Position numbers and translations under genes: made by a program. Below, piece after piece: positions 1 through 64,000 of a stretch of DNA of 64,000 nucleotides. The notes below the pieces were generated by a model. The model was not told the DNA's origin. It did no database searches and worked only from the letters and a program-made list of their open reading frames with translations. Each line of letters starts with the position of its first letter. Within the stretch, counting starts at the first letter, position 1. The DNA is taken from the NCBI GenBank assembly GCA_964494515.1, contig CAZBTA010000001.1, positions 14,408 through 78,407 on the forward strand, in the 5' to 3' direction. Source of the stretch: an uncultured Bryobacter sp. (lineage in GTDB: Bacteria; Acidobacteriota; Terriglobia; Bryobacterales; Bryobacteraceae).

Positions 1-1376
1 TCGTCGAACAGCATGCCCCAATTGACGCGGCTCAGGAAGTTGCCCGAGACGATGTTGTTGTAGCGATTGCCACGGTTCTCAACGCGATCGTTCTGCCGCA
101 TGTTGAAGAAGAACTTGTGGCGGTCCGAAACGTTGTAGTCGATGCGGCCGACGTAGCTGGAGAAGTTGTCGCTGCGAACGGCGTTATCAAAGCGGTTGTT
201 TTGTCCGATTGCCGAACCGGTGGCGTTCGGCGCCGGCAGGTAGTTGAGGATCGAGGTCGCAATCGGGCTGATGCGATTGCTCGGGATGATGTTGTTCGGG
301 AAGGGCTGGCGAGTGATGATGCCGTTGTTCAGCACGCCGGTCGAAGGGTCGTAAATTGTGACGCCCTGCGACGTGAGTGCGCTGAAATCACCCCTGCGCT
401 GGGCTTCCGACGGAATCGTCGAGAACGTCGGCTCGGGCTCACTCTGCTTGATGCCTTCGTAGGTGAAGAAGAAAAACAGCTTGTTCTTGCCGTTGATTAG
501 CTTCGGGATCCATACCGGACCGCCGAGCGAGCCACCGTACTGGTTGAAGCGCGTCACGGGCTTGAGCTGGCCGGCTGCATTCGTGAAGAACGGAGTCGCC
601 TTAAGCGCAGAATTCTGATGGAACTCGTAAAGGCTGCCGTGGAACTCATTGGTGCCGCCCTTCATGACGACGTTCACCGTGCCACCGCTCGTGTTGCCAT
701 AAGCCGCATCGGGCTGGAAGGCTTCGACCTTCACTTCCGCAACGGAATCCACCGGCGGGTTGTAGGCTACGCGACGATTGCGCGTCATGTCCGGCGCGCC
801 GTCAAGCAGCAGTTCATTGCTCTGCGACTGGCCGCCACCCATCGAGAAACCGGCGGGGCCGCCATTGTCGAAGGGCCGCGTGAAACGCGGGTCGCTGGCC
901 GGGGTAACGCCATAGGCAAGCTGGGCAAGCGTAAGCGCCGTTCGGCCGTTCATCGGCATGTTTTCGATCTGCGAAGAAGAGATCACCTGCCCGACGCTGG
1001 CCGTTGCGGTTGAAAGCAGGGCAACGTCGGCGGTCACCGTTACGCTTTCGGCCTGGCTGCCGACTTGCAGCACAACGTCCTGCGAAACGCGCACGTTGGT
1101 GCCGATGGTGATCCCGCTTTGCGTGTACTTCTTAAATCCCGCGGCCTCAACTGAAAGCTGATAGCCGCCGGGGGCGAGAAAGGGCAAGGTGTACTCGCCA
1201 GCAGCGCTGGTTTTGACCTCAGACTTGGCATTGGTGTTGGTTTCTGTGGCGATTACCGTTGCGCCGACAATCGCGGCGCCGGATGGGTCGGTGACACGAC
1301 CCGAAAGTGTGGAGCGAAACTCTTGCGCGTACATCAGGGCGCAGAGGGACAGAAGAGACAAAGCTCTGAGCAACAT
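1..1376 (-). CDS. TonB-dependent receptor-like outer-membrane protein with N-terminal carboxypeptidase-regulatory-like domain (3' end runs off the window)
   Basis: Absent from the ORF track because it is open to the window edge. The reverse-strand ATG at 1376-1374 gives MLLRALSLLSLCALMYAQEFRSTLSGRVTDPSGAAIVGATVIATETNTNAKSEVKTSAAGEYTLPFLAPGGYQLSVEAAGFKKYTQSGITIG..., which is a signal peptide followed by a CarboxypepD_reg-type domain. The frame stays open to position 3 (...NNIVSGNFLSRVNWGMLFD). Confidence 0.8.
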   Translation of the reverse strand, partial: MLLRALSLLSLCALMYAQEFRSTLSGRVTDPSGAAIVGATVIATETNTNAKSEVKTSAAGEYTLPFLAPGGYQLSVEAAGFKKYTQSGITIGTNVRVSQDVVLQVGSQAESVTVTADVALLSTATASVGQVISSSQIENMPMNGRTALTLAQLAYGVTPASDPRFTRPFDNGGPAGFSMGGGQSQSNELLLDGAPDMTRNRRVAYNPPVDSVAEVKVEAFQPDAAYGNTSGGTVNVVMKGGTNEFHGSLYEFHQNSALKATPFFTNAAGQLKPVTRFNQYGGSLGGPVWIPKLINGKNKLFFFFTYEGIKQSEPEPTFSTIPSEAQRRGDFSALTSQGVTIYDPSTGVLNNGIITRQPFPNNIIPSNRISPIATSILNYLPAPNATGSAIGQNNRFDNAVRSDNFSSYVGRIDYNVSDRHKFFFNMRQNDRVENRGNRYNNIVSGNFLSRVNWGMLFD

Positions 1377-1600
1377 AGCAGCGCAATTTTATAAGGGAGA
1401 GGAGTGTAATTGTGTAAAGATTCGTTTAACTACAAGATGTTGTGTGAATAAACTTTTGGACCGCAAGATGCAGGATCACGCTTTACTTGGCTCAACTCCT
1501 GTGCCAACATGGTTTCACTCCCCCCCGAGTGCCGACTGCCTTTCCCTGTGCGGGAATGTTCGCGGTCAGGTGAAGTTCTATTCTGCGAGGGGAAACTCCA

Positions 1601-4600
1601 TTGCTCAAACTGAAACGCTTGGAATTGCAGGGCTTTAAGTCGTTCTGCGATCGCACTGAAATGCGCTTTCATGGCGAAGGCGTGGCGGCCATTGTGGGCC
1701 CGAACGGTTGCGGCAAGTCGAATCTGAGCGACGCCATTAGTTGGGTGCTCGGTGAACAATCCGCCAAGAGTTTGCGCGGCGGCAGAATGGAAGACGTGAT
1801 CTTTGCCGGTACCAAAGATCGCAAGCCGCTCGGCATGGCGAGCGTGACGATGACCCTTGTCGACAACGATGGGTCCTACCTCGAAAGAGTGCTGCCGTCC
1901 GAGCGCACCGACGAAACGCCGGAAGGCGAAGAGCCCAAGCCCAAGGGCCCGCGCGAGATCACGATCACGCGCCGCCTGTATCGCTCTGGCGATAGCGAAT
2001 ATCTGATCGATGGCAAGCTCGCGCGCCTGCGCGACATCCAGGATGTCTTCATGGGCTCGGGCCTTGGTCCGGAGAGCTACGCGATTATTGAGCAGGGCCG
2101 CATTGGTCAGATCCTTTCGAATAAACCGATGGATCGGCGCTCCATCATCGAAGAAGCTGCTGGTGTTACGAAGTTCAAAACACGCCGTCGTCTGGCCGAG
2201 AGCCGCCTTGAGAGCGCCCGCCAGAATCTGAATCGCGTTTTTGACATCCTCGAAGAAGTGGGCCGTCAGGTCGGCAGCCTCAAGCGCCAAGCCGCCAAGG
2301 CCAAGCGTTACGAAGAGCTCAAGACCGAGCTCGACGCGCACATCAAACTTGTTCTTTCCAACCGCTTCCGCGTGCTTGAGCGCGAAGCCGCCAAGGTGGC
2401 GCTCGAACTGGGCGAAGCCACCACGGCATACAACGAATTGGCCGCCTCCCTCGCAACGCAGGACGAGGCTCAACAGAAAATGCAGGCGCGATTCTACGAG
2501 ATCGAGTCGGCGCTGACCGCAGCCCGCAAGGCGCTGGGTGAGCTCGAACTCGAAGCCGAGCGCACCCGCGGCAAGCTGTCGAGCCAGTCCCAGCAAATCG
2601 CCAATATCGACCAGCGCCTCGCCACGGGCGAAGCCGAAGTAGCCAACCTCGAAACGCGCCTCACCGAGATCCGCGGCGAGATGGAAACCGCGCAGAAAGA
2701 AGCCGCCGAACTCAACGAGCAGGCCGTCTCGCTGCGTGCCCAGGTGGAAGAGAAGACCAAGCAGCGCGACGCGCTCTCACAGCAGTTGCGCGAGCGCACC
2801 AGCCAGCTCGAGCGCAATCGCCAGCAGATCTTTACGTTGCTCGGCGAAGCCAACCGTCTGCGCAACCAGTTGACGCAGGTGGAGACGCAGCAGCAGGGCG
2901 TGGCCAAGAACATCGAACGCGCCACCAGAGAAGAAACCGAAGCGCAGGCCGAGACCGAGCGCCTCGAAAAGGTGCGTGCCGAGTTGAGCGAAAAGCTCTC
3001 GGCCCGCCAGATGACGCTCGAGACGATTGCCGATCGCCGCAAGTATGTGGAATCGGAATTGAACACCCGTCGCCAGCAGGTAAACGAGACCCGTCGCCAG
3101 CAGGACGTACTCCGCACGGAAACCTCACGCCTCAAGGCCCGTCGTGATTCGCTCGAAGACATCATCAACCACCGCAGCTACACGACCGATTCGGTGAAGC
3201 GTCTGTTCACCGCCATCGACAAGGGCAGCGCCAGCATCAAGCCGATGGGTGTGCTGGCCGACTTCATCGAAGTCGATGCGGCGTATGAAAAAGCCACCGA
3301 AGAGTTTCTTATCGAAGAGCTCGAATACGTGGTGGTGAAGGCCTGGGACGATGCGCAAACTGGTATCCGGCTGATGAAGCAGGATCTCGAAGGTCGGGCC
3401 ACTTTCCTCGTCCATCCCGATCCCGATTCCAGTTTTGCCCGTGGCCGTGTTGAGGAGCCACCAGTAGGTCCGGAGACTGGAATCGTGGGTCGGCTGAGCG
3501 ACGTGCTCAAAGTGACCAACGGCTTCAGCTATGCCCCGGCCGAGGTGTTGCCGCGCATCACGCGTTGCTTCCTTGCCGAGAATCATGAAGCCGCGCAACG
3601 GCTGGCGCTGCAATATCCCGACGTGTACTTCCTGTTGCCCGACGGCGTTTGCTACCACGGCTATGCCGTGACCGGCGGCAAGAAGAGCTCGTCGGGGCCG
3701 CTCGCTCTGAAGCGCGAGCTCAAGGAACTCAACACCCAGCACCAGCAGAAGCAGCTTGAACTCGAGCAATCGAACACGCGCCTGCAGCAGCTCGAAGCAG
3801 AACAGGCCGCCCTCGCGGCCGACCTCGAAAAGCTGCGTCAGGAACAGCAGCAGGAAGAAAAGAGCGCTCTTGTGCTCGACCAGGAGCAGCGTCAGCTGGC
3901 CAACGACATGCAGCGTGCCGCGCGGTTCCTGTCGAACGCGCGCGTGGAACTGGACCGTCTTGCCGGTGAAGGCAAGCGCCTCGCGGAACTGCGGGAAAGC
4001 CTCGAGAAGGGCAGCACCGAGAAGGACGCCGCCCGGGCCGCGCTTGAAGCTGCTCTGGAAACCGAACGTGGCGCTCTCGAACAACTGCAGCAGCAGTACA
4101 ACAGCGCCAACGAGGAGCATTCGTCACTGCGCGCTTCTCTCGCCAGCAGCGAAGAACGCCTGCGCAATGCCAACGGCACCGTACAGCGCTTGAACAACAC
4201 GCTCAACGAGCAGGGCCGCCGCAAGGAATTCCTCGCGGGCGAAATCGAACGTCTCGGCGTACAGCGCGCCCAGTTGCTCAATGACAACATCGAGCTCGAC
4301 CAGCGCGCCACCGATCTCGCCACGCAGATCGAATCCGCCAAAGAAGGCGTTGCCGCTCTCGCCAAAGACGAAGCCGAGGTCAAGGGCCAGCTCGCCGCCA
4401 ACGAAGAAGACTTGCGCACGATGCGCCAGAATGTCGCCGGCGTCTCCGAGAAGCGCCAGCACGCTGAAGTCGACCTCGTTCGCAAGCAGAGCGACATTCG
4501 TCACCTCGAAGAAACCTGCCAGAAGGAGCTTGGCATTGCTGTTGCTGAACTCGCCGCGCAGGAAGAAACCGTGCTCGACGAGATGCAACTGGCCGACGCC

Positions 4601-5299
4601 GAAGAGAAGTACACCGAAGTGCGCCGCAAGATCGAGGCCCTTGGGCCTGTCAATCCCGACGCGCTGCAGGAATACGAAGAGTCGCAGCAGCGCTACGACT
4701 TCCTCAATACCCAGCGTCAGGACCTGCTCGACTCGATCCGCGACACCGAAAAGGCCATTCAGGAAATCGACGTCGAATCGAAGAAGCGCTTCCAGGAAGC
4801 CTTCGACAAGATCAACGAGTACTTCCGTGGCATGTATCAGATTCTGTTCAACGGCGGCTCGGGCGAAATGCGCCTGACTGACCCGACGAACGTCAATGAG
4901 AGCGGCATCGACATCGTTGCCTCGCCCCCCGGCAAGCGCCTCCAGAACGTGCTGCTGCTGAGCGGTGGTGAGCGGGCGATGACGGCCATGGCGCTGCTCA
5001 TGGCGATCTTCAAGTATCAGCCCAGCCCGTTCTGCGTTCTCGACGAAGTCGATGCGCCGCTCGATGAGGCCAACATTATTCGTCTGACCAAGCTGGTGAA
5101 AGAGATGTCTGACAACACGCAGTTCATCTTCATCACGCACGCCAAACGCACGATGGAAGCATCGAGCACGATGTATGGCGTCACGATGCAGGAGGCGGGG
5201 GTCTCCAAGCTGGTTAGCGTCAAGTTCAACGCGGGTGAAAAAGACAAGCCCGTCGTTCCCGTTCCACCCCCCAGCCAAGATATGGCCGTCACAGCGTAA
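1601..5299 (+). CDS. smc: Chromosome segregation protein SMC
   Basis: 1232 aa. N-terminus is MLKLKRLELQGFKSFCDRTEMRFHGEGVAAIVGPNGCGKSNLSDAISWVLGEQSAKSLRG (Walker A). Long coiled-coil middle. C-terminal LLSGGERAMTAMALLMAIF signature and FCVLDEVDAPLD Walker B. TTG start with GAGGGG about 9 nt upstream. Confidence 0.97.
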   Translation: MLKLKRLELQGFKSFCDRTEMRFHGEGVAAIVGPNGCGKSNLSDAISWVLGEQSAKSLRGGRMEDVIFAGTKDRKPLGMASVTMTLVDNDGSYLERVLPSERTDETPEGEEPKPKGPREITITRRLYRSGDSEYLIDGKLARLRDIQDVFMGSGLGPESYAIIEQGRIGQILSNKPMDRRSIIEEAAGVTKFKTRRRLAESRLESARQNLNRVFDILEEVGRQVGSLKRQAAKAKRYEELKTELDAHIKLVLSNRFRVLEREAAKVALELGEATTAYNELAASLATQDEAQQKMQARFYEIESALTAARKALGELELEAERTRGKLSSQSQQIANIDQRLATGEAEVANLETRLTEIRGEMETAQKEAAELNEQAVSLRAQVEEKTKQRDALSQQLRERTSQLERNRQQIFTLLGEANRLRNQLTQVETQQQGVAKNIERATREETEAQAETERLEKVRAELSEKLSARQMTLETIADRRKYVESELNTRRQQVNETRRQQDVLRTETSRLKARRDSLEDIINHRSYTTDSVKRLFTAIDKGSASIKPMGVLADFIEVDAAYEKATEEFLIEELEYVVVKAWDDAQTGIRLMKQDLEGRATFLVHPDPDSSFARGRVEEPPVGPETGIVGRLSDVLKVTNGFSYAPAEVLPRITRCFLAENHEAAQRLALQYPDVYFLLPDGVCYHGYAVTGGKKSSSGPLALKRELKELNTQHQQKQLELEQSNTRLQQLEAEQAALAADLEKLRQEQQQEEKSALVLDQEQRQLANDMQRAARFLSNARVELDRLAGEGKRLAELRESLEKGSTEKDAARAALEAALETERGALEQLQQQYNSANEEHSSLRASLASSEERLRNANGTVQRLNNTLNEQGRRKEFLAGEIERLGVQRAQLLNDNIELDQRATDLATQIESAKEGVAALAKDEAEVKGQLAANEEDLRTMRQNVAGVSEKRQHAEVDLVRKQSDIRHLEETCQKELGIAVAELAAQEETVLDEMQLADAEEKYTEVRRKIEALGPVNPDALQEYEESQQRYDFLNTQRQDLLDSIRDTEKAIQEIDVESKKRFQEAFDKINEYFRGMYQILFNGGSGEMRLTDPTNVNESGIDIVASPPGKRLQNVLLLSGGERAMTAMALLMAIFKYQPSPFCVLDEVDAPLDEANIIRLTKLVKEMSDNTQFIFITHAKRTMEASSTMYGVTMQEAGVSKLVSVKFNAGEKDKPVVPVPPPSQDMAVTA

Positions 5300-5407
5300 T
5301 TGTTTGCCATAACAACTTTGCACGCGTGACGAAGAGCGCTCTCGCGCACGTGCACAGCAATTCACGCTGTGACGCCATTCCTGGCTCACAAGTTCTTTTA
5401 CCGACTG

Positions 5408-5447
5408 GGAGGTCTGTCGCGCAAGCGGTCAGGTCTCCCCTTTTTTA
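5408..5447 (+). terminator. Probable intrinsic terminator downstream of smc
   Basis: Imperfect hairpin GGGAGGTCTGTCGC...GCGGTCAGGTCTCCC followed by CTTTTTTATT. Confidence 0.45.
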
Positions 5448-5483
5448 TTGCTTCCGCTGGCCGCCGGGCGGCATCCCTGAAAT

Positions 5484-6998
5484 GTGAATCTGGTGGTGAT
5501 ACTCGGCGATCAACTGGACGCCGGGAGCGCGGCTTTTGATGGATTTGACCCGCGGCAAGACCGCGTCTGGATGGCCGAAGTGGCCGCCGAGAGCGAGTAC
5601 GTGTGGTCGCACAAGGCGCGCATCACCATCTTTTTGGCTGCGATGCGCCACTTTCGCGATGCCTTGCGGGACCGCGGCTTTACGGTGGATTACCACGCGC
5701 TTGAAGACAACCCGGCAGATGCCACCATCGCCTCGCTGCTCAAGCGCAGCATGACAAAGCTCAAGCCCGAGCGCGTGATCGTCGTCGAGCCTGGCGAGTA
5801 TCGACTGCGCGAAGACCTGTTGGCTCTGGGGCCGAAGATTGAGATCCGCGCCGACCGCCACTTCATGAGCTCTGTCGATGACTTTCGCGAGCATGCGCGC
5901 GGTCGCAAGCAGTTGCGCATGGAGTATTTCTACCGTGAGATGCGCCGGCGGTATGGTTACCTGATGGACAAGGGTGAGCCGGCGGGTGGGGCATGGAATT
6001 TTGACTCGGAGAATCGCGGCAGCTTTCCGAAGTCGGGGCCGGGCCTGCTGCCCGCGCCGCTTGAGTTCAAGCCTGACGCCATCACGCGTGAGGTGATCGC
6101 GCTTGTCGAAAAGCGCTTCGCCAGCCACCCGGGCAACCTCAAGTCTTTCTCCTGGCCGCTAACCGCTGCCGAGGCCCGCGCGGCGCTCCATGACTTTATC
6201 GAGAACCGTCTGCCTTACTTCGGGCTGTATCAGGATGCCATGTGGACCGGTGAGCCGTGGCTTTACCACTCGCGCATCTCCGCGGCATTGAATCTGAAGC
6301 TGCTCGACCCACGAGAGGCCTGTGTCGCCGCCCAGGACGCCTGGGAGCGTGGGAAGGCCCCGCTCGAAGCCGTTGAGGGTTTTATCCGCCAGATCCTTGG
6401 CTGGCGCGAATACGTTCGTGGCATCTACTGGCTGCATATGCCGGAGTATCTCGAAAAGAACGCGCTCGAGGCGACGCAGCCACTGCCGGCGTTTTTCTGG
6501 GATGGCAATACCGAGATGGAATGCCTGCGCCAGGCGATTGGCCAAACTCTGGAGCATGGCTACGCGCATCACATCCAGCGGCTTATGGTGACGGGGCTTT
6601 TCACGCTGCTGCTGGGCGTCGATCCGCGGCGGGTGCACGAGTGGTATCTCGCTGTTTATGTAGATGCCGTGGAATGGGTGGAGTTGCCCAACACGCTCGG
6701 CATGAGCCAGTTTGGCGACGGGGGCATCATGGCCTCCAAGCCTTATGCGGCGAGCGGCAAGTACATCCAGCGCATGTCCAACTATTGCGGGCATTGCCAG
6801 TACGATCCTGCCGAGAGCGTGGGCGAAAAGGCATGCCCGTTCACCACGCTTTATTGGGACTTTCTGATGCGGCATGAGCAGCGGCTGGGCAAAGTGGGGC
6901 GCATGGACATGCAGTTGCGCAACCTCGTCCGCATCGCCCCGGCCAAGAAGGCCGCCATCAGCCAACAGGCAGATCAGATCAGGGAACGATATCAATGA
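5484..6998 (+). CDS. Cryptochrome/photolyase-family protein of the FeS-BCP (CryB/PhrB, COG3046-like) type
   Basis: 504 aa. N-terminus MNLVVILGDQLD...SHKARITIFLAAMRHF is typical of the deoxyribodipyrimidine photolyase-related family. The C-terminal cysteine set (MECLRQA ... YCGHCQYDPAESVGEKACPF) matches the 4Fe-4S ligand pattern of FeS-BCPs. Confidence 0.8.
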   Translation: MNLVVILGDQLDAGSAAFDGFDPRQDRVWMAEVAAESEYVWSHKARITIFLAAMRHFRDALRDRGFTVDYHALEDNPADATIASLLKRSMTKLKPERVIVVEPGEYRLREDLLALGPKIEIRADRHFMSSVDDFREHARGRKQLRMEYFYREMRRRYGYLMDKGEPAGGAWNFDSENRGSFPKSGPGLLPAPLEFKPDAITREVIALVEKRFASHPGNLKSFSWPLTAAEARAALHDFIENRLPYFGLYQDAMWTGEPWLYHSRISAALNLKLLDPREACVAAQDAWERGKAPLEAVEGFIRQILGWREYVRGIYWLHMPEYLEKNALEATQPLPAFFWDGNTEMECLRQAIGQTLEHGYAHHIQRLMVTGLFTLLLGVDPRRVHEWYLAVYVDAVEWVELPNTLGMSQFGDGGIMASKPYAASGKYIQRMSNYCGHCQYDPAESVGEKACPFTTLYWDFLMRHEQRLGKVGRMDMQLRNLVRIAPAKKAAISQQADQIRERYQ

Positions 6999-7705
6999 AA
7001 ACAGTAATCGGAGCCGCTTACGGCGGCGTAGGGTCAGCGCTGGCGCGGCAGTTGGCGGCGGCTGGACATGAGCTGCTGCTGCTGGGGCGCAATGGTGACA
7101 AGCTTGCCGCGCTGTGCGGCGAGATCGGGGGGCAGTATGTGCCGCTCGATCTGACCAACCTCGAAGCGGTTGAAGCCGCGGTGGGTTCGTTTGGTCCTGT
7201 CGATGCGGTGGTCAATTGCGCCGGCAGCATTCTGCTCAAGCCCGCTCACCTGACAAGCGAGGCGGAGTTCCAGCAGACGATTGACACCAACCTGAAGACG
7301 GCCTTTGTCTGCTTGCGGGCGGCCGCGCGCAACATGCCGCAGGGGGGCTCGGTGGTGTTGGTCTCAACGGCGGCGGCACGAATCGGCTATGCCAATCATG
7401 AAGCCATTGCCGCGGCCAAGGCTGGCGTTACCGGTATGGCGCTGGCGGCGGCGGCCACCTATGCGCCGCGCAATATTCGCGTCAATGTAGTGGCCCCCGG
7501 CCTCGTCGACACGCCCCTCGCGAGCCGCATCACCAGCAACGAGATGGCCCTCAAGGCGTCCACCGCGATGCACGCCCTTGGTCGCATTGGCAAGCCCGAA
7601 GACGTTGCCCGGATGATCGCCTTCCTCGTCGACCCGGCCAATGCCTGGGTGACCGGGCAGCTGTTTGGCGTCGATGGTGGCCTCGGCACACTTCGGGCAA
7701 AATAA
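6995..7705 (+). CDS. SDR-family oxidoreductase
   Basis: 236 aa. Short-chain dehydrogenase features are present (NCAGS, Y-x3-K as YANHEAIAAAKAG, PGLVDTPL). The ATG overlaps the photolyase stop (ATGA). Confidence 0.8.
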   Translation: MKTVIGAAYGGVGSALARQLAAAGHELLLLGRNGDKLAALCGEIGGQYVPLDLTNLEAVEAAVGSFGPVDAVVNCAGSILLKPAHLTSEAEFQQTIDTNLKTAFVCLRAAARNMPQGGSVVLVSTAAARIGYANHEAIAAAKAGVTGMALAAAATYAPRNIRVNVVAPGLVDTPLASRITSNEMALKASTAMHALGRIGKPEDVARMIAFLVDPANAWVTGQLFGVDGGLGTLRAK

Positions 7706-7709
7706 TCTC

Positions 7710-7741
7710 TTGACTCCGTACCTTGATACGGCCCGGAGAAT
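7710..7741 (+). promoter_or_regulatory. mer-type operator/promoter (TTGACT -35 fused to a 7-4-7 dyad)
   Basis: The sequence is TTGACTCCGTACCTTGATACGGCCCGGAGAAT. The -35 hexamer TTGACT (7710-7715) runs directly into the dyad TCCGTAC-CTTG-ATACGGC (7715-7732). From memory, Tn501/Tn21 merOP reads TTGACTCCGTACATGAGTACGGAAGTAAGGT, so the first 12 nt are identical and the 7-4-7 geometry is the same. A 19-20 bp spacer would put the -10 at GGAGAA/GAGAAT (7735-7741). Confidence 0.55.
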
Positions 7742-7747
7742 TAAGGC

Positions 7748-7837
7748 ATGAAGACCAAAACCTGTTCCTGCTGCGGATCCTGCCCCTGCGGTGATCCGAA
7801 CTGTGCCTGCGATTGTTGCAAGACAATCAAGGTATGA
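7748..7837 (+). CDS. 29-aa cysteine-rich (9 Cys) metallothionein-like peptide
   Basis: Too short for the ORF track. The sequence atg aag acc aaa acc tgt tcc tgc tgc gga tcc tgc ccc tgc ggt gat ccg aac tgt gcc tgc gat tgt tgc aag aca atc aag gta tga encodes MKTKTCSCCGSCPCGDPNCACDCCKTIKV. GGAGAA lies 7 nt upstream. The stop TGA overlaps the ATG of merR (gtATGAcc). Confidence 0.55.
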   Translation: MKTKTCSCCGSCPCGDPNCACDCCKTIKV

Positions 7838-8229
7838 CCATTGCTGAAGCCGCGCGACGAGCCGGAGTGGGCGTAGAGACGATTCGTTACTACGAACGTG
7901 AAGGCCTCGTCGCGCAGCCAGCCAAGCCAAAGAACGGTTACCGGCAGTACAGCGAGAAGCACGTCGAACGCATTCGCTTTCTGAAGCAATGTCAGCAGTT
8001 TGGCTTTACTCTCGCCGAAGGCGCGCAACTGGCGGAATCCCTCGAGGTGGGCTCAACAAATTGCGCCACTACCTGTGAGCTTGCCGAGCGCAAGCTGGTT
8101 GAGCTGCGTCGCAAGATTGCCGAGTATCAGGCGCTCGCCGCACGCATGGAAGCTCTGCTGAGCGAACCCTGTCGCGGCAAGCGTGGCGAAGAGTGCACTG
8201 TCGTGAGCGCGATTCGCGAAGGCGCCTAA
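7834..8229 (+). CDS. merR: MerR-family heavy-metal (Hg-type) responsive transcriptional regulator
   Basis: MTIAEAARRAGVGVETIRYYEREGLV is an N-terminal MerR helix-turn-helix. The Cys pattern TNCATTC ... RMEALLSEPCRGKRGEECTVV lines up with Tn501 MerR C82/C117/C126 (recalled as [24 protein letters not shown]). I prefer the 7834 start over the track start at 7813 because the HTH should sit at the N-terminus. Confidence 0.8.
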   Translation: MTIAEAARRAGVGVETIRYYEREGLVAQPAKPKNGYRQYSEKHVERIRFLKQCQQFGFTLAEGAQLAESLEVGSTNCATTCELAERKLVELRRKIAEYQALAARMEALLSEPCRGKRGEECTVVSAIREGA

Positions 8230-10376
8230 CTGTTATCGCGAGTACGTGCCACCGTGGTCTGCGCGGCCAGCATTTTGCCCGCCGCCTCCGCCGTCAGTGG
8301 TGGGGCATACAGATAGCCCTGCCCAAAGCCACAACCCAGATTGCGCAGCTCATCGGCTTGCAGCCGCGTCTCAATCCCCTCCGCCACCACATGCAGCCCC
8401 AGGCTGCCCGCCAGCAGAATAATCGCGCGCACGATCTCATAGGCGGCATGATCTTCCACCATCGAGCTGATGAACGAACGATCGATCTTGAGCGTATCGA
8501 ACGGCAGCTTGTGCAGGTAGCTGAGCGATGAGTAGCCGGTGCCGAAGTCATCGATCTTCAACCCCACACCCATCTGTCGCAGCTCGGTCACCAGTTCCAG
8601 GGCCTGCGCCGGGTCCTGCACCAACACGCTCTCGGTCACTTCAAACTGCAGCGTGGCGGGCGGAATCTGCGTCTCGGAGAGAATCTTGCGGATCTCCTCG
8701 AGCAGATGCCGGTCCTGGAACTGCCGCACGCTCAGATTCACGCTGATCTCAAGAGGCTTTGGCTGCGGGAACATCTCCTGCCAGCGCTTTACCCGTTCGC
8801 AAGCCTCACGCACCGCACGGATGCCGATCGGAATGATCAGGCCACTTTCTTCGGCGATCTGGATGAAGTTGCGCGGGGGGATGATGCCCTTCACCGGATG
8901 TCGCCACCGCAGCAGCGCCTCAAAGCCGATGATGCGTTCGGTCTGGAGATCCACCTTGGGCTGGTAGTAAAGCTCAAATTCCCATTGCTCGATGGCCCGC
9001 TTCAGCTCGTTCTCAAACGACATGCGCTCGAGTACGTTCTCGCGCATCTCGCGGTCGAACTGCACGATACGATTGCCGCCATCACTGCGCGCCGAATGCA
9101 GCGCAATCTCGGCATCGCGCCAGATCTCGTCGGCCCGGCGCCGATCCTCGCGCAAGACAAACCCGAGGCTTGTGGACAAGAACAGCTCGCTGCCCTGCAG
9201 CCAGATGCCTTTGGCCATGACTGATTGCAGCCGTTCGGAGATCAGGTATGCCGTTTCGGCGGATTGAATGCCCGGCAGCGCAATCGCAAACTCATCATCA
9301 CTGACGCGCGCCAGCAGCCACTCGCGGCTCGAGCGATCGCCCGCCGTCAGCGAATCGCGCAAGCGCTCGCCGGCCAGGCGCAGCAACTGATTGGCCACGC
9401 TCTGTCCCAATGAATCGCGGATCAGGCCAAAACGATCGATGCCCACCAGAAACAGGGCCAGGCCCATATCCTCGCAATCTTGATGAACGTCTTCGAGCCA
9501 GTCCTCAAACTGAAAGCGATTGGCGAGGCCGGTAACCGGGTCCATCGTTTTCGCCTCGGTGATGTCCGTGTGCGAGCCGCTGATCGCAATGATGTCGCCA
9601 AACTCGTCACGCTCCAGCCGCCCGCGCAGCAGCACCCAGCGCCAGCCCCCGTCACGATGGCGCAGGCGGAACTCGAAGTTGAGTTCCTCTGGCAGCGCGC
9701 GCCAGTCGTTGCCACTCATGGCCGAGCTGAGCCGAGAAAGATCGAGCGGATGAATCAACGTCAGGCATTCATCGAGCGTGCCGCTCACCTCGCTTGCGCT
9801 AAAGCCACACAGATTGCGAAAGTTCTGGCTGAAGTCGATCGTGCGGGTGCGCAGATCGAGCCGCCACAGATCCTGCGCATGAACGGTTTGCTTGTGTTGC
9901 TCGAGCAACAGCTCGGCATGACGCCGGTCTGACGCCATCTGAAAGCCCATTGCCGAATCATGCAGGGCGCGCCGGGCCTTGCCGGCGACGAGATCCCAAT
10001 CCCAGGGAGTGGAAAAGAAGTCCTGCGCCCCAATGCCGAGCGCGTCATAGACATTCTGGCGGTGATACTCAAGGCAGGCAATGAAGATCGGCAAGGGCCG
10101 GTTGCCCTCGGCTTCGAGAAACGCCGTAATGGCGCGCGCCAGATCCCGATGCCAACAATCTGAAAGTAGAACCACCAGGCCGAGCGGTGTGCCCAGTTTG
10201 CGACATTCTTCTGCCACGGCCAGGGCTTCTTCGGCGCTCTGACAGGCAAAAACGGCGTCGTTGAGCTGCGACAGGAAGTCCCGCCAGTCGCTGACTGGCA
10301 GGGCTCTCCCCAGCTCATGGGGAAGGCTAAGCAAGAGTACCGGCATTTCCGGCAGTTCGAATCGGGATCCTTCCAC
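8226..10376 (-). CDS. Signalling protein: REC-like N-terminus, PAS, degenerate GGDEF, EAL (probable c-di-GMP phosphodiesterase)
   Basis: 716 aa. The GGDEF position reads ARVSDDEFAIAL (GG replaced by SD). EAL-domain motifs are intact (FEALLRW, DDFGTGYSSLSYL, KIDRSF, EGIE). Confidence 0.85.
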   Translation of the reverse strand: MEGSRFELPEMPVLLLSLPHELGRALPVSDWRDFLSQLNDAVFACQSAEEALAVAEECRKLGTPLGLVVLLSDCWHRDLARAITAFLEAEGNRPLPIFIACLEYHRQNVYDALGIGAQDFFSTPWDWDLVAGKARRALHDSAMGFQMASDRRHAELLLEQHKQTVHAQDLWRLDLRTRTIDFSQNFRNLCGFSASEVSGTLDECLTLIHPLDLSRLSSAMSGNDWRALPEELNFEFRLRHRDGGWRWVLLRGRLERDEFGDIIAISGSHTDITEAKTMDPVTGLANRFQFEDWLEDVHQDCEDMGLALFLVGIDRFGLIRDSLGQSVANQLLRLAGERLRDSLTAGDRSSREWLLARVSDDEFAIALPGIQSAETAYLISERLQSVMAKGIWLQGSELFLSTSLGFVLREDRRRADEIWRDAEIALHSARSDGGNRIVQFDREMRENVLERMSFENELKRAIEQWEFELYYQPKVDLQTERIIGFEALLRWRHPVKGIIPPRNFIQIAEESGLIIPIGIRAVREACERVKRWQEMFPQPKPLEISVNLSVRQFQDRHLLEEIRKILSETQIPPATLQFEVTESVLVQDPAQALELVTELRQMGVGLKIDDFGTGYSSLSYLHKLPFDTLKIDRSFISSMVEDHAAYEIVRAIILLAGSLGLHVVAEGIETRLQADELRNLGCGFGQGYLYAPPLTAEAAGKMLAAQTTVARTRDNS

Positions 10377-10409
10377 TTCCCTGTCCTCATCGGACAGGTT
10401 GATGATCCT

Positions 10410-12260
10410 TTAGAGAACTACACGTTGATCGCCGACCCGGCGAGTGATTTTCTCGCGATCGAAGTACTCAAGCAGCGGAATCGCGTACTTGCGGGAGACC
10501 GATGTCCAGTCTTTAAACTCCACAACGCCGAAGGTCTGCCCCTTGCGCTGCTTGAGCATCTCCCTCAGGTCACTGAGTGGACTAGAGTGAAACACCAGTT
10601 CCTGGCCTACGCGAACCAGCTTGCCCGCTCGCAGCAACACTGCGAGGACGGCCTTGGCGCGCGAGGTTTCCATGCCGGTCGAACGCAACACCTCATCCAC
10701 CGCTGGCACGGCGAGGCCCGCATCGAGAAAGGCCTTCTCGATCGTTTGCGAGGCGGCATCGTCCGCCCCGGCCAGTTGCACTTTGTGGCTTTCGAGCCGC
10801 AGCAGGTCGCCCTCAGCCTTTACAGCCGGGGCCAGTCGCAGCAATGCGTCCATTACGCCGGCGGGCGCGCCCGCCAGCAGGCCACTGCGCAACGCCTCAC
10901 GCGAAAGACCAGGCTCGAGCGGATGCTCGCGGTGATACTCGCGCAGGCGATCCACCAGTTGTCTGGCGATGGGTTTCAGGTTGGCAGTTGCCACCAGCCA
11001 GTTGCCGATCGTGAGGGCTTCCGCTGGCATGGTGGCCGGCAGAGTTCCAAGCCGGCGCCGGGCATCCACCAGCGCCATGCCCATCGGGCGCTCATTGAGC
11101 AGCGTCAGCAGCCGTTGCGCTTCACTGGCGCTCTGCCACTGGCGCAGGCGCTCGACGGCGCCCTTGCGCCGCATGCGTACGGCATCAGGATGCAGTTCGA
11201 GCACACTGCCGCCGGCGATGGTGATCACCGGTGAGAAGCTGCGCAGGATAAAGCGATCCCCGGGCAGGATCAGCGTCGGCGCTTCCAGCACAACTCGGGC
11301 AAAGGCGGATTGGCCCGGCTCGATTACGCGCCGCTCGTCGAGCACGCGGATCTCGGCCAGCGATTCCATGGTTCCGGTATGAAAATGCACCCGGGCCCGG
11401 TCGCGTATGGCGCGTGCGCTCGAGAGCAACTGGATCTCGGCGTCAAACACGCGCACGGGTTCAAACAGATCGCCTGGCGCGGCCACCAGCCCACGGGTGA
11501 CATCGCTAGCCTCAATGCCGGCAAGATTGACGGCTGTGCGTTGACCGGCAAAGGCTTCCTTTACGGCGGCCCCATGCACCTGCAACCCCCGCACCCGCAC
11601 GCGTCGCCCTGAAGGATACAGTTCGACTTCGCTTTCAACGGCAAGCTTGCCTTCGCGCAAAGTGCCCGTTACGACCGTGCCATGGCCCTTCATTACAAAG
11701 GCGCGATCAATCGGCAGCCGTGGTGGCCGCTGGGTGTCACGGGCGGAAAGACCACTGGCGGCACTTGTAATCGCGGCGAGCAACGCCTCCATGCCAAGGC
11801 CCGTTACGGCGCTTACCGGAATGGCTGGCGCGCCCTCAAGAAAGCTGCCGCGCACAAAATCCTCAAGCTCAAGCCGCACCAGCGTCAGCCATTCTTCGTC
11901 GACAAGATCCGCCTTGGTAATGGCGATCACGCCACGCTCGAGGCCGAGCAACCGGCAGATCTCAAAGTGTTCTCGCGTCTGGGGCTTGATCGCCTCATCG
12001 GCGGCGACCACAAACAGCACAACGTCAATCCCGCTCACTCCGGCCAGCATGTTGCGCACAAAACGCTCATGGCCGGGCACATCGATAAAGGCGATGTTGG
12101 GGCCCTTGGCGGGTTTGAAATTGGCAAACCCGAGGTCGATCGAGATGCCGCGTTCCTTCTCTTCTTTGAGGCGATCGGTGTCGATGCCGGTGAGCGCCTT
12201 GACGAGCGTGGTCTTGCCGTGGTCGATATGCCCAGCGGTGCCGACGATAATGTTCTTCAT
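10410..12260 (-). CDS. selB: Selenocysteine-specific translation elongation factor SelB
   Basis: 616 aa. [46 protein letters not shown] is the G domain. The long C-terminal winged-helix extension ends ...KYAIPLLEYFDREKITRRVGDQRVV, as expected for a SECIS-binding domain. Confidence 0.9.
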   Translation of the reverse strand: MKNIIVGTAGHIDHGKTTLVKALTGIDTDRLKEEKERGISIDLGFANFKPAKGPNIAFIDVPGHERFVRNMLAGVSGIDVVLFVVAADEAIKPQTREHFEICRLLGLERGVIAITKADLVDEEWLTLVRLELEDFVRGSFLEGAPAIPVSAVTGLGMEALLAAITSAASGLSARDTQRPPRLPIDRAFVMKGHGTVVTGTLREGKLAVESEVELYPSGRRVRVRGLQVHGAAVKEAFAGQRTAVNLAGIEASDVTRGLVAAPGDLFEPVRVFDAEIQLLSSARAIRDRARVHFHTGTMESLAEIRVLDERRVIEPGQSAFARVVLEAPTLILPGDRFILRSFSPVITIAGGSVLELHPDAVRMRRKGAVERLRQWQSASEAQRLLTLLNERPMGMALVDARRRLGTLPATMPAEALTIGNWLVATANLKPIARQLVDRLREYHREHPLEPGLSREALRSGLLAGAPAGVMDALLRLAPAVKAEGDLLRLESHKVQLAGADDAASQTIEKAFLDAGLAVPAVDEVLRSTGMETSRAKAVLAVLLRAGKLVRVGQELVFHSSPLSDLREMLKQRKGQTFGVVEFKDWTSVSRKYAIPLLEYFDREKITRRVGDQRVVL

Positions 12261-13182
12261 GAGGCTCGTGGTTTCCTTATTGTGTCTGATCGGCCTTGGT
12301 GCGGGTCAACAGGCGGATGAGGTTTCGTTCCGTTCTCGCGTGACACAAGTGCGGCTGGACATCCTCGCGAGCGACGGCAAAGGGCCCGTGACGACGCTGA
12401 CGGCCGAAGATCTCGTCATTGAGGACGAGGGCCAGCCGGTCAAGATCAGCTACTTTGGCCGCGATGAGGCCGCCCTCAATGTGTTGCTGCTGATGGATGT
12501 GTCGGGGTCGATGCGGGAGTTCTCCAAGCAGATCGCCACTCGTGCCCGCACCCTGCTCGGTGACCTCAAAAGCAAAGACAAAGTGGGCGTGATGATCTTC
12601 GCCAAGGAGTCGGATTACCTGATGCCGTTTACGAGCAACATGGATCGCGCCTCCAACGCCATCGATCAGGCGCTACGTCCGGGCCTTTTGCCCTCGGGCA
12701 CTTCGATCAATGCCGCGCTCATCGACGCGGGGCAAGCCTTTGTCGAGAATGCAAAGTTGGACGGCCATCGCGCCATCTTCATCCTCACCGACAACAAAGC
12801 GCTCAACTACAAGGTTCCCGACGACGACGTGCTCAAGAAACTGTTTGAGGCCGATGCGGTGCTGAATTCCATTGTGACCAGGAACGCCGAGCCGCCCAAG
12901 CCAGTGAAGGATCCCTCCTCGCGCAACCCGGACTTCACCTGGTCAGACGTCTTCAAGCTCTCGGCCGAAACGGGCGGCGAGGTGCTGCGGACGGATCGCG
13001 CCGACGAGGCATTCTCGCGGCTGCTGGCGAATCTGCGCGAGCGCTATCTCATCACCTATAACGCCCCGGATGCGCCGGCCAACCAGTTTCGCCGCATTCG
13101 CGTAACCCTCAGCAAGCAGGGACAAAAGAAGCACGGCAAGCTCATCATCCGCGTGCGTTCCGGCTACTACACTAGATCGTGA
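12259..13182 (+). CDS. Secreted VWA-domain protein (acidobacterial VWFA-related type)
   Basis: Only the distal part of track ORF 11647-13182 is credible; the upstream part is antisense to sel[19 protein letters not shown] is a signal peptide. [10 protein letters not shown] is a MIDAS-like DxSxS motif. Confidence 0.75.
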
Positions 13183-14732
13183 TGCCTGAAAACAAAGCCG
13201 CTGCTGAACTCGAGCGCCGTCGTGCGAGCGCCAAGCTGGGAGGCGGCCCAGAGCGCCTCCACAAGCAAAAGCAAAATGGCCGCCTGACGGCACGGGAACG
13301 CGTGGACTTTCTGCTCGACGAGGGCACTTTTGAAGAGCTCGATACGTTTGTGCGCCATCGCGCCACCGATTTCGGCATGGCCGAGCAGGTGTTTGATGGC
13401 GACGGGTTTGTCACCGGCTGGGGCTACATCCACGGTCGCCTGGTGTACGTCTTTGCGCAAGATTTCACGGTGCTGGGCGGCTCGCTGTCAGAAACTAACG
13501 CCCAGAAGATCTGCAAGATTATGGACCTCGCCCTCAAGAACGGCGCGCCTGTGATCGGCCTCAATGATTCCGGCGGGGCGCGCATCCAGGAAGGCGTTGT
13601 CTCGCTGGCCGGCTATGCGGATATCTTCCTGCGCAATACGCTCGCCTCGGGGGTGGTGCCGCAGATCTCGGCGATTCTGGGGCCATGCGCCGGTGGTGCG
13701 GTGTATTCTCCGGCGCTTACCGACTTCATTTTCATGGTGGATGGCACCTCGCACATGTTTGTCACCGGGCCGGACGTCATCCGCACCGTAACGCATGAGG
13801 AGGTGAGCAAAGAAGACCTTGGCGGCGGCATGACCCACAATGCCACCTCGGGCGTTGCACATTTTCTCGCGGCCTCGGATCAGGATTGCCTGCGGCAGGT
13901 GCGGCGCGTGTTTGAGTTTCTGCCGCAGAACAATCGCGATGAGGCGCCACGCAAGCCCACGGAAGACCCCGCCGACCGCATGGATTCCGCCCTCGACAGC
14001 GTGGTGCCGGAGGAATCGAACGTCCCCTACGACATTAAGGACATCATCACGCGCGTGGTCGACGATGGCGATTTCTGCGAGGTGCACGAACACTTCGCGA
14101 GAAACATCGTGACGGGGTTCGCGCGTCTTGATGGGCAGACGGTTGGTATTGTCGCTAATCAGCCCGCGGTGCTGGCCGGTTGCCTCGATATCAATTCGAG
14201 CGTGAAGGGGGCGCGATTTGTGCGTTTCTGCGATGCCTTCAACATCCCGATCATTACCTTTGAGGACGTGCCGGGTTTTCTGCCGGGCACCGAGCAGGAG
14301 TTTGGCGGTATCATCCGCCACGGCGCCAAGCTGCTGTACGCCTACGCGGAAGCCACCGTGCCCAAGATCACGGTGATCACGCGCAAGGCCTATGGCGGCG
14401 CGTATTGCGTGATGGGGTCCAAGCACCTCCGCACCGACATCAATCTCGCTTATCCCACGGCCGAAATTGCCGTGATGGGCGCCGAAGGGGCCGTCAATAT
14501 TGTGTACCGCAACGAGATCGCCCGTGCGTCAAACGCACAGGAGTTGAGGACCGAGAAGGTGCAAGAATTCAAAGAAAAGTTCGCCAACCCCTTCGTGGCC
14601 GCCGAACGCGGCTATGTAGACGACGTCATCCTGCCCCGAGAAACGCGTCCGCGCCTGATCCGTGCCTTGCGCATGCTTGAGAACAAGGTGGATACGATGC
14701 CGCGCAAGAAACACGGCAATATCCCGCTGTAG
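13179..14732 (+). CDS. Acyl-CoA carboxylase carboxyltransferase (beta) subunit (propionyl-CoA carboxylase / methylmalonyl-CoA carboxyltransferase family)
   Basis: 517 aa. [38 protein letters not shown] and GGAYCVM are typical of the carboxyl_trans family. Confidence 0.9.
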
Positions 14733-14767
14733 TATTCTCATTGAGGAACCACATTCGGAGTAGACCC

Positions 14768-15961
14768 ATGAAAAATCTTGTACGGAACCTGGTGGGCTGG
14801 AGTGCTGCACTCGCCCTGTTCCTTGGCCTGAGCGCCACCCCCGCTTTCTCGCAGACCGGTGCCATTGAAGGTAAAGTGACCGGCGCCGACGGCAAGCCCG
14901 TCGGCAAGGACGTCGCGCTGATTCAGATCGTGCGCACCGACATTAAGGGCAACTATAAGGTAAAGACCAACAAGAAGGGTGAATTCTTCCACGCTGGTCT
15001 TCCGCTCGGCACCTATGACGTGTCGTGCGAAATCGACGGCAAAGTGGTGGATTCGCTGAAGGGCGTCCGTATGCGCCTCGGTGACCCCGTGCCGGTCAAC
15101 TTCGACCTCGCCAAGATCGCCGCCCAGCAGGCCGCCATGCAGAAGGCTGCTGAATCCGGCACCGTGACCCAGGAAATGGCGCGCGACATGACTCCCGAAC
15201 AGAAGGCCGCTCTCGAAAAGCAGGCCAAGGAACGCTCGGAAGCCATGAAGAAGAACAAGGAACTGAACGACGCCTTCAACGGCGGTATGGAAGCGATGAA
15301 GGCCAACAACTTCGACGCGGCCATCCAGTCGTTTGAAAAGGCCGCCGCCCTCGACGCCAACCAGCACGTGATCTTCGGTCAGCTGGCTGACGCCTACGGT
15401 GGGCTCGCCAAGACGAAGACTGGCGACGAGAAGAACGCCCTCAATGCGAAGTCGCTCGAAGCGTTCCAGAAGGCGATTGCCCTCAAGGGTGATGACGCCG
15501 CCTACTACAACAACTATGCGCTGGCGCTCGCCCGCTCGGGCAAGTTCCCCGAAGCGCAGGAGAACCTTGGCAAGGCCGCTCAGCTCGACCCCGCTGGCGC
15601 TGGTCGTTACTACTACAACCTCGGCGCGCTGCTGGTGAATGCAGGCCAGAACGAGCCGGCTGGCGAAGCCTTCAAGAAGGCCATCGAAGCCGACCCCAAC
15701 TACGCTGACGCTCACTACCAGCTCGGCATCTACCTCACCGGCAAGGCGCAGGTGGATACCAAGACGGGCAAGATGACCTTCCCCGATGGCACGGCGGCTG
15801 CGTTTGAAAAGTACCTCTCGCTGAAGCCGGATGGCCAGTTTGCCACCAGCGCCAAGGCGATGATCGAAACCATGGGTGGCACGGTGCAGACGACCTACAC
15901 CAACCCGGATGCCAAGAAGTCGGCTCCGGCCGCCGCTCCGGCCAAGAAGAAGAAGAACTAA
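14768..15961 (+). CDS. Secreted CarboxypepD_reg-like plus TPR-repeat protein
   Basis: The start is moved to MKNLVRNLVGWSAALALFLGLSATPAFSQ (signal peptide). GAIEGKVTGADGKPV...GTYDV is a carboxypeptidase-regulatory-like fold. TPR-like repeats follow (AIQSFEKAAALDANQ, AFKKAIEADPNYADAHYQLG). The tail is Lys-rich. Confidence 0.75.
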   Translation: MKNLVRNLVGWSAALALFLGLSATPAFSQTGAIEGKVTGADGKPVGKDVALIQIVRTDIKGNYKVKTNKKGEFFHAGLPLGTYDVSCEIDGKVVDSLKGVRMRLGDPVPVNFDLAKIAAQQAAMQKAAESGTVTQEMARDMTPEQKAALEKQAKERSEAMKKNKELNDAFNGGMEAMKANNFDAAIQSFEKAAALDANQHVIFGQLADAYGGLAKTKTGDEKNALNAKSLEAFQKAIALKGDDAAYYNNYALALARSGKFPEAQENLGKAAQLDPAGAGRYYYNLGALLVNAGQNEPAGEAFKKAIEADPNYADAHYQLGIYLTGKAQVDTKTGKMTFPDGTAAAFEKYLSLKPDGQFATSAKAMIETMGGTVQTTYTNPDAKKSAPAAAPAKKKKN

Positions 15962-15980
15962 CTCCAGTTCTCAACACCAA

Positions 15981-16014
15981 TGCAAAAGGCGCCCACTGCG
16001 GGCGCCTTTTGCAT
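15981..16014 (+). terminator. Intrinsic terminator
   Basis: Perfect hairpin TGCAAAAGGCGCCC-actgc-GGGCGCCTTTTGCA followed by TTTGG. Confidence 0.75.
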
Positions 16015-16040
16015 TTGGTAGCATCAGTGGCCAGAACGCG

Positions 16041-16856
16041 ATGCAAACACATCTGGCTTTGCGCAAGCTGAGCGAAACCGAGCGGCCCGACAAGGATGTC
16101 GAGGCGCTATTGGCCACCGCGCCGGAGCGCCGGGCGGTGCTGTTCATTCACGGATACTCGGGACGCCCGGTCAAGACGTGGCGGCAGTTTGACCAGCTCT
16201 TGCCCGGCTGTGGCGATTGCGCCAACCGTGACCTTTTCTTCTATGGCTACGACGGCATTCGCGCTGACATGCTGGCCAGCGCGTCGCTGTTTCGCGACTT
16301 TCTGGATCGTCTGCTGACTGCTCCCGCCGATTTGCTCAATGCGGTTCTGCCAGCGTCCGCCAAGCGCCCCGCCAGCTTTGGGTACGACGAGATCGCGATC
16401 GTTGCCCATTCTCTTGGTGCGGTCATCAGCCGCCGGGCGCTACTTGATGCCACACGGCTTGGCCGGCCCTGGGCCCCGCGCACGCGGCTGATTCTGTTCG
16501 CCCCGGCGCATTGTGGCGCCTCTGTGGCGGATCTTGCTCTCGAGACGGCCAGCGGCTTGCCGTTGCTGAGCTTCTTTGTCAGCGCCGCGCGTTTCACCTC
16601 GCCTCTCATCGATCAATTGCGACCTGATTCCGCCGAGCTCAAGGCGCTCCGCGAAGACACACTCGCGGCCGCCGCGGCGCATCCTCATCTGGTGGCGCGC
16701 AGCGTCTTTATCGCCGAGTACGAGAAGATCGTGCGCAACGAGACCTTCGCCCTCGATCCACCCCCGGTCGCCATTGCCGGCACAAATCACACCGATATCT
16801 GCAAGCCCAGCGCGGACAACCGCAAGCCGCTCGAGCTTTTGGTGAAGGCCTTATGA
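16041..16856 (+). CDS. Alpha/beta-fold hydrolase (lipase/esterase-like, DUF676/PGAP1-like flavour)
   Basis: The start is moved to MQTHLALRKL because the upstream part of the track ORF crosses the terminator. RAVLFIHGYSG is present. The nucleophile elbow is IVAHSLGA. The C-terminal GTNHTDICKP provides a candidate catalytic His. Confidence 0.7.
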   Translation: MQTHLALRKLSETERPDKDVEALLATAPERRAVLFIHGYSGRPVKTWRQFDQLLPGCGDCANRDLFFYGYDGIRADMLASASLFRDFLDRLLTAPADLLNAVLPASAKRPASFGYDEIAIVAHSLGAVISRRALLDATRLGRPWAPRTRLILFAPAHCGASVADLALETASGLPLLSFFVSAARFTSPLIDQLRPDSAELKALREDTLAAAAAHPHLVARSVFIAEYEKIVRNETFALDPPPVAIAGTNHTDICKPSADNRKPLELLVKAL

Positions 16857-17677
16857 ACATCGCGGTAGCAAACTTTGAAGATGTCGTCCGCATGGTGCGG
16901 CTCGAGGGCAAGCTCGACGAGTTGCTGCGCGACTATCGCGAGAAAGCCATCACCGATGCTGAGGAGATCGAACAGCGCGCGCGGCTCGATGCTTTTCTGA
17001 ACTCATGCGGCGTGCTCGAGATCTGCCTGCTGGCGGGCTTCATTCCGCCTCCGGACGATAGCGAGTTCTGGACGACGATCCGCGCCACGCTCAATCAGAA
17101 AGACGTTCGCCGCTACTACACCGATTTCTACCCCCAGCGTCTGCCGCAGCAGTTGCGCGCCCGTCTGGAAGACGTAGCAGCCGCCCCAATACTTCCGGTG
17201 CCATCAGAGCGCATCCTTGAATTCCTTGCGCTCGATCGCCAGTTTAGCGATGAGCTGGATGATGGCTATTTTCTGCGCATGGTCGATTCCTTCACGATTG
17301 GCGGCTGGGACCTCGACGATGTGCTTGGCTTGCTCCGCGACCCGGAAAACGCCATCGAGCGGCTTACCAAGCCCGACGACAAGCGCAAGGTGCCTGACCA
17401 GGCGCTGCTTGAATTCACGCTATTCCTCAATTTCGCGACCGAGCTTGAGCAACTGCTCGACCGCTGCTCTGATACGCCTGCGCTGGCCAAGGCCATCTGG
17501 AGCCAATATGCCTACTGGTTTGAGAATCTGCGCGATGAGCTTGAGGGCTCGCTCGCGGCTGCCTTTACCCATTTACGCAACTGGCGGCCGGTGGGCGAAC
17601 ATGTCGCCGCCGGCCGCCAGTTGCAGCAGTTTGTCGATCGGGCTGAAGCGACTTTACGACGCCTTGCGACGTACTAA
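16853..17677 (+). CDS. Hypothetical acidic, predicted all-helical protein (274 aa)
   Basis: The ATGA overlap with the hydrolase stop indicates translational coupling. Codon usage matches neighbouring genes. I recognise no family. Confidence 0.6.
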   Translation: MNIAVANFEDVVRMVRLEGKLDELLRDYREKAITDAEEIEQRARLDAFLNSCGVLEICLLAGFIPPPDDSEFWTTIRATLNQKDVRRYYTDFYPQRLPQQLRARLEDVAAAPILPVPSERILEFLALDRQFSDELDDGYFLRMVDSFTIGGWDLDDVLGLLRDPENAIERLTKPDDKRKVPDQALLEFTLFLNFATELEQLLDRCSDTPALAKAIWSQYAYWFENLRDELEGSLAAAFTHLRNWRPVGEHVAAGRQLQQFVDRAEATLRRLATY

Positions 17678-18199
17678 CGCTGTCGCAACAACCCCAGCCG
17701 CCGCCAGCATCCACGTGCCCGGCTCAGGCACTGCTTGCGCGCTGTATTCAAAAGTCGCCTCGCCTGAGCTCACAAAGCAATCGCTACAAGTCACCGGGTT
17801 GGCGGAGTACAGCTCATACTGGATCACCAGCGTCCCCGTGTTCACCGCGAACAGCAAAGCATTGGGGTCGATCGTATAGAAGCCCACGCCGGTCTGGTTC
17901 TCAAAGCTGAATGCCTCTTCCCACGCCGGGCTGCCCGGAGCCAGCGCAAAGTCCACCGGCCCACCGAGCAGGCCAATGCGGTCGACGTAGGTGTTGTTCA
18001 TCGGGCCGCTCTCAAGCAGCAGAAACGAGCCGACAAAGCTTGTGTAATAGGTCGGGTCTGGTGTGACGCGAAAGCCCCAGCCCACGGTCTGCCCGGGTTG
18101 TCCAGCGAGCGGGCTTGCGGCAGGCGTGAGTTCAATCAGTGGGGCGGCCGTAGCCACCCCACCGACAAGAAGCATGAGTGAAAGAACGAGTGATTTCAT
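17654..18199 (-). CDS. PEP-CTERM sorting-domain protein
   Basis: Signal peptide MKSLVLSLMLLVGGVATA. C-terminus VPEPGTWMLAAAGVVATALVRRKAS contains the PEP motif, a TM helix and a basic tail. Confidence 0.85.
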   Translation of the reverse strand: MKSLVLSLMLLVGGVATAAPLIELTPAASPLAGQPGQTVGWGFRVTPDPTYYTSFVGSFLLLESGPMNNTYVDRIGLLGGPVDFALAPGSPAWEEAFSFENQTGVGFYTIDPNALLFAVNTGTLVIQYELYSANPVTCSDCFVSSGEATFEYSAQAVPEPGTWMLAAAGVVATALVRRKAS

Positions 18200-18213
18200 G
18201 AATGTTTCCTCCG

Positions 18214-21200
18214 TTAACGGAACAGGTTGAGCGTGGTCGATCCACGCCAGGCGCCGCCGTTCGCGCTGAACTGGATCGTGAGGCGTACGCGCGTCGCCGT
18301 GGGCGGCCAGGCGAGATAAACAGTGGCGTTGGCCGAGCCGTTGGGGGCAAGCGTGCCGAGGGAGATCGGTGCGGTGAGAGCTGACGTAACCGCTCCCGTG
18401 CCGCCCACCACCGTAATGTCGGTGATGCCCGTAATCTGCACGTTCGTCGCGCCACCCGGGCCGCTGTTGCGGATCAGCAGCGGCAAGGACCGCAACTGCA
18501 CTCCTCCGATCAGCGTGTCCGCCGAAGCAGCGCTGCGCGAAGCATTGATCATCGGTGTTGCCGCGGAAGCAAAGTTGGCGGTGATCGCCTCGGCCGCGCC
18601 TACGTTGAAGGCCAGCGGGCTGGTGGGTGATGTGCGCGACCCCGAGAATCCGGTGAACGTGAAGCCCGTTTGCGGGGTCGCGGTGAGTACTGCTCCCGCG
18701 CCGCTGGCAAACCAGCCACTGCCACTCACTGTGCCCGCGTTTGCTGGCGATACCGTCAGGTCTACGAGGAATTGCTGCTCATACTGCGCTGTCAGCGATT
18801 GAGCGGACGTGGTGGTGGACAACGTACGAGAGGCATTCGTGTTGCCGTCTGACCATTGCTTGAACACCAATCGCGCGCCCGGCGCCGTCTGGATCATTGC
18901 CGGCACTGCGAGTGACAACTGGGTGCCGGGAGCATAGCCTTGGCTGAAAGGCCAAGGCTGGGGCGCGCCATTGACGAGCAACTGCGAGCCGGGCGCGCTC
19001 GCGGCGGTGGAGTTGATCGTCAGCAGCGGATTCGGCGAAAAGTTGGCGCTGTAGTTGATTGGTCCACGCAACTGGATGGTGGGGGTTGGGCTGGTCGACT
19101 CGATATCGCCTGTGAACCCCGCGAAGTAAAAGCCAGCGTTTGGCGTCGCGCTAATGCTGAACGCCCCCGGCGCGAAGAAACTCGGCCCCCCGGGTGTCAG
19201 GATCTGGATATTGCCGCCACCGATTGGTGCGATCGTGCCCTTCACTTCATAAAGCGTGTTGAAGTTGGCCGTCAGCGTGGTCCCGCCGAAGGGGACCGTG
19301 AGGTTCTGCAGCTTGGCGCCGCCATTGCTCCAGTTGCTGAACAGGTAGCGGATGCCGGTGGATGGCGACTGCGGCGTCTCAATGTCGATCTTGTGCTGGC
19401 TGTTGGGTGAGACAACCGCATTGAACGGAATGCCCACCGGCTGGCCATCGTAAAGAAGCTTCGCGTTCAACACATTGCTTTGGATGCTGAGAGAGGCGGG
19501 TGGCAACGACACGGTGAGCTTTACCGGAGCGATGTTCGTGTCCTCACTCGTGATGGTGACCGTGGCGGTGAGGTGGTCATAGCGCGAAAGCCCGATGTTG
19601 GACTTCATCCGCAGGGTGGCCGGGGTGGTGTTCTGCAACAGATCCACCGCGAGCCACTGCGTTGTGTCGCCGGTTGTGTAGGGATCGACCGTGGCCGTGA
19701 GGCGCGTTGCTTTGCCCGAAAGCGTGCTGATCTGCACATCGACGGGATCGCCTCCCACGACGGGATTCGTATTGTCGATCGAGAGCGCATCGCCCAGGCG
19801 GTAGATGATCAGCCGGCTGGCACCGTTGGTCGCCTCAAACGGCAGTGTGATCGTGGCATTGGCGGCCATGGAGGTTTCCGTCACGACCAGCAACGCGCTG
19901 GCCTGAGCGCCGCACCGGTTCAGAAAGTCCCATTTGGTCAGTACATTTGCGTTTCCCACGCCCAGAACACGCACCGCGAGTGGACCGCCAATCGCGCTGC
20001 CCGTGTTGTTTGTGATCGTGATCTTGCGTCCTGCGTTGTCGATGCTGGTTGTGAACTGTGAAGTGATGTCGGTGTAATTGGAGGTGATGCGCTTGCGGCA
20101 GGTGGCCTGGTCTCCATTGGGGCCAAAACCCATGTCAGTATTGGGCGCAGTGGTGCTGTTCACCTTCCATGAATATGCGGTCACATCCAGGTAGTTGTTG
20201 CTCAACTGGACGGAGAGGAAGTCGCCCTCAGCGTCCGTGCAGTTCTTCTCGCCGCAATCCCCGCCCGATCCATCGTTGATGTCGTCGAGGTAGTTGGCGA
20301 GCCCGTCGGTGGATCCGGTTGCGGGCTGATTCACTGTGCTGTTGAAGTTCTGCACATCGAACCCATGGATGTGCCCCGTGAAGAGGGCAATCACGTTATA
20401 GCGCTTGATCACATCGAGAAAGGCGCTTTTGTTTTCCGGGGACCAGTAAGGACGCGTTGTATTCATCGTGTAGTGCTGGAACAGGATCACCGGCTTGCCT
20501 GTATTGCCGACGAAGTGCGCCAGATCCCGCTTCAGCCACTCGAGCCCGTTGGCGCCCAATGGCGGCGAAAAGCTAAGCTGCGTCTCGCCCGCCCAGGTGT
20601 TCAACATCACATGGTGCACGCCGTGCCAATCCCAGGAGTAGTTATGGCTGCCGGCCTGATTGCCAAACCCCAGGCAGAAGGGATCAATGCCTACCAGACA
20701 ACCCGTGGCGCTTGTGTCGAGATTCTGGGCTCGCATACGCGCATCGAGGTAATCCCACATGCGCCGCGCATCGTCTGGTTCGGCGCCGGCGTAATTCTCG
20801 AGGCTGGTGATGTCGTGATTACCGAATCCGATGAAGACTGGAAGGTTGATCGAAGCTCCGGGTAGCCAGCCGCGCTCATAGAGCGTTCGGAACGTCGCCA
20901 GGCGTTGTTCATTCGGTCCCGTGCTGATATCTCCAGGAATCACCACGGCCGAATAGGGTTTGCCCTGCAATGAAGACTGCAGATGCATCAGGTTCATCCG
21001 CCCCGGATGCCCGTACTGTGTTTCGACGGGAAAGTTGACCCGGTAGAAGTGGAGGTCGCTTGTGACGAAGAAGCGATAGTCGCGGTTGGCCGGCTTTGCC
21101 GGAGACAGAATCAATGAGGCTGGTAGTTCTGGAATCGCCGCTGGCAGGTTGCAGAGCAGCTTATTGTCATAGGAGTTCCAACGGAGGTCGTTGGCGTCCG

Positions 21201-21411
21201 GCGCGGTGCAGGCCAGAAAGCACTGACGGTTGCCCGGAGAGCTGCAGCATCCTGACCGGTAGTAGTTCTCATCGGCTCCTCGCTGTGGCTGGCAGGGCAG
21301 GCCATCGTTCTTCGTAAATATATCGATCGCGTCGTTCAATGTGTACGTCTGAGCAGTTGCCGCCAGGCAGAACATCGTGGCCAGAAGCAGGCGAGTGGTG
21401 AGAGAAAGCAT
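18214..21411 (-). CDS. Large secreted metallophosphoesterase with C-terminal divergent InlB-B-repeat / Ig-like repeats
   Basis: The start is moved to MLSLTTRLLLATMFCLAATAQ (GGAGG 7 nt upstream) rather than 21591. Calcineurin-like motifs are present (SDLHF, GDISTG, GFGNHD, GHIHG). The C-terminal half has repeated modules with F/Y-x-F-x2-W/F-S/T-G signatures (FSNWSNGG, FAGFTGD, FKQWSDGN, FTGFSGS). Confidence 0.75.
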   Translation of the reverse strand: MLSLTTRLLLATMFCLAATAQTYTLNDAIDIFTKNDGLPCQPQRGADENYYRSGCCSSPGNRQCFLACTAPDANDLRWNSYDNKLLCNLPAAIPELPASLILSPAKPANRDYRFFVTSDLHFYRVNFPVETQYGHPGRMNLMHLQSSLQGKPYSAVVIPGDISTGPNEQRLATFRTLYERGWLPGASINLPVFIGFGNHDITSLENYAGAEPDDARRMWDYLDARMRAQNLDTSATGCLVGIDPFCLGFGNQAGSHNYSWDWHGVHHVMLNTWAGETQLSFSPPLGANGLEWLKRDLAHFVGNTGKPVILFQHYTMNTTRPYWSPENKSAFLDVIKRYNVIALFTGHIHGFDVQNFNSTVNQPATGSTDGLANYLDDINDGSGGDCGEKNCTDAEGDFLSVQLSNNYLDVTAYSWKVNSTTAPNTDMGFGPNGDQATCRKRITSNYTDITSQFTTSIDNAGRKITITNNTGSAIGGPLAVRVLGVGNANVLTKWDFLNRCGAQASALLVVTETSMAANATITLPFEATNGASRLIIYRLGDALSIDNTNPVVGGDPVDVQISTLSGKATRLTATVDPYTTGDTTQWLAVDLLQNTTPATLRMKSNIGLSRYDHLTATVTITSEDTNIAPVKLTVSLPPASLSIQSNVLNAKLLYDGQPVGIPFNAVVSPNSQHKIDIETPQSPSTGIRYLFSNWSNGGAKLQNLTVPFGGTTLTANFNTLYEVKGTIAPIGGGNIQILTPGGPSFFAPGAFSISATPNAGFYFAGFTGDIESTSPTPTIQLRGPINYSANFSPNPLLTINSTAASAPGSQLLVNGAPQPWPFSQGYAPGTQLSLAVPAMIQTAPGARLVFKQWSDGNTNASRTLSTTTSAQSLTAQYEQQFLVDLTVSPANAGTVSGSGWFASGAGAVLTATPQTGFTFTGFSGSRTSPTSPLAFNVGAAEAITANFASAATPMINASRSAASADTLIGGVQLRSLPLLIRNSGPGGATNVQITGITDITVVGGTGAVTSALTAPISLGTLAPNGSANATVYLAWPPTATRVRLTIQFSANGGAWRGSTTLNLFR

Positions 21412-21589
21412 CCGAATCCCTCCATGGATTAGGTTTGTAGGGAAGAGTGTTTCCCGGATCCGAAGCCGCGGCAAATGACGAGTCGATACATTCTTCAGGA
21501 AGTGAATCTGACGGGCTAAGGCCCTCAAAAAAATAGGGTTAACGATCGGCATCACTCCCTGATAATCTGGATGCTCAGCGGCAATCAGC

Positions 21590-23677
21590 ATGCAATCTCT
21601 CGATCGCGTCCGGTTTGGTCAGTTCGTGTTCAACCGAAACACGCGCGAGCTGCTGCGCGATGGCATCCGAATCTCGTTGCAACAACAACCGTTGCAACTG
21701 CTCGACCTCCTGATCGAACATGCCGGCGAGGTGGTTACTCGTGAGCAGATCCGCCAGGCCCTCTGGCCGGACGACACGCATGTGCAGTTCGATTCAAGCG
21801 TGGCGAACGCCATACGAAAGATCCGCATCGCGCTCAAGGATGATGCCGACCGTGCGCTGTATATTGAGACCTTGCCGCGGCAGGGATTCCGTTTCATCGC
21901 CCCGCTCGCGCCGTATCTTGGCGAGGCTAAGCCCCCACAGCCGCCCACCTGGCTAAAGCGGCATTACCCGTTTTTGCTGCTGGCGACATTTTCTGTCGCG
22001 ATCTCAGTGGGCGCCTGGTTTTACCTCAAGCCCACGCCGCCCTCCATCGCCGGGGCCCGGCCGATCGTAGCGCTCGGGGGTCGCCCCACTCATCCGTCCT
22101 TATCACCGAATGGTGAAATGCTTGCTTTTGAATGGGAGGGGCCCGACGACGACGCTCCCGCCATCTATCTGCAGCAGTTGGAATCCAACGCCCCCCAGCG
22201 CCTCACGAACGGTCGCACCATCGATTTCTGGCCCGTTTGGTCTCCTGATGGCAAGTCGGTTGCCTTCTACCGCGAAGTCACGCCGACCAAGGCTGAGGTC
22301 CATCTCGTGCCTGTGCCCGGTAATGGCGATCGCATTTTGTTTGCCGTCAGCAAGGGCCCTGGTGAACGCCCGCGGCTCAACTGGTCGCCCAATGGCAAAT
22401 ACCTCGTCACTGCCGAGCGCGTTGTAACAACAGGCGGCAAGCGTCAACCAAGCTACATCCTGCTGTTCAATATCGAGACCGGCGAACGTCGCGCGCTCAC
22501 GCACCCCGAAGCGGATTGGCGTGGCGACAGCGAACCCGTTTTTGCTCCCGATTCTGATACCGTGGCCTTTCGTCGTACGCGCCCCACTTCGGGCGATGAA
22601 GACATTTATGCCGTTAAGGTGAGCGGTGGTGAGCCGGTGGCTCTGACTTCTGATCGTTCGCCCGTCGCCGCGCTGGATTACACGCCCGACCAGGGCCTGC
22701 TGTTTTCATCGCGGCGTGGTGTCTGGCTTCGCAACTTCTGGTGGTTGCCGCCGCGTGGCGGCGATCCGGTACGCATCTCCGATCCCGCGTTTGATCTCGG
22801 CTCGCCCACCATCTCCCGTGATGGCCGGCACATTGCTTACGTCAAGGTGCTGCACGATGAGAATATCTGGAGCTTACGGCCCAATCAGTCGGCTCCCTAC
22901 CCGGTATCGCCTTCGGAGTTCATTGAGTCCAATCCCGCCGTGGCCAGCGATGGCCAGCGCCTCGCCTTTGTGAGCAGCCGGACGGGCACGCTTGAGCTCT
23001 GGACGTCCAACCTTGATGGCTCCAACCCACAACAGCTAACTGATGTCAGGGGTACCGTTGTCGCTACGCCCGCCTGGTCGCCAGACATGACGCAGATCGT
23101 TTTTGAGTGGCGAAAGAAGGGCAAAGAGGGCCTGTATCTGATTGCGAGTAATGGTGGAGTGCCGCGTCCGCTCTACCTGAGCGACAAGGGCAGCGGCCTG
23201 CCGCGCTTTAGCCATGATGGCCGTTACGTGTACTTCAACTCCACGCTGAGCGGCCGGCTCGAGTCCTGGCGCATCCCGGTCAGCGGTGGTGAGCCCGAGC
23301 AGGTCACGCGCAACGGCGCCTGTGGCGCGATCGAGTCCGCCGATGGCAAGGCGCTTTACTATGCGCGACCAGAGGCCCGGGGCCTCTTTGTCAACGAGGC
23401 GGGCCGCGAGCAACTGCTCATCCCCAATCTCGATCCTCGGGATTGCGGCAACTGGACCGTAGCGCGCGACACGATCTATTACATCGAGCGCGGCGGCGAG
23501 AATGTCTTCCGTGGCGCTGTGATGTCTTATCACATCCCGACGCGCACCAGTAAGCTGCTGTTCTCGCTCAAAGGCTTTCCCCTGCTCAACACCACCGGTC
23601 TTGCCGCCACGCCGGACGGCGGCACTGTCCTGTTCGTCACCGTCGATCGTGAAGGCACCAGCATCTACGGGCGCTAA
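21590..23677 (+). CDS. Membrane-bound ToxR/CadC-like winged-helix regulator fused to a TolB-like beta-propeller
   Basis: The N-terminus VRFGQFVFNRNTRELLRDGIRISLQQQPLQLLDLLIEHAGEVVTREQI...LPRQGFRFIAP is a trans_reg_C domain. One TM segment follows (FLLLATFSVAISVGAWFYL). Repeated PD40-like units are then present (SPDGKSVAF, SPNGKYLV, SRDGRHIAY, ASDGQRLAF, SPDMTQIVF). Confidence 0.85.
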   Translation: MQSLDRVRFGQFVFNRNTRELLRDGIRISLQQQPLQLLDLLIEHAGEVVTREQIRQALWPDDTHVQFDSSVANAIRKIRIALKDDADRALYIETLPRQGFRFIAPLAPYLGEAKPPQPPTWLKRHYPFLLLATFSVAISVGAWFYLKPTPPSIAGARPIVALGGRPTHPSLSPNGEMLAFEWEGPDDDAPAIYLQQLESNAPQRLTNGRTIDFWPVWSPDGKSVAFYREVTPTKAEVHLVPVPGNGDRILFAVSKGPGERPRLNWSPNGKYLVTAERVVTTGGKRQPSYILLFNIETGERRALTHPEADWRGDSEPVFAPDSDTVAFRRTRPTSGDEDIYAVKVSGGEPVALTSDRSPVAALDYTPDQGLLFSSRRGVWLRNFWWLPPRGGDPVRISDPAFDLGSPTISRDGRHIAYVKVLHDENIWSLRPNQSAPYPVSPSEFIESNPAVASDGQRLAFVSSRTGTLELWTSNLDGSNPQQLTDVRGTVVATPAWSPDMTQIVFEWRKKGKEGLYLIASNGGVPRPLYLSDKGSGLPRFSHDGRYVYFNSTLSGRLESWRIPVSGGEPEQVTRNGACGAIESADGKALYYARPEARGLFVNEAGREQLLIPNLDPRDCGNWTVARDTIYYIERGGENVFRGAVMSYHIPTRTSKLLFSLKGFPLLNTTGLAATPDGGTVLFVTVDREGTSIYGR

Positions 23678-23707
23678 TCCTGCGAGAATCAAAGCAGGCA
23701 TACCGAG

Positions 23708-23968
23708 ATGATTCGTGCACTCATTGGCCTTCTGATCGCCGCCATCGCCGCCGCGTTTATCCGCGCCGTCATTGGCATGATCACGCGCGAGGTGGCCACC
23801 ATGGTGAATCCGCAGCAACCGCAGCAACCCCCGCCGCCGGGCGGTGCTCCGGGTGCTGGCCCCACGGCCACATCCCTCAAAAAGTGTCCCGTTTGTGGCA
23901 CATACGCCCCGGCCGAACGCCTGATTCGTGGCGCGTATTGTTCTGAAGCCTGCGCCGCTCGCGCCTGA
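23708..23968 (+). CDS. Small membrane-anchored zinc-ribbon protein (PP0621-like)
   Basis: 86 aa. N-terminal TM helix, Pro/Gln-rich linker, then CPVCGTYAP...AYCSEAC. Confidence 0.55.
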   Translation: MIRALIGLLIAAIAAAFIRAVIGMITREVATMVNPQQPQQPPPPGGAPGAGPTATSLKKCPVCGTYAPAERLIRGAYCSEACAARA

Positions 23969-23986
23969 GGCGTACACAATAGACGT

Positions 23987-25024
23987 ATGCGCCTATCTGA
24001 GATCGCCGCGCGGCTTGGCTGCGCCACGGCCGGCGAAACCGACCCCGAAATCACTTCGCTCTCCGGCATGGAAAAGGCCGTTGCCGGGCAACTCACCTTT
24101 CTTGCCAATCCGAAGTACGCGCATAAGGTGAAGGATTCACAGGCCTCCGCCATCATCGCCGCGCAGCCGTCGGCCTTCATGCCGACGCTGCTGTCAAAGA
24201 ACCCCTATCTCGATTTCGCTCGTGCGCTGGAGCTCTTCTACCAGCCGCCACAGCCGGCCCCCGGCATCTCGCCGCTCGCCTGGGTGTCGCCCACGGCCAC
24301 GGTTGGGCCAGGCGCCTCGATTGCCCCGTTCTGCCACATCGGTGACAACGTCACCATCGGCGCCAACGCCACTCTGCATCCCCATGTGGTCATCTATGCG
24401 GGCGCGACTATTGGCGATAACTTCCTCGCCCATTCACATTCGGTCGTGCGCGAGTATTGCCGCGTTGGACACCGCGTCACGCTGCAGAATCATGTCGTCA
24501 TCGGCGGCGACGGCTTCGGCTTTGCCAAACGCGCCGATGGTTCGCATCACAAGATCGTCCAGTCGGGCATCACCGTCATCGAAGACGATGTCGAGATCCA
24601 GAGCCTGACCAATATCGACCGCGCCACGATGGGCGAAACTCGCGTCGAGCGCGGCGCCAAAGTCGATTCGCTCGTGCAGGTCGGTCATGCCTGCGTGGTG
24701 GGCGAAGACAACATCATTTGCGCGCAGGTGGGCCTTGCCGGATCGACGATCCTCAAGAAGTCCGTCCTGCTCGCCGGCCAGGTGGGCGTCTCTGGCCACC
24801 TGACCATCAACGACAACGCCGTGGTCTACGCCCAGTCCGGGGTGGGCCATGATGTGGACGCCGGATCGATTATTTCCGGTTCTCCCGCGTTCGACTTCCG
24901 GGAATGGCGCCGCGCCGTCACGGCCTTCCCGAAGCTGGGCGAGATGGTGCGTACGATGCGCGATCTCGAATCCCGTTTGGCGGCCCTTGAAGGGAGCAAA
25001 TCTGAGAATGAACCACAAGCCTAG
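23987..25024 (+). CDS. lpxD: UDP-3-O-acylglucosamine N-acyltransferase
   Basis: 345 aa. MRLSEIAARLG...LTFLANPKYAHKV N-terminus, followed by left-handed beta-helix hexapeptide repeats. Confidence 0.9.
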   Translation: MRLSEIAARLGCATAGETDPEITSLSGMEKAVAGQLTFLANPKYAHKVKDSQASAIIAAQPSAFMPTLLSKNPYLDFARALELFYQPPQPAPGISPLAWVSPTATVGPGASIAPFCHIGDNVTIGANATLHPHVVIYAGATIGDNFLAHSHSVVREYCRVGHRVTLQNHVVIGGDGFGFAKRADGSHHKIVQSGITVIEDDVEIQSLTNIDRATMGETRVERGAKVDSLVQVGHACVVGEDNIICAQVGLAGSTILKKSVLLAGQVGVSGHLTINDNAVVYAQSGVGHDVDAGSIISGSPAFDFREWRRAVTAFPKLGEMVRTMRDLESRLAALEGSKSENEPQA

Positions 25025-25817
25025 CCGCGATCAGCTGGCTTATGAAAAGCCGGAGTTCCTGCAGTCTACCGAGGCACGGAGCGTCCGCATTCTTTCCGAG
25101 TATCTGGATCCACTGCGGGAATTCCGCATCCATCAGATCCACGACACGCTCGTATTCTTTGGCTCGGCGCGCATTCCCGCGCCAGAGTCGCCCCTGTTCG
25201 ACACCCATCCGATGTCGCGCTACTACACCGAGTGTCGCGAGCTGGCTCGTCGCATGACCGAATGGTCGATGAGCCTCACCGATACGCAGCGCATGTTTGT
25301 CGTCTGCACCGGTGGTGGCCCCGGCATCATGGAGGCGGCCAACCGTGGCGCCTACGACGCTGGCGGGTTGTCGATCGGCCTCAATATCGGGCTGCCGATG
25401 GAGCAGTTTCCCAACCCCTACATCACCAAAGATCTCAGCTTCGAGTTCCACTACTTCTTCATGCGCAAGTTCTGGTTTGCGTATCTGGCCAAGGCCCTCA
25501 TCGTATTTCCCGGTGGCTTTGGCACGCTCGATGAGCTCACCGAGATTCTCACGCTTGTCCAGACGCAGAAGCTGCACAAGAAGATGGTCTGCCTGCTCTA
25601 TGGCACCACGTTCTGGAAGCGCATCATCAACTTCGACGCCCTCGTCGAAACCGGCATGATCAGCCCCGGCGACATGAACCTGTTCCAGTTCGCCGATGAT
25701 GTGGATACCGCGTTTCAGATTCTCAAGGATGGGCTGACAAACTTATACTTGAATCCGGAGGTTCCGCTGCCCGAAGCCGAAGTGAAAACACCGGCTATCG
25801 CCAGCTCCCGCGTGTGA
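25008..25817 (+). CDS. LOG / TIGR00730-family Rossmann-fold protein
   Basis: The start is moved to MNHKPSRDQ. GGGPGIMEAANRGA and PGGFGTLDEL motifs are present. It overlaps the lpxD end by 17 nt. Confidence 0.8.
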   Translation: MNHKPSRDQLAYEKPEFLQSTEARSVRILSEYLDPLREFRIHQIHDTLVFFGSARIPAPESPLFDTHPMSRYYTECRELARRMTEWSMSLTDTQRMFVVCTGGGPGIMEAANRGAYDAGGLSIGLNIGLPMEQFPNPYITKDLSFEFHYFFMRKFWFAYLAKALIVFPGGFGTLDELTEILTLVQTQKLHKKMVCLLYGTTFWKRIINFDALVETGMISPGDMNLFQFADDVDTAFQILKDGLTNLYLNPEVPLPEAEVKTPAIASSRV

Positions 25818-27766
25818 CGCCACTGCTCGCCCCGCCACGAAAGCTCACGCTCAAGGAGACGCTCGCCCGCATTGGCTGGTGGGAGCGCAGCTTTGCGTTG
25901 AGCTTCGTGGTGCTGTTTGTCCTCATTCTGCTCAATCGCGCGGACTTCCTCTTTGCCGCTGCTCTGATCGCCACCATCATTACCGCTCCGGTGGCCATCT
26001 GGCGGCTGGGCAAGCTGCTGCTGCGCAGCCTCATCTGGCGGCTGCGCAATCGCCTCATCGTTGCCTATATCTTCATCGCGCTCGTTCCCATCGTGCTGTT
26101 GCTGACGCTGGGCGCTGTATCCACCTACTTCGTCACCGGGCAGTTGGCCATCTATCTGGTCAACAGCGAGCTCGAGCGTCAGGTGGGCACGTTGCGTGGC
26201 GCGGCTGAGTCGGTCCTCCGTGTCCCGGCGGCCAATCGCATGGCCGCGATCGAACGCCTCGGCGCTTACTTCGATGAGCGTTTTCCCAATTTCGAGATCC
26301 GCTCTGATGCCGCTGAAGTGCACCTCTATCCGGAGGATGCTTCGCTGGAAAAGCCTCCCGCCGACTTCCCCGATACGGCCGGCATCCTGCGCAAGGGTAA
26401 CGAATACTACGTCTGGGCGCACGTCCACAATCAGGAAGGCGAAGTTACGGCAATTGCTCCGCTTACCAACGCCTATCTCTCGAGCCTCATCCCTGGCCTC
26501 GGCCCTGTCTCGCTGGGCGAACGCGGCACCACCCAGACCGGCGGCATTCGTTTGCGCAAGCGTCGGCCGGTGAAGGCCACCATGCCCGCGCCGGTCGTCA
26601 ATGTCCCGGCCCCCATCAACAGCTTTGACATCCAGCTCACCGGGTTCCGCACCACGCCCATCACCGTCTGGGAAGAGCCCGCTAAAGGGCGCGATGACTT
26701 CCTGCTGATCGAGACGCGATTCCTCGCCGTTCTCAAGGTGTTCTTCTCATCGCGTCGCGACTGGGATCAGAACTCTGTTCTGCTGCTGCTGATCTCCGTC
26801 GGCACCTTGTTCCTTGTCTTTGAGATCATCGCGCTCATCATCGGTGTCACGCTCACGCGCACCATTACCTCGACGGTGCATGAGATCTACGAGGGCACCA
26901 ATCGCGTGATGGAAGGCGACTTCTCCCATCGCATCCCGCTCACGGGTCGCGATCAGTTGGCCCTGCTCGGCGAATCGTTCAACCGCATGACCGAGAACCT
27001 CGAGCAACTGCTCAAGGTCGCCAAGGAGAACGAACGCCTCAACGCCGAGCTCGAGATCGCCCGCGAGGTGCAGCGCCAGTTGTATCCCAAGTCGGTGCCC
27101 GCCTCGCCCAAGTTCACGCTGACGGCGCATTATCAGCCCGCCCGCATGGTTTCGGGCGATTATTTCGACTTCCACCGGCTTACCCCCGAGAAGATCTGCT
27201 TCTCGATGGGCGACGTGGCGGGCAAGGGGATCTCGGCCGCCCTGCTGATGGCCACCGTCCAATCGAGCTTCCGCTCACACATCCAGGGCTTACGCGAAGA
27301 GATGTGCGTGTCCGATACCGTCACGGGCCTCAACAAGCTGCTCTATGCCAACACGGCGCCCGAGAAATTCTCCACGTTCTTTCTGGGCGTTTTCGATGAG
27401 CCCACCTCCACGCTTTGCTACACCAACGCCGGCCATCTGCCGCCGATCCTGCTGCGTGACGGCGAGGCCTCGCTGCTGGCTGTCGATGGCATGGTGGTCG
27501 GCGCTTTCCCCTTTGCCCAGTACGGTGAGAGCTCGCTCGTGATGCAGCCGGGCGACGTGCTCATCCTCTACACCGACGGCATCTCCGAGCCGCAGAATGA
27601 GTATGGCGAGATGTACGGCGAAGAGCGCCTGATCGAGCTTGTGCGCAAGAATGCTCACCTCACCGACGACGGCATCATCCGCGCCATCATGAAGTCGGTG
27701 GAGCAATTTACCGGCTCACCCGAGTTGCAGGACGACATGACGATCCTCATCGCCCGCCACAACTAA
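25814..27766 (+). CDS. Membrane HAMP-domain PP2C (SpoIIE/RsbU-type) protein phosphatase
   Basis: 650 aa. TM segments, a HAMP-like region (VMEGDFSHRIPLTGRDQLALLGESFNRM), then a PP2C_SIG region (SGDYFDF, GDVAGKGISAALLM, LYTDGISE, DDMTILI). Confidence 0.85.
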   Translation: MTPLLAPPRKLTLKETLARIGWWERSFALSFVVLFVLILLNRADFLFAAALIATIITAPVAIWRLGKLLLRSLIWRLRNRLIVAYIFIALVPIVLLLTLGAVSTYFVTGQLAIYLVNSELERQVGTLRGAAESVLRVPAANRMAAIERLGAYFDERFPNFEIRSDAAEVHLYPEDASLEKPPADFPDTAGILRKGNEYYVWAHVHNQEGEVTAIAPLTNAYLSSLIPGLGPVSLGERGTTQTGGIRLRKRRPVKATMPAPVVNVPAPINSFDIQLTGFRTTPITVWEEPAKGRDDFLLIETRFLAVLKVFFSSRRDWDQNSVLLLLISVGTLFLVFEIIALIIGVTLTRTITSTVHEIYEGTNRVMEGDFSHRIPLTGRDQLALLGESFNRMTENLEQLLKVAKENERLNAELEIAREVQRQLYPKSVPASPKFTLTAHYQPARMVSGDYFDFHRLTPEKICFSMGDVAGKGISAALLMATVQSSFRSHIQGLREEMCVSDTVTGLNKLLYANTAPEKFSTFFLGVFDEPTSTLCYTNAGHLPPILLRDGEASLLAVDGMVVGAFPFAQYGESSLVMQPGDVLILYTDGISEPQNEYGEMYGEERLIELVRKNAHLTDDGIIRAIMKSVEQFTGSPELQDDMTILIARHN

Positions 27767-27770
27767 GCCC

Positions 27771-28778
27771 ATGGAAATCCTGCGTCGACGAGCCATCCTG
27801 TTCTTCTCCACCATGGCCGCGCTGATTGCGTTCGGCACGGTGGGCTTTGTCGTCATCGAGAACTACAAGTGGTTCGACGCGCTCTATATGACGGTGATCA
27901 CGCTCACCACCGTCGGCTACTACGAAGTGAAGGCCCTCTCCACCGCCGGTCGCGCCTTCAACATGGTGCTGCTGCTCGGCGGCGTCAACAGCATTCTGTT
28001 CGGCGTGGGGATGATGACCTCCACCATCATCGAACTCCAACTGGATCACTACTTTGATCGAAAGCGCAGGCAACGCATGATTGATTCTCTACACGACCAC
28101 TACATCATCTGTGGCTTTGGCCGCGTGGGCCGTGGCGCCGCCCACGAGCTGATGCGCGCCCGTGTGCCGATTGTCGTGGTGGACAACAATGAAGATCGCA
28201 TCGAGATGGTGATCAAGGCCGGCATGCTCGGCGTGCTCGCTGATTCCACCAAGGACGAAACTCTCCGCGCCGTGCGCATTGATCGCGCGCGTGGCCTTGT
28301 CGCCGCCCTCGCTTCTGACGCCGACAACCTCTTTCTCACGCTCTCGGCCAAGACGCTCAATCCCCGGCTCACCGTCGCCACGCGCGCCAATGAAGACGAA
28401 GCCGCCTCCAAGCTCAAGCGCGCTGGCGCCGACTCGGTTGTCTCACCCTACGGCGTCACCGGCTCGCGCCTCGCGCAATCGCTCGTGCGCCCACACGTCA
28501 CGCAGTTTCTCGACAACGCCATGCTCGACGCCAGTGTTGACGTGGCCATTGAGCAGTTTCGCGTCGATGAGAATTCGCGCTACGTCGGCACTCCCGCGCG
28601 CATTCGCGATATTCGCAAGCAATACAACGTCACCACGCTTGCCGTGCGCCGTGGCGAAGGCGAAATGGTGTTCAACCCCGAAAGCGACCACTCGCTCAGC
28701 GCCGGCGATTACCTGATCGTCATGGGTAGCTCGAGCTCGCTCAAGCAACTCGAGAAACTCTTTGCGGAGCCGCGCTGA
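27771..28778 (+). CDS. 2-TM potassium-channel-like protein with RCK (TrkA-N/TrkA-C) domains and a non-canonical pore filter
   Basis: 335 aa. Pore helix and filter read DALYMTVITLTTVGYYEV. RCK starts at HYIICGFGRVGRG. A C-terminal TrkA-C-like domain is present. Confidence 0.8.
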   Translation: MEILRRRAILFFSTMAALIAFGTVGFVVIENYKWFDALYMTVITLTTVGYYEVKALSTAGRAFNMVLLLGGVNSILFGVGMMTSTIIELQLDHYFDRKRRQRMIDSLHDHYIICGFGRVGRGAAHELMRARVPIVVVDNNEDRIEMVIKAGMLGVLADSTKDETLRAVRIDRARGLVAALASDADNLFLTLSAKTLNPRLTVATRANEDEAASKLKRAGADSVVSPYGVTGSRLAQSLVRPHVTQFLDNAMLDASVDVAIEQFRVDENSRYVGTPARIRDIRKQYNVTTLAVRRGEGEMVFNPESDHSLSAGDYLIVMGSSSSLKQLEKLFAEPR

Positions 28779-30187
28779 TGCACGTCCTGACGCACGAGCA
28801 AATGCGCGCCGCTGACCGTGCCGCGATCGAAGCGGGCATCCCCTCGCTCATCCTCATGGAGAACGCCGCCTATGTGCTGCTGCGTGCTCTCGAAGATCGC
28901 TTTGACGATCTCGCCAGTGAGCGCATCGCCATCTTCTGCGGCAAGGGCAACAACGGCGGCGATGGCCTCGCCCTCGCCCGCTTGCTGCATGTCCACCATC
29001 GCCCCACGCATCTGCTGGTGCTGCTCGCCTACCCGGCAGAGGATCTCTCGCCCGATGCCGCCGCCCAGCTCAAAATGCTCGAGGCCCTCGGCATCCCTTA
29101 CACGATGCAGATCCCGCCTGACCTCGCCGCCACCACCATCGTCGTTGATGCGCTGCTCGGCACGGGCGTCTCGGGCGAGCCCCGCGAACCTGTTGCCACC
29201 TTGATCGCCACCATCAACGCGTTACCACTGGCAACATGCTTGGCCATCGACATCCCCAGCGCCAACGCCATCGCGGCCGACCTCACCATCACCTTTGCCG
29301 CCCCCAAGCCCGAGCACGTCCTCCCACCCACCTGCGATCAGCTGGGCGATCTCGTTATCGGAGATATCGGCATCCCCGCCCATCTTCTCGACGTAGCTAC
29401 GCTCCACCTCACCACACCCGCTGATCTGGCTCCTATCGCCGCCCCTCGCGCGCGCGACTCACATAAGGGCACCTATGGGCACGTTGCGATTCTCGGTGGC
29501 GCTCCCGGCAAGACCGGCGCCCTGCAGTTGGCCGGCACGGCCGCAATCACCGCTGGCGCTGGCTGGGTAACGCTGCTCTCGCCAGACTCAAGCTTCCGCC
29601 CCCATCTGCCAGACCTCATGCAAGCCCCCTGGGGCGCCCCGCTCGATTCCTATCGCGCCATCGCGATTGGCCCGGGCCTGGGAACCGCCGCTGACGCGGG
29701 CGCCCTTGTCGCCGACATCTACGCCCATCACCAATCTCCGGTTGTGCTCGACGCCGATGCGCTCAATCTGCTTGCGCCGCTCACCACTCGCGCCACTTAC
29801 CCGCGCATCCTCACGCCACATCCCGGCGAGATGCGCCGCCTGCTGGGGCGCGACATCGCTGACCGTGTGGCCGACGCCCGCGGCCTTGCCACCAGCACCA
29901 ACACCATCGTTGTCCTCAAGGGTTATCGTACGCTCATCGCCTTCCCGGATGGCCACGTCTGGGTCAACCCCACCGGCTCGCCCGCCCTTGCCAAGGCCGG
30001 CTCAGGCGATGTGCTCACGGGCATGATGGTCGCCCTCATTTCGCAGTTCCCCGCACAGCTGACGCAAGCCGTCCTCGCCGCCGTTTACCTGCATGGCCGT
30101 TGCGGCGAGCTCGCTCACGAGCGCACCAGCCTCGCCTCCACGCTCATCGATCACCTCGCGGAGGCCTTTGATGACCTCGGTGTTTGA
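28778..30187 (+). CDS. nnr: Bifunctional NAD(P)H-hydrate repair enzyme (epimerase / ADP-dependent dehydratase)
   Basis: 469 aa. The YjeF_N part contains CGKGNNGGDGLALARLL. The C-terminal carbohydrate-kinase part contains KGTYGHVAILGG and GSGDVLTGM. Confidence 0.9.
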   Translation: MHVLTHEQMRAADRAAIEAGIPSLILMENAAYVLLRALEDRFDDLASERIAIFCGKGNNGGDGLALARLLHVHHRPTHLLVLLAYPAEDLSPDAAAQLKMLEALGIPYTMQIPPDLAATTIVVDALLGTGVSGEPREPVATLIATINALPLATCLAIDIPSANAIAADLTITFAAPKPEHVLPPTCDQLGDLVIGDIGIPAHLLDVATLHLTTPADLAPIAAPRARDSHKGTYGHVAILGGAPGKTGALQLAGTAAITAGAGWVTLLSPDSSFRPHLPDLMQAPWGAPLDSYRAIAIGPGLGTAADAGALVADIYAHHQSPVVLDADALNLLAPLTTRATYPRILTPHPGEMRRLLGRDIADRVADARGLATSTNTIVVLKGYRTLIAFPDGHVWVNPTGSPALAKAGSGDVLTGMMVALISQFPAQLTQAVLAAVYLHGRCGELAHERTSLASTLIDHLAEAFDDLGV

Positions 30188-30596
30188 GACGCACTCGGCG
30201 GAAGAAACGATCTCCGTCGGCCGCGAGCTCGCCGGCCTGCTGCCGCCGCGCGGCGCCGTGCTGTTGATCGGCAATCTCGGCGCCGGCAAGACCACCCTTG
30301 TGAAGGGCATCGCCTCGGGCCGCGGCATCGCCGAGCCAGAAGAAGTTTCATCTCCCACGTTCCCTCTCGTGCACGAATACGGCGACCCCGCGCGCATCTT
30401 TCACGTCGATCTCTACCGGCTCGAAACCGAGCAGGAAGTGCTCACCCTTGGCCTCGATGAGATGATCGATCGCCGCGCCCTCACCATCATCGAGTGGGGC
30501 GAGCGCTTTCCCCGTCTTTGGCCCGCGGGCACGCCCACCATCACGCTCGAGCACACCGGCGAAAACTCACGTCGCATCACGCTCACGAGCGGATAG
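30171..30596 (+). CDS. tsaE: tRNA t6A biosynthesis ATPase TsaE
   Basis: The start is moved to MTSVFETHS. GNLGAGKTTLVKGIA (P-loop), SPTFPLVHEY and HVDLYRL motifs are present. Confidence 0.88.
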   Translation: MTSVFETHSAEETISVGRELAGLLPPRGAVLLIGNLGAGKTTLVKGIASGRGIAEPEEVSSPTFPLVHEYGDPARIFHVDLYRLETEQEVLTLGLDEMIDRRALTIIEWGERFPRLWPAGTPTITLEHTGENSRRITLTSG

Positions 30597-30608
30597 AATC
30601 AGAGGCTT

Positions 30609-31373
30609 ATGCCTCAACTTGCCCAGAAAACCGCCATCATTACCGGCGGCGCCTCCGGCATTGGTCTTGCCATCGCCACCCGTTTTGCCGCTGAAGGCGC
30701 CTTCGTCGAGATCCTCGATCGCAACGAAGCCGAGATGCAGGCGGCCGTCGCGGCCATTGGCTCCGCCGCCACCGCCACCCTCTGCGACGTGGCCGATCAC
30801 AAGCAGGTCGACGAGGTGATCGATGCGATCCATGCCCGTCGCGGCCGCATCGACATTCTGGTCAACAACGCGGGCATCGCTCACGTCGGCAACGCGCTCA
30901 CCACCACGCCTGAGGACTTTGAACGCGTGCAGCGTGTCAACGTGTTCGGCCCCGCCAATTGCCTGCGCGCCACGCTGCGGCACATGGTCAACGATGGTGG
31001 CGGCGCCATCGTCAATCTCGCCTCCTGCCTCAGCGTGATGGCCATCCCCGATCGCTTCGCCTATGGCACCAGCAAGGGCGCCGTGCTCTCGATGACGTAT
31101 TCAGTGGCCAAGGACTTTCTCGACAAGAACATCCGCTGCAACGCCATCCTGCCGGGCCGCGTACACACACCCTTCGTCGATGGATTCATCGCGCGCAACT
31201 ACGCCGGTCGCGAAGCCGAGATGTTCGACAAGCTCTCCAAGGCCCAACCCATCGGCCGCATGGCTCGCACCGAAGAGATCGCCTACGCCGCGCTGTTTCT
31301 CGCCTCGGACGAAGCCAGCTTCATCACCGGCATCGGCCTGCCCGTCGACGGCGGCACGCTACACATCCGCTAG
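30609..31373 (+). CDS. SDR-family oxidoreductase
   Basis: 254 aa. TGGASGIGLA, NNAGI, YGTSKGAV and PGRVHTP motifs are present. Confidence 0.88.
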   Translation: MPQLAQKTAIITGGASGIGLAIATRFAAEGAFVEILDRNEAEMQAAVAAIGSAATATLCDVADHKQVDEVIDAIHARRGRIDILVNNAGIAHVGNALTTTPEDFERVQRVNVFGPANCLRATLRHMVNDGGGAIVNLASCLSVMAIPDRFAYGTSKGAVLSMTYSVAKDFLDKNIRCNAILPGRVHTPFVDGFIARNYAGREAEMFDKLSKAQPIGRMARTEEIAYAALFLASDEASFITGIGLPVDGGTLHIR

Positions 31374-31678
31374 GCGCAAACGGTAAGCTTCTTCACCGCC
31401 CGCACCTGTTCGCCAAAAACGCTCACCGTGCGGAACCCCTGCTTGCTCAGAAAACCCTCCGGCCCGGTGGCATAAACCATGGCCACCGCGCCGTCCTTTG
31501 CGATCTCTTTCAGGCAGAACATCATCAGATAGCGGCCCAATCCCTGTCGCCGCAGCGACTCGTCCACGCACAGCGTTACGATCTCCGCCGCATTGCCTTC
31601 GACGCGATACGTCGCATGGCCCACCCGGCGGCCTTCATGTTCGAGCTCAACACCGTCACCAACGGCACGAATCTCCAT
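31370..31678 (-). CDS. Small GNAT-family N-acetyltransferase
   Basis: Only the last 102 codons of track ORF 31370-32734 are credible; the rest is antisense to the KAS gene. Sequence is MEIRAVGDG...VDESLRRQGLGRYLM..., where R/Q-x-x-G-x-G/A is an acetyl-CoA site. Confidence 0.65.
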   Translation of the reverse strand: MEIRAVGDGVELEHEGRRVGHATYRVEGNAAEIVTLCVDESLRRQGLGRYLMMFCLKEIAKDGAVAMVYATGPEGFLSKQGFRTVSVFGEQVRAVKKLTVCA

Positions 31679-31702
31679 CACTGTTGATTGTAGAGTGGTG
31701 AA

Positions 31703-32893
31703 ATGCGGAAAGTGGTTGTCACCGGGATGGGCGCCGTAACGGCTTATGGCATGGGCGTCCCTGCCTTCTGGCAGGGTTTGTCTTCTGGCGCCCCGGCGAT
31801 CCATCCCCTGCGCTCGCTGCCACTGGCGGACCTCAAGGTCACCACCGGCGCCGAGTTTGCCGACTTCAACCCCGATCTCCATGTCTCGCGCGAGCATCAG
31901 TTGCTCGCCGATCGCAACGCACAGTTTGCCCTGCTGGCCGCCGCGGAAGCCCTCACCGCCGCTCATCTCGCTCCGCCTCCATCCGCTGCCGTCATCATGG
32001 GCTGCTGCGTCGGCGGCAAGCACATGGAGGACAGCATGTACTGGGAGGTCTATCACGAGCGCAAGACCCGCGTTCATCCCATGACGATCCCTCGCGTAAT
32101 GGCCAATTCCGCCGCCTCGCTCATCGCCATGCAGCACGGCATCGAGGGCCCCGTCTTCACCACCGCTACCGCCTGCTCCTCGGCCAATCACGCCATCGGT
32201 CAGGCGCTCTGGATGATCCGCCAGGGCGTCACCGATGTGGCTCTCGCCGGCGGTAGCGAGTCGCCCTTCGTCTACGGCCTGCTCAAGGCCTGGGAAGCCA
32301 TGCGCGTCGTCTCCCCCGATGTCTGCCGCCCCTTCTCGCTGGGCCGCAAGGGCATGAGCCTTGGCGAGGGAGCCGGCGTTCTTGTGCTCGAAACCGAAGA
32401 ACACGCGCGCGCCCGCTCGGCTCCTATCCTTGCTGAGCTCGCCGGCTTTGGCATGTCCGCCGACGCCCATCACATCACCCAGCCCAAGCCTGAAGGCGCG
32501 GCCGCCGCCATGCGCATGGCGCTCAAGGACGCTGGCCTCGCCCCCGCCGACATCGGCTACGTCAACGCCCACGGCACGGGCACCGGCGCCAACGACCCCG
32601 CCGAATCCCGCGCCATCCAGATGGTGCTTGGTGATGACGTGCTTGTTTCTTCCACCAAGTCTATGCACGGCCATGCGCTCGGCGCCGCGGGCGCGCTCGA
32701 AGCCGTTGCCACCATCCTTGCCCTCCAGCATCACCTTTTGCCCCCCACGGCCAACTTCGAATCCCCCGACCCCGATTGCCCCGTCAACCTCATCGCCAAC
32801 ACCGCCCGCCCGCTTCGCGTCGATGCCGCGCTGTCAAACTCTTTCGCCTTCGGTGGTCTCAACGCTGTCCTCGCCTTTCGCCGCGCCTCCTGA
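31703..32893 (+). CDS. Beta-ketoacyl-ACP synthase (KAS I/II family), second copy in the window
   Basis: 396 aa. VVVTGMGAVT, active-site TACSSANHA, HITQP and NAHGTGT (His-His), and SFAFGGLNAVL are present. Confidence 0.88.
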   Translation: MRKVVVTGMGAVTAYGMGVPAFWQGLSSGAPAIHPLRSLPLADLKVTTGAEFADFNPDLHVSREHQLLADRNAQFALLAAAEALTAAHLAPPPSAAVIMGCCVGGKHMEDSMYWEVYHERKTRVHPMTIPRVMANSAASLIAMQHGIEGPVFTTATACSSANHAIGQALWMIRQGVTDVALAGGSESPFVYGLLKAWEAMRVVSPDVCRPFSLGRKGMSLGEGAGVLVLETEEHARARSAPILAELAGFGMSADAHHITQPKPEGAAAAMRMALKDAGLAPADIGYVNAHGTGTGANDPAESRAIQMVLGDDVLVSSTKSMHGHALGAAGALEAVATILALQHHLLPPTANFESPDPDCPVNLIANTARPLRVDAALSNSFAFGGLNAVLAFRRAS

Positions 32894-32911
32894 CGCAGTA
32901 AAGTTGATGGC

Positions 32912-33670
32912 ATGCAGCGCGTCCCACCAACCCACCCACAAGATCGGGCCCTCGCCGATTTTCTCGGCAGCGTCGATCGTTTTGACAATTTCCTGGGTCA
33001 GGTCAAGAGCCACAATCTCGGCCGCAATATGCGGGTGCTCAAGCTGCTCGCCATCCTCGCGCGGATGAAGCGCGCCGGCATCAAGCTCGACGGCCACGTC
33101 GATTGCGTCGCGGCCCACTTTCAGAACTTCAAATCCTCCCGCCCCAACGAAGCCGCCCACTTTCTCCCCGGCCAGCTCACGATCGGCGCCAAGCCTGTCT
33201 CAAAGCTTGCCAGCACGCCCGCCGTTGTCCGCGCGCTCGAGTTTCTCTTCGCCGAGGTCGAAGACCTGCCCGCCCCCATCAACCACGCTGATAGCGAAGC
33301 CGAGTCCAAGGGCAAGACTCACGGCCTTTGCGCCGCCCTCGTCGCCGCCGTGAATGTCATTCTGCGCGACCCCGCCAATCTCAAAGCCGCCTACGAGGAA
33401 TGGCACCGCAAAGCGATCGCCGCCTTCGAGCACGGCATGCTCAACAAAGGCGCCAAAGAAGGCATCCCCGTGCTCACCTTCGACAGGGATGGCAACATCG
33501 ATCCTGAAGTTCTCGCCCAACGCTCCAACCCCAACCAGACCCTTTGGAATCGCACCGAGTCCACGCGCGTGCTCCACTACTACCTCGAAGACCAGCGCAT
33601 GCGCGGCCTCACCGTTGGCTTGGGAAAGATCCCATCCGTCACACAGGAAGTGGAACTTTTGTTCCGCTAG
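32912..33670 (+). CDS. Hypothetical protein (252 aa)
   Basis: The + frame uses the genome-typical codons (ctc, gcc, atc, aag, ggc, cgc). The competing minus-strand ORFs have the Gly/Val/Asp/Glu-rich look of shadow frames. I recognise no family and the start codon is uncertain. Confidence 0.5.
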   Translation: MQRVPPTHPQDRALADFLGSVDRFDNFLGQVKSHNLGRNMRVLKLLAILARMKRAGIKLDGHVDCVAAHFQNFKSSRPNEAAHFLPGQLTIGAKPVSKLASTPAVVRALEFLFAEVEDLPAPINHADSEAESKGKTHGLCAALVAAVNVILRDPANLKAAYEEWHRKAIAAFEHGMLNKGAKEGIPVLTFDRDGNIDPEVLAQRSNPNQTLWNRTESTRVLHYYLEDQRMRGLTVGLGKIPSVTQEVELLFR

Positions 33671-33704
33671 CGAAACATTTCGCCGCCTTAGTCGTATACC
33701 AGTT

Positions 33705-34751
33705 ATGCTCCGCCGTGCTTTTCTCGCCGCCACCGGTTCTGCTGTCGCCGTGCCGCTGGTTACGATCGAAGGCGAGATCATGGATCGCCTCGCCGACATG
33801 GCGGTGCCGGGCGCTGTGATCGGCGAGCTGCGCGCGGGCAAGCTCGATTCGCTGCGTTGTCTCGGCGTCGCTGAAGCTCAAACGAATCGCGCCGTCCAGC
33901 CCAATACCGTCTTTCAGGCAGCAAGCCTCACCAAGCAGATCATCGCCCACGCCACCTTCCAGCTCGTTCGTCAGGGCAAGCTCGATCTCGCTGCTCCCAT
34001 TGCGCAGTGGTGCCCGGAGCTCAACACCCCTCTCACCAAATCGATCACACTCAAACACCTGCTCAGCCATTCTTCCGGGTTCCCGAACTGGCGCTTTGAG
34101 AAAGGCGTCGCCCTCACTCCCGCCTTCGCGCCCGGCACCGCGTGGCGCTACTCGGGCGAAGGCTATGTCCTCTTGCAGCGCATGCTCGAACAGGTCGGCG
34201 GCAAGGGCATCCAGCCGCTCGTCCATGATCTCGTCTTCGCGCCGCTCGGCATGAAATCCAGCTCCCTCGTCTGGCGCACCGATCTTGTCGAGCGCGCCGC
34301 GTTTCCGCATCACAAGTCTGGTGAGCCAATCCGCCGCTGGTTAAACGTCGCTCGCGATCCCGATCCCCGCTGGCAGCAGCGCTACGAGGATTACTCCGAA
34401 CAACCCGCGGTGCAATCCGTTCCCAACGCCGCCTACAGCCTGCTCACCACGGGTGAAGACTACGCCCGCTTTCTCGCCGCCGCCATTCGCAATCCGCTCA
34501 TCACCTCCCACGAAGTCCGCATCGACGCTCGCCTCGCCTGGGGCCTGGGCTGGGGCATTGAACGCCACGCCGGCCGCACGTTCCTCTGGCAGTGGGGTGA
34601 TAATCCCGGCTTCAAGAATGTGGTCTTCGCCGAGCCCTCTGCGGCCGATGCTATCTTCGTTTTCACCAACTCCGATCATGGCGCTGCTTTTCACAAGTGG
34701 GCAGTCAAAGCAGTCACCGGCGTCGACCATCCCGCCACCGAACGTTTTTAA
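33705..34751 (+). CDS. Beta-lactamase-family serine hydrolase
   Basis: The start is moved to MLRRAFLAATGSAVAV (Tat/Sec-like signal). The S-x-x-K motif is FQAASLTKQ. YSGEGY (Y-x-N/S-like) and WGDNPGF are present. Confidence 0.8.
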   Translation: MLRRAFLAATGSAVAVPLVTIEGEIMDRLADMAVPGAVIGELRAGKLDSLRCLGVAEAQTNRAVQPNTVFQAASLTKQIIAHATFQLVRQGKLDLAAPIAQWCPELNTPLTKSITLKHLLSHSSGFPNWRFEKGVALTPAFAPGTAWRYSGEGYVLLQRMLEQVGGKGIQPLVHDLVFAPLGMKSSSLVWRTDLVERAAFPHHKSGEPIRRWLNVARDPDPRWQQRYEDYSEQPAVQSVPNAAYSLLTTGEDYARFLAAAIRNPLITSHEVRIDARLAWGLGWGIERHAGRTFLWQWGDNPGFKNVVFAEPSAADAIFVFTNSDHGAAFHKWAVKAVTGVDHPATERF

Positions 34752-34774
34752 TTGTTAATCGTCATATTGACGTG

Positions 34775-34802
34775 TTAGCCAATGCGGGCGGGCGTATATA
34801 AT
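34775..34802 (+). promoter_or_regulatory. Candidate sigma70-type promoter of the Rieske/cytochrome b operon
   Basis: TTAGCC-N16-TATAAT in an AT-rich patch, 10 nt upstream of the first ATG. Confidence 0.35.
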
Positions 34803-34812
34803 CAACCCAAAT

Positions 34813-35316
34813 ATGGTTGCTTCAAATGATATGCCCCGTCGCAGCTTCTTCGAGCGCGCTACCCAATTCCTCGGCGCTCTTCTTGCTGGCGGCCTCGGCC
34901 TACCGGCTCTGGTTTATCTGCTCAAGCCCGCAAACACTGTTGCTCCAGGCGGCTATGTTGATGCCGCGGACCTCTCCACCATCAAGCCTCGCATCCCCGA
35001 AGAAGTCACCTTTCAGCGCATTCGCAAAGACGGCTGGAAGCTGATCACCGAGAAATCCACCGCCTGGATCGTCAAGCTCTCCGACACCGAAGTGGTCGCT
35101 TACTCGCCGCAATGCACCCACCTCGGCTGCGCCTATCATTTCAACGAAGCCAAGGGCGAATTCATCTGCCCTTGCCACACCACTAACTTTGCCATTGATG
35201 GCAAAGTACTGAACGGCCCCGCTCCCCGTCCGCTCGATCGCTATCCCGTGCGCGTGCAGGGCAATCGCCTCCTGATCGGCACCATCGAGCCCGCCAGAGA
35301 AGGGAAGAAGGCCTGA
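34813..35316 (+). CDS. Rieske 2Fe-2S subunit of a cytochrome bc-type complex
   Basis: The RRSFFERA motif is Tat-like. CTHLGC...CPCH are the Rieske boxes. An alternative start is the second ATG at 34831. Confidence 0.88.
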   Translation: MVASNDMPRRSFFERATQFLGALLAGGLGLPALVYLLKPANTVAPGGYVDAADLSTIKPRIPEEVTFQRIRKDGWKLITEKSTAWIVKLSDTEVVAYSPQCTHLGCAYHFNEAKGEFICPCHTTNFAIDGKVLNGPAPRPLDRYPVRVQGNRLLIGTIEPAREGKKA

Positions 35317-35317
35317 T

Positions 35318-36925
35318 ATGATCCGTTCCTTACTCAACTGGGTGGAAGATAGAACCGGTCTTGTCTCGACCGTGAATCATTTCATGGATGAGGAGATCCC
35401 CGCCAGCTCCGGTTGGCATCAGGTCTTTGGTTCCGTGGCGATGTTCATGTTTCTCGTGCAGGTGTTCACCGGCATCATGCTCGCCTTGAATTACGGGCCC
35501 ACGCCGGGCGAGGCCTATCACAGCGTCCGTTACATCATGAGCGAGCTCACCGGCGGCGTGCTCATCCGCGGGCTGCACCACTGGGGCGCCTCGGCCATGG
35601 TCATCATCGTCGTGCTCCACATGATCCAGGTCTACATCTGGGGCGCTTACAAGAAGCCGCGCGAAGCCACCTGGCTCGCCGGCGTGGTGCTCCTGCTGTT
35701 CACGCTCGCCTTCGCGCTCACTGGTTACCTCCTGCCCTGGGATAACCGCGCTTACTGGGGCACGGTGGTCACCACGCAGATCGCCGCCGGCGTCCCCGTC
35801 ATGGGGCCGTATGTGCTGCGGCTGATGGGCGCCGAGGATGGTGTCGGTGTTGTCACTTTCGCCCGCTTCTATGCGGCGCACGTGCTGATCCTGCCGGCCG
35901 TCACCGCTCTGCTGATCCTCTTCCACGTCTACCTCGTGCGCCGTCACGGCGTCGCCCCCGAGCCCGGCGATGAGCTGCTGCCCAAGCAGAAGTTTTATCC
36001 GAAACAGGTCTTCAAAGATACCGTCGCGATCTTTGCCGTCTTTGCCACGCTGTTCACGCTGGCCATCGTCGTCAAGGCTCCTCTGGGCCGCCTCGCTGAC
36101 CCCACCGACACCAGCTACATCCCGCGCCCCGAATGGTATTTCCAGTTCCTCTTCCAGTTGCTCAAGTATTGCGAGGGCCCGCTGGAGATCTTCGCCACCG
36201 TTGTGCTGCCCGGCCTTGCCGTGGGTGGCCTGATGGCGGTGCCGTTTATTGATCGCGCGCCCGCCGTCAAGTTCACCAAGCGCACCACCGCCATGGCCGT
36301 GGTCCTGCTGGCGGCGATCGGCTGGTCGGGCCTCACGGCCGCCGCGATCCTTGAAACTCCGAAGGAAGCCGCAATTGCTGAAGCCATGGGCCCTATGGAC
36401 TGGGTCCAGCTCACTCCCACCGAACTCGCCGGTGTTGGCTACTACAAGCTTGAGAATTGTGCCCAGTGCCACACGCTCGGCCTTGCTGACGAAGGCAAGC
36501 CCGGCCCCAATCTCGGCGCCAGCGGCGTCTCACACGATGTCGCCTGGATGGTGGCCCACTTCAGAAAGCCAACGACCCCCATGTCGTCGATGAATCTCAA
36601 GCCAGCCGAGCAGAATGCCCTGGCCTCGTTCCTCGTCAAGCTCACGCCGCAGAACTCCATCAAGATGACCGAGGTGCCGGAGTTTGCCTGGCGTGGCGCG
36701 ATTGTCTACCAGAAGAGCCAGTGCGGCTTGTGCCATACGATCAATGGCGCCGGCACCAATAACGGCCCGCCCCTCAATGGCCTCGCCAAGCGGCGCAAGG
36801 CAGAGTGGGTGAAGGAGCACTTCCTCGACCCGCAGAAGTTCGACGCCGAATCCACCATGCCCGCCTACAAGTTCAACGAAGCGGACATGAATAACATCAC
36901 GGAATATTTAATGGCGCTGCCCTAG
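35318..36925 (+). CDS. Cytochrome b fused to a C-terminal di-haem cytochrome c domain
   Basis: 535 aa. The N-terminal cytochrome b/b6 fold contains GWHQVFGS..., RGLHHWGASAMVIIVVLHM and LLPWD. Two CxxCH motifs are present: CAQCH (36458-36472) and CGLCH (36722-36736). Confidence 0.88.
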   Translation: MIRSLLNWVEDRTGLVSTVNHFMDEEIPASSGWHQVFGSVAMFMFLVQVFTGIMLALNYGPTPGEAYHSVRYIMSELTGGVLIRGLHHWGASAMVIIVVLHMIQVYIWGAYKKPREATWLAGVVLLLFTLAFALTGYLLPWDNRAYWGTVVTTQIAAGVPVMGPYVLRLMGAEDGVGVVTFARFYAAHVLILPAVTALLILFHVYLVRRHGVAPEPGDELLPKQKFYPKQVFKDTVAIFAVFATLFTLAIVVKAPLGRLADPTDTSYIPRPEWYFQFLFQLLKYCEGPLEIFATVVLPGLAVGGLMAVPFIDRAPAVKFTKRTTAMAVVLLAAIGWSGLTAAAILETPKEAAIAEAMGPMDWVQLTPTELAGVGYYKLENCAQCHTLGLADEGKPGPNLGASGVSHDVAWMVAHFRKPTTPMSSMNLKPAEQNALASFLVKLTPQNSIKMTEVPEFAWRGAIVYQKSQCGLCHTINGAGTNNGPPLNGLAKRRKAEWVKEHFLDPQKFDAESTMPAYKFNEADMNNITEYLMALP

Positions 36926-36945
36926 AGCAGCGCCATTGAGTTTTT
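36910..36945 (+). terminator. Intrinsic terminator overlapping the cytochrome b/c stop codon
   Basis: An 11-bp perfect stem AATGGCGCTGC-cctaga-GCAGCGCCATT, then GAGTTTTT. Confidence 0.7.
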
Positions 36946-36980
36946 ACGGAGGAGAAAAATTCGGCGTCCGGTTATGAGAC

Positions 36981-37068
36981 GGCGGATGTCCTGACTCCGG
37001 GGTTGAAGTTCAAGGCATCCGCCTTCGTAACGGGGATATGACTATAAGTCGATTTCACCCCGGTCAGG
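36981..37068. other. Structured element in a convergent intergenic region (mutually exclusive or pseudoknot stems)
   Basis: GGCGGATG (36981-88) pairs with CATCCGCC (37016-23). CCTGACTCCGGGG (36990-37002) pairs with CCCCGGTCAGG (37058-68). CGGGG (37031-35) competes for CCCCG (37058-62). An A8 run lies at 37082-37089. Confidence 0.3.
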
Positions 37069-37089
37069 GTTACAGGCCGCTAAAAAAAA

Positions 37090-38463
37090 TTATTGGGAAA
37101 TTTTAAACTCGGTCCACGGCTGCGACGGCATGTCTCGCAGCACCCCCTTCTGATAGTTGAACTCCGGGTGTGCCTTTAGAAATTCCGCGGCTTTGAAGCT
37201 CGGCCCACACTGCGGACCATAAGCTGCGCTCATACTCATGCTGTCGATCATGCTTGCATCCGCCGCCTTGTTTTGCACCGCGCCACAAGGGCCGTACGGT
37301 GGCTGCCAGCCCGCGCTGCCACGGGGCGAAAGATCCACCCGCCCGCACAGACTGCGCTCATTCGGTGTGTCTTTTTTGTCATAGCTGTCATAACCATCGC
37401 CCATAAAGCGCTGCGCCGCCGCGAGGTCGATTTTGCCCCGGTTCTCGGCCATCAGCGCCTCCCAGCGCACACGACGCGCCGTCGGCGACGTCGACAAGTC
37501 CTTCGGATCAAAGCCCTTGGCTTCTTCGGCGATCAGCTTCGGGTTGATCGGGAAGTTCGACCCCACATAGTAGCCATCCTTCGTGCGCTCGAGCGTAACG
37601 TTCTTGAGTCCCAATTCGAGCCGCGCGATCTCGCCTGTCTTGTTGTCGCCAATCAGCCACGCATTTGCGTAACCACCGTTATTGCCCTGCTTGAAGGTCG
37701 CCACTACGTCATCAATCGACTTACCGTATTGCAGGGCCTTGCGGGCTCTTACAAATTCCGGGATCCCATTCTCATCAAAGCCCTGGAAAGCTGAGATTGT
37801 CGTCTCACTAATAACAATCCCCGCCGTGTTCATCCCAAAGTCATCCCCCGAGTGGATCAATCCCGGGTACCCATCCATCAGCATCCGCATGCCGTCCTTC
37901 GGCCGGATGTCAAAGATGATGTTCCACCGCTCGCCGATCGCAAAGTCCACCCACGCGTTGTGGGCGATCACGATCTTGCCGTTCTTTGTGTAGCTACCCG
38001 TCGCGATAAACGCGCTGCAGTGCTCGGGGGCGGTGACGGTGGCCGGGGTCGGGATGCCGTGCTTCTCGTTGTAGTAAGGCACGTAATACCAGGCCAGCTC
38101 CATCCATCCGTTCAGCGCCACCACGTCCCACACATCCAGCTTCGAGCCGCTCTGCTTCAGCCCCGCGGCAATGCCTTCGATCTCCTCGCGATACTGGGCT
38201 TCCACCTTTGGCCACAACACCTCGCGCCCGGCCTTGCGATAAAACTCCCAATCCTTTTTGGTGTCATGCAGGATGATCGTCTGGATCGCCTTCAGCCCGT
38301 CCTCGATCTCGCGTGCCAGCACGCGGCCATGCTTCAGCCCCATCTCGCGCGGTGTGCCGCTCAGTTGAATCTGGATCCAGCCCTTCTTCTCCACCTTCGC
38401 CGGCGCCGCCACCAGCAAACTCGCCATCAGGCCCAGCACTACAATCGCGCGATTCATTTTCAT
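37090..38463 (-). CDS. Secreted Ntn-hydrolase of the phospholipase B-like / peptidase C45 type
   Basis: 457 aa. Signal peptide present. [15 protein letters not shown] precedes an internal HCSAF (candidate autoproteolytic Cys nucleophile). The C-terminal pattern GRVDLSP...GAVQNKAAD...YGPQ...QPWTEF resembles eukaryotic PLBD proteins, as far as I recall them. Confidence 0.6.
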
Positions 38464-38502
38464 CCCCCAAGCATAGCTCTGCTAGAATCAAAGCGAACGC
38501 AA

Positions 38503-38739
38503 ATGGACGTCAAAGAAAAAGTTAAACAGATCATTGTGGAACAGCTCGGTGTGGATGAGGCGCAGGTCGACGACACGGCCAGCTTCATCGACGACCTCGG
38601 TGCCGACTCGCTCGACATCGTTGAGCTCGTGATGGCTTTTGAAGAAGCCTTCGGTATCGATGTTCCCGACGAAGAAGCTGAAAAGCTCACCACCGTCAAG
38701 GCAGCCATCGACTACATCGAATCCAAGAAAAAGAAGTAA
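38503..38739 (+). CDS. acpP: Acyl carrier protein
   Basis: 78 aa, [52 protein letters not shown]. The DSL phosphopantetheine attachment site is present. Confidence 0.95.
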
Positions 38740-38769
38740 ACCAACTCTTTCCTGAAAAGGCGGTTCCCC

Positions 38770-40011
38770 TTGCCACGTCGCGTAGTTGTCACGGGTATTG
38801 GGTTGATCTGCTCCGTCGGTAACGATACAGACACGGTTTGGGCGGCTATCAAAGCAGGCGAATGCGGAATTGACCGCATTACCCTCTTTGACCCGTCCAA
38901 TCACGCGTGCCAGATTGCCGGCGAAGTCAAGAATTTCGACCCCACCACATTCATCGACAAAAAAGAAGTCAAGAAGATGGGGCGCTTTATGCACCTCGCC
39001 ATCGCGGCTACTGACAACGCGCTGGCAATGAGTGGCCTGAAGATCACCCCGGAGAATGCCGAACGCATCGGCGTCTACATCGGTAGCGGTATCGGTGGCT
39101 TTGAAGTCATCGAACGCGAACACGAGAAGCTCCTCTCCGGCGGCCCGGGCAAGGTCTCCCCGTTCTTCATCCCGGCCTCCATCGTCAACCTCGCCTCCGG
39201 CCAGGTCTCGATTCGCACGGGCGCCAAGGGGCCGAATTCCGCCACCGCCACCGCCTGCACCTCGGGCGCTCATGGCGTGGGCGACAGCTTCCGGTTGATC
39301 CAGCACGGCTATGCCGACGCGATGATCGCCGGTGGATCCGAGGCCGCCTGCACGCCTCTCAGCGTTGCCGGCTTTGCCTCAATGCGCGCGCTCTCCACCC
39401 GCAACGATGATCCCAAGGCCGCCTCGCGCCCGTGGGACAAAGACCGTGATGGTTTCGTCGTTGGTGAAGGCTCGGGCATCCTCATCCTCGAAGAACTCGA
39501 ATTTGCCAAGGCTCGCGGCGCCAACATCATTGCCGAGATCATCGGCTACGGCATGTCTGGCGACGCCTTCCACATGGCCAGCCCCAGCGAAGATGGCGAC
39601 GGCCCGCGCCGCGTCATGCTCAACGCGATGAAGGACGCCGGCATCACTCCGGCCGACGTGGATTACATCAACGCCCACGCCACCTCCACGCCCGCTGGTG
39701 ACGTCATCGAAGCCAAAGCCTTCAAGGCCGCCCTCGGTGAATACGCCTACAAGATTCCGGTCAGCTCCACCAAGGCGCAGACGGGCCACTTGCTCGGCGG
39801 CGCTGGCGCCCTCGAAGCCGGCATCACGGTGCTTGCCATCCGCGATCAGATCGCCCCCGGCACGATGAACCTCGATACCCCCGGCGAAGGCTGCGACCTC
39901 GATTTCATCCCCAAGCAGGCCCGCCCCATGCCGATCAACATCGCCGTTTCCAACTCCTTCGGCTTTGGCGGTACCAACGGCTGCCTCGTCTTCAAGCGCT
40001 ACACGGAGTAG
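38770..40011 (+). CDS. fabF: Beta-ketoacyl-ACP synthase II
   Basis: 413 aa. RRVVVTGIGLI, TACTSGAHG, HMASP, NAHATSTP and SFGFGGTNGCLVF are present. TTG start. It lies directly after acpP. Confidence 0.93.
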   Translation: MPRRVVVTGIGLICSVGNDTDTVWAAIKAGECGIDRITLFDPSNHACQIAGEVKNFDPTTFIDKKEVKKMGRFMHLAIAATDNALAMSGLKITPENAERIGVYIGSGIGGFEVIEREHEKLLSGGPGKVSPFFIPASIVNLASGQVSIRTGAKGPNSATATACTSGAHGVGDSFRLIQHGYADAMIAGGSEAACTPLSVAGFASMRALSTRNDDPKAASRPWDKDRDGFVVGEGSGILILEELEFAKARGANIIAEIIGYGMSGDAFHMASPSEDGDGPRRVMLNAMKDAGITPADVDYINAHATSTPAGDVIEAKAFKAALGEYAYKIPVSSTKAQTGHLLGGAGALEAGITVLAIRDQIAPGTMNLDTPGEGCDLDFIPKQARPMPINIAVSNSFGFGGTNGCLVFKRYTE

Positions 40012-40012
40012 T

Positions 40013-40764
40013 ATGAAGATCCTCGTCGCGATCAAGCAGGTGCCGGTTCGCGATTCGCAGCTTGCGGTCGATGAAGCCGCGCGCTGGATCGACGAATCTT
40101 CGCTCGAATACGAGATCAACGAGCCTGACGCTTACGCGCTCGAGGAAGCGCTGCAACTGCGGGATCAGCATGGTGGCGAGGTCATCGCCCTATGCGCCGG
40201 CCCCGAGCGTGCCTCTTCCACCATCCGCGAAGCGCTTGCCAAAGGCGCCGATCGCGCCATCCACATCGATGTCGATGACATCAGCACGTGGGACACGCTT
40301 TCGGTGGGTCGCCTGCTTGCCGCCGCGGCTCAAACGGAATCTCCCGATCTCATCCTTACCGGCCTGCAATCCGATGATCTCGGTGCGGGTCAGGTCGGCG
40401 TTGTCGTGGCCGAATTGCTCGGCCTGCCCCACGCCACCATCATCATGCAGGTTGAGATCAACGCGGGGGCCCTGCGCGTCAAGCGCGAGCTCGAAGACGG
40501 CTGGTTCCAGCACGTTGCGATGCCGCTGCCCGCTGTCCTCACCATCCAGTCCGGCATCAAGCCTCTGCGCTACGCCACGCTGATGGGCATCAAGAAGGCC
40601 AAGACCAAAGAGGTCAAGTCCCTCACGCCCGCCGATCTCGGCGTCACCCCGCAGCCGACTTACGAAGTTGTCAGCCTCACGCTGCCGCAGCGCTCCAAGC
40701 AGACGCAGATCGTCACCACGGTCGCGGAGTTGGTCGACAAGCTCAGAAACGAGGCCCACGTCCT

Positions 40765-40768
<4 letters not shown>
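40013..40768 (+). CDS. etfB: Electron transfer flavoprotein beta subunit
   Basis: The start is moved to MKILVAIKQVPV. The gene begins 2 nt after the fabF stop. LILTGLQSDD is typical. Confidence 0.88.
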
Positions 40769-41634
<866 letters not shown>

Positions 41635-41738
41635 AAGATTAAGACAATCGCAACTTAAGTTGGCTTGATTCCGGCCTCTCGCATCCCCTCGAGAGGCGAG
41701 TGTTCCGACACCCACTTCCGCCGCAAACTGTAAGCGTC

Positions 41739-43028
41739 ATGCTTAGAACGTTTGTCGCCGTGGTCTCCCTCGTGGGCTTTGCCGCTGCACAGACCACACC
41801 ACTACCGAAGAGCTTCACGCTCGATCAGGCGATTACCGAGGCCATCGATAACAACCTCGACCTTGCCGCTCAAAAACTGAACATCCCGGTCGCCCAGGCT
41901 CGTGAGATCACCGCGCGCCTCCGGCCCAATCCCGTGCTTTCCGTCTCTGGCCAGACGCTGAATCTGCTTGGCGCCAACTACTCCACATCGACTCCTCTCG
42001 GCCCCAACCAGCTCAACATCCATACCGACTTTCCCATCGAGCGGGGCCACAAGCGCGAGCAACGCATTGCCCTCGCGCATGAGGACATCTCGCTCGCCGA
42101 GATCCAGGTGCGCGAAGCCATGCGCCAGTTGATCGGTGGCGTCCAGAGCGCCTTTGTCGATGTCCAGCAGGCCAGCGAGAATCTCATGCTCGCCCAGGAC
42201 AACCTCAAGCGCCTCGAGAACGTCGTCGAGATCAACACCGCTCGCCTCAAGGCCGGCGATCTCGCGCAGGTCGAGCTCGATCGCTCAAAGGTGGCCGCCC
42301 TGCAGTACCGCACCGCCGTCCAGCAGGCCCAACTGCAGCTCGATCAGGCCAAGATCAACTTGCAGCAGGTCATGGGCCGCAAAGACAGGTCCACCGACAT
42401 TGAAGTCCTCGGCCCCCTGCGTCGCGAAGATGTCGCCACTACCCTCGACGAGCTCAAGCAGCAAGCCCTCGCGCGCCGTCCTGACATCAAGACCGAGCAG
42501 CAATCACAAGCCCGCTCCCAGGCCGACCTCAAGCTGCAGCTGGCGAACTCAAAGTTCGACTTCAACGTTGGCACCGAGTTCACGCGCCAGTCCGCCTACG
42601 GCGTTGCTGGCAACTCGGTCGGCTTGTATTTCTCGATGCCGCTGCAGTTCTTCAATCGCAATCAGGGCGAGATCGCGCGCGCCAGGCGTGAGATCGAGCT
42701 TGCCCAGGCGCGCATTAACGCCCGCCAGTCCTCGGTGGCCACCGAGGTCGAACAAGCCTGGCGTCAGTACAACGTCTCGCGCCAGTTGCTTACCGGTGTC
42801 GAGACTGACATCCTCGCCCGCGCTCGCAGCGTACGCGACACCACCGAGTATTCCTACAAGCGTGGCGAAGCAAGTCTCGTCGAGTTTCTCGATGCCCAGC
42901 GCGCCTTCAATGACGCCATGCAGTCGTTCAATGATGCCCGCGTCAACTACGCCCGCAGCCTTTACCTCTTGGACACCGTTTCCGCCGCTACTGTCAGCGG
43001 CCTCGATACAAGGAGCAACACCAAATGA
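41739..43028 (+). CDS. TolC/CzcC-family outer-membrane efflux protein
   Basis: Signal peptide MLRTFVAVVSLVGFAAAQ. Two OEP repeats are present (LTLDQAITEAIDNNLDL..., ...ARVNYARSLYLLD). Confidence 0.85.
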   Translation: MLRTFVAVVSLVGFAAAQTTPLPKSFTLDQAITEAIDNNLDLAAQKLNIPVAQAREITARLRPNPVLSVSGQTLNLLGANYSTSTPLGPNQLNIHTDFPIERGHKREQRIALAHEDISLAEIQVREAMRQLIGGVQSAFVDVQQASENLMLAQDNLKRLENVVEINTARLKAGDLAQVELDRSKVAALQYRTAVQQAQLQLDQAKINLQQVMGRKDRSTDIEVLGPLRREDVATTLDELKQQALARRPDIKTEQQSQARSQADLKLQLANSKFDFNVGTEFTRQSAYGVAGNSVGLYFSMPLQFFNRNQGEIARARREIELAQARINARQSSVATEVEQAWRQYNVSRQLLTGVETDILARARSVRDTTEYSYKRGEASLVEFLDAQRAFNDAMQSFNDARVNYARSLYLLDTVSAATVSGLDTRSNTK

Positions 43029-44197
43029 ACACCCAGCGCTTCCTCACCATTCTGGGCGTTAGCTGGATCGTCTTCACCCTGACCGCCTGTAACGATGGCA
43101 AGGCGGATCATGCCGCCACCCCCGCGCCAGCCGCCACTCCCAAGGCTGGCCCGGGCCAGGCGGTCTTCGCTCCCGATTCCCCGCAACTCGCCCAGATCAA
43201 AACCGAAAGCCTTGCCTCCGCGCTCGTCCCCGTCGGTAATGTCTCCACTCCTGGCAAGGTTGAAGCAAATGCCAACCGCCAGTCGCACGTGTCTCTTCCC
43301 GTCACCGGTCGTGTCAGCACCGTGCTCGTCAAGATCGGTGACTACGTGCGCCAGGGCCAACCCCTGCTCACCATCGAGAGCGCCGATATCGATGCCGCTG
43401 TCTCCGCCTACCAGCAGGCCGAAGCGGTGGTCACCCAGGCCAAGTCCGCTCTCGCCAAAGCGCAGATGGATCTCGATCGCGAGAAGGATCTCTTCGAGCA
43501 CGGCGCTGTGCCGCAAAAGGAAGTGCTCAACGCCCAGGCCGTCACCGTTCAGGCCAAGGCCGCCGTTGAGCAGGGCATGGCCGCCCAGGAACAAGCCCGC
43601 CGCCGCCTGCTGCTTTACGGCGTCAGCCCCAATACCTTCGGTCAGCGCATGACCATTCACGCTCCCATTTCGGGCAAAGTGCTCGACATGTCCGTCGTCG
43701 TTGGCGAGTACCGTAACGACTTGAGTGCCCCCGTGATGACCATCGCCGATTTGAGCTCCATCTGGGTTACCTCCGACGTGCCCGAAACCGCCATCCGTCT
43801 CATCCGCATCGGCGAGCCCGTCCAGATCCAGCTCAGCGCCTATCCCAACGAGACCTTCCGGGGTCGCGTCACGCTCATCAGCGACATCGTCGATCCACAA
43901 TCGCGCACGGTCAAGGTCCGTGCCGAGTTGCCCAATGCCGATGGCCGCCTCAAGCCCGAGATGTTCGGCAGCATCCAGCTCTCCGAACAAACCGAGCAAC
44001 GGCCCACCGTGCCCGCCGCCGCTCTTATCTCGGCCGAAGGCAAGACCATCGTCTGGCGCGAGATCCAGCGTGGCACCTTCGAGAAGGTCATCGTCACACC
44101 CGGCCCGCAGATCGGCGATCGCATCGCCGTGCTCGAAGGCCTCAAGCCAACCGACCGCGTTGTGGTCGATGGCGTCATGTTGCTCGCGGCCCGCTAG
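43025..44197 (+). CDS. RND efflux periplasmic adaptor (membrane fusion protein)
   Basis: 390 aa. Lipoprotein-like LTAC is present. The biotinyl-lipoyl-like segment is VLVKIGDYVRQGQPLLTIES. A coiled-coil hairpin and beta-barrel motifs follow. Overlaps the upstream stop. Confidence 0.88.
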   Translation: MNTQRFLTILGVSWIVFTLTACNDGKADHAATPAPAATPKAGPGQAVFAPDSPQLAQIKTESLASALVPVGNVSTPGKVEANANRQSHVSLPVTGRVSTVLVKIGDYVRQGQPLLTIESADIDAAVSAYQQAEAVVTQAKSALAKAQMDLDREKDLFEHGAVPQKEVLNAQAVTVQAKAAVEQGMAAQEQARRRLLLYGVSPNTFGQRMTIHAPISGKVLDMSVVVGEYRNDLSAPVMTIADLSSIWVTSDVPETAIRLIRIGEPVQIQLSAYPNETFRGRVTLISDIVDPQSRTVKVRAELPNADGRLKPEMFGSIQLSEQTEQRPTVPAAALISAEGKTIVWREIQRGTFEKVIVTPGPQIGDRIAVLEGLKPTDRVVVDGVMLLAAR

Positions 44198-44212
44198 GGG
44201 AGGACTCAATCC

Positions 44213-47200
44213 GTGATAGCCCAATTACTGCGCTTTGCCCTGCGCCAACGCTTCATTACCGTCCTCATCGGCCTCACGCTGATCGGCGCCGGCCTCTGGG
44301 CCTTTGCCCAGCTCAAGATCGAGGCCTACCCGGACATCTCCGACACCCAGGTCGTCGTCATCACCCAGTTCCCCGGCCGTGCGGCCGAAGAAGTCGAGCA
44401 ACAGGTCACCGTCCCCATCGAGCGTGCCCTCAATAGCGCTCCGGCCGTCATTGCCCGCCGCTCGCGCACCATCTTCGGCCTCTCGGTCGTCGAGCTCACT
44501 TTCGACTACGGCACCAACGATTACTTCGCCCGCCAGGTCGTGCTGGAAAAGCTGCGCGACGCCGATCTGCCCGATGGCGTCACGCCCACGCTCGGCCCCC
44601 TGTCCACGCCCATCGGCGAGCTTTATCGCTACACGCTTAGCGGCGGTGGGCTCGATCCGATGAAGCTCCGCGAGCTGGAAGACTGGGTCGTCGAGCCCCG
44701 CTTTTTGCAGGTGCCCGGCGTCGCCGACGTCACGCCCTTCGGTGGCCTGATCAAGCAGTATCAGGTGCAGATCGATCCGCTCGCGCTGTCCAAGTACGAC
44801 CTCTCCATCGCCCAGATCGCCAACTCCATCCAGGCCAACAACAGCAATGCCGGCGGCGCCATGCTCGACAACAAGCAACAGTCGATGGTCATCCGTGGCG
44901 TCGGCCTCATCCGCGACACGGCTGACATCGAGAATGTCGTCGTCGCCGAGTTCAAGGGCGTCCCAGTCTTCGTCAAAGACGTCGGCCGTGTCGGCATCAC
45001 CGCTGCCCCCCAGACAGGCATCTTCGGCCTCGGCCCCGCCAGCGGCGGCGTCGAAGGTATCGTGCTCATGCGTCGCGGTGAGAATCCCTCCGAGGTTCTC
45101 AAATCCATCAAGGCCGCCGTCGACGATCTGAATGAAAATCGCCTGCCCGCCGGCGTGAAACTCACTCCCATCTACGACCGCACCGACCTCGTCAACAACA
45201 CCCTCGCCACGGTGTCCCACACGCTGCTCGAAGGTCTCTTCATCGTCGTGCTCGTACTCGTCTTCTTCCTGGGGAGCGCTCGCGCCGCGCTGCTGACAGC
45301 AGTAACGATTCCGCTCTCGTTGCTGTTTGCCTTCATCTGCATGCACTTCTCAGGCATCCCCGCCAATCTCCTCAGCCTTGGCGCCCTCGACTTCGGCATC
45401 ATCGTCGACGCCACACTTGTCATGGTCGAGCACGTGCTGCATAAGCTCCACGAGCGCGAGCATCACTTCGGCAAGCTCGATAGCGCCAGCATCCTGTCTT
45501 CCATTCAGGACGCCGCCCTTGAAGTCGAGCGCCCCATCTTCTTCTCGCTGATGATCATCATCTCGGCCTACATTCCGCTGTTCACCCTCGAGCGCGTCGA
45601 GCGCAAGCTCTTTACGCCGATGGCCTTCACGGTTTGCTACGCCCTGCTCGGCTCGATGCTGCTCGCCCTCACGCTCATTCCCGTGCTCGCCACCTATCTG
45701 TTCCGCAATGGTGCCAAGAGTTGGGAAAACCCACTGCTCCCCTGGCTTTCCCGCCGTTACGAAAGCGTACTGTTCCGTGCGCTGCGCCGTCCGGCGCTGA
45801 TGGTGGGCGCTTCGGGAGCAGTGGTGCTGGCGGCCTTCGCGCTGGCCGGTGCGCTCGGCATCGAGTTCCTGCCTTCGCTCGATGAAGGCGTCATCTGGGT
45901 CCGCGCCGTCTTGCCAGCCGGCATCTCGCTCGACAAGTCCGCCCAGGTCGCCAGCGAGATCCGCTCCATCATCAGCCAGTATCCCGAGGTGCAGCTCACC
46001 TCTTCGCAGACCGGTCGTAACGACTCGGGCACCGACCCCTACGGCCCCAATCGCAACGAGTTCTTCCTCGCCCTCAAGCCCTACGACACCTGGCCCGACG
46101 GCATGAACAAAGCCCGGCTCATCGACGAGCTCAGCCGCAAGCTCAATGAGCGCATTCCCGGCGCCGCCTTCAGCTTCACGCAGCCTATCGTCGACAACGT
46201 CACCGAGTCGGTCACCGGCTCGGCCGCCGACCTTGCCGTCATCATTCGTGGCCCCGATCTCGCCACCCTGCGCAATCAGGCCGAGAAGATCCTCGAGATC
46301 ATCCGTCAGGTGCCCGGCGCCGCGGATTCCGCCATCGAGCAGGAAGCCGACCAGGCCCAGCTTCGCATCCGCATCGATCGCCAGGCCGCTGCCCGCTACG
46401 GCATCAACGTCCGCGACGTGCAGGATGTCATCGAGATGGCCATCGGTGGCCGCTCCGCCGGCACGATGTTCGAAGGCGAACGCCGCTTCGACATCACCGT
46501 GCGCTACATCCCCGAGGCGCGCACCTCCATCCCCGCCATCGGCAACGTGATGGTGCCCACCCGCGAAGGTGGCCGTGTCCCGCTCTCGCAGTTGGCCGAG
46601 ATCAAGGTCGTCAATGGCGCGAGCATCATTGCCCGCCGCGAGAATCAGCGCCAGATCACCGTCCGCACCAACATCCGCGGTCGCGATCAGGGCAGCTTTG
46701 TTGCTGACGCCCAAAAGGCCTTCAACAAGGCCATCACCTTGCCCGCCGGCTATGAGGTCACCTGGGGCGGCCAGTTTGAGAATCTCCAACGCGCCAAAAA
46801 ACGCCTCACGGTCATTCTCCCCATCACCATCGCCATCATCTTCGTGCTGCTGTTCTTCATGTTTGGCTCGCCGAAGTATGCCGGCCTCGTGCTGATGAAC
46901 GTGCCGTTCTCCCTCGTCGGCGGCATCCTCTTCCTCTACCTGCGTCACATCAACCTCAGCGTCTCCGCCGCAGTCGGCTTTATCAGCCTCTTCGGTGTCG
47001 CCGTCATGAGCGGTGTGCTCGTCATTGCCGAGATCAATCGCGTCCGCCAGGCCGACCCCGATCTCCCCATTACCGAAGCGGTCATCCGTGGCTCCCTCGG
47101 CCAGTTGCGTCCTGTCCTGCTGATGGTCATCGTCGCGCTGCTTGGCATGGTGCCCGCGGCTCGTGCCAGCGGCATCGGCAGCGACGTTCAGCGTCCGCTC

Positions 47201-47317
47201 GCCACGGTGGTCGTCGGTGGCCTGCTCAGCACGCTGTTCCTTACCCTGCTCGCCCTGCCCAGCATGTATGCCCTTGCTGTGCCTAACAGTTCCCGTCGCA
47301 AGGAGTTGGCCTCATGA
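44213..47317 (+). CDS. CusA/CzcA-family heavy-metal efflux RND permease
   Basis: 1034 aa. MIAQLLRFALRQRFITVLIGLTLIGAGLWAFAQLKIEAYPDISDTQVVVITQFPGRAAEEVEQQVTVPIE is typical of HME-RND N-termini. Confidence 0.9.
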   Translation: MIAQLLRFALRQRFITVLIGLTLIGAGLWAFAQLKIEAYPDISDTQVVVITQFPGRAAEEVEQQVTVPIERALNSAPAVIARRSRTIFGLSVVELTFDYGTNDYFARQVVLEKLRDADLPDGVTPTLGPLSTPIGELYRYTLSGGGLDPMKLRELEDWVVEPRFLQVPGVADVTPFGGLIKQYQVQIDPLALSKYDLSIAQIANSIQANNSNAGGAMLDNKQQSMVIRGVGLIRDTADIENVVVAEFKGVPVFVKDVGRVGITAAPQTGIFGLGPASGGVEGIVLMRRGENPSEVLKSIKAAVDDLNENRLPAGVKLTPIYDRTDLVNNTLATVSHTLLEGLFIVVLVLVFFLGSARAALLTAVTIPLSLLFAFICMHFSGIPANLLSLGALDFGIIVDATLVMVEHVLHKLHEREHHFGKLDSASILSSIQDAALEVERPIFFSLMIIISAYIPLFTLERVERKLFTPMAFTVCYALLGSMLLALTLIPVLATYLFRNGAKSWENPLLPWLSRRYESVLFRALRRPALMVGASGAVVLAAFALAGALGIEFLPSLDEGVIWVRAVLPAGISLDKSAQVASEIRSIISQYPEVQLTSSQTGRNDSGTDPYGPNRNEFFLALKPYDTWPDGMNKARLIDELSRKLNERIPGAAFSFTQPIVDNVTESVTGSAADLAVIIRGPDLATLRNQAEKILEIIRQVPGAADSAIEQEADQAQLRIRIDRQAAARYGINVRDVQDVIEMAIGGRSAGTMFEGERRFDITVRYIPEARTSIPAIGNVMVPTREGGRVPLSQLAEIKVVNGASIIARRENQRQITVRTNIRGRDQGSFVADAQKAFNKAITLPAGYEVTWGGQFENLQRAKKRLTVILPITIAIIFVLLFFMFGSPKYAGLVLMNVPFSLVGGILFLYLRHINLSVSAAVGFISLFGVAVMSGVLVIAEINRVRQADPDLPITEAVIRGSLGQLRPVLLMVIVALLGMVPAARASGIGSDVQRPLATVVVGGLLSTLFLTLLALPSMYALAVPNSSRRKELAS

Positions 47318-47619
47318 CCAAAATGCAACTCACCATCTACCTCAATGAGGCAGACCTCATCGGTGATCAACCCCTGCATGAAGACCTCGTGCGCCGCCTG
47401 CTGAAATTCGAGATCGCTGGCGTGACCGTCCTCCACGGCCTCATGGGCTACGGCAAGCACGGCCGTCTCCATCGCAAGCGCCTCTTTGGCGTCTCTGACG
47501 ATCGCCCCGTCGTTATCATCGCCGTCGACGACGAGTCGCGCATCCGCCCCATCCTTGAGGAAATCAAGTCCATCGTCAGCGAAGGCCTCATCACGCTCCA
47601 CCCCGTGGAGGTCGTGTGA
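47314..47619 (+). CDS. DUF190 (UPF0166, PII-like fold) protein
   Basis: 101 aa, LTIYLNEADLIGDQPLHEDLVRRLLKFEIAGVTVLHGLMGYGKHG...VVIIAVDDESRI. ATGA overlap with the RND permease stop. Confidence 0.75.
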   Translation: MTKMQLTIYLNEADLIGDQPLHEDLVRRLLKFEIAGVTVLHGLMGYGKHGRLHRKRLFGVSDDRPVVIIAVDDESRIRPILEEIKSIVSEGLITLHPVEVV

Positions 47620-48203
47620 CACGCCTGCTCCTGCTGCTCGCGATGACCCAACTCGTCCATGCCCAGGCGGTCCTCGCCACACCACCATCCGATCCACCCA
47701 CGTGGCAGGATCGCCGCGGCGTCTTCTTCAAACGCCTCCTCGGCCCTCAGGCCGTTATCGAGACCATCCCCGGCACCATCTTCGACACGGCCCGCAACTT
47801 CCCCCACCAGTGGGGGCGCGGCCCCACCGGCATCGCCAGGCGCTTCGGCTCTCAGTACGGCCAGTTCGTCATCGGCGAGGGCATCGAGCTCGGCGTCTCC
47901 GCCTTCCATCGTGAGGACCCCCGTTACACCCGCATGCCCGAGGGCACCGTCGGCCAGCGCATCCGCCACGCCATCCACCGCACCTTCATCGTCCCCGGCG
48001 CCAATGGCGGCAATACGATCGCCCTCGCCCGCATCGCCAATGTCTACGGCAGTTGGGCCATCGCCACCTCATGGAACCCGCCCGACCAGCGCGACCCCGT
48101 CCGCATCCTCCGCAACGGCACCATGGGCATGGGCTTCAAGGTCTGCGGCAATCTCTTCAACGAGTTCTGGCCCGACGTCAAACGCCGCCTACGGCGCAAG
48201 TAA
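47616..48203 (+). CDS. Hypothetical secreted protein (195 aa)
   Basis: The GTG start overlaps the DUF190 stop (GTGTGA). Signal peptide MTRLLLLLAMTQLVHAQA. I recognise no family. Confidence 0.55.
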   Translation: MTRLLLLLAMTQLVHAQAVLATPPSDPPTWQDRRGVFFKRLLGPQAVIETIPGTIFDTARNFPHQWGRGPTGIARRFGSQYGQFVIGEGIELGVSAFHREDPRYTRMPEGTVGQRIRHAIHRTFIVPGANGGNTIALARIANVYGSWAIATSWNPPDQRDPVRILRNGTMGMGFKVCGNLFNEFWPDVKRRLRRK

Positions 48204-49610
48204 CCCCTTCCGGCGCACCACTACAAACACTTCATCGCGATAGATCTCCTCATACTCGCGCTTGAGCAGCTCATCCACATACCGCGCCACCTCCGGCTCC
48301 CGCACGCGCGCCTGCTCGAGCCACTCGCGCTGCCAGGCCCGCGTCACAATCACGTCCGCCTTGCGCCCCGTGTAGTACCCCAGCCGCACATCATCTCTGA
48401 GCCGCCCCTCAAACCCCACCACAAACGCAAACTCCCCCGGCCCCGTGATCGTCGCCTGCGGATACTGCCGCAACACCGCCGCCACCCGCTCATAGCTCTC
48501 CCGCCCCTTACCCTCAAACTGCGACACCACCCCCACCACCACAAGCAACGCCACCGCCACCCTCGGGCGGTATCCATCCCACAACGCCACCACCAACACA
48601 CATGCAAGCACCGGCACCAGATGCAACAGATAATTCGCCAGCTTCAACCCCTCAAACCACCAGAAGAACACCACATGCCACGCCGCAAGCCACACCACCA
48701 ACCCGCGCTTCTGTCGCACCACCACCCACACCAGCCCCGCCCCATACGCCCACACAAACCACTGCGCCCACTCCCCGCCAATACTCTGCAAGTACCGCTT
48801 GCTCACCTCTCGCCCAATCCCCAGCCATGGCTGGTCAAGCACACTGAATCGCCCCTGCCCGCCATACTCACCCGCCAGCCCTGACACATTCCCGCCCAGC
48901 TGCCGCGCGTACATCGCCCAGTCTTGCCCCGCCCACATCGCCCACGGCACACCACACACTACATACGGCGCCACGCGCCACGCCCACCGCTGCCCCAGCC
49001 CGCCCCACCACCACTCCAGCACCACGAGATCCACCGCATACACCAAGCCACACGGATGCGTCAGCCCGCTCAGCGCCACCCCCAGATGCCCCGCCGCCAC
49101 GGCCCACTCTGGCCTGCTCCCGCGCCACCACACATACCCCGCCAGCCCCGCCACGCCCCACATCGCGCACAACGCATCCATCCGCCCATTCGCCACAAAC
49201 GCCGTCAGGTGCAGATCCACCGCCAGCACCACCATCACCGCCGTCGCCATCCGCCAGCTCGCGAGCAGTCGCCACGCCACCAGTCCCCATCCCACCAACA
49301 CCCCCAGCCCGGCTAACACCGATACCGCCCGCATCTCCCCCAGTCCAAATCCCACCAGCCGAAACCACATCCCCTTCACCACCAAATCCACCGGCATCAC
49401 CCAGTAGTAATGCTGCTCCAGCCCTTCCATCCACGTCCCCCGGCTCTCGAGCAACCCCGACCGCAGCCGCCCCTCCTCCGCCAGATGCCGCGCCGCATCC
49501 CCAAACCACGCCTCGTTTGAGATCGGCATCATCACCCACGCCTGCCGCCCTGCCAAAAGCAAAAAAGCCAGCATGGCGATGGCAGGCCACACTAGCTTTT
49601 TCATCTGCAA
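48189..49610 (-). CDS. Polytopic membrane protein, GT-C fold glycosyltransferase-like (GT39/ArnT-like)
   Basis: 473 aa with many Trp/Leu-rich TM segments. After TM1 comes PISNEAWFGDAARHLAEEG, which resembles the DE-x-x-Y-A-x-x-A-R loop of the ArnT/PMT family. A soluble C-terminal domain is present. Confidence 0.45.
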   Translation of the reverse strand: MQMKKLVWPAIAMLAFLLLAGRQAWVMMPISNEAWFGDAARHLAEEGRLRSGLLESRGTWMEGLEQHYYWVMPVDLVVKGMWFRLVGFGLGEMRAVSVLAGLGVLVGWGLVAWRLLASWRMATAVMVVLAVDLHLTAFVANGRMDALCAMWGVAGLAGYVWWRGSRPEWAVAAGHLGVALSGLTHPCGLVYAVDLVVLEWWWGGLGQRWAWRVAPYVVCGVPWAMWAGQDWAMYARQLGGNVSGLAGEYGGQGRFSVLDQPWLGIGREVSKRYLQSIGGEWAQWFVWAYGAGLVWVVVRQKRGLVVWLAAWHVVFFWWFEGLKLANYLLHLVPVLACVLVVALWDGYRPRVAVALLVVVGVVSQFEGKGRESYERVAAVLRQYPQATITGPGEFAFVVGFEGRLRDDVRLGYYTGRKADVIVTRAWQREWLEQARVREPEVARYVDELLKREYEEIYRDEVFVVVRRKGLLAP

Positions 49611-49626
49611 GAACCCGGGTTCCTCG

Positions 49627-49785
49627 CTACTTCTTCTGATTCTTCTTCCAGCCGAGGTAAGCCATAACGCCCAGCCCGGCCCCCATCAGCACCATCGACG
49701 CCGGCTCCGGCACCGGCTCCGGCACATTGTCTCCCGCCAGCATCACCAGCGGTAAAAACAGCGAAAGTCCCAGCAAATTACGCAT
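49627..49785 (-). CDS. 52-aa mini PEP-CTERM protein, copy 1
   Basis: MRNLLGLSLFLPLVMLAGDNVPEPVPEPASMVLMGAGLGVMAYLGWKKNQKK. GGAG lies 8 nt upstream of the ATG at 49785. The track ORF 49627-49848 extends it artificially. Confidence 0.7.
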   Translation of the reverse strand: MRNLLGLSLFLPLVMLAGDNVPEPVPEPASMVLMGAGLGVMAYLGWKKNQKK

Positions 49786-49819
49786 CGATTCCACTCCAGT
49801 CGTTCCAGCAATCCAAATG

Positions 49820-49860
49820 AAAAGGCCAGCATGGCGAAGGCAGGCCATGCTGGCTTTTCT
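49820..49860 (-). terminator. Intrinsic (bidirectional-looking) terminator after mini PEP-CTERM copy 2
   Basis: An 11-bp perfect stem GCCAGCATGGC (49825-35) / GCCATGCTGGC (49844-54), flanked by an A-run and a T-run. Confidence 0.7.
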
Positions 49861-49891
49861 GTTTCAAGAAACCTTGAGCTTCCGTCTCACT

Positions 49892-50050
49892 CTACTTCTT
49901 CTGGTTCTTCTTCCAGCCCAGATAAGCCATGGCGCCAAGCCCGGCTCCCATCAGCACGATCGAGGCTGGCTCCGGCACCGGCTCAATATTGCTATCGAGC
50001 GCCAGCAGCGCCATGGGCATCAGAAACAAGAGTCCAATTTGAGTACGCAT
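49892..50050 (-). CDS. 52-aa mini PEP-CTERM protein, copy 2
   Basis: Too short for the ORF track. The reverse strand encodes MRTQIGLLFLMPMALLALDSNIEPVPEPASIVLMGAGLGAMAYLGWKKNQKK. GGAG lies 8 nt upstream. Confidence 0.7.
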   Translation of the reverse strand: MRTQIGLLFLMPMALLALDSNIEPVPEPASIVLMGAGLGAMAYLGWKKNQKK

Positions 50051-50117
50051 CCATTCCGCTCCTTTGATTGGAATAGAGGCAGTTTAACGGAAATTCAGGA
50101 AAAATGGTACTAAAGTT

Positions 50118-51128
50118 CTAGAGCTCCGCCAGTGCCGCCACCAGCGCGCCCTTGGCCGTCGAGTTCAGCGGCGTGCTCGCCATGCGGATCTCGCTCAGCG
50201 GCAGCGGGAATTCCGACTCACGCAGCAGCTTCTCAAACCGGTCGCGGAACCCGCGCGGCATCGCCGTTCCACCCGACAACACCATCGGCACCGGCTTGCC
50301 CATCTTCGGGATGTTGCGCGAATTCGAGAACGCTTCCTTCAGCCCCGACACCACCGCCCGGATCACTTCGTCGTAATAGACGTTGATCACCTGATGCAGC
50401 TTGTCGCTGATCTGGCCACTGATCTGGAAGTCCTCTTCCTTCGCCAGACGAATGCGCGTCGTCAGCTCGCCCGTCACCGTCGACGTCGAGGCGTCGATGT
50501 AGTCGCCCGCCTTGGCCACGCTAAAGCTCACCACCGGCACCGCCAGGTAGCTGAGACACACGTTCACCAGGCCGCCGCCAAAGCTGATGCCCACGCCCGA
50601 GTAATTCGTTTCTTCCAACTCGCTGAACACCACCGCCAGCCCTTCATTGATCGGCGTCGGCTCGCAGTCGAGCTCACGCAGGATCTGCGCGATCGAGGCG
50701 TCATGATAGGTCAGGTTCTCTTCGGCGCCCAGCGGTGCCGCCGGCACGCTGTAGTACACCGGCAGCCCCGGCCGCCGTTCGCCTTCCAGCAGGTTCTCGA
50801 TCAGCTGCTTCAGCATGATCGCGTTCTGCGGCTCGCTCGGGTTCAGCACGCCCCGGTTCATCGGGCGGCGCGATTCCATCTGCAACAGGTCGGCAAACCG
50901 CGAGCTCTCATTGCCCGGCACGATAATTGTCTTCTGCAGGTTGTCGCCCACCACCACATAGGGCACACCTTCCCGCTTCAGGCTCGCCTCGGTCATCTTC
51001 GACCACGGCACCTCAACAAAGGCATTCAGCTGCGTCTTGAATTGAAACTCATCTCCGTGCTGGCTGGCGGCCACAATGCGGCTCGTGCCGACGTCGAGGC
51101 CGATGGCCGGAGTATTGGAAGTTCTCAT
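50118..51128 (-). CDS. Actin-fold ATPase (MamK/ParM/MreB superfamily, closest in feel to MamK/Alp-type)
   Basis: 336 aa. Phosphate-1 is IGLDVGTSRIV. RRPMNRGVL is comparable to MamK RYPLQDGVL. Phosphate-2 is GISFGGGLVNV. The adenosine motif is MVLSGGTAMPRGF. The C-terminus contains NSTAKGALVAA. Confidence 0.7.
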   Translation of the reverse strand: MRTSNTPAIGLDVGTSRIVAASQHGDEFQFKTQLNAFVEVPWSKMTEASLKREGVPYVVVGDNLQKTIIVPGNESSRFADLLQMESRRPMNRGVLNPSEPQNAIMLKQLIENLLEGERRPGLPVYYSVPAAPLGAEENLTYHDASIAQILRELDCEPTPINEGLAVVFSELEETNYSGVGISFGGGLVNVCLSYLAVPVVSFSVAKAGDYIDASTSTVTGELTTRIRLAKEEDFQISGQISDKLHQVINVYYDEVIRAVVSGLKEAFSNSRNIPKMGKPVPMVLSGGTAMPRGFRDRFEKLLRESEFPLPLSEIRMASTPLNSTAKGALVAALAEL

Positions 51129-52357
51129 TTGGTCTCCTCGCGAGAATTGGAATCTGCTTCCGCGCTGGCCGACGCCTTGTTGCCCTCGGGTAGCAACGCG
51201 CTCAGCCGGCGGTATTGACTGCGCAACTGGTTCTTCAACTGCGCTACTGATATCGACTCCTGCTGCGCCCGCTCGCGCAACAGGTCCTCACTGCCTACAA
51301 CACCGTTCCACATCCGGGCGCCCGTAGCGGCAAAGAACGTCCCGTCGTAGTTAAACCCAAACAGATACAGGCTCCCCAGCGGCTGCGCATAGTTGTCCGG
51401 CAGCCCCATGGCTTCAAAGGGAAAATTCCCCGCCCAATCCGTGTGATACCCGATCTGCCAGTTGCTCGGATTGATTGACACCTGCGCATGCGTCACACAG
51501 TTCTGCGCCTTGATGCCATAGCGCGAACGCAACATCCGCGTCAGCATCCGGCCACTGTCCACCTGCGCCTGCGAGATGATCGGCGCCTCGTCTCCCGGCC
51601 GCGTCTGCGTCTCAAACGAGATCGCGAGAAACGAATCATTCAGCCCGATATACGCCCACTGGTCGTCGGCCCACGTCGATTTGCCCGCGTGGTTGGCCGC
51701 GTCCGTCTCGGCCACAATGCGATACACCCGCCCAAAGCGGTCGATCACATAGTGATACGCCTTTTCCTTCTGCACATAGCTCAACAGCGATTGCCCCAGC
51801 AGCTTCAGCCGCCGCAGCTTCTGCTCCTCAAGCTCCTCCAGCGTGCTCTCCGTCGTGTGAAACACAATCCCCGCCGGCTGCCGCGACGGCAATTGCGTCA
51901 GCGTTGAATTCGGCTCTTTCCGGTTCCACACGTAGTATTCCCGCGGACGGTTCGTCGTCGCATACTTCGTCTGCACATGCAGCCCGTTCGACCAGCTCTC
52001 AATCCCGTCCCGCGAATCCACCAGATACACCTTCTCCAGCGGCGCCTCCGGCCGTGCCTTCGCCGCCACCGGCGTCCCAACGCCCTGTGGCAAAACGTCC
52101 GCGTTTGCCGCTCTCGGCGACACACTTTGCGAACGAAATAGCGACATCGTCGGAATCATCAACAGAAATCCAATCGCCAGCCAGAACTTCCCACTCCGCA
52201 ACCACCAATACTGCGGCCGGCCCAGCGCCTTCTCCACCCCACCCACGCGCTTGTCCGTATCTTTAAGAAAACGCAGCTTCGCCACCGGGTCTTCAATCTT
52301 TGAAGCCCGTGCCTCAATCATCGGATTCAGCACGTCACGCGGCTTAAGCGGGTTCAA
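51125..52357 (-). CDS. Membrane-anchored N-acetylmuramoyl-L-alanine amidase (Amidase_2/PGRP fold)
   Basis: 410 aa. It has a cytoplasmic N-terminal tail of about 50 aa, one TM segment (FWLAIGFLLMIPTMSLF), then IVFHTTES, AYHYVIDRFGRVYRIV, ANHAG, FLAISFE and CVTHAQVS, typical of the Amidase_2 fold. The stop overlaps the ATG of the actin-like gene (ATGA; AGGAG 6 nt upstream). Confidence 0.7.
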   Translation of the reverse strand: MNPLKPRDVLNPMIEARASKIEDPVAKLRFLKDTDKRVGGVEKALGRPQYWWLRSGKFWLAIGFLLMIPTMSLFRSQSVSPRAANADVLPQGVGTPVAAKARPEAPLEKVYLVDSRDGIESWSNGLHVQTKYATTNRPREYYVWNRKEPNSTLTQLPSRQPAGIVFHTTESTLEELEEQKLRRLKLLGQSLLSYVQKEKAYHYVIDRFGRVYRIVAETDAANHAGKSTWADDQWAYIGLNDSFLAISFETQTRPGDEAPIISQAQVDSGRMLTRMLRSRYGIKAQNCVTHAQVSINPSNWQIGYHTDWAGNFPFEAMGLPDNYAQPLGSLYLFGFNYDGTFFAATGARMWNGVVGSEDLLRERAQQESISVAQLKNQLRSQYRRLSALLPEGNKASASAEADSNSREETK

Positions 52358-52503
52358 GCAGCCCTACTACCTATCGAAAATCGGTGGAAACGCCATGGAA
52401 CCTTATACCCACCTTAGGCATATGTCCACGAATAGCACTAGTCTAACTGGTGCCTCGAACCAATGAAACTTCTCACCCGTTCTCGGGTTTCAAACCTGTA
52501 GAT

Positions 52504-54084
52504 ATGAAAAAGCTGATTCCACTTCTCGCCCTCACCCTCACTGTTTGGGCCGCTGCGAAGACGGCCACTGATGCGGCCCGTTTCCGCAAGAAGCTCGATC
52601 AGTCCAAGCAGGCCGAACACCTGCTCAGCCGCGCCACCTTCGGCATCCGTCCCGGCGACGTCGATGCCGCCCGCAAGCTCGGCCTCAAAAAGTGGCTCGA
52701 CCAGCAGCTCAATCCCCAATCCATCCCCGAGAACCCCGCTCTCCTTTCCACCCTCGCCGCCATGCCCACGCTCGCTCTTTCCACCGAGCGCCTGGCCATC
52801 GAGTACCCCACGCCCCAGATGATCACCGCCGTCGCTCTCGGTCGCACGGCTCTGCCCACCGATCCTGAACTCCGCGCCACCTACGAGCGCCTCGCCGCCC
52901 GCTACAAGGCCCGCATCGATCGCAAGAAGGGCGATAACGACCAGCCGCAGGAAGCCCCCGTCGATCGCTCCGAGCTTGAAGAGCGCCTCCGCCGCCGTGG
53001 CGCCCAGCTCTCCACGGCCGAGCGCAGCGATCTGCTCCGCAAGTTCGCCCCCCAGCAGGCCGTCGCCAGTGAGCTCACCGAGTCGCGCATCTATCGCGCC
53101 GTCATGAGCGAGCACCAGCTCGAAGAAGTCCTCACCGATTTCTGGTTCAACCACTTCAACGTCTATCTCGACAAAGGCGCCGATCGCTGGCTCACCACCA
53201 GCTACGAGCGCGACGCCATTCGCCCCCACGTCCTGGCCAAGTTCAAAGACCTCCTCAGCGCCACCGCTCACCACCCCGCCATGCTCTTTTACCTCGACAA
53301 CTGGCAGAGCGTCGCCCCCAACGGCCCCCAGCGCCCCCGCGCTCGCGGCATCAATGAGAATTACGCCCGCGAGTTGATGGAGCTCCACACCCTCGGCGTC
53401 GATGGCGGCTACACGCAGAAGGACGTCCAGGAAGTCGCCCGCTGCTTCACCGGCTGGACCATTGCCGAGCCCAACCGTGGCGGCCAGTTCCGCTTCGCCC
53501 CGCGCACGCATGACGATGGCGAAAAGGTCGTCCTCGGCGTCACCATCCCCGCGGGCGGCGGCATCAAGGATGGCGAGAAGGTCCTCGACATTCTCTCGCG
53601 CCACCCCTCCACCGCGCGCTACATCGCCACTCGTCTCGCCCAGCGCTTTGTGGCCGATAACCCGCCCCCCAGCCTCATCGATCAGATGGCCTCCACGTTC
53701 ACCCGCACCGATGGCGATCTCAAGGCCGTTGTCCGCACTATGTTCGAGAGCCGCGAGTTCATGAGCGAAGGCGCCTTCCACGCCAAGATCAAGTCGCCCC
53801 TCGAGATGGTCGCCGGCGCTCTCCGCGCCACCGGCGCCACGATCTCGAGCGCCATGTCCGCCTCCCAGGCCATCGCCCAGATGGGCCAGCCGCTCTATCG
53901 CAAACAGGAACCCACCGGCTATTCCAACTCCGGTGAAGACTGGCTCAACTCCGCGGGCCTGCTCGCCCGCATGAACTTTGCCATCGCCCTCAGCGAGAAC
54001 AAGCTCCCCGGCGTCACGATCGACAAAGATCGCTACGCCGCCGTGGCCCGTTCCATGGGCGCCCCCGAATGGCAGCGCCGCTAA
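52504..54084 (+). CDS. DUF1800-family protein
   Basis: The start is moved to MKKLIPLLALTLTVWAA (signal peptide). HLLSRATFGIRPGDV, FWFNHFNV and ARELMELHTLGVDGGYTQKDV are typical of DUF1800. Confidence 0.85.
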   Translation: MKKLIPLLALTLTVWAAAKTATDAARFRKKLDQSKQAEHLLSRATFGIRPGDVDAARKLGLKKWLDQQLNPQSIPENPALLSTLAAMPTLALSTERLAIEYPTPQMITAVALGRTALPTDPELRATYERLAARYKARIDRKKGDNDQPQEAPVDRSELEERLRRRGAQLSTAERSDLLRKFAPQQAVASELTESRIYRAVMSEHQLEEVLTDFWFNHFNVYLDKGADRWLTTSYERDAIRPHVLAKFKDLLSATAHHPAMLFYLDNWQSVAPNGPQRPRARGINENYARELMELHTLGVDGGYTQKDVQEVARCFTGWTIAEPNRGGQFRFAPRTHDDGEKVVLGVTIPAGGGIKDGEKVLDILSRHPSTARYIATRLAQRFVADNPPPSLIDQMASTFTRTDGDLKAVVRTMFESREFMSEGAFHAKIKSPLEMVAGALRATGATISSAMSASQAIAQMGQPLYRKQEPTGYSNSGEDWLNSAGLLARMNFAIALSENKLPGVTIDKDRYAAVARSMGAPEWQRR

Positions 54085-54108
54085 CCACGCAATCAGGAGA
54101 TCCTCACC

Positions 54109-55320
54109 ATGCCCACTCGTCGCGCCTTCATCCAGAATTCCGCCGTCGCCATGTTCGGCATCGGCGCCACTCCCCTGTGGCTCGAGCGTGCCCTCGGCGC
54201 CACCACCACCCGTAAAAAGATCTACGTCTCCATCCTCCAGCGTGGCGCCGCCGATGGCTTGAACATCGTCGTGCCCCATGGCGACAAGGCCTACTACGAG
54301 GCCCGCCCTTCGATCGCCGTGCCGCGCCCGGGCTCCGCCGATAACGCCGCCCTCGATCTCGACGGCTACTTCGGCCTCCACCCCAGCCTCAAGCCGCTGC
54401 TGCCTCTCTTCAACGACAAAAAGCTCGCCATCATCGAGGCCACCGGCAGCCCCGACCCCACCCGCAGCCACTTCGACGCGCAGGATTACATGGAATCGGG
54501 CACCCCCGGCCTCAAGTCCACTCGCGACGGCTGGCTCAATCGCGCCATCTCCGGCGCCCCGGCCACCTCGCCCATCCGAGCCGTCTCTCTCGGTCCCACG
54601 CTCGCCCGCTCCCTCCGCGGCCCCGTCCCCGCCGTTGCGCTCAACAGCGTCAAAGATTTCGGCGTCCGCGATCGCATGGCCGGCGAAGACTTCATGTCCC
54701 GCTATGCCGCCTCCACCGATACCCAGCTCCGTGGCACTGGCAAGGAGACCTTCGAGGCCATTCGTCTGCTCGATTCGCTCCGCAAGACGCCCTACGAGCC
54801 GGCAAACGGCGCCATCTACCCCAACGGCCGCCTCGGCCAAAGCCTCAAGCAGATTGCCCAGATGATCAAGGCTGACGTTGGCCTTGAGGTTGCCTTCGCC
54901 GATCTCGGCGGCTGGGATCACCACGTCAACGAGACCCCCCTGCTCACCAATCTCCTCCGCGAGTTTGGCCAGAGCCTCGCCGCCTTCACGCAGGATCTCG
55001 GCCCCCTGATGGACGACGTCGTGCTCACCACCATGAGCGAATTTGGCCGCACCGCCCGCGAGAATGGCGCTCGTGGCACCGATCACGGCCACGCCAACTT
55101 GATGTTCGCCATCGGCGGCCCCGTCGCCGGCGGCAAGGTCTACGGCCGCTGGCCCGGCCTCGAGCGCGAGCAGCTCTACGAGGGGCGCGATCTCGCCGTC
55201 ACCACCGATTTCCGCGCGGTCCTCTCCGAGGTCGTCTCCACCCACCTCGGCCAGCAAAACCTCGATCGCGTCTTCCCCGGCTTCACTTCTCGCGAACGCA
55301 TCGGGTTCCTGAAGGCATAG
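54109..55320 (+). CDS. DUF1501-family (sulfatase-fold-like) protein with Tat signal
   Basis: 403 aa. The Tat signal is MPTRRAFIQNSAVAMFG. GGWDHH, SEFGRT and GTDHGH motifs are present. Confidence 0.85.
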   Translation: MPTRRAFIQNSAVAMFGIGATPLWLERALGATTTRKKIYVSILQRGAADGLNIVVPHGDKAYYEARPSIAVPRPGSADNAALDLDGYFGLHPSLKPLLPLFNDKKLAIIEATGSPDPTRSHFDAQDYMESGTPGLKSTRDGWLNRAISGAPATSPIRAVSLGPTLARSLRGPVPAVALNSVKDFGVRDRMAGEDFMSRYAASTDTQLRGTGKETFEAIRLLDSLRKTPYEPANGAIYPNGRLGQSLKQIAQMIKADVGLEVAFADLGGWDHHVNETPLLTNLLREFGQSLAAFTQDLGPLMDDVVLTTMSEFGRTARENGARGTDHGHANLMFAIGGPVAGGKVYGRWPGLEREQLYEGRDLAVTTDFRAVLSEVVSTHLGQQNLDRVFPGFTSRERIGFLKA

Positions 55321-55348
55321 CCGCTATACTGGGCTTTGCTTTGCCCGC

Positions 55349-55996
55349 ATGCTACACGATCTGATCAAAATCTGGTTTGAATGGTCCCGCGACATGGGTT
55401 ACTGGGGCGTTTTCCTGATGATGGCCCTCGAGAGCACCATTGTCCCCGTCCCCTCTGAGATCATCATGCCCCCCGCCGGCTACTGGGCCGAGCAGGGCCA
55501 AATGTCGATCTGGGGCGTCATTCTGGCCGGTGGCTTGGGTTCCACGTTCGGCTCGAGCATCTGCTATTGGTTCTCTTACACCGTCGGCCGCGCCGTGCTC
55601 GCCCGCTATGGCAAGTGGCTGTTGCTGCCCCCCGAGCGGCTCGAGCTCGCCGAGCGCTGGCTCGCCGAATTCGCCCTCGGCGGCATCTTCCTTTCGCGCC
55701 TCTTGCCCGTGGTACGCCATCTCATCGGCTTCCCCGCCGGCTTGATCCGCGTCCCCTTTGGCAAGTTCGCTTTCATCACCTTCGTCGGCTCCACGCTCTG
55801 GTGTGGCATCCTCGCCTTTTTCGGCGCCCGCACCATCGGCCAGCAGCCCAACCTCCTTAACGATCCCAACGCCCTCACTCAGGCCGTCAAGCACAACCTC
55901 CTCTGGTTCGTTCTCCTTGTCGTTGGCCTCGGTGCTGGCTGGTTCTTTGTCCGCTGGTTCGGCCAGCGGGGCAAATTGACCGCATCTCAGAGCTAG
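55349..55996 (+). CDS. DedA-family membrane protein
   Basis: 215 aa. ALESTIVPVPSEIIMPPAGY, SRLLPVVRHLIGFPAG. Confidence 0.85.
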   Translation: MLHDLIKIWFEWSRDMGYWGVFLMMALESTIVPVPSEIIMPPAGYWAEQGQMSIWGVILAGGLGSTFGSSICYWFSYTVGRAVLARYGKWLLLPPERLELAERWLAEFALGGIFLSRLLPVVRHLIGFPAGLIRVPFGKFAFITFVGSTLWCGILAFFGARTIGQQPNLLNDPNALTQAVKHNLLWFVLLVVGLGAGWFFVRWFGQRGKLTASQS

Positions 55997-56105
55997 CGTT
56001 ACACTGTTTGATTGGTCCCTCGCCATTTTTAGCGCTTCGGGTGTGCCCGAACATCAGTCGCGGGCGGCCAGCATTTGACAACCTACCAGGAGTAGACACA
56101 ACCAA

Positions 56106-57254
<1,149 letters not shown>

Positions 57255-57272
57255 TCACATCCTCGGGATGCG

Positions 57273-57314
57273 GGGGGCGATGCCGCTTGTGGCCGGCATC
57301 GCCCCCTTGTTTTG
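57273..57314 (+). terminator. Intrinsic terminator after metK
   Basis: A 12-bp perfect stem GGGGGCGATGCC / GGCATCGCCCCC followed by TTGTTTTG. Confidence 0.8.
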
Positions 57315-57363
57315 ATCGCCACGCGAATTCATCGTAGAAGTCAAGAAAAGGCGCGCAAGTTAT

Positions 57364-58665
57364 ATGGCATTGATTGAAGGTTGCCGGCATGAGCTGGAAG
57401 TAACCGTTGGAGTCCTCGAAATCGCTGAAGCCACCGAGCGGGTCCTCGCCCGCATCCAGGCCAAGGCCCATCTGCCCGGTTTCCGTCCCGGCAAGGCGCC
57501 GCTGAGCGTCATCCGCAACCGCTTCCAGAACGAGATCCAGCAGGACATCCTCGAAGAAGTCATCCCCAAGGCGCTCAACGCCCGCTTCGCCGAAGAAAAG
57601 CTCGCCGTCGTTGGCCAACCCAACATCGTCGACCTCAAGTTCGAGCCCAATCAGCCCATGGTCTTCAAGGCTCAGTTTGAAGTCCACCCCGAGTTTGATC
57701 TTGGCGCCTACAAGGGTCTCGAAGTCGAATACGCCGATCCCGAAGTCACCGACAAGGACATCGAAGACCGCATCGAGCAGCTCCGCGAATCGAAGGCCGA
57801 ATACATCAACATCGACCCCCGCCCCGCCGAGAACGGCGACTTCGTCGTCGTCGGCCTCGAGTCCGGCGATGGCCTCGAAGGCGAGCCCATCAAGAATCCC
57901 GAAATGATGATCCAGCTCGGCGACCCCGACACGCTCCCCGCCTTCAGCGAAGGCCTCCTCGGCCTCACCCCCGGCGAGAACAAGGACATCAGCGTCACCT
58001 ACCCTGAGGATTACGGCCAGGAGCGCCTCGCCGGCAAGACCGTCACCTTCGACGTCGAGCTCAAGCACATCCGCCGTAAAGAGCTCCCCAACCTCGATGA
58101 CGACTTCGCGCAGTCGATGGGCGACTTCCGCACCTTCGACGAGTTCCGCGAGCAGGTCAAGGGCAGCATCCTTGCCGAGCGCTCCTACCGCGCTCAGGAA
58201 GAAGCCAAGTCCAAGCTCATCGAGTCGCTTGCCGAGGGCCACAGCTTCCCGGTCCCCCAGACCTACATCGACCGTCAGCTCCAGATCATGCTCGAGAACT
58301 ACGCTCGCTCGCTGCAGATGCAGGGCATCGATCCGCGCAAGCTCAACTTCGACATGGAGAAGTTCCGCGAGAGCCAGACCGAGCGCGCCACCCGTGACGT
58401 CCGCGCCACGCTGCTGCTCGACAAGATCGCTGAAGTCGAAAACGTCGAAGTCTCCAACGACGAAGTCGATCGCGAAGTCCAGCGCATCGCCCGCCAGGAG
58501 CGCGAGCCCGTTGCCGCTGTTCGCGTCAAGCTCGAGAAGGATGGCGGTCTCGATCGCATCGCCAACCGCATTCGTACCGACAAGGCGATCGGCCTGCTGT
58601 TTGAACACGCCCGCAAGGTCACCCCTGCCCCTGCGCCGGCTGCAGAAACCCCGTCTGAGAGCTAA
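57364..58665 (+). CDS. tig: Trigger factor
   Basis: 433 aa. The ribosome-binding signature is LPGFRPGKAPLSVI. A central FKBP-like region and a helical C-terminal domain are present. Confidence 0.9.
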   Translation: MALIEGCRHELEVTVGVLEIAEATERVLARIQAKAHLPGFRPGKAPLSVIRNRFQNEIQQDILEEVIPKALNARFAEEKLAVVGQPNIVDLKFEPNQPMVFKAQFEVHPEFDLGAYKGLEVEYADPEVTDKDIEDRIEQLRESKAEYINIDPRPAENGDFVVVGLESGDGLEGEPIKNPEMMIQLGDPDTLPAFSEGLLGLTPGENKDISVTYPEDYGQERLAGKTVTFDVELKHIRRKELPNLDDDFAQSMGDFRTFDEFREQVKGSILAERSYRAQEEAKSKLIESLAEGHSFPVPQTYIDRQLQIMLENYARSLQMQGIDPRKLNFDMEKFRESQTERATRDVRATLLLDKIAEVENVEVSNDEVDREVQRIARQEREPVAAVRVKLEKDGGLDRIANRIRTDKAIGLLFEHARKVTPAPAPAAETPSES

Positions 58666-58675
58666 GGAGATTTCC

Positions 58676-59998
58676 ATGTCTGAAGACTTTTCCCGTCGTG
58701 ACCTGCTGAAGACCACCGCCACGGCCGCCGCCATCAGCGCCGGCCCCGCTGTGCTTTCTTCCGCCGCCCAGAACAATCGCCTCCGCGTCGGCTGGATCGC
58801 CACCGGTATGCGTGGCGCTCACGTCATGAATCAGATGTACCTGTCCTCCAAGGACATGGTCGAAGTCGTTCACGTCTGCGACACCTACAAGGGCAACCTC
58901 GCCAAGGGCAAGGACATCGTCCAGACCAACGGCAAGAACACCCCCAAGACCTCTGTCGATTACCGCGACGTCATCAACGATCCCAACGTCGACGTCGTCT
59001 TCATCTGCTCGCCCGAACATCTCCACCACTCGATGGCCATGGCCGCTCTCAAGGCCAAGAAGCACATCTACCTCGAAAAGCCCATCGGCCACACCATCGA
59101 AGAAGGCGCCGAGATCGTCGCCCTCGCCGAAAAGATGGGCACCGTCGTCCAGATCGGCACGCAGAACCGCTCCAACAAGCTCTACATCCAGGCCAAGAAG
59201 ATGGTCGAGGACGGCTACATTGGCGAAGTCCACTACACGCGCGCCTTCTGGTATCGCAACTTCGATCAGACCGTCGACCCCGCCAAGGGCGTTCCCGCCG
59301 CCTGGCGCTACATCATCCCCGGCGACGCCTCGGCTGAGACCGCCGATTGGAAGCGCTTCCTCGAAACCGCCGAAAAGAAGAACATCCCCTTCTCCAAGGA
59401 ACGTTACTTCCAGTGGCGCAACTACTGGGATTACTCCGGCGGCATCTCCACTGACCTGCTTGTCCACCAGACCGACATCTCCAATTTCGTCGTCGGCGGC
59501 CAGATCAAGGTCGAACTGCCCACTTCCTGCATGGCCTCCGGCGGCATCTACCAGTGGGGCGGCAAGGACGATCGTGAAGTGCCCGATACCCTCAGCGCCC
59601 TTTACGAGTACCCCAACAAGTTCCACCTCAACTACAGCTGCTTCTTCGGCAACGACCAGTGGGGCTACGGCGAAGAGTTCATGGGCCAGAAGGGCACCAT
59701 CGAAGTCCGCGACCGTCAGAACCTCTTCTACACGCCGCAGCCCAAGTTCATCCGCAACGCGAAGTTCTCCGACAAGGCTCCCGTCGCCATGAACTACCTC
59801 AAGGACTTCAACCAGCCCGACGCCACCGCCGACCACGTCAAGAACTTCATCATGGCTGTTCTTGGCAAGGAAAAGGCTATCGCCCCGGCCCGCGCCGGTC
59901 AGGTCGCCGCCATCCCGGGTCACATGGCCACCCAGAGCTACAAGACCAAAAAGCCGGTCTATTGGGATACCAAGACCAACAAGCTCCGCATCGGCTAA
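58676..59998 (+). CDS. Gfo/Idh/MocA-family oxidoreductase with Tat signal
   Basis: The start is moved to MSEDFSRRDLLKTTATAAAISAG (AAGGAG 7 nt upstream). LRVGWIATGMRG is the Rossmann motif. EKP is present. The upstream part of track ORF 58097 lies in an alternate frame inside tig. Confidence 0.85.
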   Translation: MSEDFSRRDLLKTTATAAAISAGPAVLSSAAQNNRLRVGWIATGMRGAHVMNQMYLSSKDMVEVVHVCDTYKGNLAKGKDIVQTNGKNTPKTSVDYRDVINDPNVDVVFICSPEHLHHSMAMAALKAKKHIYLEKPIGHTIEEGAEIVALAEKMGTVVQIGTQNRSNKLYIQAKKMVEDGYIGEVHYTRAFWYRNFDQTVDPAKGVPAAWRYIIPGDASAETADWKRFLETAEKKNIPFSKERYFQWRNYWDYSGGISTDLLVHQTDISNFVVGGQIKVELPTSCMASGGIYQWGGKDDREVPDTLSALYEYPNKFHLNYSCFFGNDQWGYGEEFMGQKGTIEVRDRQNLFYTPQPKFIRNAKFSDKAPVAMNYLKDFNQPDATADHVKNFIMAVLGKEKAIAPARAGQVAAIPGHMATQSYKTKKPVYWDTKTNKLRIG

Positions 59999-60033
59999 AA
60001 CTATTTGGCCCGGTTTCAACCGGATTCACGCGA

Positions 60034-60072
60034 GTGCGCATGAAAGGCTTTTTCATGCGCACTTTGCTTTTG
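60034..60072 (+). terminator. Hairpin plus T-tract that also contains the start codon(s) of the next gene
   Basis: A 12-bp perfect stem GTGCGCATGAAA (60034-45) / TTTCATGCGCAC (60051-62) followed by TTTGCTTTTG. The ATGs at 60040 and 60055 sit in the two arms. Confidence 0.45.
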
Positions 60073-61545
60073 TGTCTCGTCCTCGCATCGGCTGTCTCCG
60101 CTCAGAATGCTGTCCTTGTTGGCAGCTACTTCTTCCAGAACACGTTCAACTCCCAACGCCCCGGCAGCCTGCCCCTCACCCCCGTCAATCCCTCCGGCTC
60201 CAACTCCTTCGTCACCGATACCGTCTTCGGCCAGCAGCGCGTTGTGTATGACGTCCGCGGCGCCGCCTCGCCCGATTCCGCCCAGGGCGGCCTCACCTGG
60301 CAGGGCAAAGGCCGCGTCCCGGTCGACAACTACTCGATGGAGATCATCTGCGCCGTCAGCGGCAGCGGCTGGCGTCGCATCCTCGATCTGCAGAACCGCC
60401 AGATCTCCGAAGGCCTCTACTTCGACCCCACCGGCTACATCAACTACTATTCCGGCCTCGGCGGCATCTTTGCTGGAGCCGTTCCCGCCAACACCTACGC
60501 CCACATCGTCCTCGTCAAACGTGGCACCTTCATCGCCATCTACCTCAATGGCAAGCTCGCCGATTCGCGCAACGACGCCACCGATTTCGGCACCATCAAG
60601 GCCCGTTACAACCCCGATCAGCTCGTCCATCTCTTCCTTGACGACAACTCCACCGCCGAGTGGGCCCCCTCGCGCGTTGCCCTCTTCCGCGCCTACTCGG
60701 GCGCCCTCACCGAGGCCGAGATCAAAGAGCTTGCCGCCACGCCTTTCACCTCAGTCATTGGCATTCCCAAGCCCGGCTTTCAAAGCTCCGGCATCGTCAA
60801 CTCCGCTTCTTACTCAAGCGCCAACGCCATATCTCCTGGCAGCTTCTTCTCGATCTTTGGCACCGATCTCGCCGACAATACGGGCGACTGGGGCCAGGCC
60901 TTCACCGGCAACACGGCTCCCCGCCGCCTCAACAACGTGCGCGTGCTGATCAACGATCAGGAAGCCTTCGTCGTCTTCACCAGCCCCGGCCAGGTCAACG
61001 CCCTCGCCCCTGACAACATCCCCGACGGCCCTGTCACGGTTGTGGTTGAGAACGGCCCCCAGTTGCGTAGCGCCGTCGTGCCCAGCACGGCCCGCCGCAT
61101 CAATCCCGCCGTCTTCCGCTTCAATGCCGAGAACAGCCGCTACCTCGCCTCAACCGCCAACGACGGCTCGGCCTACATTGCCCCCGCCAACCTGTTCGGC
61201 ACCGGCGGCAGCCTCAATGGCCTCGCGGTTCGTCCCGCGCGTCCCGGTGAGTTCGTCGTCCTCTATGCCACCGGCACCGGCCCCACCACGCCCGCTGTCC
61301 CCGCCGGCCAGATTCCCGCCGCGCGCAACGGTGGCTATCCGCTCGCCAACACCTCTGAGGTGCGCCTCACCGGCAATGGTCAGACAGTCACCGTGCGTCC
61401 CGCCTACGCGGGCCTCTCGGGCTTCCCCGGCCTCATCCAGATCGTCTTTGAGGTGCCCAACATCTCGACCGGCGACTACGAAACCACCATCGTCGTCAAC
61501 GGCCAATCCTCGCCCACCGGCGCATTTCTTCCCATCGCACGCTGA
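60055..61545 (+). CDS. Secreted LamG/concanavalin-like protein with two Soli_cterm (TIGR03437-like) Ig-like C-terminal domains
   Basis: Signal peptide MRTLLLCLVLASAVSAQ (alternative ATG at 60040). The LamG-like core is HIVLVKRGTFIAIYLNGKL. There are two repeats of IVNSASY...ISPGSFFSIFG... and ...PAYAGLSGFPGLIQIVFEVP, typical of the Solibacter C-terminal domain family. Confidence 0.75.
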   Translation: MRTLLLCLVLASAVSAQNAVLVGSYFFQNTFNSQRPGSLPLTPVNPSGSNSFVTDTVFGQQRVVYDVRGAASPDSAQGGLTWQGKGRVPVDNYSMEIICAVSGSGWRRILDLQNRQISEGLYFDPTGYINYYSGLGGIFAGAVPANTYAHIVLVKRGTFIAIYLNGKLADSRNDATDFGTIKARYNPDQLVHLFLDDNSTAEWAPSRVALFRAYSGALTEAEIKELAATPFTSVIGIPKPGFQSSGIVNSASYSSANAISPGSFFSIFGTDLADNTGDWGQAFTGNTAPRRLNNVRVLINDQEAFVVFTSPGQVNALAPDNIPDGPVTVVVENGPQLRSAVVPSTARRINPAVFRFNAENSRYLASTANDGSAYIAPANLFGTGGSLNGLAVRPARPGEFVVLYATGTGPTTPAVPAGQIPAARNGGYPLANTSEVRLTGNGQTVTVRPAYAGLSGFPGLIQIVFEVPNISTGDYETTIVVNGQSSPTGAFLPIAR

Positions 61546-61594
61546 TTGGCGGCGCTCATGCGCCTCCCAGTCCGTTCTGCAACATTTCTCCCTG

Positions 61595-61627
61595 GCCCCC
61601 TCAAGCGCTGATCGATAATGAGGGGGC
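61595..61627 (+). promoter_or_regulatory. Hairpin sequestering the Shine-Dalgarno of the LytS-type kinase gene
   Basis: A 9-bp stem GCCCCCTCA (61595-603) / TGAGGGGGC (61619-27). The 3' arm contains GAGGGGG, 2-8 nt before the ATG at 61629. Confidence 0.35.
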
Positions 61628-61628
61628 A

Positions 61629-62690
61629 ATGGGCAGGTTCCGCGCAGTTTGGCTCCCCCTGGTGGGGTGGACGGTGATGGGTCTCCTGTTCGCACTGCCA
61701 GATCTCCAGGGCAGCCTGCCGTGGCACCGCGCCATTCTCCGCTCCATGACTTCCTGGTGGGCCTGGGGTATTGTCGCCTGGCTCATGGTCATCGTGGATA
61801 GTCGTCTGCCGGTTGCCCCCAATCAGCTCGGCTCGCGCATCGTCTGGCATCTGCCCCTCAGCATCGCTTTCACCATCCTCTACGCTTACCTCATGTCCGC
61901 CCTCGCGGCCCTGCTGGGCAACGGCGATTTCCGGGCTGTCTTTACCACCGCCATCCTGCTGCGCGCCATGCAGGGCATGCTGCTCTGGAGTCTGCTTGTC
62001 TACTGGATGATTCTCGGCGGCTGGCTCGCCAAACAGTATTACCAGCGCTACCTTTCAAGCGAGCTCCAGCGCGAACGTATGGAGCGCCTCACCACCGAGG
62101 CCCGTATGCACGCCCTCCGCCTCCAACTCGATCCTCACTTTCTGTTCAACACCCTCAACACGATTTCCTCCCAGGTCGAAAGCGACCCCAAGCTCGCCCG
62201 CGCCATGATCGAACACCTCGGCAACCTCCTCCGCATGAGCCTCGAGTCCAACGACAAGCAACATGTGCCGCTCACCGAAGAGCTCAATTTCCTCGACCAC
62301 TACCTCGCCATCCAGCGCATCCGCTTTGGCGCCCGTCTCCGTGTCGAACAGGTCATCGCCGATCCCGCGCGCCAGGCCCTCGTGCCCTCCATGCTCATCC
62401 AGCCCCTGGTCGAGAATTCCATCCGTCACGGCTTGTCCATGCGTGCCGCTGGCGGCTCCGTAAAGATCATCGCCGCCGTTTCTGGCCGCGAGCTCCGTGT
62501 CCTCGTCGAAGACGATGGCGCTGGCCTTGCCGCCAATCACCGCGAGGGTCGCGGCCTCTCCGTCACTCGCCAGCGCCTTTCTGGCTTCTACCCCGCTGGC
62601 CAGAGCTCCCTTTCCGTTGCGCCGCGCGAAAAGGGCGGCGTGCGAGTCGAAATCATCCTCCCCCTCGTCTATGCAAGTGATGCAACCTAA
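61629..62690 (+). CDS. LytS/YehU-type sensor histidine kinase
   Basis: 353 aa. TM segments are followed by LQLDPHFLFNTLNTISS (His_kinase PF06580 signature) and an HATPase_c domain (LVENSIRHG, DDGAGL). Confidence 0.88.
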   Translation: MGRFRAVWLPLVGWTVMGLLFALPDLQGSLPWHRAILRSMTSWWAWGIVAWLMVIVDSRLPVAPNQLGSRIVWHLPLSIAFTILYAYLMSALAALLGNGDFRAVFTTAILLRAMQGMLLWSLLVYWMILGGWLAKQYYQRYLSSELQRERMERLTTEARMHALRLQLDPHFLFNTLNTISSQVESDPKLARAMIEHLGNLLRMSLESNDKQHVPLTEELNFLDHYLAIQRIRFGARLRVEQVIADPARQALVPSMLIQPLVENSIRHGLSMRAAGGSVKIIAAVSGRELRVLVEDDGAGLAANHREGRGLSVTRQRLSGFYPAGQSSLSVAPREKGGVRVEIILPLVYASDAT

Positions 62691-63456
62691 GCGCGCCCCC
62701 TTGCGCGTCCTCGTCGTCGATGACGAGGCCCCCGCTCGCCAACGCCTCATCGACCTCCTGCGCAAAGACTCGGGCATCGGCTCCATCCACGAGGCTAGCG
62801 ATGGCCAGATGGCGATCGCCGCCATCCGTGCCCTCAAGCCCGACGTCGTCTTCCTCGACGTGCAAATGCCCGAGACCAGTGGCCTCGGTGTGGTTGCCGC
62901 CGTTGGCGCCAGCGCCATGCCGCTCACGATCTTCGTTACTGCCTACGATCAGCATGCCGTCGCCGCCTTCGAGGCCAACGCCCTCGATTACCTGCTCAAG
63001 CCCTATAGCGACGAACGCTTCGAGAGCACCATGCTCCGGCTCATGTCGCGTCTTGAGGAGCGGGGCATTGGCGAGTTTGGCGCGAGCGTCCTGCGCATGA
63101 TCCAGCCTCCGGCTGAAGGCACCCTCGACAAGCTCGTCATCAAGTCCGCCGGCGTCACCCGCTTTCTCGCCGTCTCCCAGATCGAGTGGATCGAAGCCGC
63201 CGGCGTCTATGTCACCATCCACTCCGCCGGCAAAGAGATCCTCCATCGCGCTTCCCTGTCCGAACTCGAAGCGCGTCTCGACTCTCGCCTCTTCATCCGC
63301 ATCCATCGCTCCGCCATCGTCAATCTCGAATCCGTCTCCCACCTCGAATCCGCCACTCACGGCGAATTCGAGGTCGTCCTCAAGAGCGGCGCGCGGGTGA
63401 AGCTCAGCCGCACCTGGCGCGCCCAACTCGAACAGCGTCTCGGCCAATCCCTCTAG
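62671..63456 (+). CDS. LytTR-family response regulator
   Basis: The start is moved to MQVMQPKRAPLRVLVVDDE (REC, with VFLDVQMP). The C-terminal LytTR domain contains IEWIEAAGVYVTIHSAGKEILHRASLSELEARL...FIRIHRSAIVNL. Overlaps the kinase stop. Confidence 0.88.
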   Translation: MQVMQPKRAPLRVLVVDDEAPARQRLIDLLRKDSGIGSIHEASDGQMAIAAIRALKPDVVFLDVQMPETSGLGVVAAVGASAMPLTIFVTAYDQHAVAAFEANALDYLLKPYSDERFESTMLRLMSRLEERGIGEFGASVLRMIQPPAEGTLDKLVIKSAGVTRFLAVSQIEWIEAAGVYVTIHSAGKEILHRASLSELEARLDSRLFIRIHRSAIVNLESVSHLESATHGEFEVVLKSGARVKLSRTWRAQLEQRLGQSL

Positions 63457-64000
63457 CGCGCAATCAGCCAGGCAATCACCTCCTGCATGAACACCGTGCT
63501 GTCCTTGCCCCAATACGTCGTCCGGGCGGCATCACGCGGTACTCCCGTCAGCCTCTCGCCGTTCGCCACCCCCAGAAACAGACTCGCCATTCCTTCGCCC
63601 ATCGCCACCACTCTTCCACCACCTTCCACCTTTTGATACGCCGCAAACGCCTGCCCCTGCTTGCCCTCCCTGTCCAGTTGAAACGCAAACGCCGTTCCCC
63701 CTTCAATCGCCCGCCCGCCGCTGTAAGGGATCTCCCGCGCCACGCGGTGAATCTCTCCCGCCACCGCGATCGCCCCGCAGTTATGCAGATACGGCGTATC
63801 CGGCGTAAGCTTCATTCCAAACGGCGCGATCACATCATTCACTCCGCTCGTCGCCAGCGGTTGTCGCAGCTCTTCATCCACCACCACCAGCAACGACCCA
63901 CCCGCCTTCACAAACCCGATCACCGCCTCCTTCTCCTCGCTGCTCATGCCCGTCATCGGCGCTCGCAGATACAGCAACTGCACGTTCTTCAGCGCCGTCG
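63453..64000 (-). CDS. Hypothetical protein (DUF4350-like feel), 5' end beyond the window
   Basis: The frame remains open to position 64000 upstream of the GTG used by the track (...TALKNVQLLYLRAPMTGMSSEEKEAVIGFVKAGGSLLVVVDEE...). The family guess is weak. Confidence 0.5.
   Translation of the reverse strand, partial: TALKNVQLLYLRAPMTGMSSEEKEAVIGFVKAGGSLLVVVDEELRQPLATSGVNDVIAPFGMKLTPDTPYLHNCGAIAVAGEIHRVAREIPYSGGRAIEGGTAFAFQLDREGKQGQAFAAYQKVEGGGRVVAMGEGMASLFLGVANGERLTGVPRDAARTTYWGKDSTVFMQEVIAWLIAR

Follow-up and report, generated by a model that had tools for sequence, protein, structure and literature searches.

The cassette analyzed here lies in a 64,000-nucleotide stretch of DNA from an uncultured Bryobacter sp. 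(hereafter, the window) and comprises a mer-type promoter and operator, a small ORF for a Cys-rich peptide, and a gene for a MerR-family sensor (Table 1). An earlier interpretation made without database searches (the sequence-only reading) had described a TTGACT element fused to a 7-4-7 dyad, then an unannotated 90-nt ORF with nine Cys in 29 residues, whose stop codon overlaps the ATG of the MerR gene, and all of these elements are present.

Table 1. Features of the peptide–MerR cassette, in window coordinates.
Feature	Coordinates	Strand	Description
−35 hexamer TTGACT	7710-7715	+	Identical in 16/16 peptide-linked loci and in ~60 other fetched MerR-type promoters
MerR operator dyad, within promoter spacer	7715-7732	.	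TCCGTAC-CTTG-ATACGGC, core CCGTA n6 TACGG; left arm 7715-7721, spacer 7722-7725, right arm 7726-7732
Predicted −10 GAGAAT	7736-7741	+	20 bp after the −35, an over-long MerR-type spacer; putative function
Predicted transcription start, A of ATG	7748	+	Predicted from its fixed offset from the −35
Small ORF, metallothionein-like peptide MKTKTCSCCGSCPCGDPNCACDCCKTIKV	7748-7837	+	90 nt, 29 aa, 9 Cys, conserved
ATGA stop/start overlap	7834-7837	+	TGA of small ORF with ATG of MerR; implies translational coupling
MerR-family metal sensor	7834-8229	+	131 aa; HTH (residues 1-66), dimerization helix, C-terminal metal loop
Cys77 and Cys81 codons	8062-8064, 8074-8076	+	CxxxC at start of dimerization helix
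Metal-binding loop (by alignment), Cys113 and Cys121 codons	8170-8196 (codons 8170-8172, 8194-8196)	+	C-x7-C, CueR length

The arms of the operator dyad pair at 5 of 7 positions, with a perfect CCGTA/TACGG core, and the consensus CCGTAC-n4-[ACG]TACGG is kept across the orthologs. A scan of the 64 kb for the operator pattern TTGACTCCGTACNNNNNTACGG, with up to three mismatches permitted, found this single occurrence (0.08 expected from shuffled sequences) and no second operator. For a Tn501-type merO taken from an actual record, we read the merT–merR intergenic region of pPALO552 (CTTGACTCCGTACATGAGTACGGAAGTAAGGT), which has 13 consecutive bases in common with the window operator (CTTGACTCCGTAC) and 5 of 7 bases in the right arm; this record confirms the identity to the Tn501/Tn21 operator, which the sequence-only reading had given as 12 nt. 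With the left half matching at 13 of 13 positions and a −35/−10 spacing of 20 bp, the element has the anatomy of a mer-type operator, that is, a dyad inside a promoter with a spacer of 19–20 bp. The predicted −10 of the window lacks the usual first T, and the orthologs have a TAnnnT-like hexamer at this position (TAGGCT, TAAGCT, TAGCCT, TACCAT, TAGGAT, or TATCCT). No sigma-70 promoter with a spacer of 16–18 bp was found between positions 7400 and 8600, and an Rfam search of the region returned a single line, an R1162 antisense match (7400-7468) that scored 26.6 bits against a threshold of 55 and that we take as chance.

The small ORF is the only ORF of 20–60 amino acids in the window with more than six Cys, and nine Cys were reached in 1 of 200 shuffles. 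Its product is 31% Cys, contains no Phe, Trp, Tyr, or His, carries CxCC, CxxC, CxC, and CC motifs, and has CSCCGSCPCGDPNCACDCC as its 17-residue core. Low mass, ~30% Cys arranged in CxC, CC, and CxxC, and absence of aromatic residues are the properties by which a metallothionein is operationally recognized, and the peptide has each of them. All nine Cys of the pattern C-x-CC-x2-C-P-C-G-[DN]-x2-C-x-C-x-CC are invariant in ten orthologous loci, and all six aligned family members keep the terminal motifs CC-x2-C-x-C and C-x-C-x-CC unchanged. Moreover, every one of the nine Cys codons is retained despite swaps between TGC and TGT. Whereas the sequence-only reading had named a lack of synonymous-biased substitution as evidence against its proposal, we observed the opposite, with pS of 0.68–0.80 (saturated) versus pN of 0.19–0.24 between the window and its distant orthologs. 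On this comparative evidence, the small ORF is a real, conserved coding gene under purifying selection.

The family is nearly invisible to annotation. The small ORF has no gene call in the metagenome-assembled genome GCA_049309705.1, none of the ten family peptides that we looked up by exact sequence was present in a collection of 15 billion proteins, and in three records (P0008, P0013, and P0015) gene callers extended MerR through the peptide region, mis-annotating it as an N-terminal extension. A profile search of a 5.8-billion-protein database with a six-peptide alignment returned 279 word-sharing candidates, none at E ≤ 1, an empty result that we attribute to the peptides never having been called as genes, as the exact look-up indicated. 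Searches at E values up to 10 yielded no match in Pfam or NCBIfam for six family members, a result to which compositional-bias filters may contribute, and none in PDB for the window peptide, which therefore has no sequence match to any known metallothionein family in these three resources. We apply the label metallothionein on the grounds of composition and genomic context. Our literature searches turned up no account of a cassette like this one.

The order of operator, peptide, and MerR is kept in the 10 orthologous loci and in 5 more distant Bryobacterales genomes, in which the peptides are longer and have 10–14 Cys; across sub-groups, family members span 29–47 amino acids and 9–14 Cys. Asked whether the peptide always lies upstream of a merR homolog in Acidobacteriota, we found that it does so in 15 of 15 other distinct loci, all of them Bryobacterales-type according to the taxonomy of named SelB relatives. 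The genes around the cassette are less constant. Upstream, the neighbor varies among orthologous loci (an SDR gene, PhoD, or a divergent gene); downstream, the genes for a PAS-GGDEF-EAL protein and SelB represent ordinary synteny and are absent in the distant group, in which both flanks differ. Because the flanking genes differ, the peptide–MerR pair is a module of its own. The claim that no mercuric reductase, MerT, or MerP lies nearby holds across the whole 64 kb: tblastn with Tn501-type MerA, MerT, MerP, and MerE gave nothing better than E = 0.23, and no DKTGT or HMA motif, the signatures of P1B-ATPases and HMA domains, occurs in any frame. Nor does merT, merP, or merA adjoin any of the 15 related cassettes. 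A metagenome scan with a single pattern, an alignment of cassette MerRs, matched at least 80 loci, with no further cassette among the matches listed, a result that says little about abundance.

Three Pfam models place the sensor in the MerR family with scores above their gathering thresholds (PF13411, 3.9e-20; PF00376, 2.2e-14; PF09278, 2.8e-12). Among NCBIfam models the best was TIGR02051 MerR (108.6 bits, below its cutoff of 150.85), followed by TIGR02047 CadR-PbrR (92.7 versus 151.45), CueR (88.2 versus 147.4), and ZntR (75.3 versus 167.95), with SoxR and NmlR far lower. Because the protein falls below the cutoff of every metal-specific model, its effector cannot be named from these scores. 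The best PDB match was Tn501 MerR (5crl, 88 bits), and in the HMMER alignment to this structure Cys77, Cys113, and Cys121 pair with Tn501 Cys82, Cys117, and Cys126, so that all three Hg-ligand Cys are present, within a metal loop one residue shorter than that of Tn501. Cys113 and Cys121 also align with Cys112 and Cys120 of CueR, whereas position 77 is Cys, as in every divalent-metal MerR sensor that we sampled, and not the Ser of CueR. In a neighbor-joining tree, the peptide-linked MerRs fell among merTPA-linked MerRs, apart from the CadR/P1B-ATPase clade; the 9-Cys ortholog group was recovered in 100 of 100 bootstrap replicates, and all peptide-linked MerRs, with short and long peptides, grouped together with weak support, in 16–19 of 100. 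The sequence-only reading had called this protein an Hg-type MerR carrying the Hg-binding triad. The triad is indeed there, and the protein sits in a metal-sensing clade, nearest to Hg-MerR, and not with redox or drug sensors. Hg-MerR is the closest known class, but the Hg-type assignment itself is not established, given the sub-cutoff TIGR02051 score, the CueR-length loop, and an additional conserved Cys at position 81, which had escaped the sequence-only reading.

This Cys81 is a lineage-specific fourth Cys. It is present in 15 of 15 aligned peptide-linked MerRs, in none of 66 mer-linked and none of 19 P1B-linked MerRs, and in 2 of 70 unlabeled ones, one of which (L088) lies at a divergent promoter, with no Cys-rich ORF. 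The position it occupies is that of Asn81 in CadR, the fourth Cd ligand of site I (PMC6789929). Cys121 is invariant; Cys113 is kept throughout the ortholog group and is missing from the distant members L025 and L078, so the site may differ among sub-groups.

The geometry of the promoter bears on how the small ORF is translated. In 10 of 10 orthologous loci the first T of TTGACT and the start of the ATG are exactly 38 nt apart, the layout being a 20-bp spacer, the TAnnnT-like −10, 6 nt, and then the ATG, 7 nt past the −10. No Shine-Dalgarno sequence ahead of the small ORF is conserved among these loci, 7 of 10 of which lack any GGAG; a GGAG is confined to the sub-lineage of the window, where it lies 9 nt upstream of the ATG and could be a Shine-Dalgarno sequence. 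The sequence-only reading had left open whether the mRNA is leaderless or GGAGAA is its Shine-Dalgarno sequence. Because of the fixed 38-nt offset and the lack of a conserved Shine-Dalgarno sequence, our comparison favors a leaderless mRNA. We found no terminator between the upstream SDR gene and the cassette, so the GGAG could serve as a Shine-Dalgarno sequence on transcripts that read through from SDR. The ATGA overlap, which implies that translation of the peptide and MerR is coupled, also occurs in L162 and L163, which belong to the window sub-lineage; that of L170 arose separately. In other orthologs, a conserved spacer of 13–25 nt, ACAAT[TC]AAGnnATG, separates the peptide and MerR.

We consider it reasonably probable that the cassette is an autoregulated, MerR-controlled mini-metallothionein, that is, a self-contained two-gene metal-response module. 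The sequence-only reading had likewise proposed an inducible peptide that sequesters Hg, Cd, or another soft metal, or else a metallochaperone or sensor-buffer, rather than classical volatilization, and those of its points that could be checked all held up. A MerR dimer would sit on the dyad of a promoter whose −35 and −10 elements, 20 bp apart, are too distant for efficient open-complex formation. Binding of a thiophilic metal to the sensor would untwist the DNA and cause the promoter to fire, as with other MerR activators; the inducer would most likely be divalent, with Hg(II) and Cd(II) as the main candidates and Zn(II) or Pb(II) as further possibilities, and one subunit would contribute Cys77 and Cys81 to the metal site, the other subunit Cys113 and Cys121. 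Transcription from or beside the ATG would then produce a leaderless bicistronic mRNA. Its first cistron would encode a minimal metallothionein, matching a single M(II)3Cys9 β-domain in size and sequestering metal in the cytoplasm, and its second the sensor, translated through coupling or re-initiation (at the ATGA in the window, and after the short conserved spacer elsewhere). As the peptide builds up, free metal would fall and the promoter would reset, with no reductase, transporter, or efflux pump involved. Nine Cys is the count of an M3Cys9 β-cluster (PMC6789929, PMC6582439), and a precedent for such wiring is PaCadR, a MerR-family protein that is reported to activate zrd, which encodes a small Cys-rich metal-binding protein (PMC12301328). 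Without abundant synthesis, a 29-residue peptide would have limited capacity for sequestration.

This limited capacity of a single nine-Cys peptide is one of the points in favor of an alternative that overlaps our model without excluding it, in which the peptide acts mainly as the partner of MerR: a metallochaperone or buffer passing metal directly to and from the Cys77/81/113/121 site, or binding MerR, and thereby setting the induction threshold and, by stripping MerR of its metal, resetting the switch. The strict co-occurrence of Cys81 with the peptide (15 of 15 versus 0 of 85), the fixing of the ratio of the two genes by translational coupling, and the lack of any other output of the cassette also fit this idea, but variation in length and from 9 to 14 Cys fits a sequestering thionein better than a docking partner; we regard it as unlikely, if worth keeping in mind. 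Its strongest form, in which the thionein is the dedicated exchange partner of a Cys81-bearing MerR, co-evolved with it as one device and loading or stripping a tetrathiolate site, is rather speculative. If true, obligatorily leaderless, coupled synthesis would set the ratio of buffer to sensor, making this a minimal, self-resetting metal homeostat, a kind of device not described for any MerR regulator and belonging to a family that current gene callers do not see. We think it improbable that the module responds instead to Cu(I) or to redox or thiol stress, with a redox-active or Cu(I)-binding CxxxC and a peptide that is a sacrificial thiol buffer or a Cu(I)-thionein. Thioneins that are very short and rich in CxC typically bind Cu(I), and in this reading the peptide would resemble the short fungal Cu-thioneins and MymT (PMC10141476, PMC11672702). 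The C-x7-C metal loop is exactly that of CueR, the i, i+4 Cys pair on the helix could form a disulfide, and L040, the nearest relative without a peptide, carries a fused thioredoxin-like CPxC domain; the Cys at position 77 in place of the Ser of CueR, the higher scores of the MerR and CadR models over CueR and far over SoxR and NmlR, and the mer-type operator all argue the other way. The C-terminal domain of L040 had also raised the idea of a MerR–thionein fusion, which its thioredoxin-like character led us to reject.

If the ORF were a regulatory uORF or leader, its translation, or a ribosome stall at its nine Cys codons or caused by a metal-bound nascent chain, would tune MerR and the peptide itself would have no function. 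Its place directly ahead of merR, at an ATGA or a short spacer, and the lack of a Shine-Dalgarno sequence for merR suit such a role, for which CutF–CutO offers a precedent: there, a small ORF carrying a metal motif reportedly exerts translational control over the gene downstream of it (PMC9973294). However, selection has acted on CPCG[DN]P and on exactly how the Cys are spaced, beyond what Cys codon content would require, and the thionein-like patterns persist while length, leader type, and spacer change; moreover, regulators are not known to need attenuation that senses Cys-tRNA, and the regulator would be left without a regulated product, so this explanation seems very unlikely. A RiPP precursor could likewise be a short, Cys-rich, unannotated ORF beside a regulator, but this ORF has no conserved neighbor that encodes a modifying enzyme (the flanking genes vary, and MerR is its sole conserved partner) and the peptide has no leader/core organization, which makes the proposal highly improbable. 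As for a chance ORF, GC-rich genomes do yield spurious Cys-rich frames, here from out-of-frame TGC-rich sequence, and callers extended MerR through the region in the three records noted above, as would be expected of a MerR N-terminal extension in another frame. Nevertheless, 16 of 16 loci keep the Cys frame open, with the Cys at fixed positions and substitutions biased toward synonymous sites; an extension in the MerR frame would run into stop codons in the window, L162-L166, and L005; and an ORF with nine Cys was rare among shuffled sequences. Conservation effectively refutes this explanation, which we give almost no weight.

Among the closest known systems is MerR of the Tn501/Tn21 mer operon with its merO operator, with which the cassette has in common the −35 and left operator arm (13 bases), an over-long spacer, the Cys triad, and the best PDB and NCBIfam matches of its MerR. 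Unlike the mer operon, the cassette lacks merT, merP, and merA, its merR would be co-transcribed behind its target rather than divergent, its promoter spacer measures 20 bp where that of mer has 19 bp, its metal loop is one residue shorter, and it has the extra conserved Cys81. A mer-type switch would have been re-used to drive sequestration instead of reduction and volatilization. The Pseudomonas CadR/zrd system is similar in that a MerR-family sensor of divalent metals is reported to switch on a small Cys-rich metal-binding protein, zrd being a zinc-ribbon protein with a proposed metallothionein-like role (PMC12301328), and in that residue 81 is the fourth ligand of CadR site I (PMC6789929). 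However, CadR has Asn81 and a His-rich second site, whereas the window MerR has Cys81 and lacks His87 and His90; zrd, encoded at a locus of its own, folds as a double Cys4 zinc ribbon, whereas the window would encode a 29-residue thionein on the same transcript as its sensor; and the main CadR target, a P1B-ATPase, is absent here. The natural change of Asn or Arg to Cys at residue 81 could help to test how MerR proteins select their metals.

The known families of bacterial metallothioneins are few (SmtA/BmtA of cyanobacteria and Pseudomonas, MymT of Mycobacterium, and some others), and they are controlled by ArsR- or CsoR-type repressors. Like the window peptide in our model, these are small cytoplasmic Cys-rich proteins that sequester metal under dedicated metal sensors; they have no sequence similarity to it. 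SmtA is ~56 amino acids long, uses His ligands, adopts a zinc-finger fold, and is under the ArsR-family repressor SmtB, and MymT is ~53 amino acids long, binds Cu(I), and is under the CsoR-family RicR (PMC10141476), whereas members of the family described here have 29–47 amino acids, would use Cys throughout, and would be under a MerR-type activator encoded on the same mRNA. The family would therefore add ultra-short, all-Cys metallothioneins with their own MerR-type activator, from an abundant and poorly studied soil phylum, Acidobacteriota. The β-domain of animal metallothioneins and the short fungal Cu-thioneins have ~25–30 residues, with nine Cys arranged as CxC, CC, and CxxC and no aromatic residues. 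This size and arrangement are those of the window peptide, and an M(II)3Cys9 stoichiometry is plausible (PMC6789929, PMC6582439), but organism, gene organization, and regulator all differ and no homology is detectable, so the resemblance would be convergent.

Taken together, the sequence comparisons suggest that the pair probably forms a self-contained module that senses and sequesters a toxic soft metal in Bryobacterales soil bacteria, and a sensor and chelator within ~520 bp is attractive for biosensor or bioremediation design. The placement of merR in the transcript that it controls is also seen in Gram-positive or actinobacterial-style mer operons and in leaderless, autoregulated merR genes; there, however, merR comes first in the transcript, usually in linkage with mer structural genes, whereas here the thionein ORF takes the first place and merR is the one gene that follows it. 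In our fetched set, merR itself starts at the same 38-nt offset from the −35 in other phyla at L040, L118, L122, and L138; mer structural genes were undetected in L040 and L122, and merP adjoins merR in L118 and L138.

The sequence-only reading had described a TTGACT hexamer, a dyad, a small Cys-rich ORF and an overlapping MerR gene in this region, all of which were present as described. No other window ORF of 20–60 aa exceeded six Cys, and a 9-Cys ORF arose in 1 of 200 shuffles. A protein search with the window MerR returned an orthologue group (MerR clusters P0001–P0016; 61–99% identity, 167–252 bits) followed by a sharp break, the next match scoring only 106 bits, and in all eight clusters for which we fetched contigs an uncalled gap 5′ of merR contained the same kind of Cys-rich ORF. 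The orthologous peptides (MKTKTCTCCGSCPCGDPNCACGCCKTIKV, MKTPTTRGCSCCTTCPCGDPNCKCPCCNSGK, MKKTSTRGCSCCATCPCGNPDCKCSCCTGSK, MKTKSVRGCSCCSNCPCGDPKCTCSCCNGGKK, MNNKSCSCCTACPCGNANCPCPCCKKSGKR, MRNTTFRGCTCCGSCPCGDPNCPCACCNGGKTVTTIKV and MKTKTRGCTCCTTCPCGNTNCSCSCCAGSKK) shared nine invariant Cys in the pattern C-x-CC-x2-C-P-C-G-[DN]-x2-C-x-C-x-CC, with many TGC/TGT swaps at the conserved Cys codons between the window and its orthologues. Substitution in the ORF was synonymous-biased, a property whose lack, by the criterion of the sequence-only reading, would have refuted its proposal: codon-level comparison (Nei–Gojobori) of the window with more distant orthologues gave pS of 0.68–0.80 (saturated) versus pN of 0.19–0.24. 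These comparisons indicate that the small ORF is a genuine gene; a chance ORF, refuted by conservation, has next to no probability.

We considered and rejected the possibility that the region is a longer MerR N-terminus read in a different frame, as stops break that frame in the window and in the fetched loci L162–L166 and L005. Gene callers had extended some orthologous MerRs 5′ through the peptide region in the wrong frame (P0008, P0013 and P0015), producing spurious Ala/Leu-rich N-termini. The Cys-rich ORF was also uncalled in MAG GCA_049309705.1, whose contig JBMUHC010000111.1 matches the window, and none of ten family peptides occurred in a collection of ~15 billion predicted proteins. 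This absence explains why a profile search of the protein database with the peptides found nothing and why the peptide had no match in Pfam, NCBIfam or the PDB.

Positions of the cassette and adjoining features in the window
Feature	Position	Strand	Description
DPRP-family/SDR gene pair	5484–7705		photolyase-related DPRP-family gene (PF04244) and SDR gene, overlapping by ATGA at 6995–6998; ends 5 nt short of the cassette −35
R1162-like match	7400–7468	minus	Rfam plasmid antisense RNA match within the SDR gene; 26.6 bits, E 0.036
−35 TTGACT	7710–7715		read in the window
Dyad TCCGTAC-CTTG-ATACGGC	7715–7732		5/7 positions complementary; core CCGTA/TACGG perfect
GAGAAT (predicted −10)	7736–7741		20 bp past the −35, then six bases and ATG at 7748
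Cys-rich ORF	7748–7837		encodes MKTKTCSCCGSCPCGDPNCACDCCKTIKV; TGA overlaps merR ATG
Region of wrong-frame MerR extensions	7813–7837		extensions called in several orthologues; spurious
Peptide tail K-T-I-K-V	7820–7837		translated former spacer
merR	7834–8229		MerR-family protein, 131 aa; start ATG overlapped by peptide TGA
PAS-GGDEF-EAL gene, then SelB	8226–12260	minus	PAS-GGDEF-EAL gene convergent with merR, covering its last 4 nt

A wider scan with the window MerR against one genome per species gave relatives at ≤49% identity, among them five that were all labelled Solibacteraceae, Bryobacteraceae or Bryobacterales. At each of these five loci a Cys-rich ORF of 30–47 aa with 10–14 Cys (for example, the longer peptide MTATVTKKCCEKCTCPTCGTGVPCKGCGCNCGCACCKK) lay directly between the same operator and a merR homologue, and in alignment CC-x2-C-x-C and C-x-C-x-CC were invariant between the distant peptides and that of the window. 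The distant members had a normal leader, with GAAAGGAG ahead of the start codon. Because the named relatives of the window SelB were 'Acidobacteria bacterium' (73%), Bryobacter sp. (65%) and Bryobacteraceae (53–55%), we assign both sub-groups, on present sampling, to Bryobacterales-type Acidobacteriota. The gene upstream varied within the orthologue group (SDR, PhoD or a divergent gene), PAS-GGDEF-EAL and SelB remained syntenic downstream in all orthologous loci with no evident functional link to the cassette, and both flanks differed in the distant group; the conserved unit is thus operator, peptide and MerR. The DPRP-family/SDR pair itself was found upstream in only some orthologous loci, with PhoD in its place in others, and the antisense RNA match within the SDR gene, below the gathering score of 55, is most likely due to chance. 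Homologues of MerA, MerT, MerP and MerE were absent from the entire 64-kb window (best E 0.23), extending the earlier observation that merA, merT and merP are missing nearby, and neither the P1B-ATPase DKTGT motif nor an HMA motif occurred in it.

The operator pattern occurred once in the 64-kb window, versus 0.08 expected. Its identity to the Tn501 operator, stated in the sequence-only reading, was confirmed on the record of pPALO552, a plasmid whose MerR is 100% identical to that of Tn501 and whose merT–merR intergenic region (CTTGACTCCGTACATGAGTACGGAAGTAAGGT) has the first 13 bases and five of the seven right-arm bases in common with the window. In 10 out of 10 distinct orthologous loci the ATG stood exactly 38 nt from the first T of TTGACT, in a layout of a 20-bp spacer enclosing the dyad, a hexamer (GAGAAT, TAGGCT, TAAGCT, TAGCCT, TACCAT, TAGGAT or TATCCT), six bases and the ATG, so that the A of the ATG falls where, relative to the −10, a transcript would canonically begin. 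Among these loci GGAG preceded the ATG only in the window and its sub-lineage (L162 and L163), no Shine–Dalgarno being found in the others, and in the fetched set merR itself began at the same offset in other phyla (L040, L118, L122 and L138). This comparative geometry favours a leaderless mRNA for the peptide ORF, one of two alternatives in the sequence-only reading. Because no terminator was detected between the SDR gene and the cassette, the window GGAG could still act on transcripts that read through from the SDR gene; no conventional promoter with a 16–18-bp spacer was found around the cassette. At Pandoraea loci L017, L020, L021, L024 and L027 a closely related operator, TTGACTCCGTAGTCACTACAGGG, drives P1B-type ATPases of 676–821 aa with very long His-rich N-termini; the left half-site TTGACTCCGTA therefore does not by itself indicate a mercury system.

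The peptide stop and merR start overlapped as ATGA in the window, L162, L163 and L170, and the other orthologues had a conserved 13–25-nt spacer, ACAAT[TC]AAGnnATG, before merR with no Shine–Dalgarno, arrangements that suggest coupling of the two genes by termination and reinitiation. The spacer was conserved as ACAAT[TC]AAGnnATGAC in L164, L166, L167 and L171, and L170 reached its overlap by a different change from that of the window. The tail of the window peptide corresponds to the former spacer, translated upon loss of the ancestral stop, so the functional core would be the 19-residue Cys block.

The window MerR contained all three MerR Pfam domains and exceeded no cutoff among the NCBIfam models for MerR (TIGR02051; 108.6 bits, cutoff 150.85), CadR-PbrR (92.7, cutoff 151.45), CueR (88.2, cutoff 147.4) and ZntR (75.3, cutoff 167.95); by these scores, the window MerR is not a member of the Hg-MerR, CadR, ZntR or CueR equivalogs. 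SoxR, NmlR and other non-metal-sensing MerR-family models scored far lower, and the best solved relatives were Tn501 MerR (88 bits), Bacillus MerR (75), CueR (67), CadR (64) and PbrR (62). As the sequence-only reading had claimed, three Cys (C77, C113 and C121) align with C82, C117 and C126 of the Hg(II) sensor Tn501 MerR. The Cys at position 77 is shared with divalent-metal sensors (CueR has Ser77), and the C-x7-C form of the metal loop is shared with CueR. A further Cys, C81, one helical turn past C77 (CxxxC), was invariant in both cassette sub-groups. When we aligned 174 MerR relatives and sorted them by their genomic context, Cys81 was present in 15/15 peptide-linked MerRs, 0/66 linked to merT/P/A, 0/19 linked to P1B-ATPases (Asn in 15) and 2/70 unlabelled (L086, at a contig end, and L088, which has no peptide); L079, left out of this alignment, also had it. 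Site I in the CadR crystal structures combines Cys77 and Asn81 from one chain with Cys112′ and Cys119′ from its partner chain, and selectivity for Cd owes something to Asn81 (PMC6789929). Because the position of this Asn is Cys in cassette MerRs, they probably have a four-thiolate metal site, which would suit Cd(II), Zn(II) or Hg(II) without singling out a metal. A neighbour-joining tree grouped peptide-linked MerRs together among merTPA-linked MerRs, away from the CadR/ATPase clade, with bootstrap support of 100/100 for the 9-Cys orthologue group and 16–19/100 for its union with the long-peptide group, so a common origin of the sub-groups rests mainly on peptide motifs, Cys81, architecture and taxon.

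Most orthologues, though not the window protein, had an extra Cys in the last few MerR residues (P0003, P0004, P0006–P0010 and P0012–P0015; for example, ...TGECRS, ...GSCNS and ...KGC), a possible additional ligand or redox-active tail. The nearest non-peptide relative, L040 (3942–4675; a Deltaproteobacteria MAG), encodes a 231-aa MerR that carries, as a C-terminal fusion, a thioredoxin/glutaredoxin-like domain with CPxC motifs, behind the same operator as the cassette's and with a 38-nt offset.

We propose that a MerR-type activator would act on the over-spaced promoter to yield a leaderless bicistronic mRNA whose first product would be a minimal thionein and whose second would be the sensor itself, and that, as the chelator builds up, free metal would fall and the promoter would reset. 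Animal metallothionein has an M(II)3Cys9 β-cluster that can also take up Hg (PMC6789929, PMC6582439), and nine Cys in ~30 residues matches its Cys count. Because the peptide has no aromatic residues, His or signal sequence, it is probably a cytoplasmic chelator. Metal activation, the identity of the metal, metal binding by the peptide and the feedback loop are what we infer from the observed anatomy and conservation of the cassette. The comparative data support and strengthen the overall interpretation of the sequence-only reading and refine it in two respects, by favouring the leaderless start and by adding Cys81.

The strict co-occurrence of Cys81 and the peptide speaks for a peptide that acts as the sensor's exchange partner or sets its threshold, an unlikely role overall and one that could coexist with sequestration. 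The CueR-length metal loop, the CxxxC of MerR and the thioredoxin fusion of L040 point to a module for Cu(I) or thiol stress, which Cys77 and the NCBIfam model scores make less likely still. Selection on exact Cys spacing while leaders and spacers change makes a purely regulatory uORF improbable, and a RiPP precursor is highly improbable, with no conserved enzyme present.

In operation the cassette would resemble a metallothionein placed under mer- or cad-type control. Known bacterial metallothioneins are under ArsR-type (SmtB-SmtA) or CsoR-type (RicR-MymT) repressors (PMC10141476), and the peptide appears to fall outside every known homologous metallothionein family. The closest precedent for a MerR-family sensor with a small Cys-rich binder is PaCadR-zrd (2025), in which the sensor induces the binder (PMC12301328); zrd, however, has a zinc-ribbon fold and is encoded away from its sensor, unlike the cassette peptide beside merR. 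A full-text literature search, whose incomplete coverage leaves room for an earlier description elsewhere, found the cassette nowhere described. The combination of an uncalled peptide family, a dedicated fourth-Cys MerR lineage and a predicted leaderless, thionein-first operon thus appears new, and it is so far confined to Bryobacterales.

Follow-up and report, generated by a model that had tools for sequence, protein, structure and literature searches.

How bacteria control their peptidoglycan hydrolases is a central question of growth and division that is still open, and to our knowledge the solutions recognised so far (FtsEX-EnvC, NlpD and MreB-guided complexes) were all worked out in Proteobacteria and Firmicutes. 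In FtsEX-EnvC-AmiA/AmiB, FtsEX-PcsB, FtsEX-CwlO and FtsEX-RipC, the hydrolase works in the periplasm or outside the cell and is controlled through the membrane by an ATPase in the cytoplasm. Actin homologues govern the site of peptidoglycan synthesis or cutting in the MreB-RodZ and MreBH-LytE systems, with the cytoplasmic domain of the bitopic RodZ binding MreB and the MreBH of B. subtilis reportedly directing the hydrolase LytE. In FtsA-FtsN, a cytoplasmic actin-fold protein is bound by the short N-terminal tail of a bitopic partner, whose single TM helix leads to a SPOR domain directed at peptidoglycan in the periplasm. ParR, the adaptor of ParM, is said to capture the filament ends with an amphipathic helix. 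We know of no peptidoglycan in the haloarchaeal envelope, nor of an obvious role for Amidase_2 domains there. It is from a haloarchaeon that the actin-like Volactin family was defined in 2024, without a known membrane partner. Volactin of H. volcanii (VolA, HVO_2015) forms dynamic cytoplasmic filaments in vivo, affects cell shape and shows dynamics likened to those of ParM; its filaments contact the membrane by their tips only, via factors not yet identified (PMC10869688).

The pair described here, found in a 64,000-nucleotide stretch of DNA from an uncultured Bryobacter sp. (the window), gives this family (PF25216) a bacterial context. Whereas H. volcanii is archaeal, the host of the window is a bacterium with peptidoglycan, and its Volactin-type ATPase gene is fixed beside a gene for a bitopic Amidase_2 protein (Table 1). 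An abundant and poorly studied soil phylum, the Acidobacteria, keeps an actin-fold ATPase gene adjoining a membrane-anchored amidase gene, which suggests that a simpler, direct link from cytoskeleton to hydrolase may exist. The pair shares its logic and topology with FtsA-FtsN but is encoded as an obligate unit, its periplasmic domain has an amidase-type rather than a SPOR fold, and its ATPase has neither an FtsA Pfam match (E≤0.1) nor a C-terminal membrane helix. Unlike in the MreB systems, the hydrolase itself bears the cytoplasmic handle, and LytE is a secreted NlpC/P60 endopeptidase where the window protein is a membrane-anchored Amidase_2. FtsEX, in turn, relies on an ABC-transporter-type ATPase, a polytopic membrane partner and Amidase_3 amidases, in contrast to the actin-fold ATPase and single-pass Amidase_2 of the window. 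ParM-ParR might illustrate how the contact is made, with the hydrophobic stripe of a short conserved helix docking onto an actin-like polymer, although the window pair has no DNA-binding adaptor or centromere. We found no published description of an amidase-Volactin pair, nor any study of a bacterial Volactin member. Coupled and co-conserved, the two genes point to a not-yet-described cytoskeletal control of wall cleavage from inside the cell.

Table 1. Features of the amidase-Volactin gene pair (window positions; residues refer to the amidase).
Feature	Positions	Strand	Remarks
Amidase gene	51125..52357	-	410 aa, TTG start; bitopic Amidase_2 protein
Actin-fold ATPase gene	50118..51128	-	336 aa, ATG start; Volactin family (PF25216)
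Coupling junction	51125..51138	-	AGGAG 51134-51138, 5-nt spacer, ATGA stop/start overlap 51125-51128
Cytoplasmic N-terminal tail, residues 1-56	52190..52357	-	K/R-rich; predicted helices 6-20 and 24-45
Conserved tail motif, residues 16-32	52262..52312	-	consensus RAxxIxDPVxRLRFL; invariant A18, I21, P24, L28, L31; proposed docking site
Single TM segment, residues 57-76 (KFWLAIGFLLMIPTMSLFRS)	52130..52189	-	top hydropathy window of the protein
Periplasmic globular domain, residues 105-390	51188..52045	-	Amidase_2 core 159-293, N-terminal beta extension (SNGL motif), C-terminal helices
Pfam Amidase_2 (PF01510) match, residues 159-293	51479..51883	-	profile positions 3-122 of 131; includes H167, H290, E249

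Both genes lie on the minus strand, the amidase upstream and the ATPase downstream. The TTG start of the amidase agrees with homologues of 75-95% identity that align from residue 1 (the alternative starts are a GTG at +24 and an ATG at +36). A preliminary description of this DNA had read the junction as an ATGA overlap with an AGGAG placed for re-initiation, and direct reading of the sequence bears this out: the plus strand has TCAT at the overlap and CTCCT 5 nt ahead of the ATPase start, so that the AGGAG sits within the final amidase codons (E-E-T-K-stop). The genes overlap by 4, 8, 11 or 14 nt (mostly 4, 11 or 14) in 51 of 82 Bryobacterales loci and are separated by 0-7 nt in a further 14, with a GGAG-like element at most of the 82 junctions. 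The two proteins would then be made together from one transcript, through the stop/start overlap and the internal Shine-Dalgarno sequence. Translational coupling is not universal, however, because 100-500 nt lie between the two genes in Blastocatellia-type loci. In the window, the surroundings of the pair are chromosomal housekeeping genes (metK, trigger factor) and an RND pump.

Co-conservation of the amidase and the Volactin-type ATPase is near-absolute, in keeping with the earlier view of the two genes as a dedicated unit. An orthologous amidase gene lies directly upstream on the same strand in all 82 Bryobacterales species genomes that have enough flanking sequence to show the neighbour, which excludes chance adjacency. 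Among 80 metagenomic loci of distant relatives (about 40-45% identity, including Blastocatellia), 70 are paired and the other ten lack flanking sequence, making 70/70 informative loci. Further pairs occur in loci L084, L087 and L253, and L086 keeps the pair in the altered order Volactin-Volactin-Amidase. Both reverse look-ups starting from the amidase (which has 4118 homologues at E≤1e-5) led to a downstream Volactin gene. The identities of the two proteins to the window pair co-vary (Spearman 0.65, 144 pairs), and in a neighbour-joining tree the amidase-linked ATPases cluster together, apart from viral, gas-vesicle and other members. The pairing is absent from the other Volactin subfamilies, which occur in a gas-vesicle cluster, in coiled-coil/AAA loci, as HU and Zn-ribbon fusions and in phages; one related member (P0246, in L088) has no amidase nearby, on a contig with fragmented genes.

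The genes around the pair vary between lineages. Downstream in the window are two mini-ORFs of PEP-CTERM type and a membrane protein of 473 aa, as had been described, but the 'GT-C-like' label given to the latter finds no family match at E≤0.1. The idea of a larger envelope module including these genes fared no better: tblastn of the 473-aa protein and the mini-genes gave no match at E≤1e-5 in 83 related loci, a search that took in 8 kb downstream in relatives 85-89% identical and was weak for genes as short as the mini-genes (52 aa). Among the 83 loci, no third gene is shared by more than 14, suggesting that the pair is self-sufficient, and the PEP-CTERM genes and the 473-aa protein are not part of the conserved unit. 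Upstream, a gene for a bitopic SPOR protein, an FtsN-like feature, joins the pair in Blastocatellia-type loci; such a gene directly precedes the amidase in 31 loci, and in three of these Pfam verified the SPOR domain (E 3e-15 to 7e-19). One locus lies near mreBCD-pbp2-rodA. SPOR domains bind amidase-stripped glycan strands at the septum.

The layout anticipated for the amidase itself was correct: a tail in the cytoplasm, a single TM helix and an Amidase_2 domain in the periplasm (model pLDDT 84.9 for the protein). The positive-inside rule places its N-terminus inside the cell. Homologues align from residues 1-17 onward, and residues 11-40 of the tail are modelled with a pLDDT of about 89-90. 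Within the tail motif, the five invariant columns hold across 65 sequences of 40-95% identity, and A18, P24 and L28 remain invariant in the amidases of the distant pairs L084, L086 and L087. Such invariance is as expected for the binding site of a cytoplasmic partner, and we propose that the actin-like protein docks at this motif. The hydrophobicity of the TM segment is no more than moderate (Kyte-Doolittle maximum 1.55), and the segment is modelled as a helix at 56-66 followed by a low-confidence linker at 69-94; equivalent hydrophobic segments are present in the same three distant amidases.

Taken together, the preferred reading, to which we assign a probability of about 55%, is that the pair is a dedicated inside-out cell-wall remodelling module, in which polymers of the volactin type take hold of the tail of the amidase and thereby place or activate the cutting of peptidoglycan, with the septum as the probable site. 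The amidase would be anchored in the inner membrane, with its Amidase_2 domain in the periplasm and its helical tail of some 56 residues in the cytoplasm. The ATPase, a presumably soluble protein, would assemble into ATP-dependent polymers that bind the hydrophobic stripe of the tail (A18-I21-P24-L28-L31). This contact would tether the polymers to the membrane and set where, and possibly when, the periplasmic domain cuts peptide stems off peptidoglycan; in Blastocatellia, the SPOR protein would be recruited through the same operon. Septal splitting and daughter-cell separation are most likely the process served, because a SPOR protein joins the operon and SPOR domains recognise amidase-stripped septal glycans; the evidence for this role is the SPOR neighbour in one locus class and the one locus near mreBCD-pbp2-rodA. 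More tentatively, the pair may represent a bacterial cytoskeletal system not recognised before and conserved across Acidobacteriota, in which amidase tails capture volactin-type filaments, a Zn-ribbon/SPOR protein joins in Blastocatellia, and polymer dynamics and ATP hydrolysis directly dictate wall splitting. If so, it would do by another route what FtsEX-EnvC-Ami activation does, and provide the first membrane receptor identified for any volactin-family filament, and with it a model for tip attachment in archaea.

The nearest solved relatives of the periplasmic domain are AmiD, AmpDh2 and AmpDh3 (profile E 1.3e-7, and by fold); AmpD ranks with AmpDh2 and AmiD among the best PDB folds, and T7 lysozyme is matched by fold as well. 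With AmiD, AmpDh2 and AmpDh3 the domain shares the HAG-S-W substrate motif, the catalytic Glu and both of the leading Zn-binding His. These relatives are, however, envelope lipoproteins of Proteobacteria that have no cytoplasmic tail, whereas the window family has in addition the N-terminal beta extension and the C-terminal helices, and its G-x-H-T-D-W segment is remodelled. Most of the domain is modelled with a pLDDT of 87-98, and the Amidase_2 match is clear (E=9.6e-15; 55.5 bits against a cut-off of 26). Besides H167 (IVFHTTES) and H290 (VTHAQVS), which do not vary in the 65 sequences or the distant pairs, the invariant residues are S123-N124-G125-L126, T168, E170, Y201, D206-G209, H223, E249, T289-S294, N296, H305, T306, D307 and W308. 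In HMMER alignments, H290 falls on the His of AmiD (2bh7, VVAHADI) and AmpDh3 (4bxd, VVGHSDI) that we take to be a Zn ligand, the second Zn-binding His. E249 aligns with the catalytic Glu of AmiD (IGIELEN), and Y201 (in AYHYVIDRFG) presumably corresponds to Y46, the catalytic Tyr of T7 lysozyme.

Of the active-site residues, the two His and the Glu were found in place, but no third Zn ligand or catalytic Lys stands at its canonical position. Neither that ligand (an Asp or Cys 8-10 residues past the second His, Asp in the AmiD group) nor the Lys could be aligned with Pfam or PDB profiles, the Pfam match stopping short of the profile end and the PDB alignments ending at or just past H290. A single-sequence alignment puts Q301 opposite the third-ligand Asp of AmpDh3, and the poorly conserved S298, 8 residues past H290, is a Ser as in non-catalytic PGRPs. 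Because of this gap, the domain could be a binder rather than an enzyme. The amidase would then be a peptidoglycan-binding anchor or sensor, akin to non-catalytic PGRPs or to RodZ/MamJ-type adaptors, with the direction of control reversed: it would tie filaments to membrane and wall or report the state of the wall, and the filaments would serve mainly shape, DNA or other cargo. Foldseek matches to PGRP-SA, PGRP-SD and PGRP-LC are consistent with this, as are the non-wall contexts of other Volactin subfamilies and the need of the H. volcanii filament tips for a membrane anchor. Nevertheless, H167, Y201, E249 and H290 stay invariant down to about 34-40% identity, and non-catalytic PGRPs generally lose such catalytic residues. 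The invariant H305 and D307, 15-17 residues past H290, could substitute for the third ligand, the proteins most similar in sequence and fold (AmiD, AmpDh2, AmpDh3 and AmpD) are active enzymes, and a SPOR neighbour fits the production of denuded glycans. We therefore regard an anchor or sensor as unlikely and catalysis as probable.

The actin-like protein matches the Volactin profile over its full length (residues 8-332 on positions 2-321 of 321; E=7.8e-77, 259.3 bits against a cut-off of 35), and haloarchaeal homologues on Haloarcula, Natrinema and Halogeometricum replicons share 35-37% identity with it across 97-98% of the length (tblastn, E 3e-67 to 2e-63). The motifs quoted in the preliminary description are present (IGLDVGTSR at 9, GISFGGGLVNV at 180 and LSGGTAMPRGF at 284), and the phosphate-1, phosphate-2 and adenosine motifs are intact. 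That the protein is neither MreB nor FtsA also stood: TIGR00904 (MreB) scored 16.3 bits against a cut-off of 365.75, and the Pfam models MreB_Mbl, FtsA and ParM gave no match at E≤0.1. Its placement as 'MamK/Alp/ParM-type' was imprecise, the family being Volactin; MamK was rejected at 28.6 bits against a cut-off of 400 (NF040964), and parR/parC and mamJ, the typical partners of named bacterial actins, are not among its neighbours, which are the amidase and the PEP-CTERM mini-genes. A phmmer search of PDB sequences gave no match at E≤1. By structure (model pLDDT 92.4, pTM 0.90), the protein does not group with sugar kinases, Hsp70 or EutJ: no kinase or Hsp70 appears among the 50 matches listed, which are led by the filament formers MreB, BeeR and MamK, followed by actin and FtsA, and include the MreB-RodZ structure 2wus. 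The chain starts 8 residues ahead of strand 1 and ends inside the last core helix, and sequence and model contain no amphipathic terminal helix of the MreB N-terminal or FtsA C-terminal type. With no membrane-targeting sequence apparent, the ATPase would therefore need a membrane partner.

A further alternative is that the ATPase forms no filaments and acts on the amidase tail as a monomeric or oligomeric ATP-driven switch, with a signal crossing the membrane to activate the hydrolase, functionally like FtsEX-EnvC-amidase or like FtsA on FtsN. The residues for ATP binding and hydrolysis are indeed conserved (D12, G14, T15, E162, G184, G186, D209, D212, G286 and G287, each at least 90% in amidase-linked and viral members), and the fact that the two proteins are co-translated points to a stoichiometric complex. 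Complexes of FtsA with FtsN(1-29) (7q6i) are among the structural matches, and PGAP labels some family members 'cell division protein FtsA'. Yet the characterised family member polymerises in vivo, and the best folds are those of filament-forming proteins (MreB, BeeR, MamK and actin, with TM-scores up to 0.73-0.75), whereas the FtsA matches are poorer (TM 0.57-0.61, rmsd 8-12 Å). Moreover, one TM helix followed by a disordered linker of about 30 residues (69-94) would be a poor conduit for conformational signals, and a switch seems to us distinctly doubtful.

That the pair is instead a mobile, phage-derived lysis or defence cassette of endolysin and phage actin-like protein is very improbable: Volactin-family proteins are indeed encoded by viruses (511 stretches in IMG/VR, and two genomes of huge uncultured phages), the amidase domain matches endolysin PHROGs and the flanking genes differ by lineage, but the viral relatives are only 30-36% identical and none of 80 carries this amidase, the actin-like protein matches no PHROG, PADLOC gives no matches, relatives of the ATPase occur in at least 590 species-level genomes with pair divergence tracking lineage, the window context is one of housekeeping genes, and close relatives including Bryobacter aggregatus keep the same upstream DUF1800/DUF1501 genes.

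Returning to the inside-out remodelling module, polymers of the Volactin-type ATPase would act beside the known bacterial cytoskeleton, as the pair-bearing genome L001 encodes a separate MreB, which makes the pair an additional cytoskeletal system. The pair is small, and its 17-residue tail motif offers a precise mutational target. It is also carried by a cultured type strain, Bryobacter aggregatus MPL3, in which AhpC/GuaA genes take the downstream position.

The amidase gene and the downstream gene for the actin-fold ATPase overlap by ATGA, and an AGGAG is placed for re-initiation, as the preliminary description had proposed. The three actin-fold motifs it quoted are present in the ATPase at residues 9, 180 and 284, and the cytoplasmic tail of about 50 aa with one TM helix that it ascribed to the amidase corresponds to a K/R-rich N-terminus of ~56 residues followed by a single hydrophobic stretch (57-76), the top hydropathy window of the protein, so that its observation of the gene pair was confirmed in every detail. 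Alternative amidase starts occur at +24 (GTG) and +36 (ATG); homologues of 75-95% identity align from residue 1. Simple scans, uninformative for Acidobacteria, revealed no sigma-70 promoter upstream of the amidase gene and, downstream of the ATPase gene, no terminator ahead of the first of two mini PEP-CTERM genes.

Features of the amidase-volactin pair, its neighbours in the window, and the SPOR-protein genes of related loci (L-numbers)
Feature	Position	Strand	Remarks
Amidase gene	51125-52357	-	410 aa; TTG as listed start
Actin-like ATPase gene	50118-51128	-	336 aa; downstream of amidase
Stop/start overlap ATGA	51125-51128	-	read from sequence
AGGAG	51134-51138	-	5 nt before the ATPase ATG, within the final amidase codons
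Mini PEP-CTERM gene 1	49892-50050	-	52 aa, MRTQIGLL...PVPEPASIVLMGAGLGAMAYLGWKKNQKK
Mini PEP-CTERM gene 2	49627-49785 (listed ORF to 49848)	-	52 aa, MRNLLGLS...PVPEPASMVLMGAGLGVMAYLGWKKNQKK
Terminator-like hairpin	49825-49854		11-bp, GC-rich; between the mini-genes, overlapping the start of gene 2 in its longer, listed form
473-aa protein gene	48189-49610	-	Trp-rich, polytopic membrane protein; after the PEP-CTERM mini-genes
SPOR-protein genes	L087:1208-2305; L173:1980-3239; L190:599-1804; 28 more among L172-L222		directly upstream of amidase

In GTDB, analysed with one genome per species, the actin-like gene had at least 590 relatives, the best 80 of which (55-89% identity) all belonged to Bryobacterales, Solibacteraceae or Terriglobia MAGs. 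When these GTDB loci were taken together with three metagenomic or MAG places, an amidase orthologue was found immediately upstream on the same strand in 82 of the 82 loci with upstream sequence, the sole exception being located at a contig edge. The junctions consisted of a 4-nt overlap (n = 22), 11 nt (n = 21), 14 nt (n = 6) or a gap of 0-7 nt (n = 14). Among more distant representatives of the family, P0241 (52% identical) and P0254 (45%) likewise had Amidase_2 upstream of Volactin, the two overlapping by 4 nt (P0254 with a second Volactin gene in addition), and P0244 (43%) showed the order SPOR, Amidase_2, Volactin. In P0243 (44%) the order was Volactin, Volactin, Amidase_2, indicating that the association outlives a change in gene order. 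A metagenome scan seeded with these divergent members returned 80 loci. In 70 of them a same-strand amidase adjoined, 66 times upstream and 4 times downstream; the remaining 10 had a flank missing on one side. The neighbourhood survey proposed in the preliminary description therefore revealed co-conservation with an Amidase_2 gene throughout the Bryobacterales set and in all 70 informative metagenome loci. Chance adjacency of the two genes was excluded.

The amidases of the distant pairs are orthologues that share the tail motif and the H305/D307 segment described below, and reverse look-ups from three amidases led to a downstream Volactin gene each time, including in the cultured type strain Bryobacter aggregatus MPL3. 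Because named members put the P0244 clade in Blastocatellia/Pyrinomonadaceae, the pair occurs in two or more classes of Acidobacteriota. The identities of both pair proteins to those of the window co-varied (Spearman 0.65, 144 pairs), and a neighbour-joining tree (no support values) separated the amidase-linked proteins, as a group, from viral, gas-vesicle-linked and other members. Two Volactin paralogues accompany one amidase at L086:3041-6598 (in tandem) and L253:89-3123 (with the second Volactin gene divergent), a hint of possible heteropolymers or of regulator/polymer pairs.

The guidance of wall enzymes by actin homologues is a known principle. With a probability we put slightly above even (roughly 0.55), the pair constitutes a co-translated, self-contained module in which Volactin-type polymers (or oligomers) would bind the cytoplasmic tail of the amidase and so place, cluster or license the periplasmic enzyme, most likely in septal splitting. 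FtsA-FtsN, which joins an actin-like protein to the tail of a bitopic SPOR protein, would be a functional analogue of such a module, as would MreB-RodZ and MreBH-LytE; FtsEX-EnvC-amidase resembles it in logic, and ParM-ParR offers a model for the capture of a filament end by a helix. By analogy, capture of the latter kind would fit the reported tip anchoring of archaeal volactin (PMC10869688).

The amidase tail carries the invariant residues A18, I21, P24, L28 and L31 within the consensus RAxxIxDPVxRLRFL, and their spacing of 3-4 residues is that of a one-sided hydrophobic stripe. A18, P24 and L28 are retained even in the most distant pairs, where the tail is otherwise longer. To judge from this conservation, the tail is more than a mere anchor. 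The structural model of the amidase (pLDDT 84.9) predicted cytoplasmic helices at 6-20 and 24-45 and, beyond the TM helix, a linker disordered at 69-94 that leads to a confidently modelled globular domain (about 105-390). Within this domain, Pfam Amidase_2 matched residues 159-293 (E=9.6e-15).

The closest solved relatives are the envelope or cytoplasmic Amidase_2 enzymes AmiD, AmpDh2, AmpDh3 and AmpD. Residues H167, Y201, E249 and H290 were invariant in 65 members of the amidase family (40-95% identity) and in the more distant pairs; E249 aligns with the catalytic Glu of AmiD and AmpDh3, and H290 with their second Zn-binding His. The Zn ligands, whose absence from this domain the preliminary description had named as a refutation, are thus accounted for as regards H290 and the invariant H167, but not as regards the third ligand: all HMM alignments ended at or right after H290, and remodelling has affected the segment in which the third Zn ligand and the catalytic Lys would be expected. 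Invariant in the family instead is N296...G303-x-H305-T306-D307-W308, in which H305 or D307 may be the remaining metal ligand. Because of this remodelling, catalysis by the amidase can only be called probable on its sequence. The lack of a canonical third ligand and Lys, together with the diverse contexts of the Volactin family, might in turn indicate that this amidase-like domain has no catalytic role and instead anchors a cytoskeleton of other main function to the wall, or acts as its sensor of the wall. Given that H167, Y201, E249 and H290 do not vary and that the relatives are enzyme-like, however, we regard this as unlikely, if the strongest of the competing explanations.

The ATPase matched the Pfam family Volactin (PF25216) end to end (E=7.8e-77, 259 bits vs a cut-off of 35). 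The curated models of MamK (28.6 bits vs a cut-off of 400) and MreB (16.3 bits vs 366) failed, and the Pfam models FtsA, MreB_Mbl and ParM gave no match at E<=0.1. The earlier comparison of this protein to MamK/Alp/ParM-type filaments rather than to MreB or FtsA was therefore right in what it denied, but MamK and ParM fail as well. Since a phmmer search against PDB sequences returned nothing at E<=1, the fold was searched with a confident AlphaFold model (pLDDT 92.4, pTM 0.90). Among the matches listed, the nearest folds were MreB, BeeR, MamK (TM 0.73/0.75), eukaryotic actin and FtsA, placing the predicted structure closest to filament-forming actins; the sugar kinases and Hsp70 that the preliminary description had raised as contrary placements were absent from these matches. 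ATP-binding and hydrolysis residues are kept throughout the Volactin family, and the ATPase has no N- or C-terminal amphipathic extension able to bind membrane. That the ATPase would serve as a non-filamentous switch next to the amidase appears improbable beside these filament-forming neighbours in fold. Several Volactin-family members (P0450, P0469, P0470, P0475 and NC_014735.1 240434-241402) are publicly annotated as 'cell division protein FtsA' or 'FtsA domain-containing protein', which is likely a propagated misannotation, as the family models say that they are not FtsA.

Haloarchaeal replicons encode homologues that are 35-37% identical over 97-98% of the length of the window ATPase. Volactin was named in 2024 for HVO_2015 of Haloferax volcanii (PMC10869688), where it forms dynamic cytoplasm-spanning filaments that contact the membrane by their tips only and influences the rod-to-disk transition; its binding factors are not known (PMC10869688). 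While the Volactin (since 2024) and Amidase_2 families are already known, the literature searched, with thin coverage of subscription journals, described no Volactin-amidase pair or any bacterial Volactin-family system, no obligate gene pair of an actin-fold ATPase and a single-pass amidase, and no candidate membrane receptor for volactin-type filaments, in agreement with the preliminary description, which knew of no two-gene system of an actin-like protein and an amidase. The cultured strain and the defined tail motif make the system directly testable.

Volactin-family proteins of 30-36% identity are encoded on 511 viral-contig stretches in IMG/VR, and also by two huge uncultured phage genomes of 485 and 595 kb (LR745208.1 337417-338382; LR756511.1 548798-549796). 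Eight positions (L34, T46, A144, N175, G185, R225, K243, L284) were specific to the subfamily when 158 amidase-linked members were compared with 80 viral ones. PHROGs assigned the amidase domain to generic endolysin/amidase families only. A phage or defence cassette is nevertheless a very improbable reading, as none of the 80 fetched IMG/VR loci (L091-L170) had this amidase beside the distant viral relative, the ATPase matched no PHROG, and the pair is conserved vertically across the lineage; the defence reading was dropped because PADLOC gave no match for the amidase, the ATPase or the 473-aa membrane protein.

SPOR domains recognise septal glycan strands stripped of peptides by amidases. In 31 Blastocatellia-type loci, the gene for a bitopic SPOR-domain protein lies directly upstream of the amidase gene, resulting in a SPOR-amidase-volactin unit; Pfam confirmed the domain in three of the 31 (E 3e-15 to 7e-19). 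In L087, a CPKC...CARC zinc ribbon opens the SPOR protein, a TM helix spans 177-195 and the SPOR domain forms the C-terminus. A Rosetta-stone search of long Volactin representatives revealed no Volactin-Amidase_2 fusion; the fusions observed (P0250, P0251, P0245, P0242, P0259; locus L251) carry an N-terminal MJ0042-type Zn_ribbon_4, an HU DNA-binding domain or a second, tandem Volactin domain. Next to the Zn-ribbon fusion P0250 lie genes for another Volactin, for coiled-coil proteins and for an AAA ATPase. As the ribbon match of the L087 protein was sub-threshold (19 bits vs 30), it provides only a weak hint of a link between Zn ribbons and Volactin.

The larger envelope-remodelling module that the preliminary description had envisaged downstream of the pair found no support, because the 473-aa protein lacked a homologue in any of 83 related loci (among relatives of 85-89% identity even over 8 kb downstream), the genes that follow the pair in B. 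aggregatus are unrelated, and when the flanking ORFs were clustered, no further gene recurred beyond 14 of the 83 loci. Homologues of the PEP-CTERM mini-genes were likewise missing from related loci (tblastn E<=1e-5, of low power for 52-aa queries), and the sole shared flank was an upstream, divergently transcribed DUF1800/DUF1501 pair, in close relatives only. The 473-aa protein had no Pfam, NCBIfam or PADLOC match at E<=0.1 or 0.01 and failed the exosortase models; its earlier label 'GT-C-like' is putative. The two mini PEP-CTERM genes are tandem paralogues whose products have a signal peptide and, almost at once, the PEP-CTERM sorting signal, so that little mature domain would be left after processing.

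In a Bryobacteraceae MAG (L001:112-5794 and 8792-10999), the pair lies ~3 kb from mreB-mreC-mreD-pbp2-rodA on the opposite strand, a proximity that is not general. Because a genuine mreBCD-pbp2-rodA cluster coexists with the pair there, the volactin-like protein is an additional system and no replacement of MreB. Finally, a Volactin-family gene whose product is 41% identical to the window ATPase (L089:6001-7044; JBARPC010000005.1, labelled a Minisyncoccales MAG) resides inside a gas-vesicle cluster with GvpL/F, GvpG, GvpO, GvpK, GvpA, a weak GvpH match, and AAA_5 and CDC48-type AAA ATPases, pointing to a further dedicated function of this actin family.
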